Positions 1 to 64,000 of a stretch of 64,000 bases of DNA are shown piece after piece. Under the pieces are notes generated by a model. The model was given only the letters and a program-made list of their open reading frames with translations. It had not been told where the DNA came from and made no database searches. This DNA is from an uncultured Novosphingobium sp. Lineage in GTDB: Bacteria > Pseudomonadota > Alphaproteobacteria > Sphingomonadales > Sphingomonadaceae. The stretch spans positions 2,219,678-2,283,677 of the forward strand of contig OZ223239.1 in assembly GCA_965140495.1 (NCBI GenBank), in the 5' to 3' direction. The position numbers were made by a program, and so were the translations under genes. Position 1 is the first letter of the stretch, and each line of letters begins with the position of its first letter.

Positions 1-1939
1 CTGAGAGCGCCTCGGCTTGATCTTCGGAGCTGACGATGATCGCCGCCCAGCGTCCGAACGGCGGAGCCCCGGCTTCGCGGCGCGATTCGGTTTCGGCAGC
101 ATAGAAGGCATCGCGGTCGCCATTGGCCAGTGCGGCGATCACGGCGGCTTCGGGATGGCGCGTCTGGATCAGCACTTCGCCCGGTTTCTCGCCGCGACCC
201 GCGCGTCCGGCGACCTGCGCGACCTGCTGGTACGTCCGTTCGGCCGCACGCAGGTCGCCGCCTTCGAGACCGAGGTCGGCATCGACCACGCCCACCAGCG
301 TCAGTTCGGGAAAGTGATAGCCCTTGGTGACAAGCTGGGTGCCGATGATCACATCGATGGCCCCGCCCTCGGCCTTGGCGACGAACTCGCCGATGGCTTC
401 CGGGTTGTTCATCGTGTCCGAGGTGACGAGCGCGGTGCGCGCCTCGGGCAGGATTTCGGCCACTTCATCGGCAATGCGTTCCACGCCCGGCCCGCAGGCG
501 ACGAGGCAGTCCGCCGTGCCGCATTCGGGGCAGGCATCGGGTACGGGCACTTCGTGGCCGCAATGGTGGCAGGCGAGGCGCTGCGAGAAGCGGTGCTCCA
601 CCAGCCACGCCGTGCAGTTGGGGCACTGGAAACGGTATCCGCAATGGCGGCACAGCGTCAGCGGCGCATAGCCTCGCCGGTTGAGGAACAGCAGCGACTG
701 CTCGCCGCGTGCCAGCCGGTCCTTCATTTCCTCGACTAGCCGGGGCGCCAGCCAGCGGCCGCGTTCGGGGACTTCCTCGCGCAAGTCGATGATCTCGATC
801 TCGGGCAGCATGGCCCCGCCGAAACGGTCGGGCAGTTCGATCTTGCGATAGACCCCGGCCTCGGCGAGTTGCATCGATTCGAGCGCGGGCGTCGCGCTGG
901 CGAGCACCACCGGGATCGCTTCGAACTTGGCGCGGATCACGGCGACGTCGCGGGCATTGTAGCGCACGCCGTCGTCCTGCTTGAACGAGACCTCATGCGC
1001 CTCGTCGACGACGATCAGGCCGAGGCTGGCGTAGGGCAGGAACAGCGCCGAGCGGGCCCCGACGACGACCTGCGCCTCGCCATGGACGATGGCGCGCCAG
1101 GCTCGTCGCCGCTCGCTGGACTTGACCGAGGAGTGCCACAGGATCGGCGCGACGCCGAAACGCTGCTCGAAGCGGCGCAGGAAGTTTTCGGTGAGCGCGA
1201 TCTCAGGCAGCAGGACCAGCACTTGCCGGCCCAGTCGCAGCGCTTCGGCCACGGCCTCGAAATAGCACTCGGTCTTGCCCGAGCCGGTGACGCCATCGAG
1301 CAGGAAGGGCGCGAAGGCATGGTCCTTGACCGCTGCAACGAACGTATCGGCGGCTTCCTTCTGCGCCTCGCTGAGCTTGGGCACGGCGAAATCGGGCCGG
1401 GCAGGGGGATAGGGGCGGTCGAGATCGACGGTCACCGGCTCCAGCAGCCCCGCACCGACCATCCCGCGCAGCACGCCTTCGGATACGCTCGCCAGTTCGG
1501 CCAGTTCGCGGATCGAGCCCTGTTCGCCTTGTAGCGCGTCAAGTGCGGCGGCGCGCTGCGGCGTCATGCGCTTGGGCTCCTCGCCGGTCAGACGGTATTC
1601 GGTGGTCGTGCCGCCCCCGCGCAGCGCCGCCGTGCTGCCGAGCGCCATGCGCGCGACCGAGGACAGCGGGGCGCAGTAATAGTCCGCCGTCCATTCGATC
1701 AGCCGCCGCAGTTGTGCCGGCAGCGGCGGTACGGGCAGCACTTCGAGCAGCGGCCGCAATTTGGAGGCGGGCACATCCTGCGCGCTCAGGCGTTCTGCCT
1801 CCCAGACAATGCCCAGAACCTGGCGTGGCCCCAGCGGGGCGACGACGACCGAACCGTATTCGACCGTCATTCCCTCCGCTACACGGTAGTCGAGAACGCC
1901 CAGTGCGGCATTGAAAACAAGGAGTCGGACGCGTTCCAT
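1..1939 (-). CDS. priA: primosomal replication protein N' (PriA helicase); C-terminal end runs off the window
   Basis: Absent from the ORF track because there is no stop in the window. My minus-strand translation from ATG at 1939 reads MERVRLLVFNAALGVLDYRV. It contains Walker A LLDGVTGSGKTE, DEAH-type IVVDEAHEV and the PriA Cys-rich zinc region CRHCGYRFQCPNCTAWLVEHRF..LACHHCGH..CPECG. Confidence 0.85.
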   Translation of the reverse strand, partial: MERVRLLVFNAALGVLDYRVAEGMTVEYGSVVVAPLGPRQVLGIVWEAERLSAQDVPASKLRPLLEVLPVPPLPAQLRRLIEWTADYYCAPLSSVARMALGSTAALRGGGTTTEYRLTGEEPKRMTPQRAAALDALQGEQGSIRELAELASVSEGVLRGMVGAGLLEPVTVDLDRPYPPARPDFAVPKLSEAQKEAADTFVAAVKDHAFAPFLLDGVTGSGKTECYFEAVAEALRLGRQVLVLLPEIALTENFLRRFEQRFGVAPILWHSSVKSSERRRAWRAIVHGEAQVVVGARSALFLPYASLGLIVVDEAHEVSFKQDDGVRYNARDVAVIRAKFEAIPVVLASATPALESMQLAEAGVYRKIELPDRFGGAMLPEIEIIDLREEVPERGRWLAPRLVEEMKDRLARGEQSLLFLNRRGYAPLTLCRHCGYRFQCPNCTAWLVEHRFSQRLACHHCGHEVPVPDACPECGTADCLVACGPGVERIADEVAEILPEARTALVTSDTMNNPEAIGEFVAKAEGGAIDVIIGTQLVTKGYHFPELTLVGVVDADLGLEGGDLRAAERTYQQVAQVAGRAGRGEKPGEVLIQTRHPEAAVIAALANGDRDAFYAAETESRREAGAPPFGRWAAIIVSSEDQAEALS

Positions 1940-1987
1940 CGGCCTTGCATATAGGCATCGGTCGCTCCGGAGGTGAAGGAGGTGTGC

Positions 1988-2677
1988 ATGCAAGACTGGG
2001 GATCGGGTGAATTTGCACTGGGGCGCCGCGCGCTTCTGGCCGGACTTTTCGCATCGGGGGCGCTGGCCGTGTCCGGCTGCGCGTCGATGGAGACGATGAG
2101 CTATGTCGAGATCGTGCAGCGGCTCCTGCGCCATTCCACCCAGCGCGCCTTCGCACGGCTGACCGAGCCGGACGGCTTCTGGGACAGCGCCGTTGCCCGG
2201 ATCGAATTGCCGGTCCTCTTCGGCAAGCCCGGCACGCTCGCCGGAGCGGTGCTGAAGTCGCCGGCTTTCCGCGAGAAGCTGCAGCACGAACTCAACACCC
2301 TCGCCGAAGACGGCGCGCGCCGGGCCGCGCCCGTCGTGGCCGAAGCGGTGCGTAACATTGCGATCACCGATGCACTGGCGCTGATCAAGGGCGGCAAGAC
2401 GGCGGCAACCACCTATCTGCGTCAGGCCATGGGCCCGGCGCTGGTCAATGCGATGATCCCCGAACTCGATCAAGCGATGCGCCTTGCCGAGAACCCGATC
2501 CTCAATCAGGCCATTTCAGCGCTGGCCGGCGTGAGCATCACCGATGCCGCCCATGCCCTCGCGCTCGATGCGGATAACGCCATCTGGTACGAGATCGGCG
2601 CCAGCGAAGCGGCGATCCGCGAGGATCCGGCCTCGACCAACGATGCGGTGCTTATTGCCGGGCTGAAGGGGCTTTAG
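1988..2677 (+). CDS. DUF4197-like exported lipoprotein (Tat signal plus lipobox)
   Basis: Track ORF 1973..2677. I prefer ATG 1988, preceded by GAAGGAGG. N-terminus has twin-arginine LGRRALLAG and lipobox VSGC. The body (ITDALALIKGGKTAATTYLR) resembles the DUF4197 family as I remember it. Confidence 0.7.
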   Translation: MQDWGSGEFALGRRALLAGLFASGALAVSGCASMETMSYVEIVQRLLRHSTQRAFARLTEPDGFWDSAVARIELPVLFGKPGTLAGAVLKSPAFREKLQHELNTLAEDGARRAAPVVAEAVRNIAITDALALIKGGKTAATTYLRQAMGPALVNAMIPELDQAMRLAENPILNQAISALAGVSITDAAHALALDADNAIWYEIGASEAAIREDPASTNDAVLIAGLKGL

Positions 2678-2724
2678 GTGGTTAGTGTGGATTTGATCGC
2701 TGATCGCCGTGCTCGCTGTTTGGG

Positions 2725-3081
2725 ATGCTTCCTATGACGCAACGCGTTCTCTATGCGCCGATCAGAAGAGTTGTCCTTTTGTGCCTTTTGAGCAGCGGAT
2801 GCATGACGCCGGAAATATATCCTTCAAGTGAGGATGTATATTGGGATCAACCCCAAACAGGTTGGTATTGGGTTGGTGAAAGCGTTGAACCTGCTGCGAT
2901 TGCTAAAGCGGCAAATGAATGTGTTGCAAAAGTGGACGGCAGTGTAGTGAATCACGGGGTTGTGCCACCTGGCTTCTCTGCGAACGTTTTTCACTTTGTC
3001 GGCGACAACAGTCAGGCTGCTCGCGACTGTACAGTGGAGCGTCTAAGCGCTGTACCTCAGCTAACAATATATTCGCGATGA
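2725..3081 (+). CDS. hypothetical lipoprotein in an AT-rich islet
   Basis: Track ORF of 118 aa. LLCLLSSGC is a lipobox. No family recognised. Composition is visibly AT-richer than the flanks (by eye, not computed). Confidence 0.5.
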   Translation: MLPMTQRVLYAPIRRVVLLCLLSSGCMTPEIYPSSEDVYWDQPQTGWYWVGESVEPAAIAKAANECVAKVDGSVVNHGVVPPGFSANVFHFVGDNSQAARDCTVERLSAVPQLTIYSR

Positions 3082-3206
3082 GCACGTACGCAGCCTGAAT
3101 GTCGCCTGCAGGCCTTTATTGAGTTCGCAATTTGCTCCCGCGACCTAGCCGCGCCGCGCGCGCTTCCCTATAGCGCGCCGGAGACTCGTCACTTCAGGAT
3201 CGCACC

Positions 3207-3857
3207 ATGAAATTCTTCGTCGACACCGCCGAAATCGCCGACATCAAGGAGCTTGCCGATACCGGTCTGCTCGATGGCGTCACCACCAACCCCTCGCTGA
3301 TCGCCAAGTCCGGCCGTGATTTCATGGAAGTCACCAAGGAAATCTGCGGCATCGTGCACGGCCCGGTCAGCGCCGAAGTCGTCGCGCTCGACCATGCCGG
3401 AATGATGCGTGAGGCCGAAGTCCTGCGCAAGATCGCCGATAACGTGTGCATCAAGGTGCCGCTGACGGTCGATGGCCTCAAGACCTGCAAGAAGCTCACC
3501 GGTGACGGCACGATGGTCAACGTGACCCTCTGCTTCTCGGCCAATCAGGCGCTGCTGGCCGCCAAGGCCGGCGCGACGTTCGTTTCTCCCTTCGTCGGCC
3601 GCCACGATGACAACGGCTTTAATGGCATGGATTTGATCGCCGACATCCGTCAGATCTACCACAACTATGCCTTCGAGACCGAGATACTCGTCGCCTCGAT
3701 CCGTCACGGCATGCACGTGCTGGAAGCGGCCAGGATCGGCGCCGATGTGATGACCGCGCCCCCCTCGGTCATCAAGGGCCTGTTCAAGCATGTCCTGACC
3801 GAAAAGGGCATCGAAGGCTTCCTTGCCGACTGGGCGAAGACCGGCCAGTCGATCTGA
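3207..3857 (+). CDS. tal: short-form transaldolase / fructose-6-phosphate aldolase family
   Basis: Track ORF of 216 aa. [24 protein letters not shown] and [10 protein letters not shown] match the TalC/Fsa-type family. Confidence 0.9.
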
Positions 3858-3872
3858 GATCGCGCCGACATC

Positions 3873-3945
3873 CTTCGACAGGCTCAGGATGAGCGGAAGC
3901 AGGGATCACGCCTTGCCAAAACCGCTCGGGCTGAGCTTGTCGAAG
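3873..3945. repeat. REP-like inverted pair (family 1, outer ends CTTCGAC/GTCGAAG)
   Basis: CTTCGACAGGCTCAGGATGAGCGG at 3873-3896 pairs with CCGCTCGGGCTGAGCTTGTCGAAG at 3922-3945, 20 of 24 positions complementary. The same 24-nt unit recurs at 31171-31247. Confidence 0.8.
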
Positions 3946-4006
3946 CCCTTTCGCGATTACCTGGGCATCGTCCATTTGAGCCGCCCACACTGATGCGCTA
4001 GGCAAT

Positions 4007-5833
4007 TTGGCAATGCCAGACGAATCCCCCTCAGACCGCTTCAAGTCCGTTCTCGCCGGCGCCAGCCGGGCCATCGCGCACGAGAAGGAGATCGAGGTCA
4101 ACTGGACGGCCGATGCGCCCAGCGCCAGCGGCGGCACGTTCCGCCTGCCGATGCCGGGGCGCAGTCTCCCGCGCGGGGCGGCGATGCAGGCGCGTGGCTA
4201 TGCCGACAGCTTCGCGCTGAAAGTGCGGCATCACAACGACAAGCTGCACATGCGCAAGGCGCCGTCCGAACCCTCCGCGCGCGCCTGTTACGATGCGGTC
4301 GAGGCGGTTCGCTACGAGGCGCTGGGGGCCAATGCCTATCCGGGCATGCGCGAGAACCTCGACGCATCGCTGATGGCACGCATGGCTTCCGATCCGATCA
4401 TGCGGGCGGAAACCCCCGATCAGGTTCCGGTGCAATCCGCATTGGCGCTGATGCTGCGCGAGAAACTGACCGGTCAGCCGATTCCCGAGGCCGCGCAGGC
4501 GGGTGTCGACATGGTCCGTTCGTGGATCGAGGAAAAGGCGGGCGGCGACTTCGATGCGCTGGCCCAGTCGATCCAGGATCAGGACGCGTTCCAGACGCTC
4601 TCGCTGGACATGCTCCAGCACCTTGAACTGACGCGCCCCGAAGACATCGAGCAGCCGCCCGAGGAGCCCGACGATCAGGACGGCGACGAGGAGACCGAGG
4701 AAGAGCAGGACGGCGACGACGCCGGGCAGGAACAGCAGCCCTCCGAAATGTCGGCCGAGCCTTCGCAGGGTGAGGACGAGGGCGAAAGCGAGAGCGAAGG
4801 CGAAGCCTCCGACGAGATGGAGGAGGGCCAGGAAGGCGACGAGGGCGAAGAGGGCATGATGCCTGTCCGCCCGAACCGGCCCTGGACCGACATTCCCGAC
4901 GGATTCGACTACAAGGTCTTCACTGAGGCTTTCGATGAAGTCACCGCCGCTGCCGAGCTGTGCGACGACGAGGAACTGACGCGGCTTCGCGCCTATCTCG
5001 ATGCGCAGCTCAAGGGCCTGCAGGGCGTCGTGACCCGGCTCGCCAATCGCCTCCAGCGTCGGCTTATGGCGCAGCAAAGCCGTTCGTGGGATTTCGATCA
5101 GGAAGAGGGGCTGCTCGATGCCGCGCGTCTGGCGCGCGTTGTCGTCTCGCCCGGCCAGTCGCTGTCCTACAAGGTGGAGCGCGACGTCGAGTTCAAGGAC
5201 ACGGTCGTCACCCTGCTGCTCGACAATTCGGGCTCTATGCGCGGGCGGCCGATCTCGATTGCCGCGATCAGTGCCGATGTGCTCGCGCGCACGCTCGAAC
5301 GGTGCGGCGTGAAGGTCGAGATTCTCGGCTTCACCACCCGCAACTGGAAGGGCGGCCTCAGCCGCGATGCGTGGTTGACAGCTGGCAAGCCCGCGCATCC
5401 GGGGCGTCTCAACGACTTGCGCCACATCGTCTACAAGCAGGCCGACGAGCCTTGGCGCCGCGCGCGCAAGAACCTCGGGCTGATGATGCGCGAGGGGCTG
5501 CTCAAGGAAAACATCGACGGTGAGGCGCTGCTCTGGGCGCACCAGCGCCTGCTCGCGCGCCCGGAGGACCGCCGTATCCTGATGGTGATCTCGGACGGTG
5601 CGCCTGTCGACGATTCGACCCTGTCGGTGAACTCGGCGGGCTACCTCGAGGCGCACTTGCGCAAGGTGATCGAATGGATCGAGGCGAAGAGCCCGGTGCA
5701 GCTGGTCGCCATCGGCATCGGCCATGACGTGACGCGCTATTATCGTCGCGCCGTGACGATCATGGATGCCGAGCAGCTTGGCGGCACGATGATCGAGCAG
5801 CTGGCCGGTCTGTTTGAGGAAGAGCAGAAGTGA
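4007..5833 (+). CDS. cobT: cobaltochelatase CobT-type subunit (acidic linker plus vWA domain)
   Basis: Track ORF of 608 aa. A long D/E/G-rich block is followed by the vWA MIDAS-type motif [12 protein letters not shown]-terminal region is as in aerobic CobT. Confidence 0.8.
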
Positions 5834-6495
5834 ATGTCACCGAAGCGGTCCTGAACCGCCGTTCCATCCGCGCGTTCAAGGACGAGCCGGTCGATCCCGC
5901 TGTGCTGCGCCGCGTTTTCGAAGCCGCGCAGATGAGCCCCTCGGGCTGCAACTTCCAGCCGTGGGAAGGCGTGGTCCTGACCGGTGAGCCGGTGCGCGAG
6001 CTGTCGAGCCGCATCAAGGGCGCGGCGCCGCAGGACCCGCAGGAATACCAGCTTATCCCCAAGGATATTCCCGCGCGCTACACGCAGCGGCTGCAGGAAA
6101 TCACCGCGGCGCGGTTCGACGCCATCGGTCTCGCCCGCGACGATGCCGAGGGCCGTGGCCGCGTGCAGGCGCGCAACTTCGAGTTCTTCGGCGCGCCGGC
6201 GCTCCTGCTGTGCTTCGTGCCGCGCATCATGGGGCCACCGCAGTGGTCTGACGTCGGCATGTGGCTGCAGACGGTCATGCTCCTGCTCGAGGACGAAGGG
6301 CTGGGCAGCTGCCCGCAGGAATCGCTCTACGTCCATGGCCGGCTGATCAAGGACTTTGTTGGCGTCAGCGACGAGACGCATCTGTTCTTCTGCGGCATGG
6401 CCATCGGCCATCCCGACATGGACGATCCGATGAACCAGTTCGAGCGGACACGCGCGCCGCTGGACGAGGTGGTTCGCTTCGTCGGAGATACGTGA
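5830..6495 (+). CDS. nitroreductase family protein
   Basis: Track ORF of 221 aa. GTG start overlaps the cobT stop (GTGA). N-terminal LNRRSIRAF and overall layout are typical of the nitroreductase fold. It does not look like BluB. Confidence 0.8.
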
Positions 6496-7397
6496 CGCAC
6501 GGCTTGCTCTGGGTGCCGTTCACGCTGACGGCCGCCTTCGCGCAGGTTCTGCGCAATGCCGTGCAATCGCGCCTTACGGCCCGCATCGGCACGGTCGGCG
6601 GCACGCAGGTCCGCTTCGTTTACGGATTGCCGTTCGCCGCGATCCTGCTCGCGATCTATCTCGCTTTCGTTCCAAGTTCGATTCCGTCGATCCCGGCCGA
6701 GGCACTGGCCTGGTCGTTTGCAGGTTCCGTCACGCAGATCGTTGCCACGGCGCTGATGCTGGTGGTCATGGCCAAGCGCGATTTCGGCGTGGCCTATGCC
6801 TACATCAAGACCGAGCCGGTGACGGTGGCGGTGCTCGGTTTCGTGCTGATCGGGGATCGGCTGTCGTGGCTCGGCTGGGTGGCGGTGCTGATCGTGACCG
6901 TCGGTGTGGTCATGGCCTCGCTGCGCATGGGCGACAGTGCGGCCAAGCTCAGGGAATGGAAACCGCTGGTCGTCGGCGTTGCCAGCGGGGCGCTGTTCGG
7001 CCTGACCGCGATCTGCTTTCGCGCGTCGATCGATTTGGTGCCGCAAGGTGGCTTCATGCTTCGCAGCCTGACCATGCTGGTGGTCTCGCTGGCGATCCAG
7101 TCGGCGACGCTGGCGGTTTGGTTCGTGCTGAAGGACGCCTCCGGTTTCTTCGGCTCGGTGCGCGAATGGCGGTTGAGCGTGCTGGCGGGCGCGCTTGGCG
7201 CGCTGGCTTCGGCGGGATGGTTCATTTCCTTCTCGCTCACGCTGGCTGCCAACGTGCGCACGCTGGCACTGATCGAGATGCCGGTCGTCGCGGTGATGTC
7301 GCGGTACGTCTCCGGCCGCTGGCTGACGGCCCGCGAATGGTTCGGATTCGTGCTGATAACGCTCGGCGTCGCGGTCCTGATGGTCTCGCACGCTTGA
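6492..7397 (+). CDS. DMT superfamily (EamA-like) transporter
   Basis: Track ORF 6261..7397 trimmed to GTG 6492, which overlaps the upstream stop. About ten hydrophobic helices in two EamA-like halves. Confidence 0.7.
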   Translation: MTHGLLWVPFTLTAAFAQVLRNAVQSRLTARIGTVGGTQVRFVYGLPFAAILLAIYLAFVPSSIPSIPAEALAWSFAGSVTQIVATALMLVVMAKRDFGVAYAYIKTEPVTVAVLGFVLIGDRLSWLGWVAVLIVTVGVVMASLRMGDSAAKLREWKPLVVGVASGALFGLTAICFRASIDLVPQGGFMLRSLTMLVVSLAIQSATLAVWFVLKDASGFFGSVREWRLSVLAGALGALASAGWFISFSLTLAANVRTLALIEMPVVAVMSRYVSGRWLTAREWFGFVLITLGVAVLMVSHA

Positions 7398-7424
7398 CTG
7401 GGACGGCGCGCCGCCTAATGCCCC

Positions 7425-8882
7425 GTGCCCATGACCGACGCGCAATCCCTCACGCTCTTCAACAGCCTCACTCGCCAGCTCGAGCCGTTCCAGCCCGTCC
7501 ATGAGGGCGAGGCGCGCGTCTATACCTGCGGGCCGACGGTCTACAACTACCCGCACATCGGCAACATGCGCGCCTATGTCTTTGCAGACGTTCTGGGCCG
7601 CACGCTGAGCTACAAGGGCTACAAGCTCACCCACGTCATCAACATCACCGACGTCGGCCACCTCACCGACGATGCCGACGCCGGCGAGGACAAGATGGAG
7701 AAGATGGCGGCCGAGCGCGCGCAGTCCATCTGGGACATCGCCAGGCACTATACCGAGGCGTACTGGGCCGACATCAAGGCGCTCAACATTCGCGAGCCGG
7801 CCAAGTGGTCGATTGCAACGGACTACGTGCCGCAGATGATCGACTTCGCGAAGTCGATTGCCGACAAGCACTGCTACGAGCTCGACAGCGGCCTCTATTT
7901 CGATGTCTCGACGGTGGCCGACTATGGCCGCCTGGCGCGTGCGGTGACCGAGGAAGGCGAAGGCCGGATCGAAACGGTGAAGGGCAAGCGCAACGCCGCC
8001 GACTTCGCGATCTGGCGCAAGACCCCGGCGGGCGAGAAGCGGCAGATGGAATGGGATTCGCCGTGGGGCAAGGGCGCGCCGGGCTGGCATCTCGAATGCT
8101 CGGTGATGTCGGGCGACCTGCTGGGCTTTCCCTTCGATATCCACACCGGCGGCATCGACCACCGCGAAATCCATCACCCCAACGAGATCGCCCAGAACCA
8201 GGCATTCTGCTGCACCAACGGGCTCGATTTGCCGGCCAACTCCGGCGCGCGCGTGTGGATGCACAACAACTTCCTCGTCGAGCGTTCGGGCAAGATGAGC
8301 AAGTCGTCGGGTGAGTTCCTGCGGCTGCAGCTACTGATCGACAAGGGCTACCACCCGCTCGCCTACCGCATGATGTGCCTGCAGGCGCACTACCGCAGCG
8401 AACTGGAGTTCAGCTGGGAAGGGCTGGGGGCTGCGCTGACACGCCTCAAGCGCATGCTCATGGCGGCAGAACGTCTGGCTGATGTGGAGGCCGGCGAAGC
8501 GCGCCATCAGAAGTTGGCGCCGATGCTCGATGCCTTCGACAAGGCGATGAGCGAGGATCTCAACACGCCTGTCGCGCTCACTGCGCTGGAAGACGTCTTG
8601 TCCGCCAAGAAGGTCGATCCCACCGCGAAGCGGGCCGCTGTCGAGTTGATGGACGGTGTGCTGGGGCTGCGTCTGTTCGATATGGCGCGCGCCGATCTGC
8701 GCATCAGGCCAAAGGCCGCCGAGATCGACGAGGCAGAGATCGAGGGCGTGTTGGCCCGCCGCCAGCAGGCCCGCGTGGACAAGGATTTCGCGACGTCCGA
8801 CGCGCTCCGCGATGAGTTGGCGGAACGCGGAGTCGAGGTGATGGACGGCGATCCGCTCGGCTGGGAATGGAAGCTGGGCTGA
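7425..8882 (+). CDS. cysS: cysteine--tRNA ligase
   Basis: Track ORF of 485 aa. Class I motifs YPHIGNMR (HIGH) and GKMSKSSG (KMSKS). Confidence 0.95.
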   Translation: MPMTDAQSLTLFNSLTRQLEPFQPVHEGEARVYTCGPTVYNYPHIGNMRAYVFADVLGRTLSYKGYKLTHVINITDVGHLTDDADAGEDKMEKMAAERAQSIWDIARHYTEAYWADIKALNIREPAKWSIATDYVPQMIDFAKSIADKHCYELDSGLYFDVSTVADYGRLARAVTEEGEGRIETVKGKRNAADFAIWRKTPAGEKRQMEWDSPWGKGAPGWHLECSVMSGDLLGFPFDIHTGGIDHREIHHPNEIAQNQAFCCTNGLDLPANSGARVWMHNNFLVERSGKMSKSSGEFLRLQLLIDKGYHPLAYRMMCLQAHYRSELEFSWEGLGAALTRLKRMLMAAERLADVEAGEARHQKLAPMLDAFDKAMSEDLNTPVALTALEDVLSAKKVDPTAKRAAVELMDGVLGLRLFDMARADLRIRPKAAEIDEAEIEGVLARRQQARVDKDFATSDALRDELAERGVEVMDGDPLGWEWKLG

Positions 8883-8908
8883 CCGGGGCGCGCCCACGAC
8901 CGCCCGGG
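8883..8908 (+). terminator. possible stem-loop after cysS
   Basis: CCGGGGCG at 8883-8890 pairs with CGCCCGGG at 8901-8908, 7 of 8 pairs, followed by a T-containing tract. Weak. Confidence 0.3.
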
Positions 8909-9017
8909 CGTTGATGTTCTTGCTAACTGGTAATTCCATCAGGACGATTTCCCGACCGAGGCGTGTATTTCGCTTCGGGAATGGCCGGGATGTCTGTTAC
9001 CCGGACAAGGACCGGTA

Positions 9018-10706
<1,689 letters not shown>

Positions 10707-10722
10707 CCGGCGCACGCTATCC

Positions 10723-10768
10723 CTTTGGGCGAAGCGATCGAGATTGCTCCGGATCGCTTCGCCCAAAG
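10723..10768. terminator. bidirectional hairpin between convergent genes
   Basis: Perfect 17-bp arms: CTTTGGGCGAAGCGATC at 10723-10739 and GATCGCTTCGCCCAAAG at 10752-10768. Confidence 0.75.
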
Positions 10769-10774
10769 ATAATC

Positions 10775-11131
10775 CTAGCCGTCGCTGAGCAGCAGGAATT
10801 CCGCTTCCACCAGCAGGTGCGGGGAGGGGGCATGATCCCGTTCAACGCGCGCAATCGTGGCATCGGCGACGAGATGGCCCGGAACATCGAATTCGTGGTC
10901 GGGCAGGGCCGTCATGAAGGCTTCGCCCGGTAGTGAACCCTCGGGACCATGAAAAGCCAGCACGACCGCGTGGCGCGTGCCCTCGAAGGTAGCGCTTGTC
11001 CAGGGACGCTCGGCATGGCTGAGAAACTCTCCCTGCGGTCCTGCGAGTTCGACGACCTGTGACAGCAGCCGCAGCCAGGGGCCGCGCGTGGCCGCACAGG
11101 AAGGCGCGGAACGTGCAATGTCACTGCGCAT
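10775..11131 (-). CDS. hypothetical protein (118 aa), second gene of the small operon facing the S24 repressor
   Basis: Track ORF. Host-like GC-rich third codon positions. Overlaps the upstream 66-aa ORF by 11 bp. No family recognised. Confidence 0.5.
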   Translation of the reverse strand: MRSDIARSAPSCAATRGPWLRLLSQVVELAGPQGEFLSHAERPWTSATFEGTRHAVVLAFHGPEGSLPGEAFMTALPDHEFDVPGHLVADATIARVERDHAPSPHLLVEAEFLLLSDG

Positions 11132-11321
11132 GACGACCCTCCTGCGTACTGGCGAGATAGCCCTTCATGAATGTCTCGACGCGTGTGGCCGTGCGTTCGC
11201 GGGGGATGCGGCCATTGCGCAGGTCGAGAACGAAGCGCGGATCCTGTGCCGCAAGGCGTCCGAATTTCGTGCAGGGCATGTTGGTCTGGCGCAGGAAACG
11301 CTCGATCCGGGGCAGAAGCAT
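11121..11321 (-). CDS. small hypothetical protein (66 aa) in Cro-like position
   Basis: Track ORF, divergent from the S24 repressor gene across a 98-bp AT-rich spacer. Basic protein. No motif securely recognised. Confidence 0.45.
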   Translation of the reverse strand: MLLPRIERFLRQTNMPCTKFGRLAAQDPRFVLDLRNGRIPRERTATRVETFMKGYLASTQEGRHAQ

Positions 11322-11419
11322 CTGGACAGGTCCTTCCGTTTAGATGTGCTTATGTTCTCTAAATGTTCCAAGCGAAATCCTACTTGTCTAGGAAATTTCT
11401 TTCGCCTAACGATTACAAG
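11322..11419. promoter_or_regulatory. AT-rich divergent control region of the repressor / small-ORF pair
   Basis: Markedly AT-rich 98 bp between divergent starts. Contains the direct repeat ATGTTC-N5-ATGTTC and the inverted repeat TCCTA-N6-TAGGA. Confidence 0.4.
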
Positions 11420-12070
11420 ATGGAAACCGGCGATATCCCGCGGCGCTTGCTTGAACTGGCTGATGCACGGCGGGTCAGTCTTGCCTCGCTTTCTCGCATG
11501 ATCGGCAAGAATCCGAGTTACTTGCAGCAGTTTGTTCGCAAGGGAAGCCCGCGCAAGCTGGAAGAAGGCGACCGCGGAATGCTGGCTCGCTTCTTCGGCG
11601 TGGACGAAGTGGAGCTGGGGAAGCCGAGGGATAATTCCTTTGCGATCGCCGGAACTCCGGTCCGTGCGGAATGGATCGACGTTCCGCGGCTGACCCTGGG
11701 GGCTTCGGCAGGGCCGGGGGCGTCGGAGCCCGACGAGACCGCTTTCGATGCGATTCGGTTTTCGGCGCGCTGGCTGAGAAACATGGGGCTGGAGGCCGAA
11801 AGCCTCTCGGCGATTGCCGTGACTGGCGATTCGATGGAGCCGACGTTGCGCGATGGGGACGAGATCCTCGTCGACCGCACGCCGCATACGATACGCGATG
11901 GCATCCATGTCGTGCGTCTGGAAGACAACCTGCTGGTCAAGCGTGTCGATGCCAGCCGGCCCGGCGTGATCACGCTGCTGAGCGACAACCCCGCCTATCG
12001 CCCGATAGAGTGCCGGCCGGACGAAGTGGATGTTATCGGCCGTGTCGTCTGGAAGGGCGGGCGGATCTGA
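11420..12070 (+). CDS. CI/LexA-like repressor: XRE-type HTH fused to S24 self-cleaving peptidase
   Basis: Track ORF 11363..12070; ATG 11420 (METGD) is an alternative start. HTH RVSLASLSRMIGKNPSYLQQFVRKG. Ala-Gly candidate cleavage site in GASAGPGA. Ser/Lys dyad motifs GDSMEPTL and LLVKRV. Confidence 0.8.
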   Translation: METGDIPRRLLELADARRVSLASLSRMIGKNPSYLQQFVRKGSPRKLEEGDRGMLARFFGVDEVELGKPRDNSFAIAGTPVRAEWIDVPRLTLGASAGPGASEPDETAFDAIRFSARWLRNMGLEAESLSAIAVTGDSMEPTLRDGDEILVDRTPHTIRDGIHVVRLEDNLLVKRVDASRPGVITLLSDNPAYRPIECRPDEVDVIGRVVWKGGRI

Positions 12071-12122
12071 CGCTGCATTGCAGCGGTTGCAATCGGCGCG
12101 CTCTGCCGCCATTTCCGGGGAC

Positions 12123-12800
12123 ATGACCGAGACAAACCAGCCGATGCGCGTCGGCATCGTTCCCGTTACCCCGCTGCAGCAGAACTGCTCGCTGATCTGG
12201 TGCACCAAGACCATGCGCGGTGCCCTTGTCGATCCCGGCGGCGATCTGCCCAAGCTTAAGCAGGCGCTGGAAAAGACCGGCGTGACGCTGGAGAAGATCC
12301 TCATCACCCACGGGCATCTCGATCACTGCGGACAGGCCGGCGTGCTGGCGAAGGAAATGGGTGTGCCCATTGAAGGGCCGCAGGAAGAAGACCGCTTCTG
12401 GATTGCGCAGCTCGACGACGACGGCCCCCGCTGGAACATGGAGGCGCACACCTTCGAGCCCGACCGCTGGCTTGAGGACGGCGACAAGGTGACGCTGGGC
12501 GAACTGGAACTCGATGTGGTCCATTGCCCCGGACATACGCCGGGCCACGTGATCTTCCACCATGGCCCCAGCCATTTCGCCATCGTCGGCGATGTTCTGT
12601 TTCAGGGTGGTATCGGCCGCTGGGACTTCCCGCGCGGCAATCTTCAGGACCTGGTCGATTCGATCACCAGGAAGCTGTGGCCGCTCGGCGATGACGTGAC
12701 GTTCGTGCCCGGACATGGCCCGGTCAGCACGTTCGGCGATGAACGCCGCACCAATCCTTACGTGAGCGATGCGGCGATCAAGCGAGGTCTGCCGGTCTAG
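12123..12800 (+). CDS. MBL-fold metallo-hydrolase (glyoxalase II-like)
   Basis: Track ORF 12030..12800 trimmed to ATG 12123 (MTETNQPMRVGIVP). HxHxDH motif ITHGHLDHCG. Confidence 0.85.
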   Translation: MTETNQPMRVGIVPVTPLQQNCSLIWCTKTMRGALVDPGGDLPKLKQALEKTGVTLEKILITHGHLDHCGQAGVLAKEMGVPIEGPQEEDRFWIAQLDDDGPRWNMEAHTFEPDRWLEDGDKVTLGELELDVVHCPGHTPGHVIFHHGPSHFAIVGDVLFQGGIGRWDFPRGNLQDLVDSITRKLWPLGDDVTFVPGHGPVSTFGDERRTNPYVSDAAIKRGLPV

Positions 12801-13189
12801 AACCGAGCCAGGGTGATCAGAACGGCAACGACCGAAAGCCCCAGCAGGGTCAACGCTGTTACCAGGAAGCCGACGGCGCGCAGCGGATTTGATTCGGCCT
12901 TGTCCATGCCGAAGGCATGGCTGATGCGCGCGAGCATATAGACCGACCCGACGATGGCCAGCCACGTGCCGCCTTTGCCCGTCATCTCGATCACCGCGAT
13001 GAGGATGAGCACGAAGGGTGTGTTCTCGACGAAGTTGGCCTGCGCGCGCATGCGCTGCATGAGTAGCGGGTTGCCGCCGTCGCCATGCAGGATCTTGGCA
13101 TTGTAGCGCAGCTTGCCGGCACGGAACGCCAGCCAGATGTTCATTATGGCGGCCGCTGCGGCAAGGCTCAGTGTCGTCTGCAGAATCAT
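12797..13189 (-). CDS. MAPEG family membrane protein
   Basis: Track ORF 12797..13297 trimmed to ATG 13189 (MILQTTLSLAAAAAIMNIWL). Small multi-TM protein with MAPEG-like layout. Confidence 0.65.
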   Translation of the reverse strand: MILQTTLSLAAAAAIMNIWLAFRAGKLRYNAKILHGDGGNPLLMQRMRAQANFVENTPFVLILIAVIEMTGKGGTWLAIVGSVYMLARISHAFGMDKAESNPLRAVGFLVTALTLLGLSVVAVLITLARF

Positions 13190-13351
13190 TGTGTCGGTCT
13201 CCCCTGGGGCGGAAGAGTTCATGGGACAGGCACGAACGGGTTGCAACTCGTCAGAAATCGGGTATAGGCGCGCCTTCGCAAGCCGCCGTGTCCGCAAACG
13301 GTCACCGGCGGCATTTTTGACATAATTGCATTTTCAGGAACAGGTGCCGAA

Positions 13352-13531
13352 ATGGCTGTCCCTAAGAGAAAAACGACCCCGTCCCGCCGGGGCATGCGCC
13401 GCAGCCATGATGCCCTCAAGGCTGAAGCGTTCCACGAGTGCCCGAACTGTGGCGAGCTGAAGCGCCCGCACAACCTCTGCAACGCTTGCGGCCACTACAA
13501 CGGTCGTGAAATCGTCGCAGTCGAGATCTAA
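13352..13531 (+). CDS. rpmF: 50S ribosomal protein L32
   Basis: Below the track length cutoff; found by hand. [59 protein letters not shown]. Conserved position upstream of plsX. Confidence 0.92.
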
Positions 13532-13572
13532 GACCGCCAAAGTCTTAGAATTTCGAGTTTCGGAGAGAGCCC

Positions 13573-14634
13573 ATGAGTTTGCCGCGTATCGCCGTTGACG
13601 CGATGGGCGGTGATGAGGGCGTGCGCGTCATGATCGAGGGCGCCGCGCTTGCGCGCCGTCGGCACGACCAGTTCAAGTTCCTGCTGGTTGGGGACGAGAC
13701 GCGGATCAAGGCCGCGCTCGAAAAACACCCGAACCTGCGGGCAAGCTCCGAAATCCTGCACACCGACGACGTCATCAGTGGCGAAGACAAGCCGAGTCAG
13801 GCTCTCCGCCGCGCCAAGACGACGTCGATGGGGCGCGCGATTCAGGCGGTGAAGAACGGCGATGCCGGCGCAGCCGTCAGTGCCGGCAACACCGGCGCGC
13901 TGATGGCGATTGCCAAGCTGACGCTGCGGACCATGCCCGGCATCGATCGTCCTGCGCTGGCGGCTCTGCTGCCGACGCTGGGCGATAACGACGTCATTAT
14001 GCTCGATCTCGGTGCCAATACCGAGTGCGACAGCCGCAACCTCGTGCAGTTCGCGATCATGGGTTCGGCCTATGCCCGTGTCGCCACGGGGCGCAACGAG
14101 CCGCGCGTGCGCTTGCTCAATATCGGTACCGAGGAAATCAAGGGCACCGATCTGCTCCGCGATGCTGCGGCAACGCTGAAAGGCGCGGCCGAGGATCTCG
14201 CGATTTCCTTCGACGGCTTCACCGAAGCCGACAAGATGTGCCGCGGCGACGTGGACGTCGTGGTCACCGACGGATTTTCCGGAAACATTGCGCTCAAGGC
14301 CGTGGAAGGCACAGCCCGGTTCGTGGGCGACCTCCTGCGCCGCAGTTTCGCCAGTTCCCTGCGCTCGAAGATCGGCTTCCTGATCTCGCGCCCGGCGACC
14401 GAGCTGCTCAAGCACCATCTCGATCCCAATAATCATAATGGCGCCGTCTTCCTTGGCCTCAATGGCATTGTCGTGAAGAGCCATGGCGGAGCCAATGCCG
14501 CAGGTGTGGCCAATGCCGTCGCGGTTACCGCGCGGCTGCTGGAGGAAAACGTGACCGAGCGCATTACTGCTGACCTCGCCCGTGTGGGCGGGGAATCCTG
14601 GCGCATGCCGCGCCCGCAGGAAGAACGCGCCTGA
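13573..14634 (+). CDS. plsX: phosphate acyltransferase PlsX
   Basis: Track ORF of 353 aa. Canonical rpmF-plsX-fabH order. Start of fabH overlaps its stop. Confidence 0.93.
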
Positions 14635-15602
14635 TGTTGCGGTCGGTTCTTCTGGGCACCGGTTCGGCGCTTCCCCGCCGGGCAGTCAGCAATGCCGAAC
14701 TCGCCGAGCGCGTAGATACCAACGATGAGTGGATCGTCGAGCGAACCGGCATTTCCAACCGTTACGTCGCTGCACCGGACGAGACCACTTCCACGCTTGC
14801 TACCGAAGCGGCGCAGAAGGCGATCGAGGCAGCCGGTATCGAGGCTTCGTCGATCGATCTGATCGTTCTGGCCACGGCGACCCCCGACCAGACCTTTCCG
14901 GCGACCGCCACCACGGTTCAGAACAACCTCGGCTGTCGCGGCGGAATTGCCTTCGACGTGGCCGCGGTCTGCTCGGGCTTTCTCTATGCCATGGGTGTGG
15001 TCGATTCGATGCTGCGCAGCGGAATGGCCAAGCGCGCACTGGTTATCGGCTCGGAAACCTTCAGCCGTATCCTCGACTGGGAAGACCGCACGACTTGCGT
15101 TCTATTCGGTGATGGCGCCGGTGCCGTCGTGCTCGAAGCGCAGGAGCAGGATGGCGACGAACCGCGCGGTGTCCTTGCGACTCGGCTCCACGCCGATGGT
15201 GCGCACAACGAACTGCTCTACGTCGATGGTGGTCCCTCGACCACGGGAACGGTCGGCAAACTGCGCATGCGCGGGCGCGAGGTGTTCCGCCACGCTGTCG
15301 TCAATCTGGCCGAGGTTCTTAGGGAAGTTATTGAAGAGGCCGGACTTTCCACCTCGGATATCGACTGGCTCGTGCCGCATCAGGCCAATGCCCGCATCCT
15401 GGAGGCGACTGCCAAGAAGCTCAGCCTCGCACCCGAAAAGGTGGTGATGACCGTTGGGCAGCACGCCAACACGTCGGCCGCTTCGGTTCCGCTGGCCCTC
15501 GACCAAGCCGTTCGCGACGGACGCATCCAGCAAGGTGACCTTGTCATGCTGGAGGCAATGGGCGGCGGATTTACATGGGGCGCCTGCCTGTTACGCATGT
15601 AA
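14634..15602 (+). CDS. fabH: beta-ketoacyl-ACP synthase III
   Basis: Track ORF of 322 aa. Active-site Cys context [11 protein letters not shown]-terminal GGGFTWGA. Confidence 0.95.
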
Positions 15603-15713
15603 ATTCATGCTCTGAAAAATACTTAAAGTGTAATATTGCACTTAGCATTGCTTTTCCTTCATATTTTAATATGATCGTTCACAGGGGACTGCGCACGATA
15701 GGGGAATGCGGGC

Positions 15714-16013
15714 TTGATGCGCTCCACGGATACATTGACCAGGGCCGAGATTGCGGAAGCAATCCACAGGAAGCTTGGGCTTTCCAGGTCTGAATCACTT
15801 GCGATGGTGGAGGCTATTCTCCAGCATATGACGCAGGCCCTGAGTGACGGTGAAAACGTCAAGATTTCGGGGTTCGGGACTTTCTTGCTTCGTGACAAGG
15901 GAGAGCGGGTCGGCCGCAATCCCAAGACGGGCGTCGAAGTTCCGATCACGCCCCGGCGCGTCATGACGTTCCGCGCCAGCCAGATGCTCAAGGACCGTAT
16001 CGCCGGAAGCTGA
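15714..16013 (+). CDS. ihfA: integration host factor subunit alpha
   Basis: Track ORF of 99 aa. [28 protein letters not shown] is the HU/IHF arm. An AT-rich promoter region lies at 15603-15713. Confidence 0.9.
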
Positions 16014-16027
16014 TTGCCGGAGGAACG

Positions 16028-16408
16028 ATGAGCGTACTGCCCGAGAATCCCGCGTTCGACGACGGGAAAGCCCCTGATGCGCTGCGCACGATTGGCGAAG
16101 TCGCCAAAGCGCTCGGTATCAAGCAACATGTCCTGCGATACTGGGAAGAACAGTTCCCGGCTCTCGAACCCATCAAGCGCAGCGGCGGCCGTCGGTACTA
16201 CCGGCCTGAGGATGTCGCGCTGATTGCCGAGATCGATCGCCTGGTGCACCGCGAGGGTTACACTCTGCGCGGCGCGTGCAAGGCGATTTCGTCGCCGGAC
16301 AAGGCCGAGCAGAGCCTTACGGATATCGCGGATGCTCCGCCTGCGAACCTGATTGATGATCTGGCAGCGATTCGTCGGGAGCTTGCCGAAGCGCTTTCCG
16401 ACGCCTGA
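16028..16408 (+). CDS. MerR family transcriptional regulator
   Basis: Track ORF of 126 aa. HTH IGEVAKALGIKQHVLRYWEEQF. Position after ihfA is typical of alphaproteobacteria. Confidence 0.85.
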   Translation: MSVLPENPAFDDGKAPDALRTIGEVAKALGIKQHVLRYWEEQFPALEPIKRSGGRRYYRPEDVALIAEIDRLVHREGYTLRGACKAISSPDKAEQSLTDIADAPPANLIDDLAAIRRELAEALSDA

Positions 16409-16413
16409 ACTCG

Positions 16414-16959
16414 TCAGTCGATCGCGGCAGGGCCGAGAGCGGGGTCGAGGTCTCGGGGCCGGACGAGATGCGTAAGCTTGCCACAGCTCTCTTCCAGATC
16501 GGACCAGTGGTCGATATCCAGCTGCAGCACGGCATAGGCGGCGGTCGGGAATTTCTCTTCCACGATATCGCGTAGCGGGCTGGTGCCGTCGTCCGGCACG
16601 AGATCGAAGATGAGATCTTCCAGCCCCGGATTATGCCCGATCAGGATGATCGATGCGGGGTCGCCTTCCTGCTCGCGCAGAACGTCCATCAGCGTGGCGG
16701 AATTGGCAAGGTAGATGCGCCGGTCCCACGTGATCGGCGGTGTCTCGCCTGCTGCTTCACCGGCCAGTTCGATGGTCTGCGTCACGCGCACGGCAGGAGA
16801 GGCCAGGATTCGCTTCCAGCCGACGGCGTGATCGCGGATGTGCTTGCCCATGATCGCCGCGCCTTTCCGGCCGCGCTTGTTCAGCGGACGGTCGAAGTCA
16901 CGCAGGCGTGCATCGTTCCAGTCCGACTTGGCGTGGCGGAAAATTCCCAGCGTCTTCAT
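16414..16959 (-). CDS. histidine phosphatase family protein (SixA-like)
   Basis: Track ORF of 181 aa. N-terminal catalytic motif LGIFRHAKS. Confidence 0.8.
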   Translation of the reverse strand: MKTLGIFRHAKSDWNDARLRDFDRPLNKRGRKGAAIMGKHIRDHAVGWKRILASPAVRVTQTIELAGEAAGETPPITWDRRIYLANSATLMDVLREQEGDPASIILIGHNPGLEDLIFDLVPDDGTSPLRDIVEEKFPTAAYAVLQLDIDHWSDLEESCGKLTHLVRPRDLDPALGPAAID

Positions 16960-16990
16960 TCTGGCAGGTTACTCTCGGCGAAGGAGGAAA

Positions 16991-19708
16991 TCAGAACAGC
17001 GGACGGGCGTTTTCGCCTTCGTGGTTGCTTTCCCCTGAAGCATGGCCGGCCACGCGCTGTAAAGCCTCCTCCAGAGAAATCCGCCGGATCGGCGTGCCTG
17101 CGGGGAAGGCGCTGAGCAGTCGCGAGGGGAACGCGGAGGAGAGAACGACGAAGTGTCCGCGGTCGTCCTTGCTGCGGATCAGACGCCCGAAAGCCTGCGC
17201 CAGCCGGGCGCGGATGATCGTGTCGTCGTAGCTTCCACCGCCGCCTGCGAGGCGGCGCGCGCGGTGCAGGATCGAGGGGCGCGGCCAGGGAACCTGCTCC
17301 ATCACCACCAGCCGCAAGGAATGGCCGGGCACGTCCACACCGTCGCGCAGGGCATCCGTGCCCAGAAGCGAGGCGGCAGGGTCGTCACGGAAGATGTCGA
17401 CCAGCGTTCCGGTGTCGATCGGGTCGACATGCTGCGCGTATAGCGGCAGTCCGGCACGGGCGAGACGGTCGGCTATGCGGCCATGCACCGCGCGCAAACG
17501 GCGGATCGCCGTGAACAGACCCAGCGCGCCGCCGCCCGATGCCTCGATCAAACGGGCATAGGCTGCTGCCAGCGCCGGAATGTCGCCGCGCGGCACATCG
17601 GTGACGATCAGCACTTCCGCCTGCGCTGCATAATCGAAGGGGCTGTCCTGCGCCGTAAGCTGCGGCATCACGCCGATGTGCCCGGCGCCGGAGCGGGCAA
17701 TCGCCTTGCCCCAGTCATCGCCGTCGCGCAGCGTGGCGGAGGTCATGATCACCCCGTGTGCGGGTTCGAGCACGACCTTGGCGAAAGGCTTCATCGGGTC
17801 GAGCCAGCGGCGATGGATGCCGATATCGTATTCGCGCGCTTCGGAGCGGTCGACCGCCAGCCAGTCGACGTATTCCGGATCGGCCGGGCCGCCCAGCCGT
17901 TCGAGCAGCGCTTCCCATCCCGCCAGCGTATCGATGCGCCAGGACAGCGAGTGGCGAGCCCCTTCGAGGCGCGCGCGGCCGGGGCCGTCGAGCCAGTCGG
18001 GCGGTTCTTCGAGCAAGGTTTCGAGCCGGACGCCGAGCCGGATCAGCGGCTGACGCAAGTCCGCGAGCGCCTCTCGCGCGGCCTGGGCGATCTCGATGAA
18101 CGCGCCGTCCAGGCCGGCGGCCTCGGTTTCGAGGCCATAGCCGGCTTCCTGTCCGCCGCTTTCATCGCGCGCGTAAACCGTGGCACGCACGGCCGCCAGC
18201 AACTCCTCCAGCGGTCCCCACGGCGCGCCTTCGACAATGCGCTGCATCCAGCCGTCGCCGGGCAGGGCTTCGGCAGCTGCGCGCGCCGCAGTGATCGCCT
18301 TGCTGCCGGCCTCGTCGTAGCTGACGATGTCGGCAAGCCGGGCGGACAAACCGCGCCTGCGCCCGCGTGAAGCTTTCTCCGGGCCGATCACCCAGCGGCG
18401 CAGTTCGATGGTCTCGGTGCCGCTGAGCGCGGCGGCAAAGGTGGAATCGGCGGCGTCGAAGACGTGGTGGCCCTCGTCGAACACGATGCGTGTCGGGCGT
18501 GCGGCAACGTCGCGTCCGCGTGCGGCATTGACCATGACCAGGGCGTGGTTGGCGATCACCAGATCGGCACCGGCGCTGGCGCGCGCAGCCCGTTCGATGA
18601 AGCACTTCCGGTAATGCGGGCACCCGGCATAGACGCATTCGCCGCGCCGGTCGGTCAGCGAGGTGATGCCGCGCTGACGGAACAGCGTGCCGAGCCAGCC
18701 CGGCAGGTCGCCGCCGATCATGTCGCCGTCGCGCGAATAGGCTGCCCATCGCGCCACAAGCTGCGCGAGGATGGCCGCCCGTCCCGCAAAGCCGCCTTGC
18801 AGCGCATCTTCGAGGTTGAGCAGGCACAGATAGTTCTCGCGGCCCTTGCGCACCACGACGGGCCGGCTGCCATCGCTGCGCCGCTCGGGCCAGGCGCGGC
18901 GGCTTTCCTGCCGGAGCTGGCGTTGCAGGGCCTTGGTGTACGTCGAGACCCAGACCGTGCCGCCGGCTTCGTTGCTCCACAGCGAGGCCGGGGCGAGGTA
19001 GCCCAGCGTCTTGCCGATGCCGGTGCCCGCCTGCGCCAGCAGCAGGCGCGGGTTTCCGGACTTCTCGCGCGGTTCGAAGGCGTAAGTGGCATCGGCCGCA
19101 TAGGCGCGCTGTCCGGGGCGCTGCTCGGCGTCGCTGCCCGTCAGGTCCTTGAGCCGGCGCAGAACGGTATCCTTGTCGAGGAAGACTTGGCGCGGTTGAG
19201 GCTGTTCGGGACTTTCCTCCCATTCGGGCAGGCGCGAGAACAGCCAGCGTTCGGCGCGCTGCGGCTTGGCAATGCGGCCGGTGAGCAATGTCGCCCAGGG
19301 CCAGCGCATCCGCACCAGCGACTGCAGTGCCGTCCACGCCCCTTCGCGTTCCGGCCACTCGGGAGATTCGCAGGTTTCGAGCAAGGCGCCCGCGGCCTGT
19401 TGCAGGAGCTGCGGCACATCGGCGTCGCCGGTGGGCTCGGGAAGCTCGAGTGCATGGGCGAGGCCTTTCGGCGTCGGAACTACGAAGCGAGCAGGATGTA
19501 CGAAAGCGAAGAGCTCGAGCAGATCGAGCCCGGACAGATCGGGATAGCCCAGTCGTGTCGCCACCAGCGGGGCATTGAGGATCAGCAAAGGCGTATCGGC
19601 CGCAGCCATCACGGCCTCGCCCTTGGAGACGGTGCGCGTGGAATCCTTATCGCGCAGCCAGCAGCCGCCGTGGCTGGCGTGAAGCGCGGGGATGGGAAGG
19701 GCGGCCAT
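16991..19708 (-). CDS. DinG/Rad3-family ATP-dependent DNA helicase with N-terminal extension
   Basis: Track ORF of 905 aa. Walker A AGTGIGKT, DEGH box IVFDEGHH, and a C-terminal helicase domain. Confidence 0.8.
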   Translation of the reverse strand: MAALPIPALHASHGGCWLRDKDSTRTVSKGEAVMAAADTPLLILNAPLVATRLGYPDLSGLDLLELFAFVHPARFVVPTPKGLAHALELPEPTGDADVPQLLQQAAGALLETCESPEWPEREGAWTALQSLVRMRWPWATLLTGRIAKPQRAERWLFSRLPEWEESPEQPQPRQVFLDKDTVLRRLKDLTGSDAEQRPGQRAYAADATYAFEPREKSGNPRLLLAQAGTGIGKTLGYLAPASLWSNEAGGTVWVSTYTKALQRQLRQESRRAWPERRSDGSRPVVVRKGRENYLCLLNLEDALQGGFAGRAAILAQLVARWAAYSRDGDMIGGDLPGWLGTLFRQRGITSLTDRRGECVYAGCPHYRKCFIERAARASAGADLVIANHALVMVNAARGRDVAARPTRIVFDEGHHVFDAADSTFAAALSGTETIELRRWVIGPEKASRGRRRGLSARLADIVSYDEAGSKAITAARAAAEALPGDGWMQRIVEGAPWGPLEELLAAVRATVYARDESGGQEAGYGLETEAAGLDGAFIEIAQAAREALADLRQPLIRLGVRLETLLEEPPDWLDGPGRARLEGARHSLSWRIDTLAGWEALLERLGGPADPEYVDWLAVDRSEAREYDIGIHRRWLDPMKPFAKVVLEPAHGVIMTSATLRDGDDWGKAIARSGAGHIGVMPQLTAQDSPFDYAAQAEVLIVTDVPRGDIPALAAAYARLIEASGGGALGLFTAIRRLRAVHGRIADRLARAGLPLYAQHVDPIDTGTLVDIFRDDPAASLLGTDALRDGVDVPGHSLRLVVMEQVPWPRPSILHRARRLAGGGGSYDDTIIRARLAQAFGRLIRSKDDRGHFVVLSSAFPSRLLSAFPAGTPIRRISLEEALQRVAGHASGESNHEGENARPLF

Positions 19709-19863
19709 GCCCCGGTTTTAGAAGGCCGGGCGCGCGTTGGAAACGGCGCAACACCGGCCACTCACCCGAAAATTGCATTCTGATACAATTTCGGGCCTTG
19801 TGTTCGATCATTCTAGATATATCTTAGAGCCATCATAGAATGGAAACATGAAAGACGAGGTAT

Positions 19864-20583
19864 ATGATGTTCAATCACCAACGTGCACGCGGTGGCTGTC
19901 GCGACGGCGAGGCTTTTGAATGCAGCGAGTTCGGCGGAATGCGGGGCCGTCGCGGCCATCGCGGTGGCCGGGCCCGTGGCGGGTTCGGCGGCGGATACGG
20001 TGGCTTTGAAGAAGGCTTCGCCGATGGCCGAGGCATGGGGCGTGGACCCGGCGGCGGCATGGGCGGCGGCATGGGCCGTGGTGGCGGGCGTGGCCCCGGC
20101 ATGCGCGGCGGCCGGCGTAAGCGGCTGTTCGATCAGGCCGAACTGCAGTCTCTTCTGCTGGCGCTGATCGTGGAGGCCCCACGCCATGGCTACGACCTGA
20201 TCCGCGAGATCGAGACCCTGTCCGGCGGCGACTATGCGCCGAGTCCGGGCGTGGTCTATCCGGCGCTGACCTATATGGAAGAGTCGGGCCTGATCGCGGT
20301 CATGGCCGACGACAGTTCGCGCAAGTCATACGAGGCGACCGACGAGGGGCGTCAACAGGCCGAGACCGACGCCGAGAAGGCAGCCTCGCTCAAGGCGCGT
20401 CTGGCAGCCCTTGCCGAGCAGCGGGATCGGGTGGATCCGGCCCCCGTACGCCGGGCCATGCAGGCTCTCAAGACCGCTGTATTCGATCGCCTGAATCAGG
20501 AAGGTGCCGATCGCGAACTGACATTGCAGATCGCGGATGCCATCGACGAGGCAACCCGAAAGATCGAAAGGATCGAGTCGTGA
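19864..20583 (+). CDS. PadR family transcriptional regulator with Gly/Arg-rich N-terminal extension
   Basis: Track ORF of 239 aa. PadR winged-helix core PRHGYDLIREIETLSGGDYAPSPGVVYPALTYMEESGLI. The first ~88 residues are RGG/GGM-type low complexity. Confidence 0.8.
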   Translation: MMFNHQRARGGCRDGEAFECSEFGGMRGRRGHRGGRARGGFGGGYGGFEEGFADGRGMGRGPGGGMGGGMGRGGGRGPGMRGGRRKRLFDQAELQSLLLALIVEAPRHGYDLIREIETLSGGDYAPSPGVVYPALTYMEESGLIAVMADDSSRKSYEATDEGRQQAETDAEKAASLKARLAALAEQRDRVDPAPVRRAMQALKTAVFDRLNQEGADRELTLQIADAIDEATRKIERIES

Positions 20584-20879
20584 ACACGATCACTGCCAAA
20601 GTGAAAACCGAATCCGGCGGCAAGTACGTGCGCCAGTTGTGCAAGCACTGGAGCCACAAGCTCGAAACCAGCGTTGATGGCGATCGCGGCACGGTGACCT
20701 TTCCGGCCGCCGTCGCCACCATGGACGCCGACGGCGAAGGGATTGCCATCGCCATCAGCGGTGAGGACAAGGGTGAAGTGGAACGCCTTACCGATGTCGT
20801 GTCCAGCCACATCGACCGCTTCGCCTTCCGCGAAGCGCCGCTGACGTACGAATGGGCCTGGGCGCAAGCCGCGGGCTGA
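20580..20879 (+). CDS. DUF2218 domain protein
   Basis: Track ORF of 99 aa, overlapping the padR stop by 4 bp. The KYVRQLCKHWSHK motif resembles DUF2218 as I remember it. Confidence 0.65.
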   Translation: MNTITAKVKTESGGKYVRQLCKHWSHKLETSVDGDRGTVTFPAAVATMDADGEGIAIAISGEDKGEVERLTDVVSSHIDRFAFREAPLTYEWAWAQAAG

Positions 20880-20885
20880 GAGGTC

Positions 20886-22349
20886 TCAAAGCCCCAGGGC
20901 CGCCGGATCGAGCGGTGTGCCCTGGGCGGCCATCCCTTCCGTAAGGTTCTGGATAGTGCGCTGGGCATCGGGCTTTGCGGCTTTGGCCTGAAGCGCGGCG
21001 AGTTCCTCCGGACCATACCAGCGCCCTGCCTGCAGCACCCCTCGGACGTGGGCGGTGCAGGCGATGGCCTCGAGCGGATCGCAACCCAGCAGCACGATAT
21101 CGGCACGACACCCTTCGGACAGGCATCCGCTCTTGCCCTGTTCGCCCAGCACCTTTGCAACATTGGCGGTCGAGGCCTTGAGGACGTCGAACGTGCTCAT
21201 GCCGCCGTGCCGCATCAGCACCAGTTCCTCCTGAAGCGAGGCGCCGGGCACATTCGAGAAAATCCCCGAATCGCTGCCGGTAACGAGCGTGACGCCTTCT
21301 TCCTCAAGCATTTCGGCGAAGCGGCCCAGCCAGGCATCCTTGCCCTCGTGGTCGGCTGCATCCTGCTTGGACCAGAAATCTATGTAGCCCTTTTCGGTCG
21401 CCTGCGTGACGGGATTGAGTGTTTCGGTACCCGGTCGTGTCGCATAGCCTCCGTGCGTCCGCGCCATCATCAGCAGATTGTGGTGGGCCAGCAGGGTGGG
21501 GGTCACAGGCGTGCCCGATGCCGCGATCTTCTTGGCCACAGCGCGCGCCCTGGCATCGTCGAGCTTGTCGCCGAGCGCGTGCCACAGGATCGACTCGACA
21601 TGCTCGATCGTCTCGAACCCGTCGTCGAGGATCTCGTCGAACGCGATCGTGAAGGGACGCTTGTAGGGCATGCCATCGAGGCGCACCCCTTCCGGGGTAT
21701 GGCCTGTGATCTTGAGGCCACGCTTGCCGGCCTCCTCAAGCAAGGCCTCGTAGGGTGCACGCTTGAGGTTCGAGTAGACTTTCAGGCGCGTGAAGCCGGC
21801 ATCGGCCTGCCCGGCCACGGCCTTCCTCGCGGCCTCTGCGGTCTCGACAAGCTGATGGTTGATCTGGGCGTTCGCCCCCTCGCTGTTGAGAATCGGGCCG
21901 GTCGTGATCAGTCGCGGGCCATCGATCTCGCCGGACTCGATGCGTTTTTGCAGGTCGAGGTGGAACGGCATGCCTGACATGTTGCGCACGGTCGTGACGC
22001 CGTGGGCCAGATAGGCGCCGAGTTCCGCCTCGTCCCAGACATGGACGTGCATGTCCGCCAGCCCGGGAATAGCGGTGAGGCCACTGGCGTCGATCTCGCG
22101 CGCGCCGGATATCGACGGTGCCCCCTCGGCCGGGCCGGCATAGGCTATCGCACCATCCGAGACGACAACGGTCCCGTCGTGAACGCGCGCCGGCGCTTCG
22201 CCGCTGAAGTCGACAAGGTCGACATGACGCATGATCACCGATTGGCCTTCGGCTTCGGCGGCAAGCGCAGCGGGGGCGACGGTGAAGGCGCTGGAGAGCG
22301 CGAGCGTGGCTGCGAAACGGCGAAAGGTCGGCATGATTCGATGGGTCAT
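20886..22349 (-). CDS. exported amidohydrolase family protein
   Basis: Track ORF 20886..22895 trimmed to ATG 22349. Signal peptide MTHRIMPTFRRFAATLALSSAFTVAPAALA. Metal-binding LADMHVHVWD. Confidence 0.8.
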   Translation of the reverse strand: MTHRIMPTFRRFAATLALSSAFTVAPAALAAEAEGQSVIMRHVDLVDFSGEAPARVHDGTVVVSDGAIAYAGPAEGAPSISGAREIDASGLTAIPGLADMHVHVWDEAELGAYLAHGVTTVRNMSGMPFHLDLQKRIESGEIDGPRLITTGPILNSEGANAQINHQLVETAEAARKAVAGQADAGFTRLKVYSNLKRAPYEALLEEAGKRGLKITGHTPEGVRLDGMPYKRPFTIAFDEILDDGFETIEHVESILWHALGDKLDDARARAVAKKIAASGTPVTPTLLAHHNLLMMARTHGGYATRPGTETLNPVTQATEKGYIDFWSKQDAADHEGKDAWLGRFAEMLEEEGVTLVTGSDSGIFSNVPGASLQEELVLMRHGGMSTFDVLKASTANVAKVLGEQGKSGCLSEGCRADIVLLGCDPLEAIACTAHVRGVLQAGRWYGPEELAALQAKAAKPDAQRTIQNLTEGMAAQGTPLDPAALGL

Positions 22350-22417
22350 GCCGGCCAAAATGCCGCTCTTCCGGATCAGCACAAGTCTGAAGTGTGCTTT
22401 TGTACCGTTTCGCCTTC

Positions 22418-23293
22418 TCAGGCGGCGTTGGCTGCCTCCGGTGCCTTCTGCAGGGGCAGCGGTTCCTTGAAGGTGTTGGTGACGTAGGGGAACGGGATTT
22501 CGATCCCTGCCTCGTCCAGTGCAGCCTTCACGGCGAAGACGATCTCGCTCTTGGTCTGGCGCAGGTCCTGATCGACCGTATTGGTCCACCACTGGACAAG
22601 GAAGTCCACCGAGCTCGAATTGAATTCCTGAGCGAAGACGACCACACCCTTGTCCTTGTCGACGGCTTCGATGCTTTCCACTGCCGACTGGATTACCGGC
22701 TGCGCTTTCGAGAGGTCGGTGTCGTAGGAAACGCCGACAACGATGTCGAAACGGCGCAGGGGCTGGTCGGTGTAGATCTCGACCGGATTCTTGAACAGCA
22801 TCGAGTTGGGCACGACGGTCAGTTCGCCCGAGAACTGGCGGATGTGCGTTTCGCGCAGGGTAATCTTCTCGACCTTGCCGAGGAGCCCTTCGCACTCGAT
22901 GGTGTCGCCGATGTTCATCTTCTCGCGCAGCATGATGAGCACGCCGGCAAGGAAGTTCTCGAAGATGTCCTGAAACGCAAAGCCGATGGCGAGGGCGCCG
23001 ACACCCAGGCTGGCGAAGGCGCCGGCAGGGGTGAAGCTGGGAATGGCCACTGTCAGGGCGATGAGGACGCCGAAGATCCAGACAACGAGCCTGATGAGCG
23101 TATCGATCAGCTGCTTCAGGTCATCGCGAAGATTGGTGCGCCCGGTAAGGCGTGAAACGGCTGAAACCGCGATGCGCGCCACGACCCAGGTGGCGAAGAG
23201 TACGACAAGGGCAATGATCAGAGAGGGCAGCGCCTGTACGAATGCCTTGCCCATGGCTTCGAGTTCATCCTGAAGGATGGCGACGTAATTCAC
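22418..23293 (-). CDS. mechanosensitive ion channel (MscS) family protein
   Basis: Track ORF of 291 aa. Three N-terminal TM helices, then an MscS beta-domain region (GDTIECEGLLGKVEKITLRETHIR). Confidence 0.85.
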   Translation of the reverse strand: MNYVAILQDELEAMGKAFVQALPSLIIALVVLFATWVVARIAVSAVSRLTGRTNLRDDLKQLIDTLIRLVVWIFGVLIALTVAIPSFTPAGAFASLGVGALAIGFAFQDIFENFLAGVLIMLREKMNIGDTIECEGLLGKVEKITLRETHIRQFSGELTVVPNSMLFKNPVEIYTDQPLRRFDIVVGVSYDTDLSKAQPVIQSAVESIEAVDKDKGVVVFAQEFNSSSVDFLVQWWTNTVDQDLRQTKSEIVFAVKAALDEAGIEIPFPYVTNTFKEPLPLQKAPEAANAA

Positions 23294-23403
23294 GGTTGTT
23301 CAGTCCTTTCGGTGCATTTTTGCACATAACGTTCCTGGGGGCAGCGAGTTCCTCTTTACGCTTCGCACTTGCGAAACCGGCTCTTTTCGCCAATGAGCGC
23401 GCC

Positions 23404-25017
23404 ATGACTGATGACGCCCTGATCGAAGCCGCCCGTGTGTCCAAGGCCTGGCCCTTCCAGGAGGCCCAGAAGCTGCTCAAGCGGTACCCGAACGGCAAAC
23501 CCGGCGGTGGGCCGGTGCTGTTCGAAACCGGCTATGGACCTTCGGGTCTGCCGCATATCGGCACGTTTCAGGAAGTCTTGCGGACAACTCTGGTTCGGCG
23601 TGCCTATGAGGCGCTGACCGGTGGCGCACCGACGCGACTGGTGGCGTTCTCAGACGATATGGACGGATTGCGCAAGGTCCCCGACAATATTCCACAGGCA
23701 GAAATGCTGTCGGCGAACCTCGGCAAGCCGCTGACGCGCATTCCCGATCCATTCGGCAAGTTCGAGAGCTTCGCGCACCACAACAACGCGATGCTGCGGG
23801 AATTCCTCGACCGCTTCGGTTTCGAATACGAGTTCGTTTCCGCCAGCAGCCGGTACAATTCGGGTGAGTTCGACTCTGCGTTGACCCGCGTGCTCGAGTG
23901 CAATCAGGCGATCCTCGACGTGATGCTACCCACGCTGCGGGAGGAACGCCGCAAGACCTATTCGCCGGTCCTGCCGGTCTCGCCCACCACGGGCGTGGTG
24001 CTTCAGGTTCCCGTCGAAGTGCTCGACCCGGTGACCGGCATGATCCGCTTCACCGATCAGGACGGTAGCGTCGTCGAACAGACCGTGTTCGGCGGCCAGG
24101 CCAAGCTGCAGTGGAAGGTCGACTGGGCCATGCGCTGGTACGCGCTGGGTGTCGATTACGAGATGAGCGGCAAAGATCTGACCGATTCGGTCACGCAGTC
24201 GGGCAAGATCGTGAAGATCCTCGGCGGCCGGAAGCCGGAAGGCCTGATCTACGAGCTGTTCCTCGACGAAAACGGCGAGAAGATTTCGAAGTCCAAGGGC
24301 AACGGCCTCACCATCGAACAGTGGCTGACCTACGGGACCGAGGAATCACTCGGCTTCTATCTGTTCCGCGAGCCCAAGAGTGCGAAGCAGCTGCATGTCG
24401 GCGTAATCCCCAAGGCCGTGGACGAGTACTGGCAATTCCGGGGCAATCTCGCGAACCAGCCGCTCGACAAGCAGCTCGGCAACCCCGTGTGGCACCTGCT
24501 GCGTGCAAACGAGGCCGGGGCAGGGGCGACTTCGCAGGGCGCGGGCGATACCTTGCCGGTGACGTTCTCGCTGCTGCTCAACCTCGTTGGCGTGCTCGGT
24601 GCGGAGGCGACGGCGGAGCAGGTCTGGTCCTACCTCGGCAACTATGTGGCCGAAGCGACGCCAGAGGCGCATCCCGAGCTGGAGGAGCTGGTCCGGGCCG
24701 CGCTCGCCACCAACCGCGATTTCATTGCGCCGACGCTCAACCGCCGCGCGCCGACGGCCAACGAGGCAGAGGCGCTGCGGGCACTCGATACCGAGCTCGC
24801 CAAGGCGAGTCCGGATACGACCGCCGAGGATTTGCAGAACACGGTCTACGAGATCGGCAAGAACGAGGCCTATGCCTTCGAGACGCTGCGCGACTGGTTC
24901 AAGGCGCTCTACGAGACGCTTCTCGGCTCTTCGCAGGGGCCGCGCATGGGCAGCTTCATCGCCCTTTACGGCATTCCCGAAACGCGCGCGCTGATTGCTC
25001 AGGCCCTGAAAGCCTGA
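23404..25017 (+). CDS. lysK: lysine--tRNA ligase, class I
   Basis: Track ORF 23242..25017 trimmed to ATG 23404. GYGPSGLPHIGTF (HIGH-type) and GEKISKSKGNG (KMSKS-type). Class I LysRS is the known alphaproteobacterial form. Confidence 0.9.
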   Translation: MTDDALIEAARVSKAWPFQEAQKLLKRYPNGKPGGGPVLFETGYGPSGLPHIGTFQEVLRTTLVRRAYEALTGGAPTRLVAFSDDMDGLRKVPDNIPQAEMLSANLGKPLTRIPDPFGKFESFAHHNNAMLREFLDRFGFEYEFVSASSRYNSGEFDSALTRVLECNQAILDVMLPTLREERRKTYSPVLPVSPTTGVVLQVPVEVLDPVTGMIRFTDQDGSVVEQTVFGGQAKLQWKVDWAMRWYALGVDYEMSGKDLTDSVTQSGKIVKILGGRKPEGLIYELFLDENGEKISKSKGNGLTIEQWLTYGTEESLGFYLFREPKSAKQLHVGVIPKAVDEYWQFRGNLANQPLDKQLGNPVWHLLRANEAGAGATSQGAGDTLPVTFSLLLNLVGVLGAEATAEQVWSYLGNYVAEATPEAHPELEELVRAALATNRDFIAPTLNRRAPTANEAEALRALDTELAKASPDTTAEDLQNTVYEIGKNEAYAFETLRDWFKALYETLLGSSQGPRMGSFIALYGIPETRALIAQALKA

Positions 25018-25018
25018 G

Positions 25019-25690
25019 CTATGGCTGGGACCAGGGTTTCGTCCGAAACCACTTGGTCACGACGTACTTCACGCCACGCACCACCGGTCGCGCGGCGTGC
25101 ATCGTCCAGGGGTTGGGCGTGCCGTCGGGAAGGGCATTGTTCCAGAGCAGCAGACTGCCCCTGAGTGGCGCGATGCTGATGGGTATGCGGGTGAAGTCGG
25201 TGGCGCCGCCCTCGTCGACGTCGTTGAGATAGACCATCGCCGTCCACGTGCGCTGGCCTCCGCACCTCTTTTCCCTCGTCCAATAGTCGGCCGAGGTGTC
25301 GAACCAGTCGTAGTGTTCGTGGAAGTACTCGCCGGTCCGGTATCGTTGCCCCTGAAGCGATTCGCTGCAGTCGAGCGTCAGCCCGGTGAGAGCGGCAATT
25401 CTCCGCTCGACCTTGCGGACCGTCCTGTCGGCAACGTCGATGTCGCTTGAATAGCTCGTCCGGTAGTCGGGCCAGTCGGCTTCGTCCACGAGGCCCGACG
25501 GCTGTGCCACGGCGTCTATGAGCGTAATCAGATGATCGCAGTCCTTGGCGTCGAGGAACGCATCAACGGCATAGACTTCCGCGCGCTCCTCGGGAAAGCG
25601 GCGCACCGCCGGTTCGCAGGAAAGCTGCTCGCGCACCGTTTCGCCGATCCGGGCGAGGTCGCTGCAATCCGGGTGGCCGAAATCGTCCAT
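25019..25690 (-). CDS. 2OG-Fe(II) oxygenase (prolyl 4-hydroxylase-like)
   Basis: Track ORF of 223 aa. HEHYD (HxD) metal motif and C-terminal RGVKYVVTKWF, typical of P4H-type dioxygenases. Confidence 0.75.
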   Translation of the reverse strand: MDDFGHPDCSDLARIGETVREQLSCEPAVRRFPEERAEVYAVDAFLDAKDCDHLITLIDAVAQPSGLVDEADWPDYRTSYSSDIDVADRTVRKVERRIAALTGLTLDCSESLQGQRYRTGEYFHEHYDWFDTSADYWTREKRCGGQRTWTAMVYLNDVDEGGATDFTRIPISIAPLRGSLLLWNNALPDGTPNPWTMHAARPVVRGVKYVVTKWFRTKPWSQP

Positions 25691-25815
25691 CGGACTGCAA
25701 GACTACGCCCCTTGGAAATTAGATCAATCGTCCCTGTTTCCTCCAACGGAAAATGCTTCCATACCCTTGCGGGTGGACGTGTCCGTCCCTGCACATCGGA
25801 ACCGGGTGGAATTAC

Positions 25816-26367
25816 ATGAAATCAACGCTTGCGCCCCGATACACGCGTGTCGCCATCATTCTGCACTGGCTGATCGCGCTACTGATCGTCGCCAACTACG
25901 TGATCGCCTGGAGCGCGGAGGACCTGCCCAAGGCGGAGCTGATTGCGCTGATGGGTTATCACAAGGCCAATGGGCTCAGCATTCTGGCCCTCACGCTGGT
26001 GCGCATCGCATGGCGGCTGGTGCACAAGGGGCCGCCGTTCTCGACGGCGCTTTCGGCATGGGAAGTGGCGCTCGCCCGGGTCACCCACTTCCTGTTCTAC
26101 TTCCTGATGCTGGCCATTCCGTTGACCGGTTGGGGCATGGTGTCAGGCGGAGGCAATCCGGTGAGCTGGTTCGGCCTGTTCGATATTCCCGCTCTGCCGG
26201 TCGGTGCGGACAAGGCGCTGGGCGACATCTTTCATGAAAGCCATGAGGTTCTGGCCATCGTGATGCTGGGCTTGCTGGCGCTGCACGTCGCGGGCGCGCT
26301 CAAGCACCAGTTCCTCGACCGGGACGATACGATGGCGCGGATGGCACCGTTTCTCGCCCGCCGCTGA
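25816..26367 (+). CDS. cytochrome b561 family protein
   Basis: Track ORF 25753..26367 trimmed to ATG 25816. Four TM helices with conserved His (ILHWLIALL, HKANG, HESHEVLA, LHVAGALKH). Confidence 0.8.
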   Translation: MKSTLAPRYTRVAIILHWLIALLIVANYVIAWSAEDLPKAELIALMGYHKANGLSILALTLVRIAWRLVHKGPPFSTALSAWEVALARVTHFLFYFLMLAIPLTGWGMVSGGGNPVSWFGLFDIPALPVGADKALGDIFHESHEVLAIVMLGLLALHVAGALKHQFLDRDDTMARMAPFLARR

Positions 26368-26390
26368 GGTCGAGTTTCGATCCCAAAAGA

Positions 26391-26424
26391 AAAGAGCCCC
26401 CGGTCTGGTGTCCGGGGGCTCTTT
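26391..26424. terminator. bidirectional rho-independent-type hairpin
   Basis: AAAGAGCCCCCGG at 26391-26403 and CCGGGGGCTCTTT at 26412-26424, perfect 13-bp arms flanked by A/T runs, between convergent genes. Confidence 0.8.
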
Positions 26425-26445
26425 CTGTTTGCCGACTATCCGGTC

Positions 26446-27414
26446 TTACCAGAAGAAGTCGTAGATCACGTCGACCACTTCGCCGCTGTAGACATTCACC
26501 AGCAGCACATCGTCGTAGTAACGGACCCAGCGATAGGGACCGTAAACCTCGGGAAGGCGATACTGCCAGGGGTCGTTGATCCAGTAGCGGTTGCCGTAGA
26601 ACAGCGATCCCAGCGTGAAGCCGATGCCGAGCCGGCGGTACGAGTAGCCGTAGTAGGGCGCGTAGTACCGGCCGATGCGATAGGTCGAACGGTGCCGTGT
26701 ACGGTAGTCGCGCCAGTTGTAGCGCTTGTCCCGGCGCCACGAATGGCGGTTCCACTTGCGCGAGGCCCGATAGTCGCGGCGCTGATCGCGGTTGTTGTAA
26801 CGCCAGTTCCGCCGGTCGTTGCGGTCGTAGCGATAGTCGCGACGATCGCCCCGCCGTTCATAGCGGTTGTCGCGGCGTTCTTCGCGACGTTCGGTGCGGT
26901 TGTCCCGACGATCATAGCGGTTGTTCCGGCGCTCGTCGCGCCGATCATAGCGATTGTTCGTGCGGTCATTACGGCGATCGTAGCGGTTATCGCGCCGCTC
27001 CTCGCGGCGTTCGGTGCGATCGTTCCTGCGGTCGGTGCCGTAGACGCGGCGGTCGTTGCGGCGGTCCTGCCGCATGTCGCGCTGCTGATCGCGCTGGCGT
27101 TCGACCTTCTGCCGACGTTCGCGCTGCTCCTGTCCGGTCCGGATGGCCTGGCGGCGCGACTGCGTCATGTCCGGGGTGCGGGACCGCGTTTGCCGGTTGT
27201 TGTCGCCGCGCGACCAATTTCCACGTGAGGGCGCCTGAGCGCGGGCCGAGCCGTTGGAACGGTTTCGGAAATCCGGACGGTCCCTGTCGCGGCTGCGGTT
27301 TTCGCTGTGACGGGTGCGCTCAGCTGCTGCCGCGATTTCCGGCGTTACCATGCCCGTGACGGCAAGCGCCATCGCACTCCAGGCTGCTGCTGATAAAAGG
27401 GCACGCGTCTTCAT
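26446..27414 (-). CDS. secreted RcnB-like protein with Arg/Asp/Asn/Tyr-rich repeat region
   Basis: Track ORF 26446..27462 trimmed to ATG 27414 (signal peptide MKTRALLSAAAWSAMALAVTG). The C-terminal ~75 aa (RWVRYYDDVLLVNVYSGEVVDVIYDFFW) resemble the RcnB family. The central ~130 aa are degenerate DRRxxRxxNRY repeats. Confidence 0.65.
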   Translation of the reverse strand: MKTRALLSAAAWSAMALAVTGMVTPEIAAAAERTRHSENRSRDRDRPDFRNRSNGSARAQAPSRGNWSRGDNNRQTRSRTPDMTQSRRQAIRTGQEQRERRQKVERQRDQQRDMRQDRRNDRRVYGTDRRNDRTERREERRDNRYDRRNDRTNNRYDRRDERRNNRYDRRDNRTERREERRDNRYERRGDRRDYRYDRNDRRNWRYNNRDQRRDYRASRKWNRHSWRRDKRYNWRDYRTRHRSTYRIGRYYAPYYGYSYRRLGIGFTLGSLFYGNRYWINDPWQYRLPEVYGPYRWVRYYDDVLLVNVYSGEVVDVIYDFFW

Positions 27415-27575
27415 TTTCTTCCTGTCTGCCATATCCGGTCTCCTAAACCGAACGTGCCGCACGGCGATCGCGGCTCATCCTGTTGAGGGTGTGTTACACG
27501 ACTGGCGCTGTCAGGGGCGTGAACCGATTGTGCGCTCTCCGTTAATCTTTTGTCTATTTTAAATGAACGCGGTTT

Positions 27576-27616
27576 CTGCCCTGCCGGTCATCCTTCGCGG
27601 GATGCCGGCAGGACAG
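27576..27616 (-). terminator. long stem-loop just downstream of the ettA stop
   Basis: CTGCCCTGCCGG at 27576-27587 pairs with CCGGCAGGACAG at 27605-27616 (11 of 12), plus inner arms CATCC/GGATG. No clear U-run, so terminator function is uncertain. Confidence 0.45.
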
Positions 27617-27625
27617 ATCGCGATA

Positions 27626-29305
<1,680 letters not shown>

Positions 29306-29737
29306 CGGGTTCCTCTGGATCAAATCTGGCGTGTGTGGGGTATTTGCGCGCCGCTCTACAGGGCAGGGCCGGGATTGCCAAGGGTGGTGCGGGCCAGCGG
29401 GTGGGGCCCGGCGGGGTGTGACGCTGCAGTTGACACGGACGCGGCGAATTGTGTGTCGCCTTGGGGGCTGATCCGGTTCGGTGGGGATGCGCGAAGTCCG
29501 CGGTAGTCCTGCACGTTTTCGCAAGGTGACAGGTCTTTGTGACGCAGCATCGGTGTGACCTTTCGTTCGGGATGAATGTGGATCGACGTTCGGCCATTTC
29601 GGAACGAGGCGAGTGTCTCAAAGAGAGGTCGTGTAGGAAAGCGGGTGCTCAACAGGAAGGTCATCCCAGCGAGTGGTTGACCGTCGATCGGGAATGCAGC
29701 GTTGGCAATCCCCGCGCGCCGCGTTACGCAGGGCGCC

Positions 29738-31117
29738 ATGGTTCGCAAACTCCCCCGCGCGGCGCTTCTCGCCGCTATCGCCGCTCTTCCTTTCACCGCC
29801 ACCATCGCTGCCGCGACGCCGCAACAGGGCTCGGGCGTCGCCTGGGACATCGTCGAAGGCCTGACCACCGAGATCGGTCCGCGCATTGCGGGTTCGGAGG
29901 CGGAAGCACGGGCCCGTGCATGGGCCGATGCCAAGCTCAAGGCGCTGGGCTTCAGCAATGTGAAGATCGAGCCGTTCAAGGCGAACGTCTGGCAGCGCGG
30001 TCCGGAACACGCCAAGCTGACGGCGCCCTACCAGCAGCCGCTGGCGATCACTGCGCTCGGCTTTTCCGTGCCGACGCCTGCCGATGGTCTCAAGGCGGAA
30101 ATGGTCTATTTCCCGACGCTGGCCGCCCTGAAAGCTGCGCCTGCTGGATCGCTCAAGGGCAAGGTGGCTTTCGTCGACCATGCCATGCGCCGCGCGCAGG
30201 ACGGCTCGGGTTACGGACCCTACGGCAATGTGCGCCGCAGCGGGCCGAGCATCGCAGCGCAGAAGGGCGCGGCCGGTATCGTGATCCGCTCAGCCGGTAC
30301 GGATAGCCACCGCAACCCGCATACCGGCGCGACCGCCTGGGCCGAAGGCGTGACCCCGATCCCGGCAGGGGCCGTTTCCAATCCCGACGCCGATCTGATC
30401 GCCAGGATCGCCAGGATCGCCGAGCGCGGAAAGCCGATGCAGATCGACATGACCCTGATGGGCAAGCCGAACCCCGGCGCGCCTTCGGGCAATGTCGTGG
30501 CCGAACTGCCCGGCCGCGATCCTTCGTTGCCGATCGTGCTGGTGGCCTGCCACCTCGATTCCTGGGACCTCGGCACCGGCGCCATCGACGACGCCTCCGG
30601 CTGTGCCATCGTGACGGCTGCTGCGCTCGCCGCGCAGAAGGATGGCAAGACCCTGCGCACGATCCGCGTGCTGTGGTCGGGCAACGAGGAAATGGGCATG
30701 AACGGGCAGGGCGGCGGAACCCACTACGCCGAAATGCACGGCGACGAGCCCCATGCCGTCGCGATGGAAAGCGACTTCGGCGCGGACAACGTGTGGCAGG
30801 TGAAGAACAACTTCGCGCCCACCAACAAAGCGCTCGCCGACAAGATCAACGCCGCGCTCTGGCCAATGGGCATCGTGCCGCATCCGGGAGAGACCGAAGG
30901 CGGCGCCGACGTAGGCGCGATCATCGCCAGGCAGAAGCTGGCCGTGGTCGATCTGGGGCAGGACGGGATGCACTACTTCGACCTGCATCACACGCCCGAC
31001 GACACGCTCGACAAGGTCGACCCGGCAACGCTGCAGCAGAACGTCGACGCCTGGACGGCGGTGCTGAAGGTGATCGCCAACGAGCCGGGTGAAATTGCCG
31101 AGGGTACGGGCGAGTAA
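29738..31117 (+). CDS. exported M28 family metallopeptidase with PA domain
   Basis: Track ORF 29702..31117 trimmed to ATG 29738 (signal peptide MVRKLPRAALLAAIAALPFTATIAAA). Zinc-ligand motif HLDSWDLGTGAIDDASG. Confidence 0.8.
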   Translation: MVRKLPRAALLAAIAALPFTATIAAATPQQGSGVAWDIVEGLTTEIGPRIAGSEAEARARAWADAKLKALGFSNVKIEPFKANVWQRGPEHAKLTAPYQQPLAITALGFSVPTPADGLKAEMVYFPTLAALKAAPAGSLKGKVAFVDHAMRRAQDGSGYGPYGNVRRSGPSIAAQKGAAGIVIRSAGTDSHRNPHTGATAWAEGVTPIPAGAVSNPDADLIARIARIAERGKPMQIDMTLMGKPNPGAPSGNVVAELPGRDPSLPIVLVACHLDSWDLGTGAIDDASGCAIVTAAALAAQKDGKTLRTIRVLWSGNEEMGMNGQGGGTHYAEMHGDEPHAVAMESDFGADNVWQVKNNFAPTNKALADKINAALWPMGIVPHPGETEGGADVGAIIARQKLAVVDLGQDGMHYFDLHHTPDDTLDKVDPATLQQNVDAWTAVLKVIANEPGEIAEGTGE

Positions 31118-31170
31118 GCTAGACTCATAGCGGGCTTGGCGGATGGGTCCCTGCTGATCATCAACTGCCT

Positions 31171-31247
31171 CCGCTCGTCCTGAGCCTGTCGAAGGACGCT
31201 GGCACTGCGCCCCGGTCGGCACTCTTCGACAAGCTCAGAGTGAGCGG
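31171..31247. repeat. REP-like inverted pair (family 1, outer ends CCGCTC/GAGCGG)
   Basis: CCGCTCGTCCTGAGCCTGTCGAAG at 31171-31194 and CTTCGACAAGCTCAGAGTGAGCGG at 31224-31247. Same unit as at 3873-3945, but the pair is in the opposite relative orientation. Confidence 0.8.
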
Positions 31248-31287
31248 GTTCCGTTCAATCTTCTCAAAGCTGTAGAGAGCCGGCTCG

Positions 31288-32169
31288 CTAACCCGCCGCC
31301 GCGATCTGTTCGGCGACGGCGACCATGCGCACGGCCTGTTCCAGATGGAGCAGTTCGGTCATCTTGCCATCGACGCGGATGGCGCCCTTGCCCTGGTTTT
31401 CCGGCTGCTTGAATGCCTCGATCACGGCGCGGGCCCAGGCCAGATCGGCTTCGCTGGGGCTGAATACCATGTTGCACGGATCGATCTGTGCCGGGTGGAT
31501 CAGGCTCTTGCCGTCGAACCCGAACAGCAGGCCCTGCCGGGCTTCGGCCTCGAATACCGGAATGTCGCGGAACTCGTTGCATACGCCGTCGAGGATCGTG
31601 ACCCCATGGGCCCGCGCAGCGGCAACGGCCATCGACAGGAAGGGGAGAAAGGGCGTGCGCTCGGGCGTCAGTTGCGCGCGCATTTCCTTGGCGAGGTCAT
31701 TGGTGCCCATAATCCACAGCGACAGCCGTGTGGAGGCGGCCATCGCCGCGATGGGCTCCAGATTGAAGACCGCTTCGCAGGTTTCGATCATGGCCCAGAG
31801 CTGCATCGAGGCGGGCGCGCGTTCGAGCGCTTCCTCGTAGCGGCCGATGTCCTGCGGGCAGCCGACCTTGGGGACCAGCACGGCGTCGGCCTTGGTGCCG
31901 GCGATGGCGGCGAGATCCTCTGCCCCCCACTCGGTGTCGATACCGTTGGCGCGGATCGCCACTTCGCGATGGCCGAAGCCGCCTTCCTCGATGGCCGCGA
32001 CGGCAGCGGCGCGCGCTTCGGCTTTCATCTCCGGAGCGACGGCATCTTCCAGGTCCAGAATGACAACATCGCACGGCAGCGTGCGCGCCTTGGCCAGGGC
32101 CTTGGCATTGGAAGCGGGAAGGTAGAGCGCACTGCGGCGCGGGCGATCAGAGGCTTGGGTCATCGGCAC
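31288..32169 (-). CDS. HpcH/HpaI aldolase / citrate lyase beta (CitE)-like CoA-ester lyase
   Basis: Track ORF of 293 aa. LDLEDAV and MIETCEAV motifs typical of the CitE/malyl-CoA lyase family. Confidence 0.8.
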   Translation of the reverse strand: MPMTQASDRPRRSALYLPASNAKALAKARTLPCDVVILDLEDAVAPEMKAEARAAAVAAIEEGGFGHREVAIRANGIDTEWGAEDLAAIAGTKADAVLVPKVGCPQDIGRYEEALERAPASMQLWAMIETCEAVFNLEPIAAMAASTRLSLWIMGTNDLAKEMRAQLTPERTPFLPFLSMAVAAARAHGVTILDGVCNEFRDIPVFEAEARQGLLFGFDGKSLIHPAQIDPCNMVFSPSEADLAWARAVIEAFKQPENQGKGAIRVDGKMTELLHLEQAVRMVAVAEQIAAAG

Positions 32170-32486
32170 ATCCTTTCGGGCTTGGCGCCTCCTTGGGTGT
32201 GCCGGGCGGCCCGGTCAAGCGGTGGATAAAAAACCTCTTGTGCGTCTACTAATGCCCTATTAGGGTATCAGTAATTCTTCGTGGTTTTGCCAATATAAAA
32301 GAAACAAACCCAGGTGAAGTTGGTTCGTTCGAAGTCCGGCGGGTGAGCGCTACGTGCGCCCTTGCCAACAGTAATACTATCAAGTCGTCAGGTTCTTTGC
32401 AGTTTCTGTAATCCCTCGCGGGTCGCACCAGCCGTCCCGCGTGCTGCTGGCTCGTGTCGGCGCGCGCGGGACGGCGATCACGCTCA

Positions 32487-33374
32487 TCAGGCCTGACCGA
32501 GGCTTTCCAGTATCCTTTCGCTTTCCTGCCACAGCCGGGCCGCGGCGGTGTCGTCCCTGGCCTGTGGGGCAGGATCGAGTTCGGCGAGGTCGTGGAAATA
32601 GCGCCCGCCGTCCTGACCCACGTCCGGCGCCGTCGCCATCCACACGATGGTCCGCGCAGGCGATTCCGGCGGAACGCATTCGTTGGCGGCCATGTAGGCC
32701 TGCATCGCATCGTCCCCGTGACTGGCGAAATTCGAACCGACGCGGCCCGGATGCATGGCCTGCGCGACGATGCCCTTGTCCGACAGCCGCCGGTCGAGTT
32801 CGCGCGTGAACAGCAGGTTGGCGAGCTTGGCCTGACAATAGGCGGTGTTGGCGGCGAAGTTGTCCGCCATCATCAGGTCGTCCCAGTTCATGCCTTCGCA
32901 CACCAGATGCGCGCTGGAGGAGACGGCAATCACCCGCACGGTTCCGGAGGATGCTTCCGCTGCAGCTGCTTCAAGCTGCGGGAGGAGTTCGCGGGTCAGC
33001 AGGAACGGGGCGAGATGGTTGGCGGCAAAGGTCGCCTCGAGCCCTTCCGAGGTCCGGTAATAGGCATCGCGCACGCCGCCGGCGTTGTTGACGAGCACGT
33101 GGATATGGTCGGTCAGTTGGGCGATCTCTTCGGCCACGCGCTTCACCTCGCGCATTTCGGTGAAGTCGCCGCGCACGAAGTCGATGCGCGCGCCCGGGCC
33201 TGCAACCGCCTTGATCTCCTCTTCGGCATCGGCGCATCGCTCCGGATCGCGGCCGGTGCCGATGACATGCCAGCCCATGCGGGCAAAGGCTTCGGCGCTG
33301 GCCTTGCCGATCCCGGAACTGGCTCCGGTAATGACGATGCAGCGGCGTTCGCTGGAATTCTGCGATGGCGACAA
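32487..33374 (-). CDS. SDR family oxidoreductase (retinol-dehydrogenase-like subgroup)
   Basis: Track ORF of 295 aa. TGASSGIG cofactor motif, NNAG, catalytic YCQAK. Last gene of the TetR-MFS-SDR operon. Confidence 0.85.
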   Translation of the reverse strand: MSPSQNSSERRCIVITGASSGIGKASAEAFARMGWHVIGTGRDPERCADAEEEIKAVAGPGARIDFVRGDFTEMREVKRVAEEIAQLTDHIHVLVNNAGGVRDAYYRTSEGLEATFAANHLAPFLLTRELLPQLEAAAAEASSGTVRVIAVSSSAHLVCEGMNWDDLMMADNFAANTAYCQAKLANLLFTRELDRRLSDKGIVAQAMHPGRVGSNFASHGDDAMQAYMAANECVPPESPARTIVWMATAPDVGQDGGRYFHDLAELDPAPQARDDTAAARLWQESERILESLGQA

Positions 33375-33396
33375 AGGGTGTCTCCTTTAACGGGTT

Positions 33397-34641
33397 TCAG
33401 GCAGCCTGAGCCGGCATCGGCGGCTCGGTTTCGACGCGGGGCGGCTTGCCGCCGCGTCCGGTCATGAAGAAGCAGAGCGCGCCGACGATCGTCAGCGCGG
33501 CGGCGATGATGAGGAAGGCGTCGAAGCGGGCCGTCGCACCGAGCGTCATGCTCAGCACGATGGAGCCGAAAGCGGTGGCGAGCCCCATCGAGGCGATGAG
33601 GAAGCTGTAGATCAGGCTGAAGTGGGCAAGGTCGAAGGTGCGCGAGGTGAGGTAGGCGCCGATGTCGCCCTCCGCACCCTGCGCCAACCCTACCAGAAGC
33701 ACCGCGCCGGCAAGCAGCCAGCCCTGTTCCGCAGGCGAGGCGAGAATGAGAAAGCCGATCGCGGGAAGGCCGAGCGCGGCCAGCGCCACCTTCTGCGGCG
33801 CCACCTTGTCGAGTGCGATGCCGCTGAAGAAGCGCCCCACCACCACACCGACGGCATAGAGCGAGACGATCCATGTCGCGAGTTGTCCGGGGGCGCCGTT
33901 CTCGATCAGCACGAGCTTGAGCTGCGAGGACACGATCACCTGCGGCACGTTGCAGAAGAACATCCCCGCCACGATGAGCAGGAACGAGGGGTGGCGAAGC
34001 AGTGCCGCGAACTCGCTACGTGTGATCGAGCGTGCCGTATGTTCCGTCGGCCCGTCTTTCGACTTGCTCTTGCCGCTGACCAGCGTGACGGCCGCAATGC
34101 CGCCGATGGCGGAAAGGAGGCCAAGAAGCCGATACCCGGTCCGCCAGCCTTCGCTGTCGATCACTTCGCCGACCAGCGGGACCACAGCAGCGCCTACCAG
34201 CGGGGCGCCGCTCATCAGGATCGAGAGCGCCATGCCGCGCGCGAGGTCGAAGCGCTGGACGATGACGCGGCTGAACACCAGCGTGGTCGTCAGCACGCCG
34301 AACAGGTGCTGGAACACGGTAATCGCGAAGAATTCGTAGATATTGCCGCTCATCACGCTGAACGCGAAGAAGCTGAGCGGCACGACAGTAAAGCCTATGC
34401 CCGCCGCGAGGCGCGCGCCGTAGCGGTCGGTGAAGCGGCCCCAGAACGGGACGACGAACATGCTTGCGAGGCCCAGCGTGCCCACCAGCGCGAATTGCGA
34501 TTTCTCCCACCCGAACTCGGCGATCAGCGCCGGGGCGAAGAGGTTGGTCATGTAGTGATTGAGCGCCGATCCCAGGGCGAGGCCCAGCATGGCACCGAGC
34601 AGCATGGGCCAGTTGACCCGGAATTCCCGGAAATAGGTCAC
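33397..34641 (-). CDS. MFS transporter
   Basis: Track ORF of 414 aa with 12 predicted TM helices. Lies 60 bp after tetR and 22 bp before the SDR. Confidence 0.85.
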   Translation of the reverse strand: MTYFREFRVNWPMLLGAMLGLALGSALNHYMTNLFAPALIAEFGWEKSQFALVGTLGLASMFVVPFWGRFTDRYGARLAAGIGFTVVPLSFFAFSVMSGNIYEFFAITVFQHLFGVLTTTLVFSRVIVQRFDLARGMALSILMSGAPLVGAAVVPLVGEVIDSEGWRTGYRLLGLLSAIGGIAAVTLVSGKSKSKDGPTEHTARSITRSEFAALLRHPSFLLIVAGMFFCNVPQVIVSSQLKLVLIENGAPGQLATWIVSLYAVGVVVGRFFSGIALDKVAPQKVALAALGLPAIGFLILASPAEQGWLLAGAVLLVGLAQGAEGDIGAYLTSRTFDLAHFSLIYSFLIASMGLATAFGSIVLSMTLGATARFDAFLIIAAALTIVGALCFFMTGRGGKPPRVETEPPMPAQAA

Positions 34642-34701
34642 GTCACTCTCTCTCCCATTGTCCGCGTCCGCTCTTGCAGATCACGGATTGCCGCCTTTGC
34701 C

Positions 34702-35376
34702 TCAGCGGGGTTCGGCGCCCTTCAGAAACAGCCGTACCGCGAAACGCACGCGGCGGTCGATATCTTCGCGTCCAAGATCGTTGCCCGAAAGGATGAAACG
34801 CACCGGGCCGCTGACCACCATGCTCATGAAAACGTTCGCCGCCAGCAACGGATCGTCGATGGCCAGATGTCCGGCAGTCGTCTCGTCTTTCAGAATGTCG
34901 GCGAGGAACCGCACGGTGGGCAGCGCGGCGATGTCGTAATAGGTCTGGAAGATGTCCGGGAAGCGGTAGGACTCGGTGTTGATCAGCCGCTGCAGCTTGG
35001 TCCCTTCGGGCGTCGAGACCAGCGCAATGCGCAGCTTGGCGATATTGACCAGCGTTTCTTCCAGATCGTCGGCGCGGGTGGCGGAAATGACCTCCGGCGT
35101 TGCCGCCAGCCGCTCGGTGCCGCGGCGTACGGCGGCGCGGAAGAGGGCGGTCTTGTCGGCATAGCGCGCATAGACCGTGCGCTTGGTCATGTTCACGTCG
35201 GCCGCGATTGCCTCGATGGTCGCCGCCTCGAAGCCTTTCTCCAGAAATTGCATCAGAGCGCAGTCGAGCAGGGCCTCCTGCCGGGCGCGGGCCTGTTCGC
35301 GCGTCGGGCGTCCTGCGCGTACGGGCGCAGCCGCGGATTTCGGCGGGGAGGGCTTGCGGTGCGTACGCTCGGGCAT
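34702..35376 (-). CDS. TetR family transcriptional regulator
   Basis: Track ORF 34702..35436; ATG 35376 (MPERTHRK) preferred, 35436 possible. HTH FEAATIEAIAADVNMTKRTVYARY. Confidence 0.85.
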   Translation of the reverse strand: MPERTHRKPSPPKSAAAPVRAGRPTREQARARQEALLDCALMQFLEKGFEAATIEAIAADVNMTKRTVYARYADKTALFRAAVRRGTERLAATPEVISATRADDLEETLVNIAKLRIALVSTPEGTKLQRLINTESYRFPDIFQTYYDIAALPTVRFLADILKDETTAGHLAIDDPLLAANVFMSMVVSGPVRFILSGNDLGREDIDRRVRFAVRLFLKGAEPR

Positions 35377-35418
35377 GGGCTGACTGATACCGATTTCGCT
35401 TGCTCCGCCAAGAGAATC

Positions 35419-35434
35419 GCGTTTAATGAAACGC
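35419..35434. promoter_or_regulatory. candidate TetR operator in the divergent tetR / luxE-like spacer
   Basis: GCGTTT-AATG-AAACGC inverted repeat, overlapping a second one, TTAATG-N15-CATTAA (35422-35448). No binding data. Confidence 0.35.
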
Positions 35435-35502
35435 ACAAGATGCCATTAATCGAGTCGCACCGGACTGTCCAGAGCTGCCGGATGGCGACCGCAAGAGGAG
35501 AG

Positions 35503-36858
35503 ATGCAGATGGGCGCAGCAGCCGACAAACTCATGGCCCTGGTAGCCGATCCGGACCGTTTCACGTTTTCGCACGACGATCTGCGCGAGACGCAGATCGC
35601 TGCGCTCAACGAGCGGTTCGAGGAGCGCAAGGACCAGATCAAGCTCCTCTCGCTGCGTGCCCGTGATGCCGGGATCGAGAAGATCGAGCGGATCGCCGAT
35701 GTCGTGCCGATCCTCTTCCCGCACACCGCCTACAAGTCCTACCCGGAAAGCTACCTGATGGATGAGCGTTGGGATCGGCTGACCAAATGGCTGGGGACGA
35801 TCTCTCCCTATCCCATCGAAGGAGTCTCGCTCGAAGGCATCGAGGGGATCGACGACTGGATCGCCCGGCTGGCGGCCAAGGGCTATTTCATCTCCTGCTC
35901 CAGCGGCACGACGGGAAAGTCGGCGATGCTGATCGCCTCGCAGAAGGACATGGACTGGTCGAAGATCGATACGGTCAACGTATTCTCGTGGGGCTCGGGC
36001 GTGAAGCCGGCGCAGGACCGCCTGATCATCGGTTGCGCGCCCGTCGCCACGGTGCCCAAGAACGCGACGATCGCGCAGGCGCAGTACGATGCTTTCGCCA
36101 ATCCCGAATGGCCGCGCTGGACCTATCCGGTGCCGCCGATCACCGTGGGTTCGCTCACCTCGATGGTGGTCATGCGCAAGAAGATCGCCGACGGCACCGC
36201 GCGTCCGGACGAAATCGCCGCGTTTGAAGAGACCTCGGCGATGCGCGCCAAGGCCATCGAGGATGCCGTTCCCGCCACCGCGCAGTTCATCATCGAGAAC
36301 CGCGACAAGAAGCTGCAGCTCTCCGGTCTGTGGAGCGGCCTGTGGCAGGTCGCCAAGGCGGTGCGCGATGCGGGCTATGGCCGTGAGGACTTCAATCCCG
36401 ACAATTCGATCTACGTGGGCGGCGGGCTCAAGCGCGCGCAGCTTCCGGCGGACTATCAGGAATACGTCTTCGAGACTTTCAACATTCCCGAAGACCGCCA
36501 CTTCCAGAACTATTCGATGCAGGAACTGAACTCGGGCATGCCCAAGTGCCGCGAGGGTGGGCGCTACCATTTGCCGCCATGGATGGTCCCGGTCCTGCTC
36601 GACAAGTCGGGCGATGCCGCGCTCGATCATACCGGCGGCGAGATGGAAGGCCGGGCCGCATTCTTCGACCTTTCGCTTGATGGCCGCTGGGGCGGCGTGA
36701 TCACCGGCGACAAGATCTCGCTCGATTTCAGTCCCTGCAAGTGCGGCAATCACGGGCCGTCGGTGCGCGACAACATCGTGCGCTACGCCGATCTGGAGGG
36801 TGACGACAAGATCGGCTGTGCAGGCACCGTCGATGCCTATGTGCGGGGTGTGGCATGA
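35503..36858 (+). CDS. LuxE-type acyl-protein synthetase (adenylate-forming enzyme)
   Basis: Only the 3' 451 codons of track ORF 33622..36858 are plausible. ATG 35503 is preceded by AGGAGAG. Motifs: SSGTTGKS, YVGGGLKR, and a C-terminal CKCGNHGP...DDKIGCAGTVD resembling the LuxE C-terminus with its acylated Cys (from memory). Confidence 0.72.
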   Translation: MQMGAAADKLMALVADPDRFTFSHDDLRETQIAALNERFEERKDQIKLLSLRARDAGIEKIERIADVVPILFPHTAYKSYPESYLMDERWDRLTKWLGTISPYPIEGVSLEGIEGIDDWIARLAAKGYFISCSSGTTGKSAMLIASQKDMDWSKIDTVNVFSWGSGVKPAQDRLIIGCAPVATVPKNATIAQAQYDAFANPEWPRWTYPVPPITVGSLTSMVVMRKKIADGTARPDEIAAFEETSAMRAKAIEDAVPATAQFIIENRDKKLQLSGLWSGLWQVAKAVRDAGYGREDFNPDNSIYVGGGLKRAQLPADYQEYVFETFNIPEDRHFQNYSMQELNSGMPKCREGGRYHLPPWMVPVLLDKSGDAALDHTGGEMEGRAAFFDLSLDGRWGGVITGDKISLDFSPCKCGNHGPSVRDNIVRYADLEGDDKIGCAGTVDAYVRGVA

Positions 36859-38276
36859 ACGATCTGACTGAAACGCGAGAGGGCGAAGATCTCGTCTCGG
36901 CGCCGTTCTTTCTGCGCGGTGAAGTGCTGCACGGCACCGACGTGATCCAGACCTCGCGCGATCTCGGCGTGACTTTCGCAACGCCGCGCATTCCCTTTGA
37001 CAGGGCGATCCCGCCGCGCACCGAAGTGCCGCCGCTGCTCAACGTGCCGCTGGCCGAGATCATCGATTTCCTCGTCGAGACCGGGCAGCGGCTGGTCGCG
37101 AAGGACAACGACCACATGCAGGAGTGCATCGAGCGCATGTGCCGCACGCATATCCTGCCGCGTGCCGTGGTCGAGAACACCGCCCACCATGCCGCCGCCT
37201 ACCTCGACAAGCGCACGCTCATGGCCGAAGTCGAACAGAACTTCCCCGATCCCCGCGCGCTCGATGAATGGGTGCCCAAGCAGGATTACACCGGGCGCAA
37301 GAGCTTCGTGCGCGCCTTCGCGCCGCGTCTGATCCACGTGCTGCCGGGCAATTCGCCGGGTGTGGCGGTGAAGTCGGTGGCGCAGGGCTCGATGGTCAAG
37401 GGCATCAACCTGTTCAAGATGAGCAGCGCCGACCCCTTTACCATGGTCGCGATCCTGCGGACCATGGCGGACCTCGATCCGCAGCATCCCATCGTGAAGT
37501 CGATGTCGGCCGTCTATTGGCGCGGCGGCGACGATGCGACCGAGCGCGTGCTCTACCGCCCGCAGTACTTCGACAAGATCGTCGCCTGGGGCGGTGGTGA
37601 CGCGATCAACAACGTCATCAAATACCTCGGCCCCGGCTTCCAGCTCGTCTCGTTCGATCCCAAGACCTCGATATCGATGGTGGGCAAGGAGGCCTTTGCC
37701 GATGACGAGACCCTCGATCGGGTCGCGGATATGTGTTCGGCCGACGTCATGACGCTCAACCAGGAGGCCTGCGTCGCCAGTCGCTATCAGTTCGTGGAAG
37801 GGCCGCAGGAAGACGTCGACCGCTTCTGCGAGCGCCTGCACCACCATATCGCCCGTCGCGCTGCCGAAAGCGGCGATGTGCGCAAGCTCGATCAGGACAT
37901 GCGCGAAGCGGTCGAGATGATGGTAATGATGGACGACGAGTTCGGCGTCTGGGGCCGTACCGACGGCAAGGGGCTGGTGATCCGTTCCGACGAGCCGGTC
38001 GATTTCCATCCGATCAACAAGACCGCCAATGTCGTGCGCGTCGATAGCCTCGACGATGCCGTGAAGTGGATCAACGTAGCCACGCAGACGGTGGGCTTTT
38101 ATCCTTTCGACCGCATGGCCGATTACCGCGACCGACTGGCCGCCGGCGGGGCGCAACGCATCGTCCACCTCGGCGAGGCGGGGCCGTCCACCATCGGCAA
38201 TCCGCACGATGCCATGTATCCGCTGCACCGCTTCGTGCACTGGATGGCGCATGAAGATGGAAAGGCCGAGGGGTAA
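36855..38276 (+). CDS. LuxC-type acyl-CoA/acyl-protein reductase (aldehyde-forming)
   Basis: Track ORF of 473 aa. ATGA overlap with the upstream gene. LIHVLPGNSPGVAVKSVAQGSMVKGINLFKMSSADP and candidate catalytic Cys in NQEACVASRY resemble the LuxC family (from memory). Confidence 0.72.
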   Translation: MNDLTETREGEDLVSAPFFLRGEVLHGTDVIQTSRDLGVTFATPRIPFDRAIPPRTEVPPLLNVPLAEIIDFLVETGQRLVAKDNDHMQECIERMCRTHILPRAVVENTAHHAAAYLDKRTLMAEVEQNFPDPRALDEWVPKQDYTGRKSFVRAFAPRLIHVLPGNSPGVAVKSVAQGSMVKGINLFKMSSADPFTMVAILRTMADLDPQHPIVKSMSAVYWRGGDDATERVLYRPQYFDKIVAWGGGDAINNVIKYLGPGFQLVSFDPKTSISMVGKEAFADDETLDRVADMCSADVMTLNQEACVASRYQFVEGPQEDVDRFCERLHHHIARRAAESGDVRKLDQDMREAVEMMVMMDDEFGVWGRTDGKGLVIRSDEPVDFHPINKTANVVRVDSLDDAVKWINVATQTVGFYPFDRMADYRDRLAAGGAQRIVHLGEAGPSTIGNPHDAMYPLHRFVHWMAHEDGKAEG

Positions 38277-38307
38277 CAGTGGGGATCAGCGGACGTTGAA
38301 ACATTGA

Positions 38308-38418
38308 CGTCATGCCAGCGAAGGCTGGCATCGTTGTCGCCATGGCATAACCGCATGTCATGGCTGGCTGGGCCGTCTCGCTTGGTACCCAGCGATCCCG
38401 GCCTTAGCTGGGATGACG
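38308..38418. repeat. REP-like inverted pair (family 2, GTCATsCCAGC-kAAG-GCyGGsATC units)
   Basis: Perfect hairpin ATGCCAGC-GAAG-GCTGGCAT at 38312-38331. A related unit in opposite orientation lies at about 38394-38418 (ATCCCGGC-CTTA-GCTGGGAT). Confidence 0.65.
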
Positions 38419-38662
38419 AGCTTTGGTGGGGCGGCTCGCAACCCGAAGCTCGACTCGTTCGAATGACCTTGCTGAAACCGGGCGTCAAAACCACGGCCAC
38501 GATTCCATCGCCCGCGCGAAAATGGTTTCGTGTGAAAGCTTCCGGTGACGCTGCCCCTTGCCTGCAGCGCCCGTTGCGCTAGGCATCGCAGGGCAATGCG
38601 GCGGTACGCATGCGGGAATACCTGTGTCCGTGCCAGCCGACCGATGGAGGATCTAAAGTACC

Positions 38663-38893
38663 ATGGCCGTTGAAATCCTGCTCCCGAAGATCGGTTTCTC
38701 GATGCAAGAGGGCCAGATCGCCGAATGGCTCGCCAAGGATGGCGACCAGGTGACCGAAGGCCAGCCGCTCTTCTCGCTCGAAGCCGACAAGTCGACCAAC
38801 GAAGTCGAATCGCCCGCGACCGGCACGCTCAAGATCGTTGCCAGCACCGGCGAGACCCTCGAAGTCGGCACCGTTCTCGGCTACATCGAGTAA
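38663..38893 (+). CDS. stand-alone lipoyl-attachment domain protein (76 aa)
   Basis: Track ORF. MAVEILLPKIGFSMQEGQIAEW...LFSLEADKSTNEVESPATGTLKIV is a single E2-type lipoyl domain with the DK lysine. RBS GGAGGA is upstream. No further domains. Confidence 0.8.
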   Translation: MAVEILLPKIGFSMQEGQIAEWLAKDGDQVTEGQPLFSLEADKSTNEVESPATGTLKIVASTGETLEVGTVLGYIE

Positions 38894-38945
38894 CAAGTAT
38901 CTAGACCGGCTGGACAATAGTGTCTGGCCGGTACAGATTGCGCTC

Positions 38946-39485
38946 ATGTGCAAGTTTCTTCTTCCGACCATCGCCCTGGCCGCGCTGACGCTGCCTTCCG
39001 TCGCCTCCGCCGAACTTCCGGTGGGAACCAAGGCGCCGATGTTCCGCACCTCGGTGGCCGAGGCCGGCAAGAGCAAGCGGTACAGCCTGCGTGTTGCCCT
39101 GCGTAAGGGCCCGGTAGTCGTCTACTTCTATCCCAAGGCGTTTACGCAGGGCTGCACCGCGGAGGCGCATGCCTTTGCCGAGGCGACCGACGATTTCGCG
39201 GCGCTCGGTGCGACCGTGGTCGGCCTGTCGGCGGACGACCTGCCGACGCTGGAGAAGTTCTCCACCGAGCATTGCCGTGACAAGTTTCCCGTCGGGGTCG
39301 CCACACCGGTGATCATCCGCGACTACGACGTAGCGCTCAACAGCGGGGGCGCGACCATGACCAAGCGCACCAGCTACGTCATCGCAAAGGACGGCACGAT
39401 CACCATGGTCCATTCGGACATGGACTACCGCGATCACGTCAAGCGGACGCTCGCGGCGGTGAAGAAGCTCAAAGCCAAGCGCTGA
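38946..39485 (+). CDS. exported peroxiredoxin (AhpC/TSA-Bcp family)
   Basis: Track ORF 38838..39485 trimmed to ATG 38946. Signal peptide MCKFLLPTIALAALTLPSVASA. Peroxidatic Cys motif FYPKAFTQGCT. Confidence 0.8.
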   Translation: MCKFLLPTIALAALTLPSVASAELPVGTKAPMFRTSVAEAGKSKRYSLRVALRKGPVVVYFYPKAFTQGCTAEAHAFAEATDDFAALGATVVGLSADDLPTLEKFSTEHCRDKFPVGVATPVIIRDYDVALNSGGATMTKRTSYVIAKDGTITMVHSDMDYRDHVKRTLAAVKKLKAKR

Positions 39486-39617
39486 TCCCGCGCCACTGCT
39501 CTTGAAACAGACCGGCCTTGCCGGGTAAGGGCGTCGCTTTCCGCAAGGAACCGTTTCCGCGCGCACCCGTTCTGGCGGGTGTCGCCCGGCGGCCCTTGCT
39601 TCATTGGAGTTCTTGTC

Positions 39618-40745
39618 ATGCGTGCCGAAGGTCAGGCCCATATTGACCGTATCGAAAAGGCCCTCGCGCTGGTCCGCAAGTCGCTCGACTGGGAGCGGGC
39701 GCTGCGCCGGTTCGATGAGCTGAACGCGCGCGTCGAGGATCCCACGCTCTGGGACAATCCCAAGGAAGCCGAAGCGGTGATGAAGGAACGCCGCCGGCTC
39801 GAAGCCTCGATCGGTGCGGTGAATGAAATCAGCGCCGAAATGGCCGATGCCGTCGAGTTCGTCGAACTCGGCGAGGCGGAGGACGACGACGAGACGATCC
39901 AGGAAGGCCTCTCGACACTGGCAGCGCTGGCCGAGCGGGCCGACCGCGACAAGGTGCAGGCACTGCTTTCGGGCGAGGCCGACAGCAACGACACCTATCT
40001 GGAAGTCCACGCCGGCGCCGGCGGTACCGAGAGCCAGGACTGGGCCGAGATGCTGCAACGCATGTACACGCGCTGGGCCGAGCGCAAGGGCTACAAGGTC
40101 GAGCTGGTCGAGTACCACGCCGGTGAAGCCGCGGGCATCAAGAGCTGCACGCTGCTGCTCAAGGGCGAGAACGCCTATGGTTGGGCCAAGACCGAGAGCG
40201 GCGTCCACCGCCTCGTGCGCATCAGCCCCTACGACAGCTCGGCGCGCCGCCACACCAGCTTCTCGTCGGTCTGGGTCTATCCGGTGATCGACGACACCTT
40301 CGAGATCGACATCAACCCGGCCGATCTGAAGATCGACACCTACCGCGCCTCGGGGGCGGGCGGTCAGCACGTCAACACGACGGACTCGGCGGTGCGTATC
40401 ACCCACCAGCCGTCCGGCATCGTCGTGGCCAGCCAGATCGACCGCTCGCAGCACAAGAACCGCGAAATCGCCATGGGCATGCTCAAGTCGCGCCTGTTCG
40501 AGGAAGAGATGCGCAAGCGCGAGGAAGCCGCCAGTGCCGAGCACGCGAGCAAGAGCGACATCGGCTGGGGCCACCAGATCCGCTCCTATGTGCTGCAGCC
40601 CTATCAGCAGGTGAAGGACCTGCGCACGGGCGTGGTGTCGACGGCGCCAGACGATGTTCTGGACGGCGATCTCGATCCGTTCATGGCCGCCGCGCTGTCG
40701 CAGCGCGTCACCGGCGAAAAGGTCGAAATCGAAGACGTCGACTGA
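39618..40745 (+). CDS. prfB: peptide chain release factor 2
   Basis: Track ORF 39579..40745 trimmed to ATG 39618 (GGAG upstream). GGQ motif SGAGGQHVN. RF2-type region VRISPYDSSARRHTSF. Single uninterrupted frame. Confidence 0.92.
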   Translation: MRAEGQAHIDRIEKALALVRKSLDWERALRRFDELNARVEDPTLWDNPKEAEAVMKERRRLEASIGAVNEISAEMADAVEFVELGEAEDDDETIQEGLSTLAALAERADRDKVQALLSGEADSNDTYLEVHAGAGGTESQDWAEMLQRMYTRWAERKGYKVELVEYHAGEAAGIKSCTLLLKGENAYGWAKTESGVHRLVRISPYDSSARRHTSFSSVWVYPVIDDTFEIDINPADLKIDTYRASGAGGQHVNTTDSAVRITHQPSGIVVASQIDRSQHKNREIAMGMLKSRLFEEEMRKREEAASAEHASKSDIGWGHQIRSYVLQPYQQVKDLRTGVVSTAPDDVLDGDLDPFMAAALSQRVTGEKVEIEDVD

Positions 40746-40828
40746 ACCAGTCGCATGGTCTTGCCATGGGACAGTCACGGCACGGACAAGGATTTTGCCA
40801 AGTGCGGGGCGAAGCGCTAAGGGGCCGC

Positions 40829-41566
40829 ATGTTTCCGCGCAGAGGCCCCGTTATTGCTGCTTTGACAGTGGTGCTGTGCGCCTGCCAGCCGCAACCCGCG
40901 GATGACGGCAGGCCCGAGGCTGCGCGAAACTTTCCCGTCGCCGACCGGCCCGTTTCCAAGGCCGCGCAAGACCTGTTCGCCTCCGAAGTTCAGCGCGACA
41001 GCGTGAACGAGGCGACGGTGGTCATGGACCTCGCCAATATCGAGCCGGGCATGAGCGTGGCGGATATCGGCGCGGGCGAGGGGTATTACACCGTGCGCCT
41101 TGCCGAGCGCGTCGGCGCGAAGGGCCGGGTACTGGCCGAGGACATCAATCCCGCCGCGACCGAGCGCCTGGGATCGCGCGTGATGCGGGAAGGCCTGGAG
41201 AACGTTTCCATCAAGGTGGGGACTGCGGAAAACCCGAACCTTCCGGCTAACAGTTTCGACCGCATTTTCATGGTTCACATGTACCACGAGGTTTCCGAAC
41301 CTTACGCCTTTCTCTGGCGGCTGCGCCCGGCGCTGCGGCCGGGAGGAAAGGTGATCGTGGTCGATGTTGATCGGCCCACCGATATGCACGGTATTCCGCC
41401 ATCGCTTCTCTTTTGCGAATTGGCCTCGGTGGGCTTTCGTTTGACTGAATTTGTTCGTAAGCCGGAACTGCAAGGCTATTATGCGCAGTTCGAAGCCGTG
41501 GGTGCGCGGCCGGCGCCCGAGAACATTACACCCTGCCGCGTATCGGGCGATACGCAGGCGGATTGA
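40829..41566 (+). CDS. class I SAM-dependent methyltransferase with N-terminal hydrophobic/lipobox-like leader
   Basis: Track ORF 40181..41566 trimmed to ATG 40829. SAM motif VADIGAGEGYYT. N-terminus is MFPRRGPVIAALTVVLCAC. Confidence 0.7.
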   Translation: MFPRRGPVIAALTVVLCACQPQPADDGRPEAARNFPVADRPVSKAAQDLFASEVQRDSVNEATVVMDLANIEPGMSVADIGAGEGYYTVRLAERVGAKGRVLAEDINPAATERLGSRVMREGLENVSIKVGTAENPNLPANSFDRIFMVHMYHEVSEPYAFLWRLRPALRPGGKVIVVDVDRPTDMHGIPPSLLFCELASVGFRLTEFVRKPELQGYYAQFEAVGARPAPENITPCRVSGDTQAD

Positions 41567-41617
41567 GAGCAACGGGCAACGGCACAGCGCATTGCCAGGG
41601 GAAAGACGTAAGAGGAT

Positions 41618-43024
41618 ATGAGTTTCAAAGGTCTCAAGCCGATTGTCTACGGCGGCCGCGAAGTCTGGCCGCTGGTCGAAGGCGGCAAGGGTGTGTCCGC
41701 GACCAACCACATGAGTTCGGGCGCATGGGCCGCGGCCGGCGGTATCGGCACGATCAGTGCAGTCAACGCCGACAGCTACGATGCCGAAGGCAAGATCGTC
41801 CCGCAGGTCTACAACGCCCTGACCCGCAAGGAGCGCCACGAGGAACTGATCCAGTATGCCATCGACGGCGCCGTGGAGCAGGTGCGCCGCGCCTACGACA
41901 TCGCCGGCGGCAAGGGCGCGATCAACATCAACGTGCTGTGGGAAATGGGCGGCGCCCAGCAGGTTCTCGAAGGCGTGCTGGAAAAGACCAGGGGCATGGT
42001 CACCGGCGTGACCTGCGGCGCGGGCATGCCCTACAAGCTTTCCGAAATCGCCGAGCGTTTCAACGTCCACTATCTCCCGATCGTCAGCTCCGGCCGTGCC
42101 TTCCGCGCGCTGTGGAAGCGCGCCTATCACAAGGTGTCGCAGCTGATGGCGGCAGTGGTCTATGAAGACCCCTGGCTCGCCGGTGGCCACAACGGCCTTT
42201 CCAATGCCGAAGATCCGCTCAAGCCCGAAGATCCCTATCCGCGCGTGAAGGCGCTGCGCGATGTCATGCGCAAGGAAGGCATCTCCGACGAGGTGCCGAT
42301 CGTGATGGCCGGCGGTGTGTGGTACCTGCGCGACTGGGACGAGTGGATCGACAATCCGGAACTGGGCACGATCGCATTCCAGTTCGGCACCCGTCCGCTG
42401 CTGACCAAGGAAAGCCCCATTCCGCAGGAGTGGAAGGACGAACTGCGCAATCTCGAACCCGGCGACGTGCTGCTGCACCGCTTCTCGCCGACCGGCTTCT
42501 ATTCCTCGGCCGTGCGCAACTCTTTCCTGCGCAATCTCGAAGCGCGTTCGGAGCGCCAGATTCCCTACTCCAAGGTCGAAGCGGGCGAGCATACCGTGCG
42601 GCTCGACGTCGGCGTGAAGGGCAAGAACTTCTGGGTAACGCCCAAGGATCTCGACCGTGCCCGCGCATGGTCGGCACAGGGCTATACCGATGGCCTGCGG
42701 ACGCCCGACGACACGATCATCTTCGTTTCGCCCGAAGAGCGTGACGAAATCCGTCAGGATCAGGCCGACTGCATGGGCTGCCTGTCGCACTGCGGCTTCT
42801 CGTCGTGGAAGGATCACGACGACTACACCACCGGCCGCTTGGCCGATCCGCGCAGCTTCTGCATCCAGAAGACTCTGCAGGACATCGCGCATGGTGGTCC
42901 GGTCGACAAGAACCTGATGTTCGCGGGCCACGCGGCCTATCAGTTCAAGAAGGATCCGTTCTATTCCAACGGCTTCACGCCGACAGTTAAGGAACTGGTC
43001 GACCGCATCCTGACGGGCGACTGA
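41618..43024 (+). CDS. nitronate monooxygenase / 2-nitropropane dioxygenase family flavoprotein (long form)
   Basis: Track ORF of 468 aa. TIM-barrel FMN-type layout (GGIGTIS, VTCGAGMP, IVMAGGV). Family assignment is from memory. Confidence 0.6.
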   Translation: MSFKGLKPIVYGGREVWPLVEGGKGVSATNHMSSGAWAAAGGIGTISAVNADSYDAEGKIVPQVYNALTRKERHEELIQYAIDGAVEQVRRAYDIAGGKGAININVLWEMGGAQQVLEGVLEKTRGMVTGVTCGAGMPYKLSEIAERFNVHYLPIVSSGRAFRALWKRAYHKVSQLMAAVVYEDPWLAGGHNGLSNAEDPLKPEDPYPRVKALRDVMRKEGISDEVPIVMAGGVWYLRDWDEWIDNPELGTIAFQFGTRPLLTKESPIPQEWKDELRNLEPGDVLLHRFSPTGFYSSAVRNSFLRNLEARSERQIPYSKVEAGEHTVRLDVGVKGKNFWVTPKDLDRARAWSAQGYTDGLRTPDDTIIFVSPEERDEIRQDQADCMGCLSHCGFSSWKDHDDYTTGRLADPRSFCIQKTLQDIAHGGPVDKNLMFAGHAAYQFKKDPFYSNGFTPTVKELVDRILTGD

Positions 43025-43044
43025 TCGGTCCAGCACCAAGCGTT

Positions 43045-43563
43045 TCAGGCGGCCGGTTCGGGATTCCCCGGGCCGGCCGTTTCGTTTTCACGGTCCGTGC
43101 GCGGATCGGAGCCGTAGCGGTTCGCGCCTTTCCTGCCCGGCACGATCAGCAAGGCAATGTAGAGCCACGCGAAGGGCAGGAACAGCAGCCAGTCGACATA
43201 GGATAGCGGCGCTTCGATCATGGCGCGGGTTTCCCAGCCTCCCAGCAGCGAGGCCAGTTCAAGCCCAATGCTTCTGGCGACGACGAGGATCAGCAGTACC
43301 GTCCATTTACCGCTGAGGCCGCAGTCGTGCAGTCGCCTGACCGACAGGGCGAAGAGTGGGACGATGGCCAGCGTGGTGGCCGCGAAGCGCAGCCATGTGG
43401 CGACGGTGTCGGGCAGGAAGAAGCCTGCCAGTCCGGCCAGGATGGCACACAAGAGCTGCGATACGACGATGTAGACGATCACCTCGGTGCGCCGGGCGCG
43501 GCCCGAGGTCGTGAAGGTGCGGCGGATCGCCTGACCGAAGAGCGGGAGGTCGCCTGTCATCAT
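43045..43563 (-). CDS. DUF805 family inner-membrane protein
   Basis: Track ORF of 172 aa. N-terminal FTTSGRARRTE followed by TM helices and RLHDCGLSG, typical of DUF805. Confidence 0.75.
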   Translation of the reverse strand: MMTGDLPLFGQAIRRTFTTSGRARRTEVIVYIVVSQLLCAILAGLAGFFLPDTVATWLRFAATTLAIVPLFALSVRRLHDCGLSGKWTVLLILVVARSIGLELASLLGGWETRAMIEAPLSYVDWLLFLPFAWLYIALLIVPGRKGANRYGSDPRTDRENETAGPGNPEPAA

Positions 43564-43591
43564 GCGATCTCCCGCTGCTTCGCCGTTCTTG

Positions 43592-44896
43592 TCAATCGAA
43601 TTCCCAGGCCCGCTCGCCGTGGCTGGTGATGTCGAGGCCTTCGCGCTCGGCGTCTTCGGATACGCGCATCGGGAAGACCATCGAGGCCATGAGGGCGAGG
43701 ATGACCGAAGCGATCACCGACCAGATGATCGTGATGCCCACGCCGATCAGCTGCGCGAAGGTCTGTGCGACCATGTTCATACCGTCGGCATAGCCGACAC
43801 CGCCCAGACTCTCGGACATGAAGAGGCCGAGCATCACCGAGCCGAGCATGCCGCCGACGCCGTGTACGGCGAAGACGTCGAGCGAGTCGTCGATTTGCAG
43901 CTTCTGCTTCACCAGCTGGATTGCGAAGTAGCACACGACGGCACCCGCTGCGCCGAACAGGATCGCGGCGCCAGGGGAGATGAACCCGGCAGCCGGGGTG
44001 ACGGTGGCAAGGCCGGCGATGGCGCCGGTCGCGAAGCCGACGCTGGTGGGCTTGCCGACCATGATCCGCTCGACCAGCAGCCACACCATCGCGGCGGTGG
44101 CCGCAGCGGCATGGGTGGCGATGATCGCCGCGGCGGCATCGTCGTTGGCCTGCAAAGCGGAGCCGCCGTTGAAACCGAACCAGCCGACCCACAGCAGCGC
44201 GGCACCGGCCATGGTGAGGGCAGGGCTGTGCGGCAGCATGAGCGTCTGCGGGTAACCCTTGCGCTTGCCCAGCATCACCGCAATCACCAGCGCGGAGACA
44301 CCGGCGGTGGTGTGGATGACGATGCCGCCGGCCCAGTCAAGCGTGCCGACACCGGCGGAAAGCCAGCCGCCGCCCCAGATCCAGTGTGTGACCGGGGCGT
44401 AGACCACGAGGCTCCACAACGCGCAGAAGGTGATAACCCAGCCGAAGCGGGCGCGATCGACCCAGGCGCCGGCCATGAGGGCGGGCGTGATCGCCGCGAA
44501 CGTCATCTGGAACAGTACGAAGGCGCTTTCGGGCACGGTGGTGCTTTCGCGCACGTTGCCGAGCGATATCAGCATCCACGCGTTGCCGCCGCCCAGCCAG
44601 CCGTTGGTGACGCTGCCGAAGCTCAGTGTGTAGCCGACCACGATCCATACCAGCGATGCGACGGCGGCGATGGCGCCGCACTGTACGAGCACCGACAGGA
44701 AGTTCTTCGTCCGGACCAGACCGCCATAGAACAGCGAAAGGCCCGGCATCGCCATGAGCAAGACCAGCGCCGAACTCGCGAGCAGCCAGGCGGTGTCGCC
44801 GCTGTTGGCGACGTCGAGCTGACCGTCCTGGGCGAAAGCCACGCCCGGTAGGACAGCGAGTACGGCTGCAAGTGCCAACAGGCGCGGCTTGGTCAT
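43592..44896 (-). CDS. amtB: ammonium transporter
   Basis: Track ORF 43592..44938 trimmed to ATG 44896, preceded by AGGGGGAA. Signal peptide MTKPRLLALAAVLAVLPGVAFA. Amt family helices and VHGVGGMLG. Confidence 0.9.
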   Translation of the reverse strand: MTKPRLLALAAVLAVLPGVAFAQDGQLDVANSGDTAWLLASSALVLLMAMPGLSLFYGGLVRTKNFLSVLVQCGAIAAVASLVWIVVGYTLSFGSVTNGWLGGGNAWMLISLGNVRESTTVPESAFVLFQMTFAAITPALMAGAWVDRARFGWVITFCALWSLVVYAPVTHWIWGGGWLSAGVGTLDWAGGIVIHTTAGVSALVIAVMLGKRKGYPQTLMLPHSPALTMAGAALLWVGWFGFNGGSALQANDDAAAAIIATHAAAATAAMVWLLVERIMVGKPTSVGFATGAIAGLATVTPAAGFISPGAAILFGAAGAVVCYFAIQLVKQKLQIDDSLDVFAVHGVGGMLGSVMLGLFMSESLGGVGYADGMNMVAQTFAQLIGVGITIIWSVIASVILALMASMVFPMRVSEDAEREGLDITSHGERAWEFD

Positions 44897-45026
44897 CGAC
44901 TGTGTTCCCCCTTCAGGCCGCACCTTTGGTGCTGGCACTGTATTCCTCTTGGGCAGGCCTTAGAGCAGGAAATCGCCGCAAGACAAGCGCTTGCTGGCGA
45001 ATATGCGTCGGCTTGCCCGAACCGGG

Positions 45027-46046
45027 TCAGGGCAGATCGGGCAGGACCATGTCCGGCGGACGGTGCCCGTCGACCCAGAAACGGATGTTGGCGATGATCC
45101 GCTCGCCCGCAGCGCCGCGCCCTTCGTAAGTCGCGCTGCCGAGGTGCGGCATGGCGACGACGCCGGGCAGGGCGAGCAGGCGCGGATCGACCTTGGGCTC
45201 GTTGGCGAAGACGTCGAGCCCCGCGCCGGCGATTCGGCCTTCGGAGAGCGCCGCGATCAGCGCTTGCTCGTCGATGAGCTGGCCGCGTCCGGTGTTCACG
45301 ATGCAGGCGGTCGGCTTCATCAGCGCAAGCCGGCGCGCATCGAACAGGTTTACGGTTTCGGGTCCGGCCGGGCAGTGCAGCGAGAGGATGTCCGCCTCGG
45401 CGGTCAGCCTGTCGAGGTCGGGCTCGTAGCGGGCGGAGAACATGTTCTCGAGCGCGGCGGGCTGGCGATTGCGGTTGTGATAGCGGATTTCCATGCCGAA
45501 AGCCTTGGCGCGGTGCGCGACCGCCTGGCCGATGCGGCCCATACCGACGATGCCCAGCGTCTTGCCCATCAGCGAGTGGCCGAGCATTTCCGACGGGCCC
45601 CAACCGGCCCACTTGCCTTCGCGCAGGATCTTCACGTTCTCGCTGAACCGCCGCGAGACAAGAATGATCAGCGCCAGCGTCAGGTCGGCGGTGTCGTCGG
45701 TGAAGACGCCGGGGGTGTTGGTGACGACGATCTTGCGGGCGCGGGCTGCGGCGATGTCGATGTGCTCGGTACCGGCGCCGAAGCTGGCTATCAGACCGAG
45801 CCTGTCGCCGGCCTGCGCGATCAGTTCGGCATCGATCGAGTCGGTGACGGTGGGCACCAGCACGTCGCATTCGCGCATGGCGGCGGCCAGTTCGTCGCGC
45901 GTCATCTGCCGGTCCTCGGCATTGAGCGATACGTCGAACAGTTCGCTCATGCGCGCTTCCACCTCGGGCAGAAGCTTTCGCGTGACCACCACGCGCGGGC
46001 GGGGTGGGTGAGGAGGGGCGGACGTGTCGCTTGCCGGTGCCGTCAT
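45027..46046 (-). CDS. D-2-hydroxyacid dehydrogenase (glyoxylate/hydroxypyruvate reductase-like)
   Basis: Track ORF of 339 aa. NAD-binding GIVGMGRIGQAV. C-terminal MPHLGSAT. Confidence 0.85.
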   Translation of the reverse strand: MTAPASDTSAPPHPPRPRVVVTRKLLPEVEARMSELFDVSLNAEDRQMTRDELAAAMRECDVLVPTVTDSIDAELIAQAGDRLGLIASFGAGTEHIDIAAARARKIVVTNTPGVFTDDTADLTLALIILVSRRFSENVKILREGKWAGWGPSEMLGHSLMGKTLGIVGMGRIGQAVAHRAKAFGMEIRYHNRNRQPAALENMFSARYEPDLDRLTAEADILSLHCPAGPETVNLFDARRLALMKPTACIVNTGRGQLIDEQALIAALSEGRIAGAGLDVFANEPKVDPRLLALPGVVAMPHLGSATYEGRGAAGERIIANIRFWVDGHRPPDMVLPDLP

Positions 46047-46124
46047 GGTTACCGGCTATGCCTTCCACAGGGGGGCGGTCAAGGAGCCTTGATGCTTCGA
46101 TCAAGCGCGGAGTAAGGATCGGGC

Positions 46125-46598
46125 ATGAAACGCCCCGTCTGGATTCTGCTTCTGCTTGCGCTGTGTGCTCTGTCTGCGCCCGCCCGGGCCGACGATGAGG
46201 ACAAGGTTCCCTACTGGGCTTCGATCGATGCGGACGTCGCCAACATGCGCGTCGGGCCGGGCAATACCTACCGGATCGAGTGGGTCTATCGCCGGCTGCA
46301 TCTGCCGGTGAAGATCATCCGCCGCGAAGGCGCGTGGCGTCAGATCGAAGATCCGGCGGGCGACAAGGGCTGGATGCGCGACCTGCTGCTCTCGCGTCAG
46401 CGCGGGGCCATAGTCACCGGCGACGATCTGATCGAGATGCATGCCGAGGCCAGCGACTCGTCGCCGATGCTCTGGCGCGTGGAGCCCGGTGTCGTCGGGC
46501 TGCTTGGCGATTGCGAAGCCGGATGGTGCGCGTTCGATGCCGACGGGCACAAGGGTTTCGTGCGCGAAGACGCCCTGTGGGGCGCAGGCGAGCCCTGA
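46125..46598 (+). CDS. exported SH3-like (DUF1058) domain protein
   Basis: Track ORF of 157 aa. Signal peptide, then two SH3-like segments (ANMRVGPGNTYRIEWVY, GWCAFDADGHKGFV). Confidence 0.7.
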   Translation: MKRPVWILLLLALCALSAPARADDEDKVPYWASIDADVANMRVGPGNTYRIEWVYRRLHLPVKIIRREGAWRQIEDPAGDKGWMRDLLLSRQRGAIVTGDDLIEMHAEASDSSPMLWRVEPGVVGLLGDCEAGWCAFDADGHKGFVREDALWGAGEP

Positions 46599-46879
46599 CA
46601 GCCGGGCATTCGCGCAAACTTCTCTAACTTTGTCCACTCTCGCCATGGCGAATTCTCACGAAAATCAAGCGAATCCATAGGCTTGGATCGTCGCTATCTT
46701 CGCGCGTCGGACGAGCGCGTGATTTACCGGTTCAAAGAGCGGGCACAGGAGTGCCGGGCGCAGTGTGACCGACTGTGGTCGAGTAGGAAACGGGAGGCCA
46801 TCTCGCGCATCGGCTGCGCATGAGAGGGATTGCCCGATCGCCTCGAATTCTATATTTCGATAATTGTCTAAGTATAGGA

Positions 46880-47224
46880 ATGATGATGGAAGCCGACCAG
46901 ATCATACGCGCCTTGTCCGCGCTGGCGCAGGAGCATCGACTCGCTGCGTACCGGCTGCTGGTGCAGGCGGGCGAGGGCGGCATTCCCGCCGGAGCGCTTG
47001 CCGAACAGCTCGATGTGCCGCCGTCCTCGATGAGCTTCCACCTCGCCCAGCTTGCCAATGCCGGGCTTGTCACGCAGCGGCGCGAAAGTCGCTCGATCAT
47101 CTATTCGGCCGACTACGCCGCGATGAACGGCGTGATGGGCTACCTCACCGAAAACTGCTGCGGCGGTGTGCCGTGCAGCGACTCGACCGATTGCCGTCCC
47201 GATCCCCAACGAAAGAGCGCCTGA
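46880..47224 (+). CDS. arsR: ArsR family metalloregulator with C-terminal Cys cluster
   Basis: Track ORF 46820..47224; ATG 46880 (MMMEADQ) preferred. Winged HTH region LAEQLDVPPSSMSFHLAQLANAGLV. C-terminal ENCCGGVPC. No ELCVCDL-type site. Confidence 0.8.
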   Translation: MMMEADQIIRALSALAQEHRLAAYRLLVQAGEGGIPAGALAEQLDVPPSSMSFHLAQLANAGLVTQRRESRSIIYSADYAAMNGVMGYLTENCCGGVPCSDSTDCRPDPQRKSA

Positions 47225-47694
47225 TGAAACGCTTCCATGTGCATGTCGGCGTGGCCGACCTCGACAAGTCGATTGCCTTCTACTCCAGCCTGTTCGGTGC
47301 CGAGCCTGCTGTGGTGAAGGACGATTATGCCAAGTGGATGCTCGAGGATCCGCGCATCAACTTCGCCATTTCCATGCGCGAGGATGCGGCCAGGGGGATC
47401 GAGCACATCGGCTTGCAGGTGGAGGACAAGGCCGAACTCTCGCAGGTCTACGAGCGCCTCGCCGCCGCCGATCGCCCGGTGCTGGAAGAAGGCGCGACGA
47501 CCTGCTGCTATGCGAAGTCGGAAAAGAGCTGGATCGCCGATCCCGACGGGGTGGTCTGGGAAGCCTTCCTGACCGAGGGCGAAAGCACGACATACGGCGG
47601 CAGCCCCGATTTCGACCAGCTCGCCTCGGCCAATGCCGCGCCGGATGCCTGCTGCGCACCAGCGGTCGCGTCGGCCAAGACGTCCTGCTGTTGA
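47224..47694 (+). CDS. arsI: ArsI-like glyoxalase/VOC-fold C-As lyase
   Basis: Part of track ORF 46864..47694. ATG 47224 overlaps the arsR stop. His5, His61 and Glu113 plus the vicinal Cys pair TTCCYAK at 94-95 lie where the ArsI Fe and substrate ligands lie (from memory). Confidence 0.68.
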   Translation: MKRFHVHVGVADLDKSIAFYSSLFGAEPAVVKDDYAKWMLEDPRINFAISMREDAARGIEHIGLQVEDKAELSQVYERLAAADRPVLEEGATTCCYAKSEKSWIADPDGVVWEAFLTEGESTTYGGSPDFDQLASANAAPDACCAPAVASAKTSCC

Positions 47695-47715
47695 TTGCGT
47701 GAGAGGGGGCAGATC

Positions 47716-48786
47716 ATGACAACCAACACTGCCGATATCGATGCCCGCGCGGCGGGTCTGGGGCTGTTCGAGAAGTGGCTCTCGGTCTGGGTCGGCACGG
47801 CGATTCTCGCGGGGATCGCGCTGGGCAATCTCATGCCGCAGCTTTTCGCGGCGCTGGCGGCTGTCGAGTACGCGTCGGTCAATCTCGTCGTCGCGGTGCT
47901 GATCTGGGCGATGATCTTCCCGATGATGGTCGCGGTCGATTTCGGCGCGGTGCGCCGGGTGGGCGACAAGCCCAAGGGCCTGATGATCACGCTGGTGGTG
48001 AACTGGCTGATCAAGCCCTTCACCATGGCCGCGCTGGCGGTGCTGTTCTTCGAGGTCGTCTTCGCCGACCTGATCGCGCCAGCCGATGCCCAGCAGTACA
48101 TCGCCGGCCTGATCCTGCTCGGGGCGGCGCCGTGTACGGCGATGGTCTTCGTGTGGTCGCAGCTCACGCGCGGCGATCCGGCCTATACGCTGGTTCAGGT
48201 GGCTGCGAACGACCTGATCATGATCGTCGCTTTCGCGCCCATCGTCGCGCTGCTGCTGGGCGTGACCGACATTGCCGTGCCGTGGGAGACGCTGCTGCTT
48301 TCGGTCGCGCTCTATGTCGTGGTGCCGCTGGGGGCAGGGGCCTTCGTGCGCCGTCGCCTGCTGGCGAGCCACGGTGGGGACGAGCATGCCGTGTCCGACT
48401 TCACCGGAAGGATGAAGCCGCTTTCGATCGTCGGGTTGCTGTTTACCGTGCTGCTGCTGTTCGGATTTCAGGCCGAGACCATCGTCTCGCGTCCGGTGCT
48501 GATCGCGCTGATTGCCGCGCCGATCATGGTGCAGAGCTACGGGATCTTCTTCCTCGCCTATGGCGCGGCGAAGCTCTGGAAAGTGCCGCATGCGGTCGCG
48601 GCGCCCTGCGCGCTGATCGGGACGTCGAACTTCTTCGAGCTTGCCGTGGCGGTGGCGATCGGGCTGTTCGGGCTTGGTAGCGGCGCGGCGCTGGCAACGG
48701 TGGTGGGTGTGCTGGTGGAAGTGCCGGTGATGTTGTCGCTCGTAGCCTTTGCGAACCGCACGCGGGCGAGTTTTCCGGAAGGATAA
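47716..48786 (+). CDS. acr3: ACR3 family arsenite efflux transporter
   Basis: Track ORF 47695..48786 trimmed to ATG 47716. [19 protein letters not shown] and GAAPCTAMV are typical ACR3 motifs. Confidence 0.9.
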
Positions 48787-48796
48787 CATTCGCTGA

Positions 48797-48926
48797 TCCT
48801 CCCCGTCGCGAAGCGATGGGGAGGGGGGCCGCCGCGGAGCGGTGGTGGAGGGGCCTGGGAGCAAGATACCCCTCCGTCATTCGCTGGCGCGAATGCCACC
48901 TCCCCATCGCTTCGCGACAGGGAGGA
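48797..48926. repeat. 130-bp MITE-like element with 28-bp terminal inverted repeats
   Basis: TCCTCCCCGTCGCGAAGCGATGGGGAGG at 48797-48824 versus CCTCCCCATCGCTTCGCGACAGGGAGGA at 48899-48926, 27 of 28 complementary. Each arm is itself a small hairpin. Confidence 0.75.
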
Positions 48927-48954
48927 GTGAAAAGGGCGTTCTTTCCCCAAACGA

Positions 48955-48982
48955 AAACCCCCGCCGGTGAGGGCGGGGGTTT
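48955..48982. terminator. bidirectional rho-independent terminator (acr3 / thiolase)
   Basis: AAACCCCCGCC-GGTGAG-GGCGGGGGTTT, perfect 11-bp stem with T-runs on both strands. Confidence 0.85.
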
Positions 48983-49007
48983 CCTGTTTCGCGTCAGGAT
49001 AGCGGGA

Positions 49008-50201
49008 TCACGGCATCTCGATCGCGACGGCCGTGGCTTCACCGCCGCCGATGCAGAGGCTGGCGACGCCCTTCTTCAGGCCCTTTTCCTTCATCGCGTT
49101 GATGAGGGTGACGATGATGCGGGTGCCCGAAGCGCCGATCGGGTGACCCAGCGCGGTCGCGCCGCCGTGGATGTTGACCTTGTCGTGCGGAATGCCGAGG
49201 TCCTTCATCGCGAACATCGCGACGCAGGCGAAGGCCTCGTTGATTTCGAACAGGTCGACGTCGGAGAGCTTCCAGCCCACCTTGTCCATCAGCTTGGTGA
49301 TCGCACCGACCGGCGCGGTGGTGAACTTGGCCGGCTCCTGCGCGTGGGCGGAAACGCCGACGACGGTGGCGATGGGCGAGAGGCCCTTGGCTTCAGCCAC
49401 GCTCTTGCGGCTCAGCACCATGGCGGCGGCGCCGTCCGAGATCGAGCTGGAGCTGGCGGCGGTGATCGTGCCGTCCTTGGCGAAAGCGGCGCGCAGGGTG
49501 CGGATCTTGTCCGGGTTGCCCTTGGGCGGCTGCTCGTCGGTGTCGACGACGACTTCACCCTTGCGGGTGTTCACGGTGACGGGAACGACTTCGTTCTTGA
49601 AGGCGCCGCTGTCGATGGCGTCCACGGCGCGGCGCAGCGACTCGATGGCGTAGTCGTCCTGGCTTTCGCGGGTGAGCTGGTATTCATCGGCGCTGACCTG
49701 CGCGAACGAGCCCATCGAGCCGCCTTCGTAGGCGTCTTCGAGGCCGTCGAGGAACATGTGATCGTAAAGCGTGTCGTGACCGGCGCGGGCGCCGCCACGG
49801 TGCTTCTTCGAAAGGTACGGCGCGTTGGTCATCGACTCCATGCCGCCGGCGACGACGACGTCGAGCGAACCGGCCGCGAGGGCTTCGGCGCCCATGATGA
49901 CGGTCTGCATGCCCGAGCCGCAGACCTTGTTGACGGTCGTGGCCTGGACCGACTTGGGCAGGCCGGCCTTGATCGCGGCCTGGCGGGCAGGGGCCTGGCC
50001 GAGACCGGCGGGAAGCACGCAGCCCATGTAGATGCGCTCGATGTCGTCACCGGCGACTCCGGCGCGCTCCACGGCGGCCTTGACCGCGGTGGCGCCGAGG
50101 TCGGTCGCGGCGACTTCGGCGAAGGCGCCCTGAAGGCCGCCCATGGGCGTACGGGCGTAGGAAAGAATGACGATCGGGTCGGAAGCCGAAATCTGGGCCA
50201 T
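49008..50201 (-). CDS. acetyl-CoA C-acetyltransferase (thiolase II)
   Basis: Track ORF of 397 aa. Active-site VNKVCGSGMQ and C-terminal LCIGGGEATA. Confidence 0.92.
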   Translation of the reverse strand: MAQISASDPIVILSYARTPMGGLQGAFAEVAATDLGATAVKAAVERAGVAGDDIERIYMGCVLPAGLGQAPARQAAIKAGLPKSVQATTVNKVCGSGMQTVIMGAEALAAGSLDVVVAGGMESMTNAPYLSKKHRGGARAGHDTLYDHMFLDGLEDAYEGGSMGSFAQVSADEYQLTRESQDDYAIESLRRAVDAIDSGAFKNEVVPVTVNTRKGEVVVDTDEQPPKGNPDKIRTLRAAFAKDGTITAASSSSISDGAAAMVLSRKSVAEAKGLSPIATVVGVSAHAQEPAKFTTAPVGAITKLMDKVGWKLSDVDLFEINEAFACVAMFAMKDLGIPHDKVNIHGGATALGHPIGASGTRIIVTLINAMKEKGLKKGVASLCIGGGEATAVAIEMP

Positions 50202-50679
50202 GGGGCGTGCCTTTCGAACTGGAAGATGTGACAGTTGTCGACCGGATAATGTTGCGATGCATCAAATGCAATGACAGAAAAAGCGCCATCGCAGGGGCAT
50301 CGCGCACCAGCATTGCGGCCGATCAGTGCCGGTGCGTCTCTCGCGGAAATGCGACGATACCGCCTTTTACACCTTTGGCGGATACCGAACTTCTCGTTTC
50401 TACATGGGATCGGGATGGCGCGATTGCCAGCCCCGCGCCGGGCGCATTTCGCGCAATCTTTCGTAACATCGCGCGCCGCCGGGGCGTTGAAAGGCTTGCC
50501 GCCACCGAAAAGCAGGCGTTCCGGTACGGTCTTTTGTTGCATTGCAATGCGGAAGGGCGGATTAATCCACGCCGACACCTTGCGATGGTGCTGGTGCTGG
50601 CCTAAGAGCGCGCCCAACGACCGGGCGGGCCCCCCGTGGGACGAGTCCGGCAGCCGCACCCGGTATGAGGCCAGAGACC

Positions 50680-51054
50680 ATGACCGATCTGTCACAATAC
50701 CTGCCGATCCTGATATTTCTGGTGATCGCTCTCCTTCTATCGGCAGTGATCGTGTTCCTGCCGATCGGCGTCGCCCACCTGACCGGCACGCATCAGCCCA
50801 ACGCTGACAAGAACTCCGAATATGAGTGCGGCTTCCCCGCGTTCGAGGATCCGCGCAGCCAGTTCGACGTCCGCTTCTATCTGGTCGCGATCCTGTTCAT
50901 CGTGTTCGACCTCGAAGCCGCGTTCCTGTTCCCCTGGGCCGTGTCGCTCGACATGACCGGTTGGGCCGGGTGGACGACAATGATGATTTTCCTCGGCGAA
51001 CTGGCCATCGGCCTCGCCTATGCATGGAAGAAGGGAGCTCTGGACTGGGAATGA
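50680..51054 (+). CDS. nuoA: NADH-quinone oxidoreductase subunit A
   Basis: Track ORF 50665..51054. ATG 50680 ([14 protein letters not shown]) has GAGG 10 nt upstream. Confidence 0.9.
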
Positions 51055-51608
51055 GCACTCTCGTGAACTCAGCCGGACAGCCCCTGAATCAGGGCGGCGC
51101 CGTGACGCCGCCGGATCAGGCGTATTTCAACGACCTCAACCAGGAAGTTTCCGACAAGGGCTTCCTCGTCACCTCGACCGAGGAACTGTTCCAGTGGGCC
51201 CGTACCGGCTCGCTGTGGTGGATGACCTTCGGCCTCGCGTGCTGCGCGGTCGAGATGATCCACGTGAACATGCCGCGCTACGACATGGAGCGCTTCGGCG
51301 CCGCGCCGCGCGCCTCTCCGCGCCAGTCGGACGTGATGATCGTGGCCGGTACGCTGTGCAACAAGATGGCCCCGGCGCTGCGCAAGGTCTATGACCAGAT
51401 GTCGGAGCCGAAGTATGTCATCTCGATGGGCTCGTGCGCCAATGGCGGTGGCTACTACCACTACAGCTATTCGGTCGTGCGCGGCTGCGACCGCATCGTC
51501 CCGGTCGACATCTATGTGCCCGGCTGTCCGCCGACTGCCGAAGCGCTGCTCTATGGCGTGATGCAGCTGCAGCGGAAGATCCGCCGCATCGGTACGGTGG
51601 AGAGGTAA
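51051..51608 (+). CDS. nuoB: NADH-quinone oxidoreductase subunit B
   Basis: Part of track ORF 50826..51608. ATG 51051 overlaps the nuoA stop. [25 protein letters not shown]. Confidence 0.93.
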
Positions 51609-51614
51609 GTCCTG

Positions 51615-52379
51615 ATGGCTGTTCTGCATTCCGCACCGAAGTATGCGTCGAACGAAGGCGTCATCGACACGCTGACCGGCGCGCTCGGCCCCATGCTGCT
51701 TGCCGCGAGGGAAGAGCATGGCGAAATCGTCCTCACCATCGTGCGCGACCGGATCGAGGACGCGCTGCGTCTGCTGCGTGACGAGCACGGCTACCAGCAG
51801 CTCATGGAAATGGCCGGCGTCGACTATCCGTCGCGGCCCGAGCGCTTCGAAGTCGTCTACATGCTGCTCTCGCTGACGAAGAACCATCGCCTGCTGGTGA
51901 AGGTGAACGCGTCGGAAAGCACGCCGGTGCCGACCGCGACCACGCTGTGGCACAACGCGGGCTGGCTCGAGCGTGAAGTGTTCGACATGTACGGCGTGAT
52001 CTTCTCGGGCAATCCGGACCTGCGCCGCATCCTCACCGACTACGGTTTCGAGGGGCACCCGCAGCGCAAGGACTTCCCGCTGACCGGCTATCAGGAACTG
52101 CGCTATTCCGAAGAGGACAAGCGCGTCGTTTACGAGCCGGTACAGCTTGCCCAGGATTTCCGCAGTTTCGACTTCATGAGCCCTTGGGAAGGCGCCGACT
52201 ACGTGCTTCCGGGTGATGAGAAGGCCGCCGAACAGCCCGCGCCGCCGCCGGTCGAAAAGCCCAAGACCACTGAAAAGAAGGGTGACAGCGGCGCCGGCGA
52301 ACCGACCGACGGCAAGGCCGAGGAAAAGGTTTCCGCTCCGGCGCCCGATCAGAAGGATTCCAAGGAGGACGGCAAATGA
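51615..52379 (+). CDS. nuoC: NADH-quinone oxidoreductase subunit C (with Lys/Glu/Pro-rich C-terminal tail)
   Basis: Track ORF of 254 aa. ERE(V/I)FDM motif ([14 protein letters not shown]). Confidence 0.92.
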
Positions 52380-53587
52380 GCATGCAGCTCGAACAGTCCC
52401 CCACCACCGAAGGCGAGATCGTCACCAACTACACGATCAACTTCGGTCCCCAGCACCCGGCGGCGCACGGCGTGCTGCGCATGGTCATGGAGCTTGACGG
52501 CGAAGTGATCGAGCGCATCGATCCGCATGTCGGCCTGCTGCACCGCGGCACCGAAAAGCTGATCGAGCACAAGACCTACCTTCAGGCGCTGCCCTACTTC
52601 GACCGGCTCGACTACTGCTCGCCGCTGGCGATGGAATACAGCTACGTTCTCGCCATCGAGAAGATGCTGAACCTCGAAGTGCCGCTGCGGGCCCAGTACC
52701 TGCGCGTACTCTTCGCCGAGCTGACCCGCATCTGCAACCACATGCTCAACATCGGCAGCCACGTCATGGACGTGGGCGCGATGACGCCGAACCTGTGGCT
52801 GTTCGAAATCCGCGAGGACTGCCTCAACTTCTTCGAGCGCGCATCGGGCGCCCGCATGCACTCGGCCTGGTTCCGTCCCGGCGGCGTGCATCAGGACGTG
52901 CCGCTCAAGCTGCTAGCCGACATCGCCGAGTGGCTCGACACGCGCCTGCCGACGCTGTTCGAGGACGCGATGAGCCTCGTCGTGGACAACCGCATCTTCA
53001 AGCAGCGCAATGTCGATATCGCTATTGTCTCGCGCGACGACGCGATTGCCTGGGGCTTCTCGGGGCCGATGATCCGCGCCGCGGGCATCCCCTGGGATAT
53101 CCGCAAGAGCCAGCCCTACGACGTCTACGACCGCATGGACTTCGAGGTTCCGGTGGGCACCAATTCCGACTGCTACGACCGCATGATGGTCCGCGTCGAG
53201 GAAGTGCGCCAGTCGGCCAAGATCATGAAGCAGTGCCTGGCGGAAATGCCCGAAGGGCCGATCAGCTCCGAAGACCGCAAGGTCGTGCCGCCCAAGCGCG
53301 CGGAGATGAAGAGCTCGATGGAATCGCTGATCCACCACTTCAAGCTCTACACCGAAGGCTTCCACGTCCCGGCGGGCGAAGTCTACGTCGCGACCGAAAG
53401 CCCCAAGGGCGAATTCGGCGTCTATCTCGTGTCGGACGGCTCCAACAAGCCGTACCGCTGCAAGATCCGTCCGACCGCGTTCAGCCACCTGCAGGCGATG
53501 GACTTCATGTCCAAGGGCCACATGCTGCCCGACGCGACGGCCATTCTCGGCGCCATCGACGCCGTTTTCGGGGAGTGCGACCGGTGA
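52376..53587 (+). CDS. nuoD: NADH-quinone oxidoreductase subunit D
   Basis: Track ORF of 403 aa. [14 protein letters not shown]. Ends with the typical ...DR. Confidence 0.95.
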
Positions 53588-53598
53588 AGCTGAGCAGC

Positions 53599-53784
53599 AT
53601 GGAAATGATCCGCGTCTGGGCGGCCGCGACCGGCCTGTTCCTCGTCGCGCTGTATTTCGGCGTGATCTCGACGGGAACCGAGCCTTCGCCGCTCATCGCG
53701 ATGCTGGCGACCGCCATCGCCGGTTTCGAAATTTTCTTTTTCGGCCAGGATCAGTGGCTGAAGCGCAGGGGTAAGCATGGCTGA
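53599..53784 (+). CDS. small two-TM membrane protein between nuoD and nuoE
   Basis: In the frame of track ORF 52795..53784. GTG 53584 overlaps the nuoD stop, or ATG 53599. Its stop overlaps the nuoE start by 8 bp. Two hydrophobic helices. Confidence 0.45.
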   Translation: MEMIRVWAAATGLFLVALYFGVISTGTEPSPLIAMLATAIAGFEIFFFGQDQWLKRRGKHG

Positions 53785-54445
53785 CCGCTATATCGAACCC
53801 GATACGCCCGAACTGCGGGCGCGTTGGGGCAATTTTGCCTGGACCGACGAGAACGCCGCCAAGGCGAAGGACATCGTCGCGCGCTATCCCGAAGGGCGTC
53901 AGCGCTCTGCGGTGATGCCGCTGCTCGACCTTGCCCAGCGCCAGGTCGGCGCGGAGCTGAACACGCAAGGCTGGCTGCCGATCCCGGTGATGGAATATGT
54001 CGCGGACTACCTCGACATGCCGATCATCCGCGTGGTCGAGGTCGCGACCTTCTACACGATGTACAACGTCGCCCCGATCGGCCGTTTCCACGTGCAGGTC
54101 TGCGGCACGACGCCGTGCATGCTGCGCGGTTCGGACGACATCATCGAAGCCTGCAAGAAGCGCGGGATGAAGAAGGGCCACACGACCGAGGACGGCCTCT
54201 GGTCGTTCACCGAAGTGGAATGCATGGGCAACTGTGCATCGGCGCCGATGGTGCAGATCAACGACGACAACTACGAGGACCTCACCCCGGAGCGCCTCGA
54301 TGTCGTGCTCGATGCCCTGGCCAAGGGTGAGACGCCCAAGGCCGGCACGCAGGAGCCGGGCCGTCACACCGTCGAGCCTTCGGGCGGACCGACCACGCTC
54401 ACCGCGATGGTCACCGAAAATCACGATTACCGGGGGGAGTGGTGA
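53777..54445 (+). CDS. nuoE: NADH-quinone oxidoreductase subunit E
   Basis: Track ORF of 222 aa. 2Fe-2S ligand contexts VCGTTPC and ECMGNCASAP. Confidence 0.95.
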   Translation: MADRYIEPDTPELRARWGNFAWTDENAAKAKDIVARYPEGRQRSAVMPLLDLAQRQVGAELNTQGWLPIPVMEYVADYLDMPIIRVVEVATFYTMYNVAPIGRFHVQVCGTTPCMLRGSDDIIEACKKRGMKKGHTTEDGLWSFTEVECMGNCASAPMVQINDDNYEDLTPERLDVVLDALAKGETPKAGTQEPGRHTVEPSGGPTTLTAMVTENHDYRGEW

Positions 54446-54675
54446 TGGGTCTTAGGTCTCTCCTCTCCAATCCGAATGGCGGTCAGATGTTGAGTGGCTA
54501 TGTGCTGCTCGTTTCGGCGCTGGTCTTGGCGTTAGTCATCGTAGGAAATTTGGCTTTCAAGGTGGTCAATGGCTCGCCCATAGAGCTGAATCGTGATGGG
54601 CTTGGCCTGATTGTCATGTTGGCCGTCAGTATTCCCGCCCTTCTGAAATTTGTGAGGTCGCGACATGCTCGCTGA
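54445..54675 (+). CDS. small two-TM membrane protein between nuoE and nuoF (AT-rich)
   Basis: Track ORF 54439..54675. ATG 54445 shares one nt with the nuoE stop (TGATG). Its stop overlaps the nuoF start. Rare codons and visibly lower GC than flanks. Confidence 0.45.
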
Positions 54676-55972
54676 CAAGGATCGCATCTTCACCAACGTC
54701 TACGGCTACCAGTCGTGGCACCTGAAGGATGCGCAGGCGCGCGGCGCCTGGGACAAAACCAAGGATATCCTTGCCAAGGGCAAGGAAGCCATCATCGAGG
54801 AAATCAAGGCCTCGGGCCTGCGCGGCCGTGGCGGCGCGGGCTTCCCCACCGGCATGAAGTGGTCCTTCATGCCCAAGGAACCGCCCAAGGATCACAACGG
54901 CAATCCCAAGCCGAGCTTCCTCGTCATCAACGCCGACGAATCCGAGCCGGGCTCGTGCAAGGACCGCGAGATCATCCGCCACGATCCGCACATCCTGCTC
55001 GAAGGCGCGCTGGTTGCCGGTTTCGCGATGGGCGCGCGGGCGGCTTACATCTACATTCGCGGCGAATACATCCGCGAGGCCGAGACGCTCTTCGCCGCGC
55101 GCGATGAGGCTTACGCCGCGGGCCTGCTGGGCAAGAACGCCTGCGGTTCGGGCTACGACTTCGATGTCTTCGTCCATCGCGGCGCAGGCGCCTACATCTG
55201 CGGCGAAGAAACCGCGATGATCGAGAGCCTCGAAGGCAAGAAGGGCCAGCCCCGCCTCAAGCCGCCGTTCCCGGCCGGCGCGGGCCTCTATGGCTGCCCG
55301 ACCACGGTCAACAACGTCGAATCGATTGCCGTTGCGCCCACCATCATGCGGCGCGGTGCGGCGTGGTTCTCCAGTTTCGGCCGCGAGAACAACAAGGGTG
55401 TGAAGCTCTTCCAGGTCTCCGGCCACGTGAACAAGCCGTGCGTCGTGGAAGAGGAAATGGGCATTCCCTTCAGCGAACTGATCGAAAAGCACTGCGGCGG
55501 CATCCGTGGCGGCAAGGACAACCTGCTGGCGGTGATCCCCGGCGGTTCCTCGGTCCCGCTGGTGCCCGCAGAGCAGATCTGGGACGCGCCGATGGACTTC
55601 GACGGCCTCAAGGCGCTGGGCTCCGGCCTCGGCACCGCCGCCGTCATCGTCATGGACAAGTCCACCGACATCGTTCGCGCCATTTCGCGCCTGTCCTACT
55701 TCTACAAGCACGAGAGCTGCGGCCAGTGCACGCCGTGCCGTGAAGGTACGGGCTGGATGTGGCGCGTGATGGAGCGCCTGCGCACCGGCGAGGCGGCGGT
55801 CGAGGAAATCGACATGCTGCAGCAGGTCACCAAGCAGGTCGAAGGCCACACCATCTGCGCGCTGGGCGACGCTGCCGCCTGGCCGATCCAGGGCCTCATC
55901 CGCCACTTCCGTCCCGAGATCGAGCGCCGCATCGAAGAGCGTCTCGCGAACACAGCGGTGGCAGCGGAATGA
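54665..55972 (+). CDS. nuoF: NADH-quinone oxidoreductase subunit F
   Basis: Track ORF of 435 aa. [10 protein letters not shown] and [12 protein letters not shown]. Confidence 0.95.
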
Positions 55973-56553
55973 CGGCCGCTTGGTTCATAGACGGCGCATA
56001 TGCGTTGAAGAGCTGGAACGCAGCAGCTCCGAAGGGGTCGCGCTTGGATTTCGCTAAGCTTCGACAGCATATTGAGGCTGACGCTGGCGACACAATTGGC
56101 GACGCCTACTATTTCAGTTGTGACAACGATCCTCCTTCGGCTGCCCAAAGTGGTTTTCATAGAGCCATTGCTAGCCCTCCTCCTAGAGGAGCCGGCCTTC
56201 GGTTGAAGCTATATTGGCTTTCACATAAACCGTTGTTCTGGCCGCAGCAGTATGGTGGCGGCCCGGTAATGCATCCGACGACACCTGATTTACAGTATGA
56301 GTTGACCACTCAAAAAGGTGTCGATGTAGGTCTCGCATTTCACATGATGCGGTCATACTCAAAGCTTGGATGGAAAAAGCTTTATCTCGTTGCAGGAGAC
56401 GGCGATTTTCATGAGGTTGTTCAGCATCTTGTGGAAGATGAGAATGTGACGGTTTGTCTAATCGGAACTCATAATTCCATAAGCCCAGAATTGGGCCCCT
56501 ATGCCTCGAAAACAATGATGTTCGAGGACATCGCAGCACAAGTAACGCTTTAG
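55969..56553 (+). CDS. NYN / LabA-like domain protein (predicted PIN-like RNase) inserted between nuoF and nuoG
   Basis: Part of track ORF 55759..56553. ATG 55969 overlaps the nuoF stop (ATGA), and the gene ends 9 bp before nuoG. N-terminal [17 protein letters not shown] and [15 protein letters not shown]...VTVCLIG match LabA/NYN signatures. Visibly AT-richer than the operon. Confidence 0.72.
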
Positions 56554-56562
56554 GATCGATTC

Positions 56563-58581
56563 ATGCCAAGAGTCACCGTAGACGGACAGGAACTCGACGT
56601 CCCCAACGGCGCAACCGTGCTGCAGGCCTGCGAACTGGCCGGCAAGGAAATCCCGCGCTTCTGCTATCACGAGCGGCTGTCGATTGCCGGCAACTGCCGT
56701 ATGTGTCTGGTCGAGGTGAAGCCCGGACCGCCCAAGCCGCAGGCCTCCTGCGCGCTTCCGGCGACCGAAGGCCAGGAAATCCGCACCGACAGCGAAATGG
56801 TCAAGAAGGCCCGCGAAGGGGTGATGGAGTTCCTGCTCATCAACCACCCGCTCGACTGCCCGATCTGCGATCAGGGCGGCGAGTGCGACCTGCAGGATCA
56901 GTCGGTGGCCTATGGCCGCGGCGGCTCGCGCTATCACGAGAACAAGCGCGCGGTGACCGAGAAGTACATGGGCCCGCTCATCAAGACGACGATGACGCGC
57001 TGCATCCACTGCACCCGCTGCGTGCGTTTCTCGGAAGAGATCGCCGGCGTGGACGAAATCGGCGCGCTCTATCGCGGCGAGAACATGCAGATCACCACGT
57101 ATCTGGAACATGCCGCCAAGCATGAGATGTCGGCCAACGTGATCGACCTCTGCCCGGTCGGCGCGCTGACCTCGCGGCCCTATGCCTACGAGGCGCGGCC
57201 GTGGGAGCTGAAGAAGACGCTCGGCATCGACGTGTCCGACGCGATCGGCTCGAACATCCGCATCGACAGCCGCGGCCGCGAAGTGCTGCGCGTCCTCCCG
57301 CGCGTTAACGACGACGTCAACGAGGAGTGGATCAGCGACAAGGCGCGCTATATGGTCGACGGCCTTGTGAAGCGCCGCCTCGACAAGCCGTACCTGCGCC
57401 GCGACGGCAAGCTGGTGGCCGCGACCTGGAACGAGGCGTTCGAGGCCATCGCGACGCTCAATCCCGGCAAGTCCATTGCCGCCGTCGCCGGTGACATGCT
57501 CGACTGCGAAACGATGTTCGCGGCCAAGAAGCTGGTCGGCGCGCTCGGTTCGGAGCTGCTTGAAGGTCGCCAGACCGGCATGGACTACGACACGTCGAGC
57601 CTTGCGGCGGTGAACTTCAACACCACGCTAAACGGCATCGAGAGCGCCGACGCGATTCTGATCGTCGGCAGCAACGTGCGCAGCGAAGCGCCGCTGGTGA
57701 ACGTCCGCCTGCGCAAGGCAGTGAAGCGCGGCGCCAAGGTCTTCCTGATCGGGCCCGAGTGGGACACCACCTTCGGCGGCGAGTTCCTCGGCGACGATCT
57801 TTCGGTCATCGGCGATCTGCCGAACCACGTGTGGGAAACGATCCGCGATGCCAAGCGCCCGGCGATCATCGTCGGCGGGGCAGGGCTGGGCCGTGGCGGT
57901 CTCGAGGCCGCGCTTTCGGTCGGCGAGCAGATCGGCATCGTGCGCGAGCTGGAAGACGGCACCAAGTGGAACGGCTTCAACGTCCTGCACATGGCAGCAA
58001 GCCGCATGGGCGGTCTGATGCTCGGCTATGCGCAGAAGGGCGGCCTGGCGGATATCGTCGCGGCCAAGCCCAAGGTGCTGCTCTCGCTCGGCGCCGACGA
58101 AGTGGACTACACCAAGTTCGCCGACTCGATGATCGTCTACATCGGTCATCACGGCGACAAGGGCGCCCATGCCGCCGACGTGATCCTCCCGGCCTCGGCC
58201 TACACCGAGAAGGCGGGCACTTACGTCAACACCGAAGGCCGCGTGCAACTGTCCGACAAGGCGGTGTTCGCGCCCGGTGACGCGCGCGAGGACTGGACGA
58301 TCCTGCGCGCTCTCGCCGATGCCTTCGGCGTCGAGCTGGGCTTCGACAGCTTCGAGGAATTGCGCGCTGCGATGATTTCCGAGGTTCCGGCCCTTGGCAG
58401 CGAAGGCCTGGCGGACTACGGGAGCGAGCTGCCTGCCGGCGGCGGTTCCGCATCCGGCCAGATCGCCTACCCGGTCAAGGACTTCTACATGACCAATCCC
58501 ATCGCTCGCGCCAGTGCGACCATGCAGCGCTGCTCGGCAGAACTGCTGCACGGCGAGGAGATTGCGGAGGCTGCGGAATAA
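56563..58581 (+). CDS. nuoG: NADH-quinone oxidoreductase subunit G
   Basis: Track ORF of 672 aa. [17 protein letters not shown] and [18 protein letters not shown]. Confidence 0.95.
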
Positions 58582-59627
58582 TGACGGCTTTCTTCCAATC
58601 GCTGGGCATGTCCTATGACTGGGCGTGGTTCGTCGCTACGGTTTGCGGCATCCTGCTGATCGCGCTGCCGCTGCTGCTGGGCGTGGCCATGATCATCTAC
58701 GCCGACCGCAAGATCTGGGCGGCCATGGCGCTGCGCCGCGGCCCCAACGTCGTCGGTCCGTTCGGTCTGCTGCAGTCCTTCGCGGACGGCCTCAAGGTCT
58801 TCCTGCAGGAAACCATCATCCCCTCGGCCGCGAACAAGGGCATCTTCCTGATCGCGCCGATCGTGACCTTCACCGTCGCGCTGATGGCCTGGGCGGTGAT
58901 CCCGTTCAATTCGGGCGCGGTGCTGGCGGACATTAACGTCGGCCTGCTCTACGTGCTCGCGATTTCGTCGCTGGGTGTCTACGGCACGATCATGGCGGGC
59001 TGGGCTTCGAACTCGAAGTACCCGTTTTTCTCCGCGATGCGCGCCTCGGCGCAGATGATTTCCTACGAAGTCTCGATCGGGTTCATCCTGATCTGCGTGG
59101 TTCTGTGGGCGGGCACGTTCAACATGAACGATATCGTGAAGGCGCAGGAAGGCCACGTCCTCGGCATCTTCAACGGCTTCGTGTTCAACCCGCTGCTGTT
59201 CCCGATGTGGGTGATGTTCCTCATCTCCTCGCTGGCCGAGACGCAGCGCGCACCGTTCGACCTTACCGAGGCGGAATCCGAGCTCGTTGCGGGGTACCAG
59301 ACCGAATATTCGTCGATGGCCTTCGCCGCCTACTGGCTGGGTGAATACGCCAACGTGCTTCTGATGTGCGCGCTCAACGCGACGCTGTTCTTCGGTGGCT
59401 GGCTGCCCCCGCTCGATATCCCGGTTCTGTACCTTGTCCCCGGCTTCGTCTGGTTCCTGCTCAAGGTGCTGTTCTTCTTCTTCGTCTTCTCCTGGGTGAA
59501 GGCGACTGTCCCGCGCTACCGCTACGACCAGCTGATGCGTCTGGGCTGGAAAGTCTTCCTGCCCGTCTCGCTTGGCTTCGTCGTGCTGGTCTCGGGCTAC
59601 CTGATGCTTACGAGGTATGCAGTATGA
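58581..59627 (+). CDS. nuoH: NADH-quinone oxidoreductase subunit H
   Basis: Track ORF of 348 aa. [16 protein letters not shown] and [22 protein letters not shown]. Confidence 0.95.
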
Positions 59628-60109
59628 GCGTCGCTCAACTCGTAAAATCCTTCACGCTCTACGAGTTCGTGAAGGCGCACTGGCTGACCTTGAAGTACTT
59701 CTTCAAGCCCAAGGCGACGATCAACTATCCGTTCGAGAAGAACCCGCTCTCGCCCCGCTTCCGCGGTGAGCATGCGCTGCGCCGGTATCCCAACGGTGAA
59801 GAGCGCTGCATCGCCTGCAAGCTGTGCGAGGCGATCTGCCCGGCGCAGGCGATCACCATCGAGGCGGCGCCGCGCGAGGACGGTTCGCGCCGCACCACGC
59901 GCTACGACATCGACATGACGAAATGCATCTACTGCGGCTTCTGTCAGGAAGCCTGCCCGGTGGACGCGATCGTCGAGGGGCCGAACTTCGAATACGCGAC
60001 CGAAACGCGCGAAGAACTGCTCTATGACAAGGCTAAGCTGCTGGCGAACGGGGACAAGTGGGAGCGGGCAATTGCCGCGAACCTTGAAGCCGATGCGCCG
60101 TATCGGTAG
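59624..60109 (+). CDS. nuoI: NADH-quinone oxidoreductase subunit I
   Basis: Part of track ORF 59366..60109. ATG 59624 overlaps the nuoH stop. Two ferredoxin motifs, [12 protein letters not shown] and [12 protein letters not shown]. Confidence 0.95.
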
Positions 60110-60124
60110 GGGGCGCTCGGGGTC

Positions 60125-60742
60125 ATGATTCACGTTATCGCCTTTTACCTGTTCGCCGTGATGACCATCGCGTCCGGCGCCATCACCATCCTCTCGCGTA
60201 ACCCGGTGCACTCGGTGCTCTGGCTTATTCTGGCGTTCTTCAATGCCGCGGGTCTGATGGTTCTGGCGGGCGCCGAGTTCATCGCGATGCTGCTGGTCAT
60301 CGTCTACGTCGGCGCGGTCGCGGTGCTGTTCCTGTTCGTCGTCATGATGCTCGACATCGACTTCGCCGAACTGCGCGCCGGTTTCGTCAAGTACTTCCCG
60401 TTCGGAACGCTCGTGGCGCTGGTGCTGCTGGCCGAGATGGTTCTGGGCATCGGTGCCTACAAGGCCGGTGCGATCCAGCTCGGCACGCCCGACGGTACGG
60501 CGGCGACGCCTGCCGGCACGACCAATATCGAGGCGATCGGCGCGCTGCTCTACAGCCGCTACCTGTTCCTCTTCGAAGCGGCGGGCATCATCCTGCTGGT
60601 GGCCATGATCGGCGCCATCGTGCTGACGCATCGCCAGCGCGGCGACACCCGCGGTCAGAAGATCGGCAAGCAGGTCGCGCGCCGTCCGGAAGAGGCGACA
60701 TTCAACGTCAAGCCCGAAGTGGGCAAGGGGGTTCAGCTGTGA
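60125..60742 (+). CDS. nuoJ: NADH-quinone oxidoreductase subunit J
   Basis: Track ORF of 205 aa. Position and TM layout fit nuoJ. Confidence 0.9.
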
Positions 60743-61044
60743 TCGGTGTCGAACACTATGTCGTGGTGAGCTCGATCCTCTTCGTGCTCGGCGTCCTCGG
60801 CATTTTCCTCAACCGCAAGAACGTGATCGTTCTCCTGATGGCGATCGAACTCATCCTGCTTGCGGTGAACCTCAACCTCGTGGCGTTCAGCGCCTTCCTC
60901 GGCGACCTGACCGGACAGATCTTCGCGATGTTCGTGCTGACGGTGGCCGCCGGCGAGGCAGCAGTGGGACTTGCAATCCTCGTGATCTACTTCCGTGGCC
61001 GCGGCTCCATCGCCGTCGACGACGTCAACCGGATGAAGGGATAA
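60739..61044 (+). CDS. nuoK: NADH-quinone oxidoreductase subunit K
   Basis: Track ORF of 101 aa. GTG start overlaps the nuoJ stop. [16 protein letters not shown]. Confidence 0.92.
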
Positions 61045-61048
61045 GGCC

Positions 61049-63100
61049 TTGCAGTCCATCCTGCTCATCGTCTTCCTGCCGCTGGCGGCAGCGATCATCG
61101 CCGGGCTTGGCAACAAGCAGCTCGGCAATGTTCCGGCGAAGGTCATCACGACCGGCGCGCTGTTCATTGCCTGCGCGCTGTCCTGGCCGATCTTCCTCGG
61201 CTTCCTCAGCGGCAGCGCTGAAGAGACCGTCGTGCCGGTGCTCAAGTGGGTGGCCTCGGGCACGCTCACGTTCGACTGGGCGCTGCGCGTCGACACGCTG
61301 ACCGCGGTCATGCTCGTCGTCGTCACGTCGGTTTCGGCACTCGTGCACCTCTATTCGTGGGGCTACATGAGCGAGGAGGCCGATCAGCCGCGCTTCTTCG
61401 CGTACCTGTCGCTCTTCACCTTCGCCATGCTCATGCTGGTGACCGCGGACAACCTGGTGCAGATGTTCTTCGGTTGGGAAGGCGTGGGCCTCGCGTCGTA
61501 CCTTCTCATCGGCTTCTGGTTCCGCAAGCCGTCGGCGAGCGCCGCCGCGATCAAGGCTTTCGTGGTCAACCGCGTGGGCGACCTCGGCTTCATGCTCGGC
61601 ATCTTCGGCACCTTCCTGGTGTTCGGCACCGTCTCGATCCCCGAGATCCTCGCGGCCGCGCCGGGCATGTCCGGTTCGACCATCGGCTTCCTCGGCATGC
61701 GCTTCGAGACGATGACGATCCTGTGCCTGCTGCTGTTCATCGGCGCGATGGGCAAGTCGGCGCAGCTCGGCCTGCACACCTGGCTTCCGGACGCGATGGA
61801 AGGCCCGACCCCGGTTTCGGCGCTGATCCACGCCGCGACCATGGTTACCGCCGGCGTCTTCATGGTTTGCCGTCTCTCGCCGATGTTCGAGACGAGCCCG
61901 ACGGCAATGGCCTTCGTCACCTTCATCGGTGCCGCGACCTGCTTCTTCGCCGCGACGATCGGCTGCACCCAGTGGGACATCAAGCGCGTGATCGCGTACT
62001 CGACCTGCTCGCAGCTCGGTTACATGTTCTTCGCCGCAGGCGTGGGCGCTTTCGGCTCGGCCATGTTCCACCTGTTCACGCACGCCTTCTTCAAGGCGCT
62101 GCTGTTCCTCGGTGCCGGCTCGGTCATCCACGCGATGCACCACGAGCAGGACATGCGCTTCTACGGCAACCTGCGTAAGCACATTCCGATTACGTTCTGG
62201 GCGATGACCGCGGGTACGCTCGCCATCACCGGCGTGGGCATGTTCGGTGTCGGCTTCGCGGGCTTCCACTCGAAGGACTCGATCCTCGAGGCGGCCTATG
62301 CAAGCGGCACGTCGATGGGCAACTTCGCCTTCTGGATGGGCATTGCCGCCGCGCTGATGACCAGCTTCTATTCCTGGCGTCTGGTGTTCCTGACCTTCTT
62401 CGGCAAGCCGCGCTGGGCCGGTTCGGAGCACATCCAGCACGCGGTCCACGGCGATCACCACGATCACCCGGACGAGGAAGATTCGGGCGAGCACACCGAC
62501 GCGCATTCGGCGCACGGCGCTGCCGCGCACGAGGGCACTGCGGGTTACCATCCGCACGAGAGCCCCTGGGTCATGCTGGTGCCGCTGGTGCTGCTGTCGA
62601 TGGGTGCGGTCTTTGCCGGCTTCATTTTCCAGCACGCCTTCGTTTCCGACGGTTCGGGCGAGTTCTGGAAGGGCGCTCTGGTCTTCCACGAGCACCTGAT
62701 CCACGCGATGCACGAGATCCCCGAACTGATGAAGTGGATGCCGTTCATCGTGATGGCGCTGGGCCTGCTTACCGCATGGTACGGCTACATCAGGAACACC
62801 AGCTTCCCGGCGGCCGTCGCCGAGCAGCTCGGGCCGGTCTACACTTTCGTGTACCGCAAGTGGATGTTCGACGAGCTGTATCACTACATGTTCGTGGTCC
62901 CGGCGTTCTGGCTCGGAAAGGTGTTCTGGAAGGTCGTGGATATCGGAGTGGTCGACCGCTTCGGCCCCGACGGTGCGGCATGGGCCGTGGCCAAGGGCTC
63001 CACTTACGCGCAGAAGGTCCAGTCGGGCTATCTGTACAGCTATGCTCTCATAATGCTGCTGGGCCTTGTCGGCGCCATCAGCTGGGTGATCGCGGGATAA
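61049..63100 (+). CDS. nuoL: NADH-quinone oxidoreductase subunit L
   Basis: Track ORF of 683 aa with an apparent TTG start (uncertain). [16 protein letters not shown] and [31 protein letters not shown]. Confidence 0.92.
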
Positions 63101-63101
63101 G

Positions 63102-64000
63102 ATGATGGGTGGTTTTCCGATCCTCAGCGTGATGTTGCTGGTGCCGCTTGCGGCAGCAGTGGCGTGCCTGTTCCTCGAAGCGAAAGCGGCGCGCAATCTT
63201 GCGCTGATCGCAACGCTTGTCGATCTGGCACTCGGCATCGTGCTGTGGCTGAATTTCGACGTGGGCGGTGCCCAGTGGCAGTTCACCGAGCGCCTGGAGC
63301 TCTTCTCGGGCTTCTCCTATGCGCTCGGTATCGACGGCATTGCCTTGCTGCTGATCGAGCTGTCGGTGTTCCTCATGCCGATCTGCATCGGCGCGAGCTG
63401 GAACTCGATCGACAAGCGCGTCGGCGAATACATGGGCGCCTTCCTGCTCATGGAAACGCTGATGATCGGCGTGTTCGCCGCGCAGGACATCTTCCTGTTC
63501 TACATGTTCTTCGAAGCCGGCCTTATCCCGATGTACCTGATTATCGGTATCTGGGGCGGTCAGGACCGCATCTACGCGGCCTACAAGTTCTTCCTCTACA
63601 CGCTGCTCGGCTCGGTGCTGATGCTCGTGGCCATGCTCTACATGGTCAACGTGGCCGGTACGACCGACGTGCCGACGCTGATGGCCTACAACTTCGATCC
63701 GTCGGTGCAGACGTGGCTGTGGCTCGCCTTCTTCGCCAGCTTCGCGGTGAAGATGCCGATGTGGCCGGTCCACACCTGGCTTCCGGCTGCTCACGTTCAG
63801 GCCCCGACCGCCGGTTCGGTCATTCTGGCCGGCGTGCTGCTGAAGATGGGTGGTTACGGCTTCATCCGCTTCTCGCTGCCGATGTTCCCCGAAGCGTCCG
63901 CGTCCTTCGCGCCGCTGATCTGGGGCCTGTCGATGGCGGCGGTCGTGATCACTTCGCTGATCGCGCTCGTCCAGCACGACATGAAGAAGCTGATCGCCTA
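63102..64000 (+). CDS. nuoM: NADH-quinone oxidoreductase subunit M; 3' end runs off the window
   Basis: Not in the track because there is no stop in the window. My translation from ATG 63102 reads [20 protein letters not shown]...[34 protein letters not shown]. Confidence 0.9.

Follow-up and report, generated by a model that had tools for sequence, protein, structure and literature searches.

The region from 32487 to 38276 of the window (the whole 64,000-nucleotide stretch of Novosphingobium DNA analysed) probably carries a self-contained, repressor-controlled cassette for carboxylate reduction, in which a carboxylate would be converted to an aldehyde and then to an alcohol in an inducible reaction dependent on ATP and NADPH. 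We establish here the identities of the genes, the conservation of their catalytic residues and their linkage. The same gene set and the same DNA switch were found to recur in distant phyla.

Gene layout and conservation of the cassette

Three genes lie on the reverse strand: TetR (34702-35376, 224 aa from the ATG used in the initial annotation) is the first gene of the divergent operon, followed by MFS (33397-34641, 414 aa) and, as the last gene, SDR (32487-33374, 295 aa). A longer TetR ORF with a GTG start extends to 35436. The forward strand carries E (35503-36858, 451 aa) and C (36855-38276, 473 aa), which overlap by ATGA at 36855-36858; judging from this overlap, C is translationally coupled to E. 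All five ORFs, the motifs quoted in the initial annotation, the ATGA overlap and the intergenic gaps of 60, 22 and 126 bp were verified. In the case of E, the Shine-Dalgarno sequence GGAGAG (35495-35500) is better matched to the second ATG, at 35509, and most E homologues are 449 aa long; translation probably starts at 35509 rather than 35503, giving 449 aa. The window had been described as lacking luciferase-type and LuxD-type genes, and Pfam indeed detected no Bac_luciferase or LuxD-type domains in the 25 window ORFs scanned.

We compared 73 related loci (52 sphingomonad/alphaproteobacterial and 16 from Actinomycetota, with Verrucomicrobia also represented). A LuxC-type C gene adjoins E in 63 of them, mostly overlapping or less than 20 bp away, TetR is divergent from E in 66, and 62 have an SDR orthologue next to the cassette, including 16/16 in Actinomycetota; in the Verrucomicrobia locus L064, SDR is relocated directly downstream of LuxC. 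The initial annotation had asked whether the whole five-gene neighbourhood is conserved. This held for TetR and SDR, which accompany E-C across phyla, but not for MFS, which was found in only 29/52 sphingomonad/alphaproteobacterial loci and none elsewhere (none of the actinobacterial, Verrucomicrobia, Rhizomicrobium or Phenylobacterium loci examined has it). MFS is a lineage-specific accessory of the cassette. Accessory genes across lineages are mostly transporters, and some actinobacterial loci carry a family-5 solute-binding protein and an ABC-type permease.

About 10 sphingomonad/alphaproteobacterial loci retain E, TetR and SDR and have no adjacent LuxC, suggesting that E may not strictly depend on C. 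Among distant E paralogues (27-38% identity), a LuxC-type gene adjoins in all six loci inspected; an SDR is often nearby (a Zn-ADH in Caballeronia), as is TetR, and one paralogue is located in a type I PKS cluster. A purely coincidental neighbourhood, with the TetR-MFS-SDR operon and the E-C pair functionally unrelated, would fit the confinement of MFS to sphingomonad/alphaproteobacterial loci and the presence of E-C alone in Phenylobacterium. We regard it as highly improbable, since it is contradicted by synteny: C, TetR and SDR all occur with E in 53/73 loci, spanning Alphaproteobacteria, Verrucomicrobia and Actinomycetota (16/16 in the last), while the flanks beyond the four cassette genes differ between lineages and are unrelated.

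The LuxC-family reductase and its LuxE-like partner

C matched Pfam LuxC (PF05893) over its full length (E=3.8e-53) and LuxC in the PDB (7xc6_A, 2e-36), with the QQAC of LuxC aligned to the NQEAC of C. The sequence of C is clearly that of a predicted LuxC-family acyl-thioester reductase, as had been proposed; a generic ALDH assignment was rejected on the same matches. The motif LPGNSPGVAVKS was located at aa 163-174 and NQEACVASRY at aa 302-311, where alignment to LuxC marks Cys306 (codon 37770-37772, forward strand) as the putative catalytic residue. Against the NCBIfam LuxC equivalog, the score of C (180 bits) falls short of the cut-off of 750, which rules C out as an orthologue of the luminescence LuxC.

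E belongs to a large, unnamed family of ~450 aa proteins (931 clusters at 50% identity), on which our literature search found no paper. It matched no Pfam or NCBIfam model, LuxE included, even at E<=10, and PF04443 was touched by only 4/65 family members. Searched alone against the PDB, E nevertheless gave LuxE as its best match (E=0.023), and the family profile placed LuxE first (1.1e-11) and PaaK lower (2.2e-7). The earlier LuxE-type reading of this ORF is thus borne out by the profile and by the residues described below, but not by any direct Pfam LuxE match. Outcomes named beforehand as counting against the pair were a better PaaK score for E, a generic ALDH as C and no co-occurrence; we observed none of these.

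The P-loop SSGTTGKS lies at aa 133-140 (35899-35922, forward strand, as for all E features) and GGGLKR at aa 306-311 (36418-36435). Alignment maps three E residues to K238, R355 and C364 of LuxE. GGGLK310 aligns to the LuxE loop GGGWK238, where PaaK has GA-EP; R427, invariant in the family, aligns to R355; and Cys439 (codon 36817-36819), carried by the motif IGCAGT as the 13th residue from the C-terminal end, corresponds to C364. R427 and Cys439 fall within 36778-36828 and are 12 residues apart, compared with 9 in LuxE. Cys439 is kept in 63/65 diverse family members, also where the other three Cys are gone. Cys pattern analysis further pointed to a putative Cys3His metal site made up of C349/H356 (36541-36582) and C412/C414 (36733-36747), the latter pair in PCKCG (aa 411-415).

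The AF2 model of E (pLDDT 94) was found by Foldseek to have a PaaK-type fold, with PaaK-type CoA ligases (PaaK1/2, BT_0428, HCL, ClxA) top-ranked at E~1e-10 and TM~0.55 and LuxE absent from the top 50. This would fit an ordinary PaaK-like acyl-CoA ligase, whose free acyl-CoA is reduced by the LuxC-type enzyme with no acyl-protein relay, as would the ability of LuxC to reduce acyl-CoA in vitro, the functioning of LuxC-like TabE without LuxE and the loci with E and no adjacent C. Such a ligase is unlikely, however: the E chain ends ~30 residues past the position matching PaaK residue ~318, leaving no room, as in LuxE, for the PaaK C-terminal subdomain bearing the catalytic Lys, and E has the LuxE-type GGGxK lysine instead. 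The retention of Cys439 and the family-wide adjacency and translational coupling of E and C also argue against it. Confidence in the model drops from pLDDT >92 to 64-76 across the last ~20 residues, where Cys439 lies, which is consistent with a mobile arm. We retain E as a candidate LuxE-like acyl-protein synthetase.

TetR and a conserved element over the E-C promoter

By Pfam, TetR consists of TetR_N and an AefR-like TetR_C_7 domain. Its N-terminal arm and recognition helix (GRPT..QA..R, MTKRTVY) are (near-)invariant from Novosphingobium to Actinomadura, Nocardia and Parafrankia, and so is the ligand-domain block INTESYRFP. In the divergent spacer we located a putative sigma-70-type promoter for E-C at 35400-35427 on the forward strand, with a -35 box TTGCTC (35400-35405), a 16-nt spacer and a -10 box TTTAAT (35422-35427). 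A strict consensus promoter scanner did not call it; the cTTGC and wTAAT boxes are kept at a constant distance across 70 distinct spacers of homologous loci in several phyla.

The same 70 spacers share a 24-nt element, TAATGAAACGCACAAGATGCCATT (35424-35447, forward strand), with the consensus TAATGAwACGcAynAGnTGCyATT across phyla. It covers part of the -10 box and extends over the point where transcription of E-C should start. The window has a single copy, where chance would give 0.01, and no locus has more than one, which always lies directly upstream of E. Two inverted repeats had been pointed out in the 126-bp spacer, and both are present. TTAATG-N15-CATTAA (35423-35449) coincides with the 24-nt element and is conserved across phyla, whereas GCGTTT-N4-AAACGC is conserved in the closest relatives only.

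Both this element and the DNA-reading head of TetR are conserved, and the element is probably the TetR operator. The assignment is indirect, as Phenylobacterium loci keep the element with no TetR gene within 8 kb. That observation, and the weak dyad symmetry (confined to TAATG/CATTA at the ends and a handful of positions between them), would suit an element acting in the RNA leader, or a site bound by some factor other than TetR. We consider this quite improbable given that Rfam matched no family, leader folding gave no signal against shuffles (z=0.10), and the element, conserved in sequence and not in pairing, lies partly over a conserved -10 box, while the DNA-reading head of the neighbouring TetR is invariant in the same taxa.

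Proposed pathway and comparison with known systems

SDR matched Pfam adh_short (2.7e-31) and NCBIfam PRK06197 (1.6e-47), which places it by sequence in the retinol-dehydrogenase/WWOX-like subgroup of oxidoreductases. MFS matched MFS_1 (6.8e-33); the NCBIfam models that it matched best were those for the L-lactate MFS transporter SfMCT and for the oxalate/formate antiporter family, in each case far under the cut-off, and we describe it as monocarboxylate/oxalate-formate-like.

From the above we infer the following chemical steps and regulation. With no ligand, TetR would occupy the 24-nt operator, which overlaps the -10 box of E-C and its transcription start, and it probably controls its own TetR-MFS-SDR operon too; the ligand that releases it would be a small molecule, probably either the substrate acid or the product. 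E would use ATP to adenylate the carboxylic acid by means of the P-loop, Lys310 and Arg427, and the acyl group would pass to its own mobile Cys439. Cys306 of C would then take over the thioester from the tail, and C would reduce it with NAD(P)H to a free aldehyde. SDR is proposed to reduce this reactive aldehyde to the alcohol, and in this lineage MFS would supply or remove the compound. The ligand-controlled carboxylate/aldehyde/alcohol module of the initial annotation is supported by the sequence data, though a fatty acid as its substrate is unproven.

As to the physiological role, we favour a cassette that deals with one particular acid, either exogenous or arising from stress. The same chemistry could instead be biosynthetic, yielding the cell's own fatty aldehyde or fatty alcohol for use as a lipid signal or as a precursor of waxes or ether lipids, and LuxCE fatty-acid reduction is a precedent for this; PAP2 lipid-phosphatase-like and acyl-CoA synthetase genes adjoin C in some sphingomonad/alphaproteobacterial loci, and the paralogue in the type I PKS cluster points the same way. 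We judge this rather unlikely, because no gene of fatty-acid or polyketide type, nor any for an acyltransferase, belongs to the conserved core, the flanks are unrelated between lineages, the Novosphingobium window has no PAP2 gene, the accessory genes are mostly of the transport type noted above, and the highly conserved TetR ligand domain is typical of a specific small-molecule response. Handling of a single acid remains our preferred reading.

LuxE is an enzyme of bacterial light organs and is unrelated to the firefly enzyme. Like LuxC-LuxE of Photobacterium phosphoreum (PDB 7xc6), the cassette pairs an adenylate-forming enzyme with an ALDH-superfamily thioester reductase encoded by a neighbouring gene, and E shares with LuxE the P-loop, the GGGxK catalytic Lys, the Arg, an HxPPW block and the tail Cys. 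E is, on the other hand, ~80 residues longer than LuxE, carries two insertions within its N-terminal domain and the extra, co-varying Cys3His cluster, and goes unrecognised by the LuxE models. The cassette differs from lux operons in lacking luxA/B/D/G, and in its gene order of E then C, under TetR and coupled to SDR.

LuxE/LuxC homologues outside lux operons had been thought to have no assigned role. This is not wholly so: V. cholerae RfbN, the Aeromonas flagellin glycosylation islands, Riemerella AS87_03730 (with a luxE mutant on record) and Streptomyces TabE are homologues from non-luminous contexts and have roles besides light. By description their clusters are devoted to glycans or natural products and also encode ACPs, glycosyltransferases or PKS/FAS, and no TetR-SDR cassette is described for any of them.

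PaaK-type ligases share with E the SSGTxGK P-loop and the N-terminal architecture, at an identity of merely 11-15%; the GGGxK lysine and tail Cys are found in E only, the C-terminal catalytic-Lys subdomain in PaaK only, and E is partnered with LuxC and not with paa genes. Finally, carboxylic acid reductases of the Nocardia/Mycobacterium type (CAR, A-PCP-R) have the same predicted net reaction, from acid, ATP and NADPH to aldehyde, and in cells their product is often then reduced by an aldehyde reductase. CAR, by description, is a single polypeptide whose arm is phosphopantetheine and whose R domain is of the SDR type, whereas the cassette would employ two proteins, with a proposed Cys-tail carrier and an ALDH-type reductase.

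Gene layout and identity of the reductase pair

All five ORFs claimed in the initial annotation were found where it had placed them. SDR (32487-33374, 295 aa), MFS (33397-34641, 414 aa) and TetR (34702-35376, 224 aa) lie on the minus strand, divergent from a plus-strand operon of E, the LuxE-like protein (35503-36858, 451 aa), and C, the LuxC-type protein (36855-38276, 473 aa). The ATGA overlap between E and C, the gaps of 60 and 22 bp in the TetR operon and the 126-bp spacer were all correct, and every peptide motif that had been quoted was present, with Cys439 of E as the 13th residue from the end. A 1078-aa ORF in the mechanical list (33622-36858) turned out to be E with a spurious upstream extension. 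E is probably translated from the second ATG at 35509 and not from 35503, since the GGAGAG Shine-Dalgarno sequence (35495-35511 region) stands 8 nt before the second ATG and 2 nt before the first, and most E homologues are 449 aa long, the length from 35509. At the start of the window, ORFs 17-739 (240 aa) and 869-1534 (221 aa) had no Pfam match and rather low third-position GC, and may not be genes.

The absence of lux luciferase genes, also claimed earlier, was borne out by a Pfam scan of 25 window ORFs, among them almost every ORF of a size to fit luciferase, LuxD or LuxG. Neither a Bac_luciferase nor a LuxD-type domain was detected, and no luxA-, luxB- or luxD-type match. Luciferase and luxD genes were likewise missing from the conserved neighbours of related loci, and a lux operon was not supported.

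The assignment of the second ORF as LuxC-like held. C matched Pfam LuxC (PF05893) at 3.8e-53 with 181.2 bits (cut-off 21), its residues 63-463 spanning model positions 3-401 of 401, i.e. the full length. It also matched the LuxC structure 7xc6_A in the PDB (2e-36), and Cys306 in its NQEAC motif aligned with the active-site DQQAC of this Photobacterium phosphoreum protein. The active-site cysteine is the only essential one in LuxC (review PMC12041015). Against the NCBIfam LuxC equivalog NF052251, C scored 179.6 bits (cut-off 750). By these profile scores, C falls within the LuxC family (ALDH superfamily) but is not a lux orthologue.

The case of E was less simple. No Pfam or NCBIfam model matched it, even at an E-value of 10, and PF04443 (LuxE) was matched weakly by only 4 of 65 diverse family members, the best at 3.5e-6. 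LuxE was nonetheless the top PDB match of E alone (E-value 0.023), and a profile built from the 65 members found LuxE at 1.1e-11 and PaaK-type ligases at 2e-7 to 4e-3. The family is large: the candidates scored form at least 2280 clusters at 90% identity, and there are at least 931 representatives at 50% identity (E-value 1e-3 or better); at present its proteins are annotated as 'hypothetical protein' and have no Pfam or NCBIfam model.

Membership of the PaaK (phenylacetate-CoA ligase) family was weighed as an alternative. The P-loop and N-terminal fold are common to E and PaaK, and a Foldseek search with the AlphaFold model of E (pLDDT 94) was led by PaaK, BT_0428, HCL and ClxA, all truncated ANL enzymes, at a TM of ~0.55; LuxE was outside the top 50 matches. 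However, the aligned region stops near PaaK residue ~318, and the ~30 residues that remain leave no room for the C-terminal subdomain with its catalytic lysine. LuxE itself lacks this subdomain and uses Lys238, in a GGGWK loop, and Arg355 instead (PMC9157457, cryo-EM; review PMC12041015). GGGLK310 of E aligned with GGGWK238, K310 being present in 62/65 members, and PaaK has no lysine at the GGGxK position. R427 of E, present in 63/65 members, aligned with R355, and RYHLPPW with RKHVPPW of LuxE.

In LuxE, the acyl group is first bound as a thioester to Cys364 on the C-terminal loop, which takes it on to the cysteine of LuxC (PMC9157457; PMC12041015). Cys439 of E lies 12 residues past the arginine (9 in LuxE) and is present in 63/65 members. 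The E-LuxE alignment ends before the tail cysteine; Cys439, a candidate counterpart of Cys364, falls in the C-terminal tail, the one stretch where the confidence of the model drops. The earlier reading of E as LuxE-type failed the Pfam test, was favoured by the PDB sequence matches but not by the fold search, and was supported by the LuxE-type lysine and arginine. E, which keeps the catalytic architecture of LuxE, fits better as a new sister family in the PaaK/LuxE branch of adenylate-forming enzymes.

Residue co-variation across the 65 members was used to examine a Cys/His cluster. C349, H356, C412 and C414 of E co-occur in 58/65 members; in 4 other members the whole set is replaced, and in one more three of its residues are. 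Each of these five members retains Cys439, and the Paraburkholderia paralogues show the same pattern. Such co-variation suggests a Cys3His metal site with a structural role, distinct from the catalytic tail.

Conservation of the cassette across phyla

We scanned one genome per species for E loci using an 8-sequence alignment as seed, the 65-sequence alignment being too diverse for this purpose. The scan gave 559 loci, of which the best 80 were kept, and linkage was counted in 73 loci with enough flank. Among the best 80 of 559, the nearest was that of Novosphingobium indicum (96%). Orthologues at 65-75% identity were found in Sphingomonas, Sphingobium, Phenylobacterium, Rhizomicrobium and a Verrucomicrobia MAG, and also in Actinomycetota (Actinomadura, Nocardia, Parafrankia, Spirillospora).

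A LuxC-type gene lies directly downstream of E in 63/73 loci (median gap 0), a divergent TetR gene is present in 66/73 and an SDR gene in 62/73. All three accompany E in 53/73 loci, including every one of the 16 from Actinomycetota. The MFS gene was found with E only in sphingomonad/alphaproteobacterial loci (29/52). A check of the five-gene neighbourhood had been proposed; it is the four-gene core of E, C, TetR and SDR (the cassette) that is kept across phyla, with MFS confined to this lineage. In the Verrucomicrobia locus SDR has moved to follow C, and the association therefore survives rearrangement. Flanks beyond the core are unrelated between lineages, and the genes flanking the actinobacterial and Verrucomicrobia loci held no further conserved partner.

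Actinobacterial C is 74-78% identical to the C of the window, whereas C of three Sphingomonas/Sphingobium loci (L057, L066, L075) is only 54-56% identical; TetR and SDR keep 50-62% identity across phyla. Taken together, these values point to transfer of the whole cassette between phyla. Recent insertion as an island was unsupported, since GC is even (0.63-0.66 over 28-43 kb, no anomaly) and the cassette is syntenic across Novosphingobium, at a fixed place with an HpcH-type lyase gene on one side and Prx/RF2 genes on the other.

Reduced forms also occur. Phenylobacterium has E-C only, and in ~10 sphingomonad/alphaproteobacterial loci E, TetR and SDR are present with no adjacent LuxC gene; E may have another partner there. 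Some sphingomonad/alphaproteobacterial loci carry E', a tandem paralogue of E (~53% identical, all catalytic motifs intact), arranged as E-E' without C in five (L035, L042, L046, L049, L063) and as E-E'-C in two (L004, L021). Many sphingomonads have a PAP2 gene downstream of C, but its absence from the window and from non-sphingomonads led us to reject it as a cassette member. In N. indicum a secreted PAP2-type phosphatase gene (L003:10882-11754) lies between LuxC and lipoyl-domain/Prx genes; the 386-bp gap at 38277-38662 of the window has no PAP2 gene and is not homologous to that segment.

More distant paralogues of E (27-38% identity) were found on annotated plasmids, and in all six that were inspected the adjoining gene carries the annotation LuxC-type acyl-CoA reductase. 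Their further neighbours vary: GlcDEF-like oxidase genes in Novosphingobium pentaromativorans; a second E copy, an oxidoreductase and TetR/MarR in Paraburkholderia; a convergent TetR gene just downstream of E-C in Sphingobium; a Zn-ADH completing an E-C operon in Caballeronia (L087:5878-9892); and a type I PKS upstream with P450 and MFS genes downstream of E-C in Pseudonocardia (L086:635-12332). On Mycobacterium avium plasmid pP7a (L085:5742-11712), TetR and an LLM-class F420-dependent oxidoreductase are followed by E, C, a phosphotransferase (kinase) and SDR. Here the E-like protein has 30% identity and the neighbouring oxidoreductase a luciferase-like monooxygenase fold. A non-luminous actinobacterium here carries a trio of genes that resembles a lux operon.

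The control region and its regulator

We aligned 70 non-identical spacers, anchored on AATGA. They share a conserved cTTGC followed 16-17 nt later by a wTAAT box, which in the window correspond to a putative -35 (TTGCTC, 35400-35405) and a putative -10 (TTTAAT, 35422-35427) on the plus strand, and a near-invariant string, TAATGAwACGcAynAGnTGCyATT. This 24-nt element (35424-35447, plus strand) is a candidate TetR operator. It occurs once in the 64 kb window (0.01 copies expected) and at most once per locus, invariably just upstream of E. Both inverted repeats that the initial annotation had reported were located in the spacer, but only TTAATG-N15-CATTAA lies inside the conserved element. GCGTTT-N4-AAACGC was discarded as a regulatory element, as it becomes CGTGAA...AAACGC even within Novosphingobium. 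A strict promoter/terminator scan called no promoter, and terminators only at chance level. An RNA element is also unlikely, given no Rfam match (gathering threshold or E-value up to 1) and a folding z-score of 0.10 against shuffled sequences.

TetR has a TetR_N domain and an AefR-like TetR_C_7 domain. Its DNA-reading head, comprising N-terminal arm and recognition helix (GRPT..QA..R; MTKRTVY), does not vary between Novosphingobium and actinobacteria and is matched by an invariant DNA element in the same taxa. The ligand-domain block INTESYRFP is conserved as well, which suggests that TetR responds to the same effector everywhere. Phenylobacterium (L001/L038, L048, L051) retains the -35/-10 boxes and a TAATGAcACG...TGCCATTA element ~50-80 nt before E, and no TetR gene was found within 8 kb. 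This is a weak point of the operator assignment; the regulator may be encoded elsewhere.

Proposed function and comparison with LuxC-LuxE

From the gene identities, conserved residues, linkage and conserved DNA footprint we infer the following scheme. Acting at the candidate operator, TetR would repress transcription from the E-C promoter and probably also that of its own operon, until a small-molecule ligand relieves repression. E would adenylate a carboxylic acid and acylate itself on Cys439, and its tail would hand the acyl group to Cys306 of C, which would use NAD(P)H to reduce it to the aldehyde. SDR, of the RDH/WWOX-like PRK06197 group, would reduce the aldehyde to the alcohol, and MFS, nearest to monocarboxylate and oxalate-formate carriers, would transport the acid or the product. 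Taken jointly, we consider this chemistry and regulation somewhat likelier to hold than to fail. The gene arrangement reported in the initial annotation was confirmed, and its interpretation as a ligand-controlled module for carboxylate, aldehyde and alcohol is supported.

We favour a role in dealing with a specific acid, exogenous or stress-derived, over one in lipid synthesis, because the core has no biosynthetic genes, the accessories are transporters of differing types and a ligand-type repressor is in control. A broader proposal, to which we give slightly less than an even chance, is that the ~450-aa E proteins are unrecognised, widespread stand-alone acyl-protein synthetases, combining a LuxE-like core with a Cys3His site and a 'swinging tail' that bears a cysteine. 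Paired with LuxC-type proteins, they would provide an alternative to carboxylic acid reductases (CAR) that needs no phosphopantetheine. The cassette would have moved whole (enzymes, repressor, promoter and operator) among Alphaproteobacteria, Verrucomicrobia and Actinomycetota, and would deal with one specific carboxylic acid, toxin or signal.

The earlier statement that LuxE/LuxC homologues outside lux operons have no assigned role needs qualification, as such relatives had already been noted: RfbN, the Aeromonas flagellin glycosylation islands, a Riemerella luxE mutant and TabE, a stand-alone LuxC-like protein. Our literature search, partly poorly targeted, turned up no paper dealing with the 450-aa E family or the cassette.

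To our knowledge, no two-protein carboxylate reductase other than LuxC-LuxE has been defined biochemically, and light-emitting bacteria are almost its only known source. The same logic appears here in a family of at least 931 clusters at 50% identity, almost always beside a LuxC-type reductase and often with an alcohol-forming dehydrogenase and TetR. If the chemistry is true, it would put a name to a sizeable part of enzymatic dark matter, offer a route from acids to aldehydes and alcohols without a cofactor arm, of interest for biocatalysis, and provide a compact cross-phylum sensor-operator pair for an acid. The cassette would also be a clean example of movement between phyla with cis-regulatory DNA intact. 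E fails the Pfam LuxE test and C is not a lux orthologue, yet the cassette is proposed to work as LuxC-LuxE does, with C belonging to the LuxC family and E keeping the catalytic architecture of LuxE.

Follow-up and report, generated by a model that had tools for sequence, protein, structure and literature searches.

An additional gene lies between nuoF and nuoG

The window (the whole stretch of DNA analysed, 64,000 nt from an uncultured Novosphingobium sp.) carries a nuo operon in which an open reading frame of 194 codons plus a TAG stop separates nuoF from nuoG. A preliminary description had read this 194-aa ORF as starting with an ATGA on the nuoF stop codon and ending 9 bp before nuoG; direct reading confirms both boundaries, and Pfam confirms the two flanking genes that it had named. 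The features needed below are:

54439..54675, forward strand: junction ORF between nuoE and nuoF, 78 aa, low-GC and membrane-like (GC3 0.62, CAI 0.22)
54665..55972, forward strand: nuoF, the upstream cistron, 435 aa (Pfam Complex1_51K, SLBB, NADH_4Fe-4S)
55969..55972, forward strand: ATGA overlap of the NYN start codon and the nuoF stop codon (direct sequence reading)
55969..56553, forward strand: gene for a predicted NYN (LabA/COG1432-like) endoribonuclease, 194 codons plus TAG (PF01936 match, homologues, AF2/Foldseek, composition)
55973..56562, forward strand: variable segment (in blastn, homology to L162, 97.7%, stops at 55975 and restarts at 56563)
55990..55992, forward strand: codon of D8, the first conserved acidic residue, in FIDGAY of strand 1 (invariant in alignment A1)
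56116..56313, forward strand: subfamily-specific insertion, approximately residues 50-115 (alignment A1)
56323..56325, forward strand: codon of D119 in the KGVDVGL motif (invariant in A1)
56398..56406, forward strand: codons of D144-G145-D146 in the AGDGDF motif (D144 and D146 invariant in A1; aligned with SGDGDF of 2qip)
56552..56562, forward strand: AGGA (56552-56555) and 7-nt spacer 5' of the nuoG ATG (direct reading)
56563..58581, forward strand: nuoG, the downstream cistron, 672 aa (Pfam Fer2_4, NADH-G_4Fe-4S_3, Fer4_Nqo3, Molybdopterin, NADH_dhqG_C)

It can be seen that the nuoF TGA (55970-55972) and the ATG of the inserted gene (55969-55971) overlap as ATGA, a predicted translational-coupling junction that also occurs in L173, ahead of a NYN gene, and in L162, ahead of an alternative ORF. 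At the other end a 9-nt spacer (56554-56562) separates the NYN stop codon from the nuoG start, and the AGGA that overlaps this stop codon is a putative ribosome-binding site for nuoG, which would be supplied by the insert itself. The gene has no space for a promoter or terminator of its own, in keeping with the co-transcription with complex I that the preliminary description inferred. A search for such signals across 4 kb turned up a single promoter-like site, where chance predicts 0.7, and two terminator-like sites, where chance predicts 2.6. No Rfam family reached its gathering score anywhere within the 64-kb window.

The inserted gene encodes a predicted NYN-type endoribonuclease

The product matches the Pfam NYN family PF01936 with 36.6 bits against a curated cut-off of 24.2 (E 8e-9), the match running over residues 6-175 of the protein and over positions 5-134 of the 145 in the profile. 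All of the LabA/NYN signature motifs claimed in the preliminary description are found in the translation, and its assignment to the NYN/LabA family is borne out by the profile search and by the modelled fold. The protein belongs to a subfamily that is small and set apart, with 34 clusters reaching E<=1e-30 in 1.84 billion representatives. It has 283 homologues, and PF01936 was found in 120/120 among the matches listed. A set of four conserved acidic residues, the predicted ligands of the catalytic metal, characterises NYN domains (PMC5499597); D8, D119, D144 and D146 are invariant in alignment A1, whose 20 sequences are the window protein and other diverse members of the subfamily.

An AF2 model (pLDDT 85.1, pTM 0.71) has a predicted PIN-like alpha/beta fold of the NYN type. 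In Foldseek searches with this model the only matches at E<=1e-3 were 2qip and the MARF1 NYN chains of 5yaa, with 6fdl close behind; every match at E<=0.004 was one of these three NYN structures, and the next ones had TM values <0.3. The best predicted match, 2qip (VPA0982 of Vibrio parahaemolyticus; E 2.3e-6, prob 1.00), has the D...D...DxD set of acidic residues and the GDGDF motif in common with the window protein at an identity of 16%. The second-best, the MARF1 NYN domain (PDB 5yaa, 6fdl; E 2e-4 to 4e-3, target-normalised TM 0.62-0.69), comes from a eukaryotic, multi-domain protein (NYN + RRM + OST-HTH) with 11-13% identity to the window protein and no operon context. Ribonuclease activity has been reported for this PF01936-type domain (PMC6217404), and it is for this reason that we propose an RNase chemistry for the window protein.

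Unlike the solved NYN domains (150-165 residues), the window protein contains a conserved insertion of approximately 60 residues, in which R78, K80, Y82, W83, W91, P92, G96, G97, H102 and P103 are invariant in A1. The AF2 model gives low confidence to residues 50-79, and a beta-hairpin modelled with confidence spans residues 80-119. The insertion is probably an RNA-binding element.

The stretch GDGDFHEVV raised the alternative of a lipid kinase, which was rejected: PF00781 (diacylglycerol/sphingosine kinase catalytic domain) scored 20.7 bits, below its cut-off of 23.6, TIGR00147 scored 15.7 where 118.65 is required, PDB sphingosine kinase matches had E values of ~0.5 and were confined to the GDGxxHEVV stretch, and no kinase fold was among the significant Foldseek matches.

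Comparison of L083 with L084 gives a signal of purifying selection, with 15 synonymous and 0 non-synonymous differences in the NYN gene (34/3 in nuoF and 67/11 in nuoG). Since the ORF has 283 homologues and its counterparts at these two loci differ only synonymously, we conclude that it is a real, intact gene. An exact look-up of its product, with four alternative starts, in a protein collection that holds NuoE, NuoF and NuoG of the same 4.05-Mb contig found no entry, an absence that probably reflects gene calling.

The nuoF-nuoG slot is strain-variable

Comparison of the nuoF-nuoG junctions among relatives reveals a polymorphic slot. L162/L163 are 97.7% identical to the window in DNA and yet carry an unrelated 361-bp segment in place of the variable segment, with an orphan lipoprotein-like ORF within the same boundaries; this ORF has no Pfam match and no homologues beyond its own entry. 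In N. indicum, N. mangrovi and six marine contigs (marine Novosphingobium MAGs) the slot is empty, and nuoF and nuoG overlap directly as TAATG. The last 26 nt of nuoF form a variable tail (ANTAVAAE) that the window has in common with L162/L163 but not with N. indicum, and in the N. indicum group homology ceases at 55946, inside the nuoF end. The NYN gene is missing in all sampled relatives at 90-98% flank identity. The slot is thus strain-variable within a species complex, being empty or occupied by an orphan ORF or by the NYN gene, and the suggestion that this junction tolerates insertions is directly shown by near-identical genomes in which it is empty or holds an unrelated ORF.

Around the insert (55800-56750) flanking repeats are short and at chance level, and none brackets it; no convincing recombination sites, terminal inverted repeats or target-site duplication were found, nor was any integrase, IS element or recombinase nearby. 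A mobile cassette of the integron or transposon type was rejected on these grounds. On the nuoF side mismatches to L162 do not become denser; the first 72 nt of nuoG hold a small cluster of them, which is made up of local alleles in a mosaic. Since no donor tract is detectable in the flanks, the recombination route proposed below is inferred. The spacer CGATTCATG resembles the empty-site sequence CGAATAATG, a likeness too short for interpretation.

Base composition points to a foreign origin

In 300-nt steps, GC drops to 0.46-0.54 over the NYN gene against ~0.65 on either side. The gene has a GC of 0.50, a GC3 of 0.487 and a CAI of 0.19; GC3 is 0.867 in nuoF and 0.866 in nuoG, and the CAI of the nuo genes is 0.70-0.80, including that of nuoL, which was left out of the reference set. 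The AT-richness and unusual codon usage first noticed by eye are therefore upheld by the computed profile (GC3 0.49 and CAI 0.19 vs 0.87 and 0.70-0.80). Across 135 loci the GC of the NYN subfamily averages 0.054 below that of the flanks, and the deficit of 0.15 in the window is among the largest. The foreign origin suggested in the preliminary description is likewise sustained, the gene being compositionally foreign and missing in the closest relatives.

The composition also bears on the reading that the NYN gene is an ancient vertical resident, present in this slot in the ancestor of the Sphingomonadales, lost many times and retained in the window. The nuo-embedded NYN copies diverge about as NuoG does (pairwise identities of 60-74% vs 67-80%) with similar grouping, and within the L083-85 lineage the NYN gene co-diverges with its flanks. 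However, junction ORFs found genus-wide have reached a GC3 of 0.82-0.84 in this host (0.82 for URF66), the window gene stands at 0.49, and it is absent from every sampled relative at the flank identities given above. NYN copies in all high-GC hosts stay 0.2-0.4 under the host GC3, whereas the Pseudomonas and Polyangiaceae copies are ameliorated; in L172 and L173 the NYN GC3 (0.55-0.59) equals that of the host nuo genes (0.56-0.60). We regard long vertical residence as very improbable. From its composition and its relatives, the donor was probably a lower-GC relative with the NYN gene already at its nuoF/nuoG junction.

Close relatives of the NYN gene occupy the same junction

Beyond the window, a NYN gene follows nuoF in five further lineages: L002; L083-85 with L179-180; L172; L173; and L174. 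It lies between nuoF and nuoG on the same strand in the window, L002, L083-85, L173, L174 and L179-180; in L172 the contig ends, and only the upstream nuoF is visible. All close NYN relatives with readable context are thus at the nuoF/nuoG junction, in six lineages including the window. In a neighbour-joining tree of 261 sequences the nuo-embedded copies form one 13-member clade with a bootstrap of only ~60%; there may have been two captures at the junction instead of one. The window and L172 are sisters (96% bootstrap), and the other confirmed nuo-embedded copies group together in 89% of replicates. The 578-aa 'nuoF' P0123 was considered as a nuoF-NYN fusion and rejected, having proved to be a chimera in which the nuoF N-terminus is duplicated.

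More distant members of the subfamily stand alone or form part of an island with IS and antitoxin genes, and the subfamily is patchy across phyla. Stand-alone members in Pseudomonas, Polyangiaceae and Acidobacteriaceae have no link to nuo, and in a search of 185,579 GTDB species representatives the NYN gene was at the nuoF/nuoG junction in 1 of the best 80 loci; no Paracoccus or Rhodobacter genome was among these best 80.

These distributions bear on whether the NYN protein is a dedicated factor for nuo mRNA processing or stability, an RNase that cleaves its own transcript, for example at the nuoF/nuoG boundary, and so sets the ratio of N-module to membrane arm or tunes complex I expression. 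Consistent with such a factor are the shared junction in six lineages with diverged nuo genes, the purifying selection on the NYN gene there, the loose co-variation of NYN and nuoG pairwise identities and, by analogy only, the part that NYN-domain proteins reportedly play when transcripts mature in the mitochondria of plants (Stoll and Binder 2016, cited in PMC5499597). It is difficult to reconcile with genomes 95-98% identical in the flanks that cope although their slot holds nothing or an unrelated orphan ORF, with the single junction locus among the best 80, with the stand-alone members and with the un-ameliorated composition of the window copy. We consider a dedicated factor unlikely, and the data neither support nor exclude that the NYN protein takes part in processing nuo mRNA. 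A shade less probable again is the more specific proposal of a NYN lineage specialised to the nuoF/nuoG boundary of Sphingomonadales, which would be translated from the mRNA on which it acts, cleave this polycistron within or close to the NYN coding region, uncouple nuoE and nuoF, the genes of the NADH-oxidising module, from nuoG and the membrane-arm genes, and spread between species via nuoF/nuoG homology arms; if true, the gene would be an operon-resident, self-targeting RNA-processing cassette.

Clustering of the neighbours of 160 loci revealed no conserved partner gene and gave lineage synteny only: Polyangiaceae loci share a hybrid histidine kinase, those of Pseudomonas a beta-lactamase-family gene and those of Acidobacteriaceae ThiC. 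The closest relative with readable context outside the nuo-embedded group, P0013 (L177/L178), is part of an island that also holds IS5/IS3 transposase genes and antitoxin-like genes of the MazE and Xre_MbcA_ParS_C types. Such an island and the patchy distribution are what might be expected of a defence or toxin-type nuclease, an abortive-infection or toxin-like effector from a mobile accessory pool that was parked in the nuo operon by chance, and the PADLOC NYN model PDLC01154 gives a weak partial match (E 2e-5, 73/310 profile positions). That match is however confined to the C-terminal quarter of the model (residues 117-192 vs positions 230-302 of 310), no antitoxin, sensor or partner adjoins the gene here or recurs in the 160 loci, and a toxic effector would hardly be expected to be expressed constitutively together with a housekeeping operon. 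A tblastn search of 72,556 plasmid and 50,697 phage records also gave no match, and two contigs in IMG/VR matched the NYN protein. A defence or toxin function thus seems improbable to us. As specific candidates, an anti-phage component of the PDLC01154 type was rejected for want of a full-length match and of recurrent partner genes, and a toxin-antitoxin PIN toxin because the neighbours are nuoF and nuoG here and follow lineage elsewhere. The window protein resembles VapC-type PIN toxins in belonging to the PIN-like nuclease superfamily and in being small, single-domain and part of the accessory genome, but it has no adjoining antitoxin, falls into the NYN structural group and matches no toxin-antitoxin family.

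A probable optional passenger of the nuo operon

Since the nearest relatives have either nothing or an unrelated orphan ORF in the slot, we conclude that the NYN gene, recently acquired, is a real but optional passenger and no core part of complex I. The full account that we favour, and think probable, is that of a chromosomal accessory gene for a Mg-dependent endoribonuclease which came from a lower-GC relative and is expressed, as a dispensable passenger, by read-through from nuo and coupled translation. A donor already carrying the gene at nuoF/nuoG would have passed it on by replacement recombination, with conserved nuoF and nuoG as homology arms. The gene would be transcribed within the nuo polycistron without a promoter of its own and translated by termination-reinitiation at the ATGA overlap, its poor codon adaptation would keep the protein at a low level, and the AGGA at its 3' end would keep nuoG translated. 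By analogy with the MARF1 NYN domain, D8, D119, D144 and D146 may bind Mg2+ and hydrolyse single-stranded RNA, with the conserved insertion probably contributing RNA binding. The protein would then ride on a strongly expressed operon as neither a component nor a dedicated regulator of complex I.

Besides the undetectable donor tract, the ~60% bootstrap and the missing protein entry, two observations can be set against the favoured account. The loose co-variation of NYN and nuoG identities also fits long co-residence, and the strictness with which the gene keeps to one junction, in hosts with NuoG proteins that are ~30% different, could mean a functional tie to the nuo transcript instead of hitch-hiking.

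Relation to known genes and other nuo junctions

Like the LabA-like/COG1432 proteins (VPA0982; LabA of Synechococcus elongatus) the window protein passes PF01936, and like them it is bacterial, has a single domain and has been assigned no substrate (PMC5499597); unlike them, it is encoded within a respiratory operon. Our literature search found no paper connecting a NYN domain with nuoF or nuoG.

Xu, Matsuno-Yagi and Yagi reportedly described URFs within the Paracoccus denitrificans nqo cluster in 1993. Of these, URF2 is placed at the nqo1/nqo3 junction. URFs are also acknowledged in the R. capsulatus nuo cluster (PMC4758237), where urf7, the one URF covered in the literature searched, is a predicted SAM-dependent methyltransferase and not a NYN gene (PMC9036352). 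The window resembles both clusters in having an extra ORF between canonical complex I genes of an alphaproteobacterium, but the Novosphingobium slot has occupants that differ between near-identical strains, for which we found no counterpart described in the literature on the Paracoccus and Rhodobacter clusters. Like chromosomal integration hot spots, the slot has alternative occupants between the same two core genes in close relatives; unlike them, it lies inside an operon, between two putatively translationally coupled cistrons, and exchanges a single ORF at start-/stop-codon precision without an integrase, IS or repeat.

New here are the polymorphic slot, the grouping of nuo-junction relatives, and the finding of no conserved partner or plasmid/phage carriage; the junction fidelity of close NYN relatives and the variability of other nuo junctions go beyond the preliminary description. 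To our knowledge, bacterial NYN/LabA-like proteins are mostly without a known target, and the junction group offers a small, tractable bacterial NYN protein with nuo mRNA as a candidate substrate. If it is a passenger only, it is a clean example of an accessory gene exploiting the expression signals of a housekeeping operon.

Complex I operons are seen as tightly coupled units of fixed make-up. The nuoE/nuoF junction shows the same phenomenon as nuoF/nuoG at another slot: the 78-aa ORF there has no match in Pfam or NCBIfam, and the N. indicum group has an unrelated 44-aa ORF in its place. The variable junctions of this nuo operon are nuoB/C, nuoD/E, nuoE/F, nuoF/G and nuoG/H, which act as single-ORF exchange points even between strains 97.7% identical. 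Since the inserts are cut to start-/stop-codon precision, the coupling of essential genes would be kept, and the three alleles at nuoF/nuoG (empty, orphan ORF and NYN) form a natural series for the effects of insertion on coupling and stoichiometry.

A predicted NYN ribonuclease gene lies between nuoF and nuoG

The preliminary description placed a NYN/LabA-type RNase gene at the nuoF-nuoG junction, and its coordinates, its ATGA overlap with nuoF and its 9-nt gap to nuoG were all found as described:

55969..56553, + strand: NYN ORF, 194 codons followed by TAG

The flanking genes are nuoF and nuoG, and Pfam identifies the next gene 5' of nuoF as nuoE. The NYN ATG (55969-55971) shares bases with the nuoF TGA (55970-55972) to give ATGA, and nuoG starts at 56563, 9 nt past the NYN stop codon, with an AGGA sequence 7 nt 5' of its ATG. 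The NYN reading frame is uninterrupted, and every motif cited as a family signature is found in its translation. The family assignment was borne out by a profile search, in which residues 6-175 matched Pfam NYN (PF01936) at 36.6 bits against a curated threshold of 24.2. A search of 5.8 billion proteins found 283 relatives, the closest just 70% identical, and PF01936 was present in 120 of the 120 relatives listed. The subfamily is small, comprising 34, 175 and 623 clusters at 50% identity (E<=1e-30, 1e-10 and 1e-3, respectively; 1.84 billion representatives).

Alignment of 20 diverse relatives showed that D8, D119, D144 and D146 are invariant; acidic residues equivalent to these define the NYN active site (PMC5499597), and the catalytic set is complete in the window copy. 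The same alignment contains an insertion of approximately 60 residues with invariant R78, K80, Y82, W83, W91, P92, G96, G97, H102 and P103. An AlphaFold model (mean pLDDT 85, with low confidence at residues 50-79) gave significant PDB matches to NYN folds only, namely LabA-like VPA0982 (2qip, E 2e-6) and the MARF1 NYN domain (5yaa, 6fdl), all other structural matches having TM < 0.3. MARF1 is the NYN protein for which ribonuclease activity is reported (PMC6217404). The product is predicted to be a Mg2+-dependent endoribonuclease, in which the conserved insertion would aid RNA binding. A reading as a diacylglycerol/sphingosine kinase was rejected, the weak similarity being limited to the stretch GDGDFHEVV and falling under every threshold.

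Products identical to those of the window nuoE, nuoF and nuoG are on record in the protein collection from one contig of 4,054,789 bp, whereas the NYN product is absent from the collection with any of the four possible starts; gene calling may have missed it in the assembly that supplied these records.

The nuoF-nuoG junction is polymorphic between near-identical relatives

Relatives were retrieved via their NuoF proteins; the window NuoF shares 97% identity with its Novosphingobium indicum counterpart and 96% with the N. mangrovi protein. Two metagenome contigs, L162 and L163, match the window at 97.7% DNA identity over nuoA-F and nuoG-J, and here homology breaks at 55975 and restarts exactly at the nuoG ATG, 56563. 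Between these points they carry 361 bp coding for an ORF that is unrelated to NYN and has a lipoprotein-like signal peptide:

L162, 5305-5673: alternative ORF at the junction, 122 aa, signal …LVLPSVALAC…

The ATGA at the nuoF stop offers this ORF, too, a possible start codon, and the 3' end of the ORF overlaps nuoG as TGATG; it has no Pfam match, and no homologue other than its own entry was found among 5.8 billion proteins. N. indicum, N. mangrovi and six marine Novosphingobium contigs, which share 90-97% DNA identity with the window in these genes, have an empty junction where nuoF and nuoG overlap as TAATG. The suggestion that this junction tolerates insertions is thus well founded.

Other junctions of the operon also vary:

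nuoB/nuoC, L163 610-1014: glyoxalase-family gene, GC3 0.67
nuoD/nuoE, N. mangrovi L171 1789-2139 and contig L174 3006-3374: SnoaL_2-family (SnoaL-like) genes, GC3 0.84, host-like
nuoE/nuoF: 78 aa in the window; 76 aa as called in L162/L163; unrelated 44 aa in the N. indicum group
URF78 (the nuoE/nuoF ORF), window 54439-54675: 78 aa, membrane-like, GC3 0.62, CAI 0.22
nuoG/nuoH: direct overlap at window 58581; approximately 90 extra bases, called as a 32-aa ORF, at 6326-6424 in the N. indicum group (L164-L170)

At the nuoE/nuoF junction, homology to the N. indicum group (flanks 95-97% identical) is broken at 54447-54674; URF78 had no match in Pfam and NCBIfam searches.

Two contigs with NYN 3' of nuoF carry repeats in this region. 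In L172, a 68-nt AT-rich spacer between nuoF and NYN (1006-1072) contains three tandem ATGAGCAATAAAAAT units, and in L173 the peptide PSQVM is repeated in the tail of NuoF and TLKPK at the N-terminus of NuoG (around 5950-6004 and 6594-6670). The ends of the genes that meet here seem to be susceptible to repeat expansion.

Composition and phylogeny point to a recent arrival

The impression by eye of an AT-rich gene agrees with measurement. GC is 0.46-0.54 in 300-nt windows over the ORF, compared with approximately 0.65 on either side; GC3 is 0.487, against 0.867 for nuoF and 0.866 for nuoG, and CAI is 0.19, against 0.70-0.80 for nuoD, E, F, G, H and L. Across 135 loci the GC of NYN correlates with that of its flanks (r = 0.82) and is lower by 0.054 on average, and Pseudomonas and Polyangiaceae copies reach a GC3 of 0.75-0.87. 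Nuo-embedded copies in high-GC hosts have a GC3 of 0.56-0.67 against 0.86-0.97 for the host, the window copy being the most extreme; in the two lower-GC hosts, L172 and L173, NYN (0.55-0.59) and the host nuo genes (0.56-0.60) have equal GC3. Composition distinguishes old from new junction occupants: GC3 is host-like (0.82-0.84) for the genus-wide URF66 and the SnoaL gene, and not for NYN (0.49), URF78 (0.62), the L162 orphan (0.63) or the glyoxalase gene (0.67).

Among 185,579 species (one genome each), just one of the 80 best loci has the gene between nuoF and nuoG, in the uncultured Sphingomonadaceae MAG L002; in the others (Pseudomonas oryzihabitans-group, Polyangiaceae, Acidobacteriaceae, Chitinimonas, Caldilineaceae and others) it stands alone. 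Further loci came from scanning metagenomes and looking up contigs: a single lineage made up of L083-85 and L179-180, together with L172, L173 (a 2.18-Mb contig) and L174, all with nuoF 5' of NYN and with nuoG 3' wherever the contig reaches. In a neighbour-joining tree of 261 sequences the window and the other nuo-embedded copies fall into one 13-member clade (bootstrap approximately 60%), within which the window and L172 copies, 70% identical, are sisters (96%) and the remaining confirmed nuo-embedded copies group together (89%). The closest relative of the window gene, that of L172, lies in a lower-GC host, with nuoF upstream.

From these sequence comparisons we infer that the window gene arrived recently from a lower-GC relative in which NYN already lay at the nuoF-nuoG junction. 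Replacement recombination via conserved flanks would be the simplest explanation for landing in the same slot; NuoF is approximately 86% identical among all hosts of nuo-embedded copies. A donor tract could not be discerned in the flanks, and neither repeats nor recombinase genes were found near the insert. Ancient vertical residence, set against the unhost-like composition of the gene and its absence from close relatives, appears very improbable.

Several observations concern the wider subfamily. No recurrent partner gene was found across 160 loci, and no member in 72,556 plasmid or 50,697 phage records. Two IMG/VR contigs classed as viral (L175, L176) carry members 56-57% identical; one of these genes is close to the end of its contig, and the copy in L176 seems to contain a frameshift. 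P0013, a near relative that falls outside the nuo-embedded group (64% identity by tblastn; L177 1-9237 / L178), belongs to an island that also holds IS5-type and IS3-type transposase, metallophosphatase, and MazE-like and Xre_MbcA_ParS_C antitoxin-like genes. In L002, nuoG occupies two overlapping ORFs (966-2618 and 1987-2862, within 966-2862), probably through a frameshift introduced by an assembly error.

The gene is probably an optional passenger

Promoter-like and terminator-like signals around NYN were not above chance, and Rfam gave no family match. The gene would be transcribed solely within the nuo polycistron and translated by reinitiation after nuoF, presumably in small amounts given its codon usage. 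Since near-identical strains lack NYN, complex I does not need it. L083 and L084 differ in NYN by 15 synonymous and no non-synonymous changes, and the gene is under purifying selection wherever close pairs exist. We consider it probable that NYN is a passenger, an optional predicted RNase. A dedicated role in processing nuo mRNA, also raised in the preliminary description, is unlikely beside strains that dispense with the gene; a defence or toxin role, set beside the antitoxin-like genes around P0013 and the lack of a recurrent partner, is more doubtful still. Overall, the preliminary observation is confirmed and its core interpretation supported.

Extra ORFs within alphaproteobacterial complex I clusters have long been known, as in R. 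capsulatus (PMC4758237), where urf7 encodes a predicted methyltransferase (PMC9036352), and the LabA-like NYN proteins are a large family whose functions are for the most part unknown (PMC5499597). We found no paper linking a NYN protein to nuoF or nuoG. The elements are therefore of known kinds, and two observations are modestly new: the ORF-precise polymorphism of operon junctions between near-identical strains, and a NYN group restricted to a single junction.

Other variable sites

NuoC has 254 residues in the window (51615-52379) and 290 in L162 (843-1715), owing to an indel in a Lys/Glu/Pro-rich C-terminal tail. A 117-aa ORF at window 2725-3078, without a Pfam match, has a GC of 0.50 and a GC3 of 0.42, against a GC of 0.64 for the window, and is another foreign-gene candidate.
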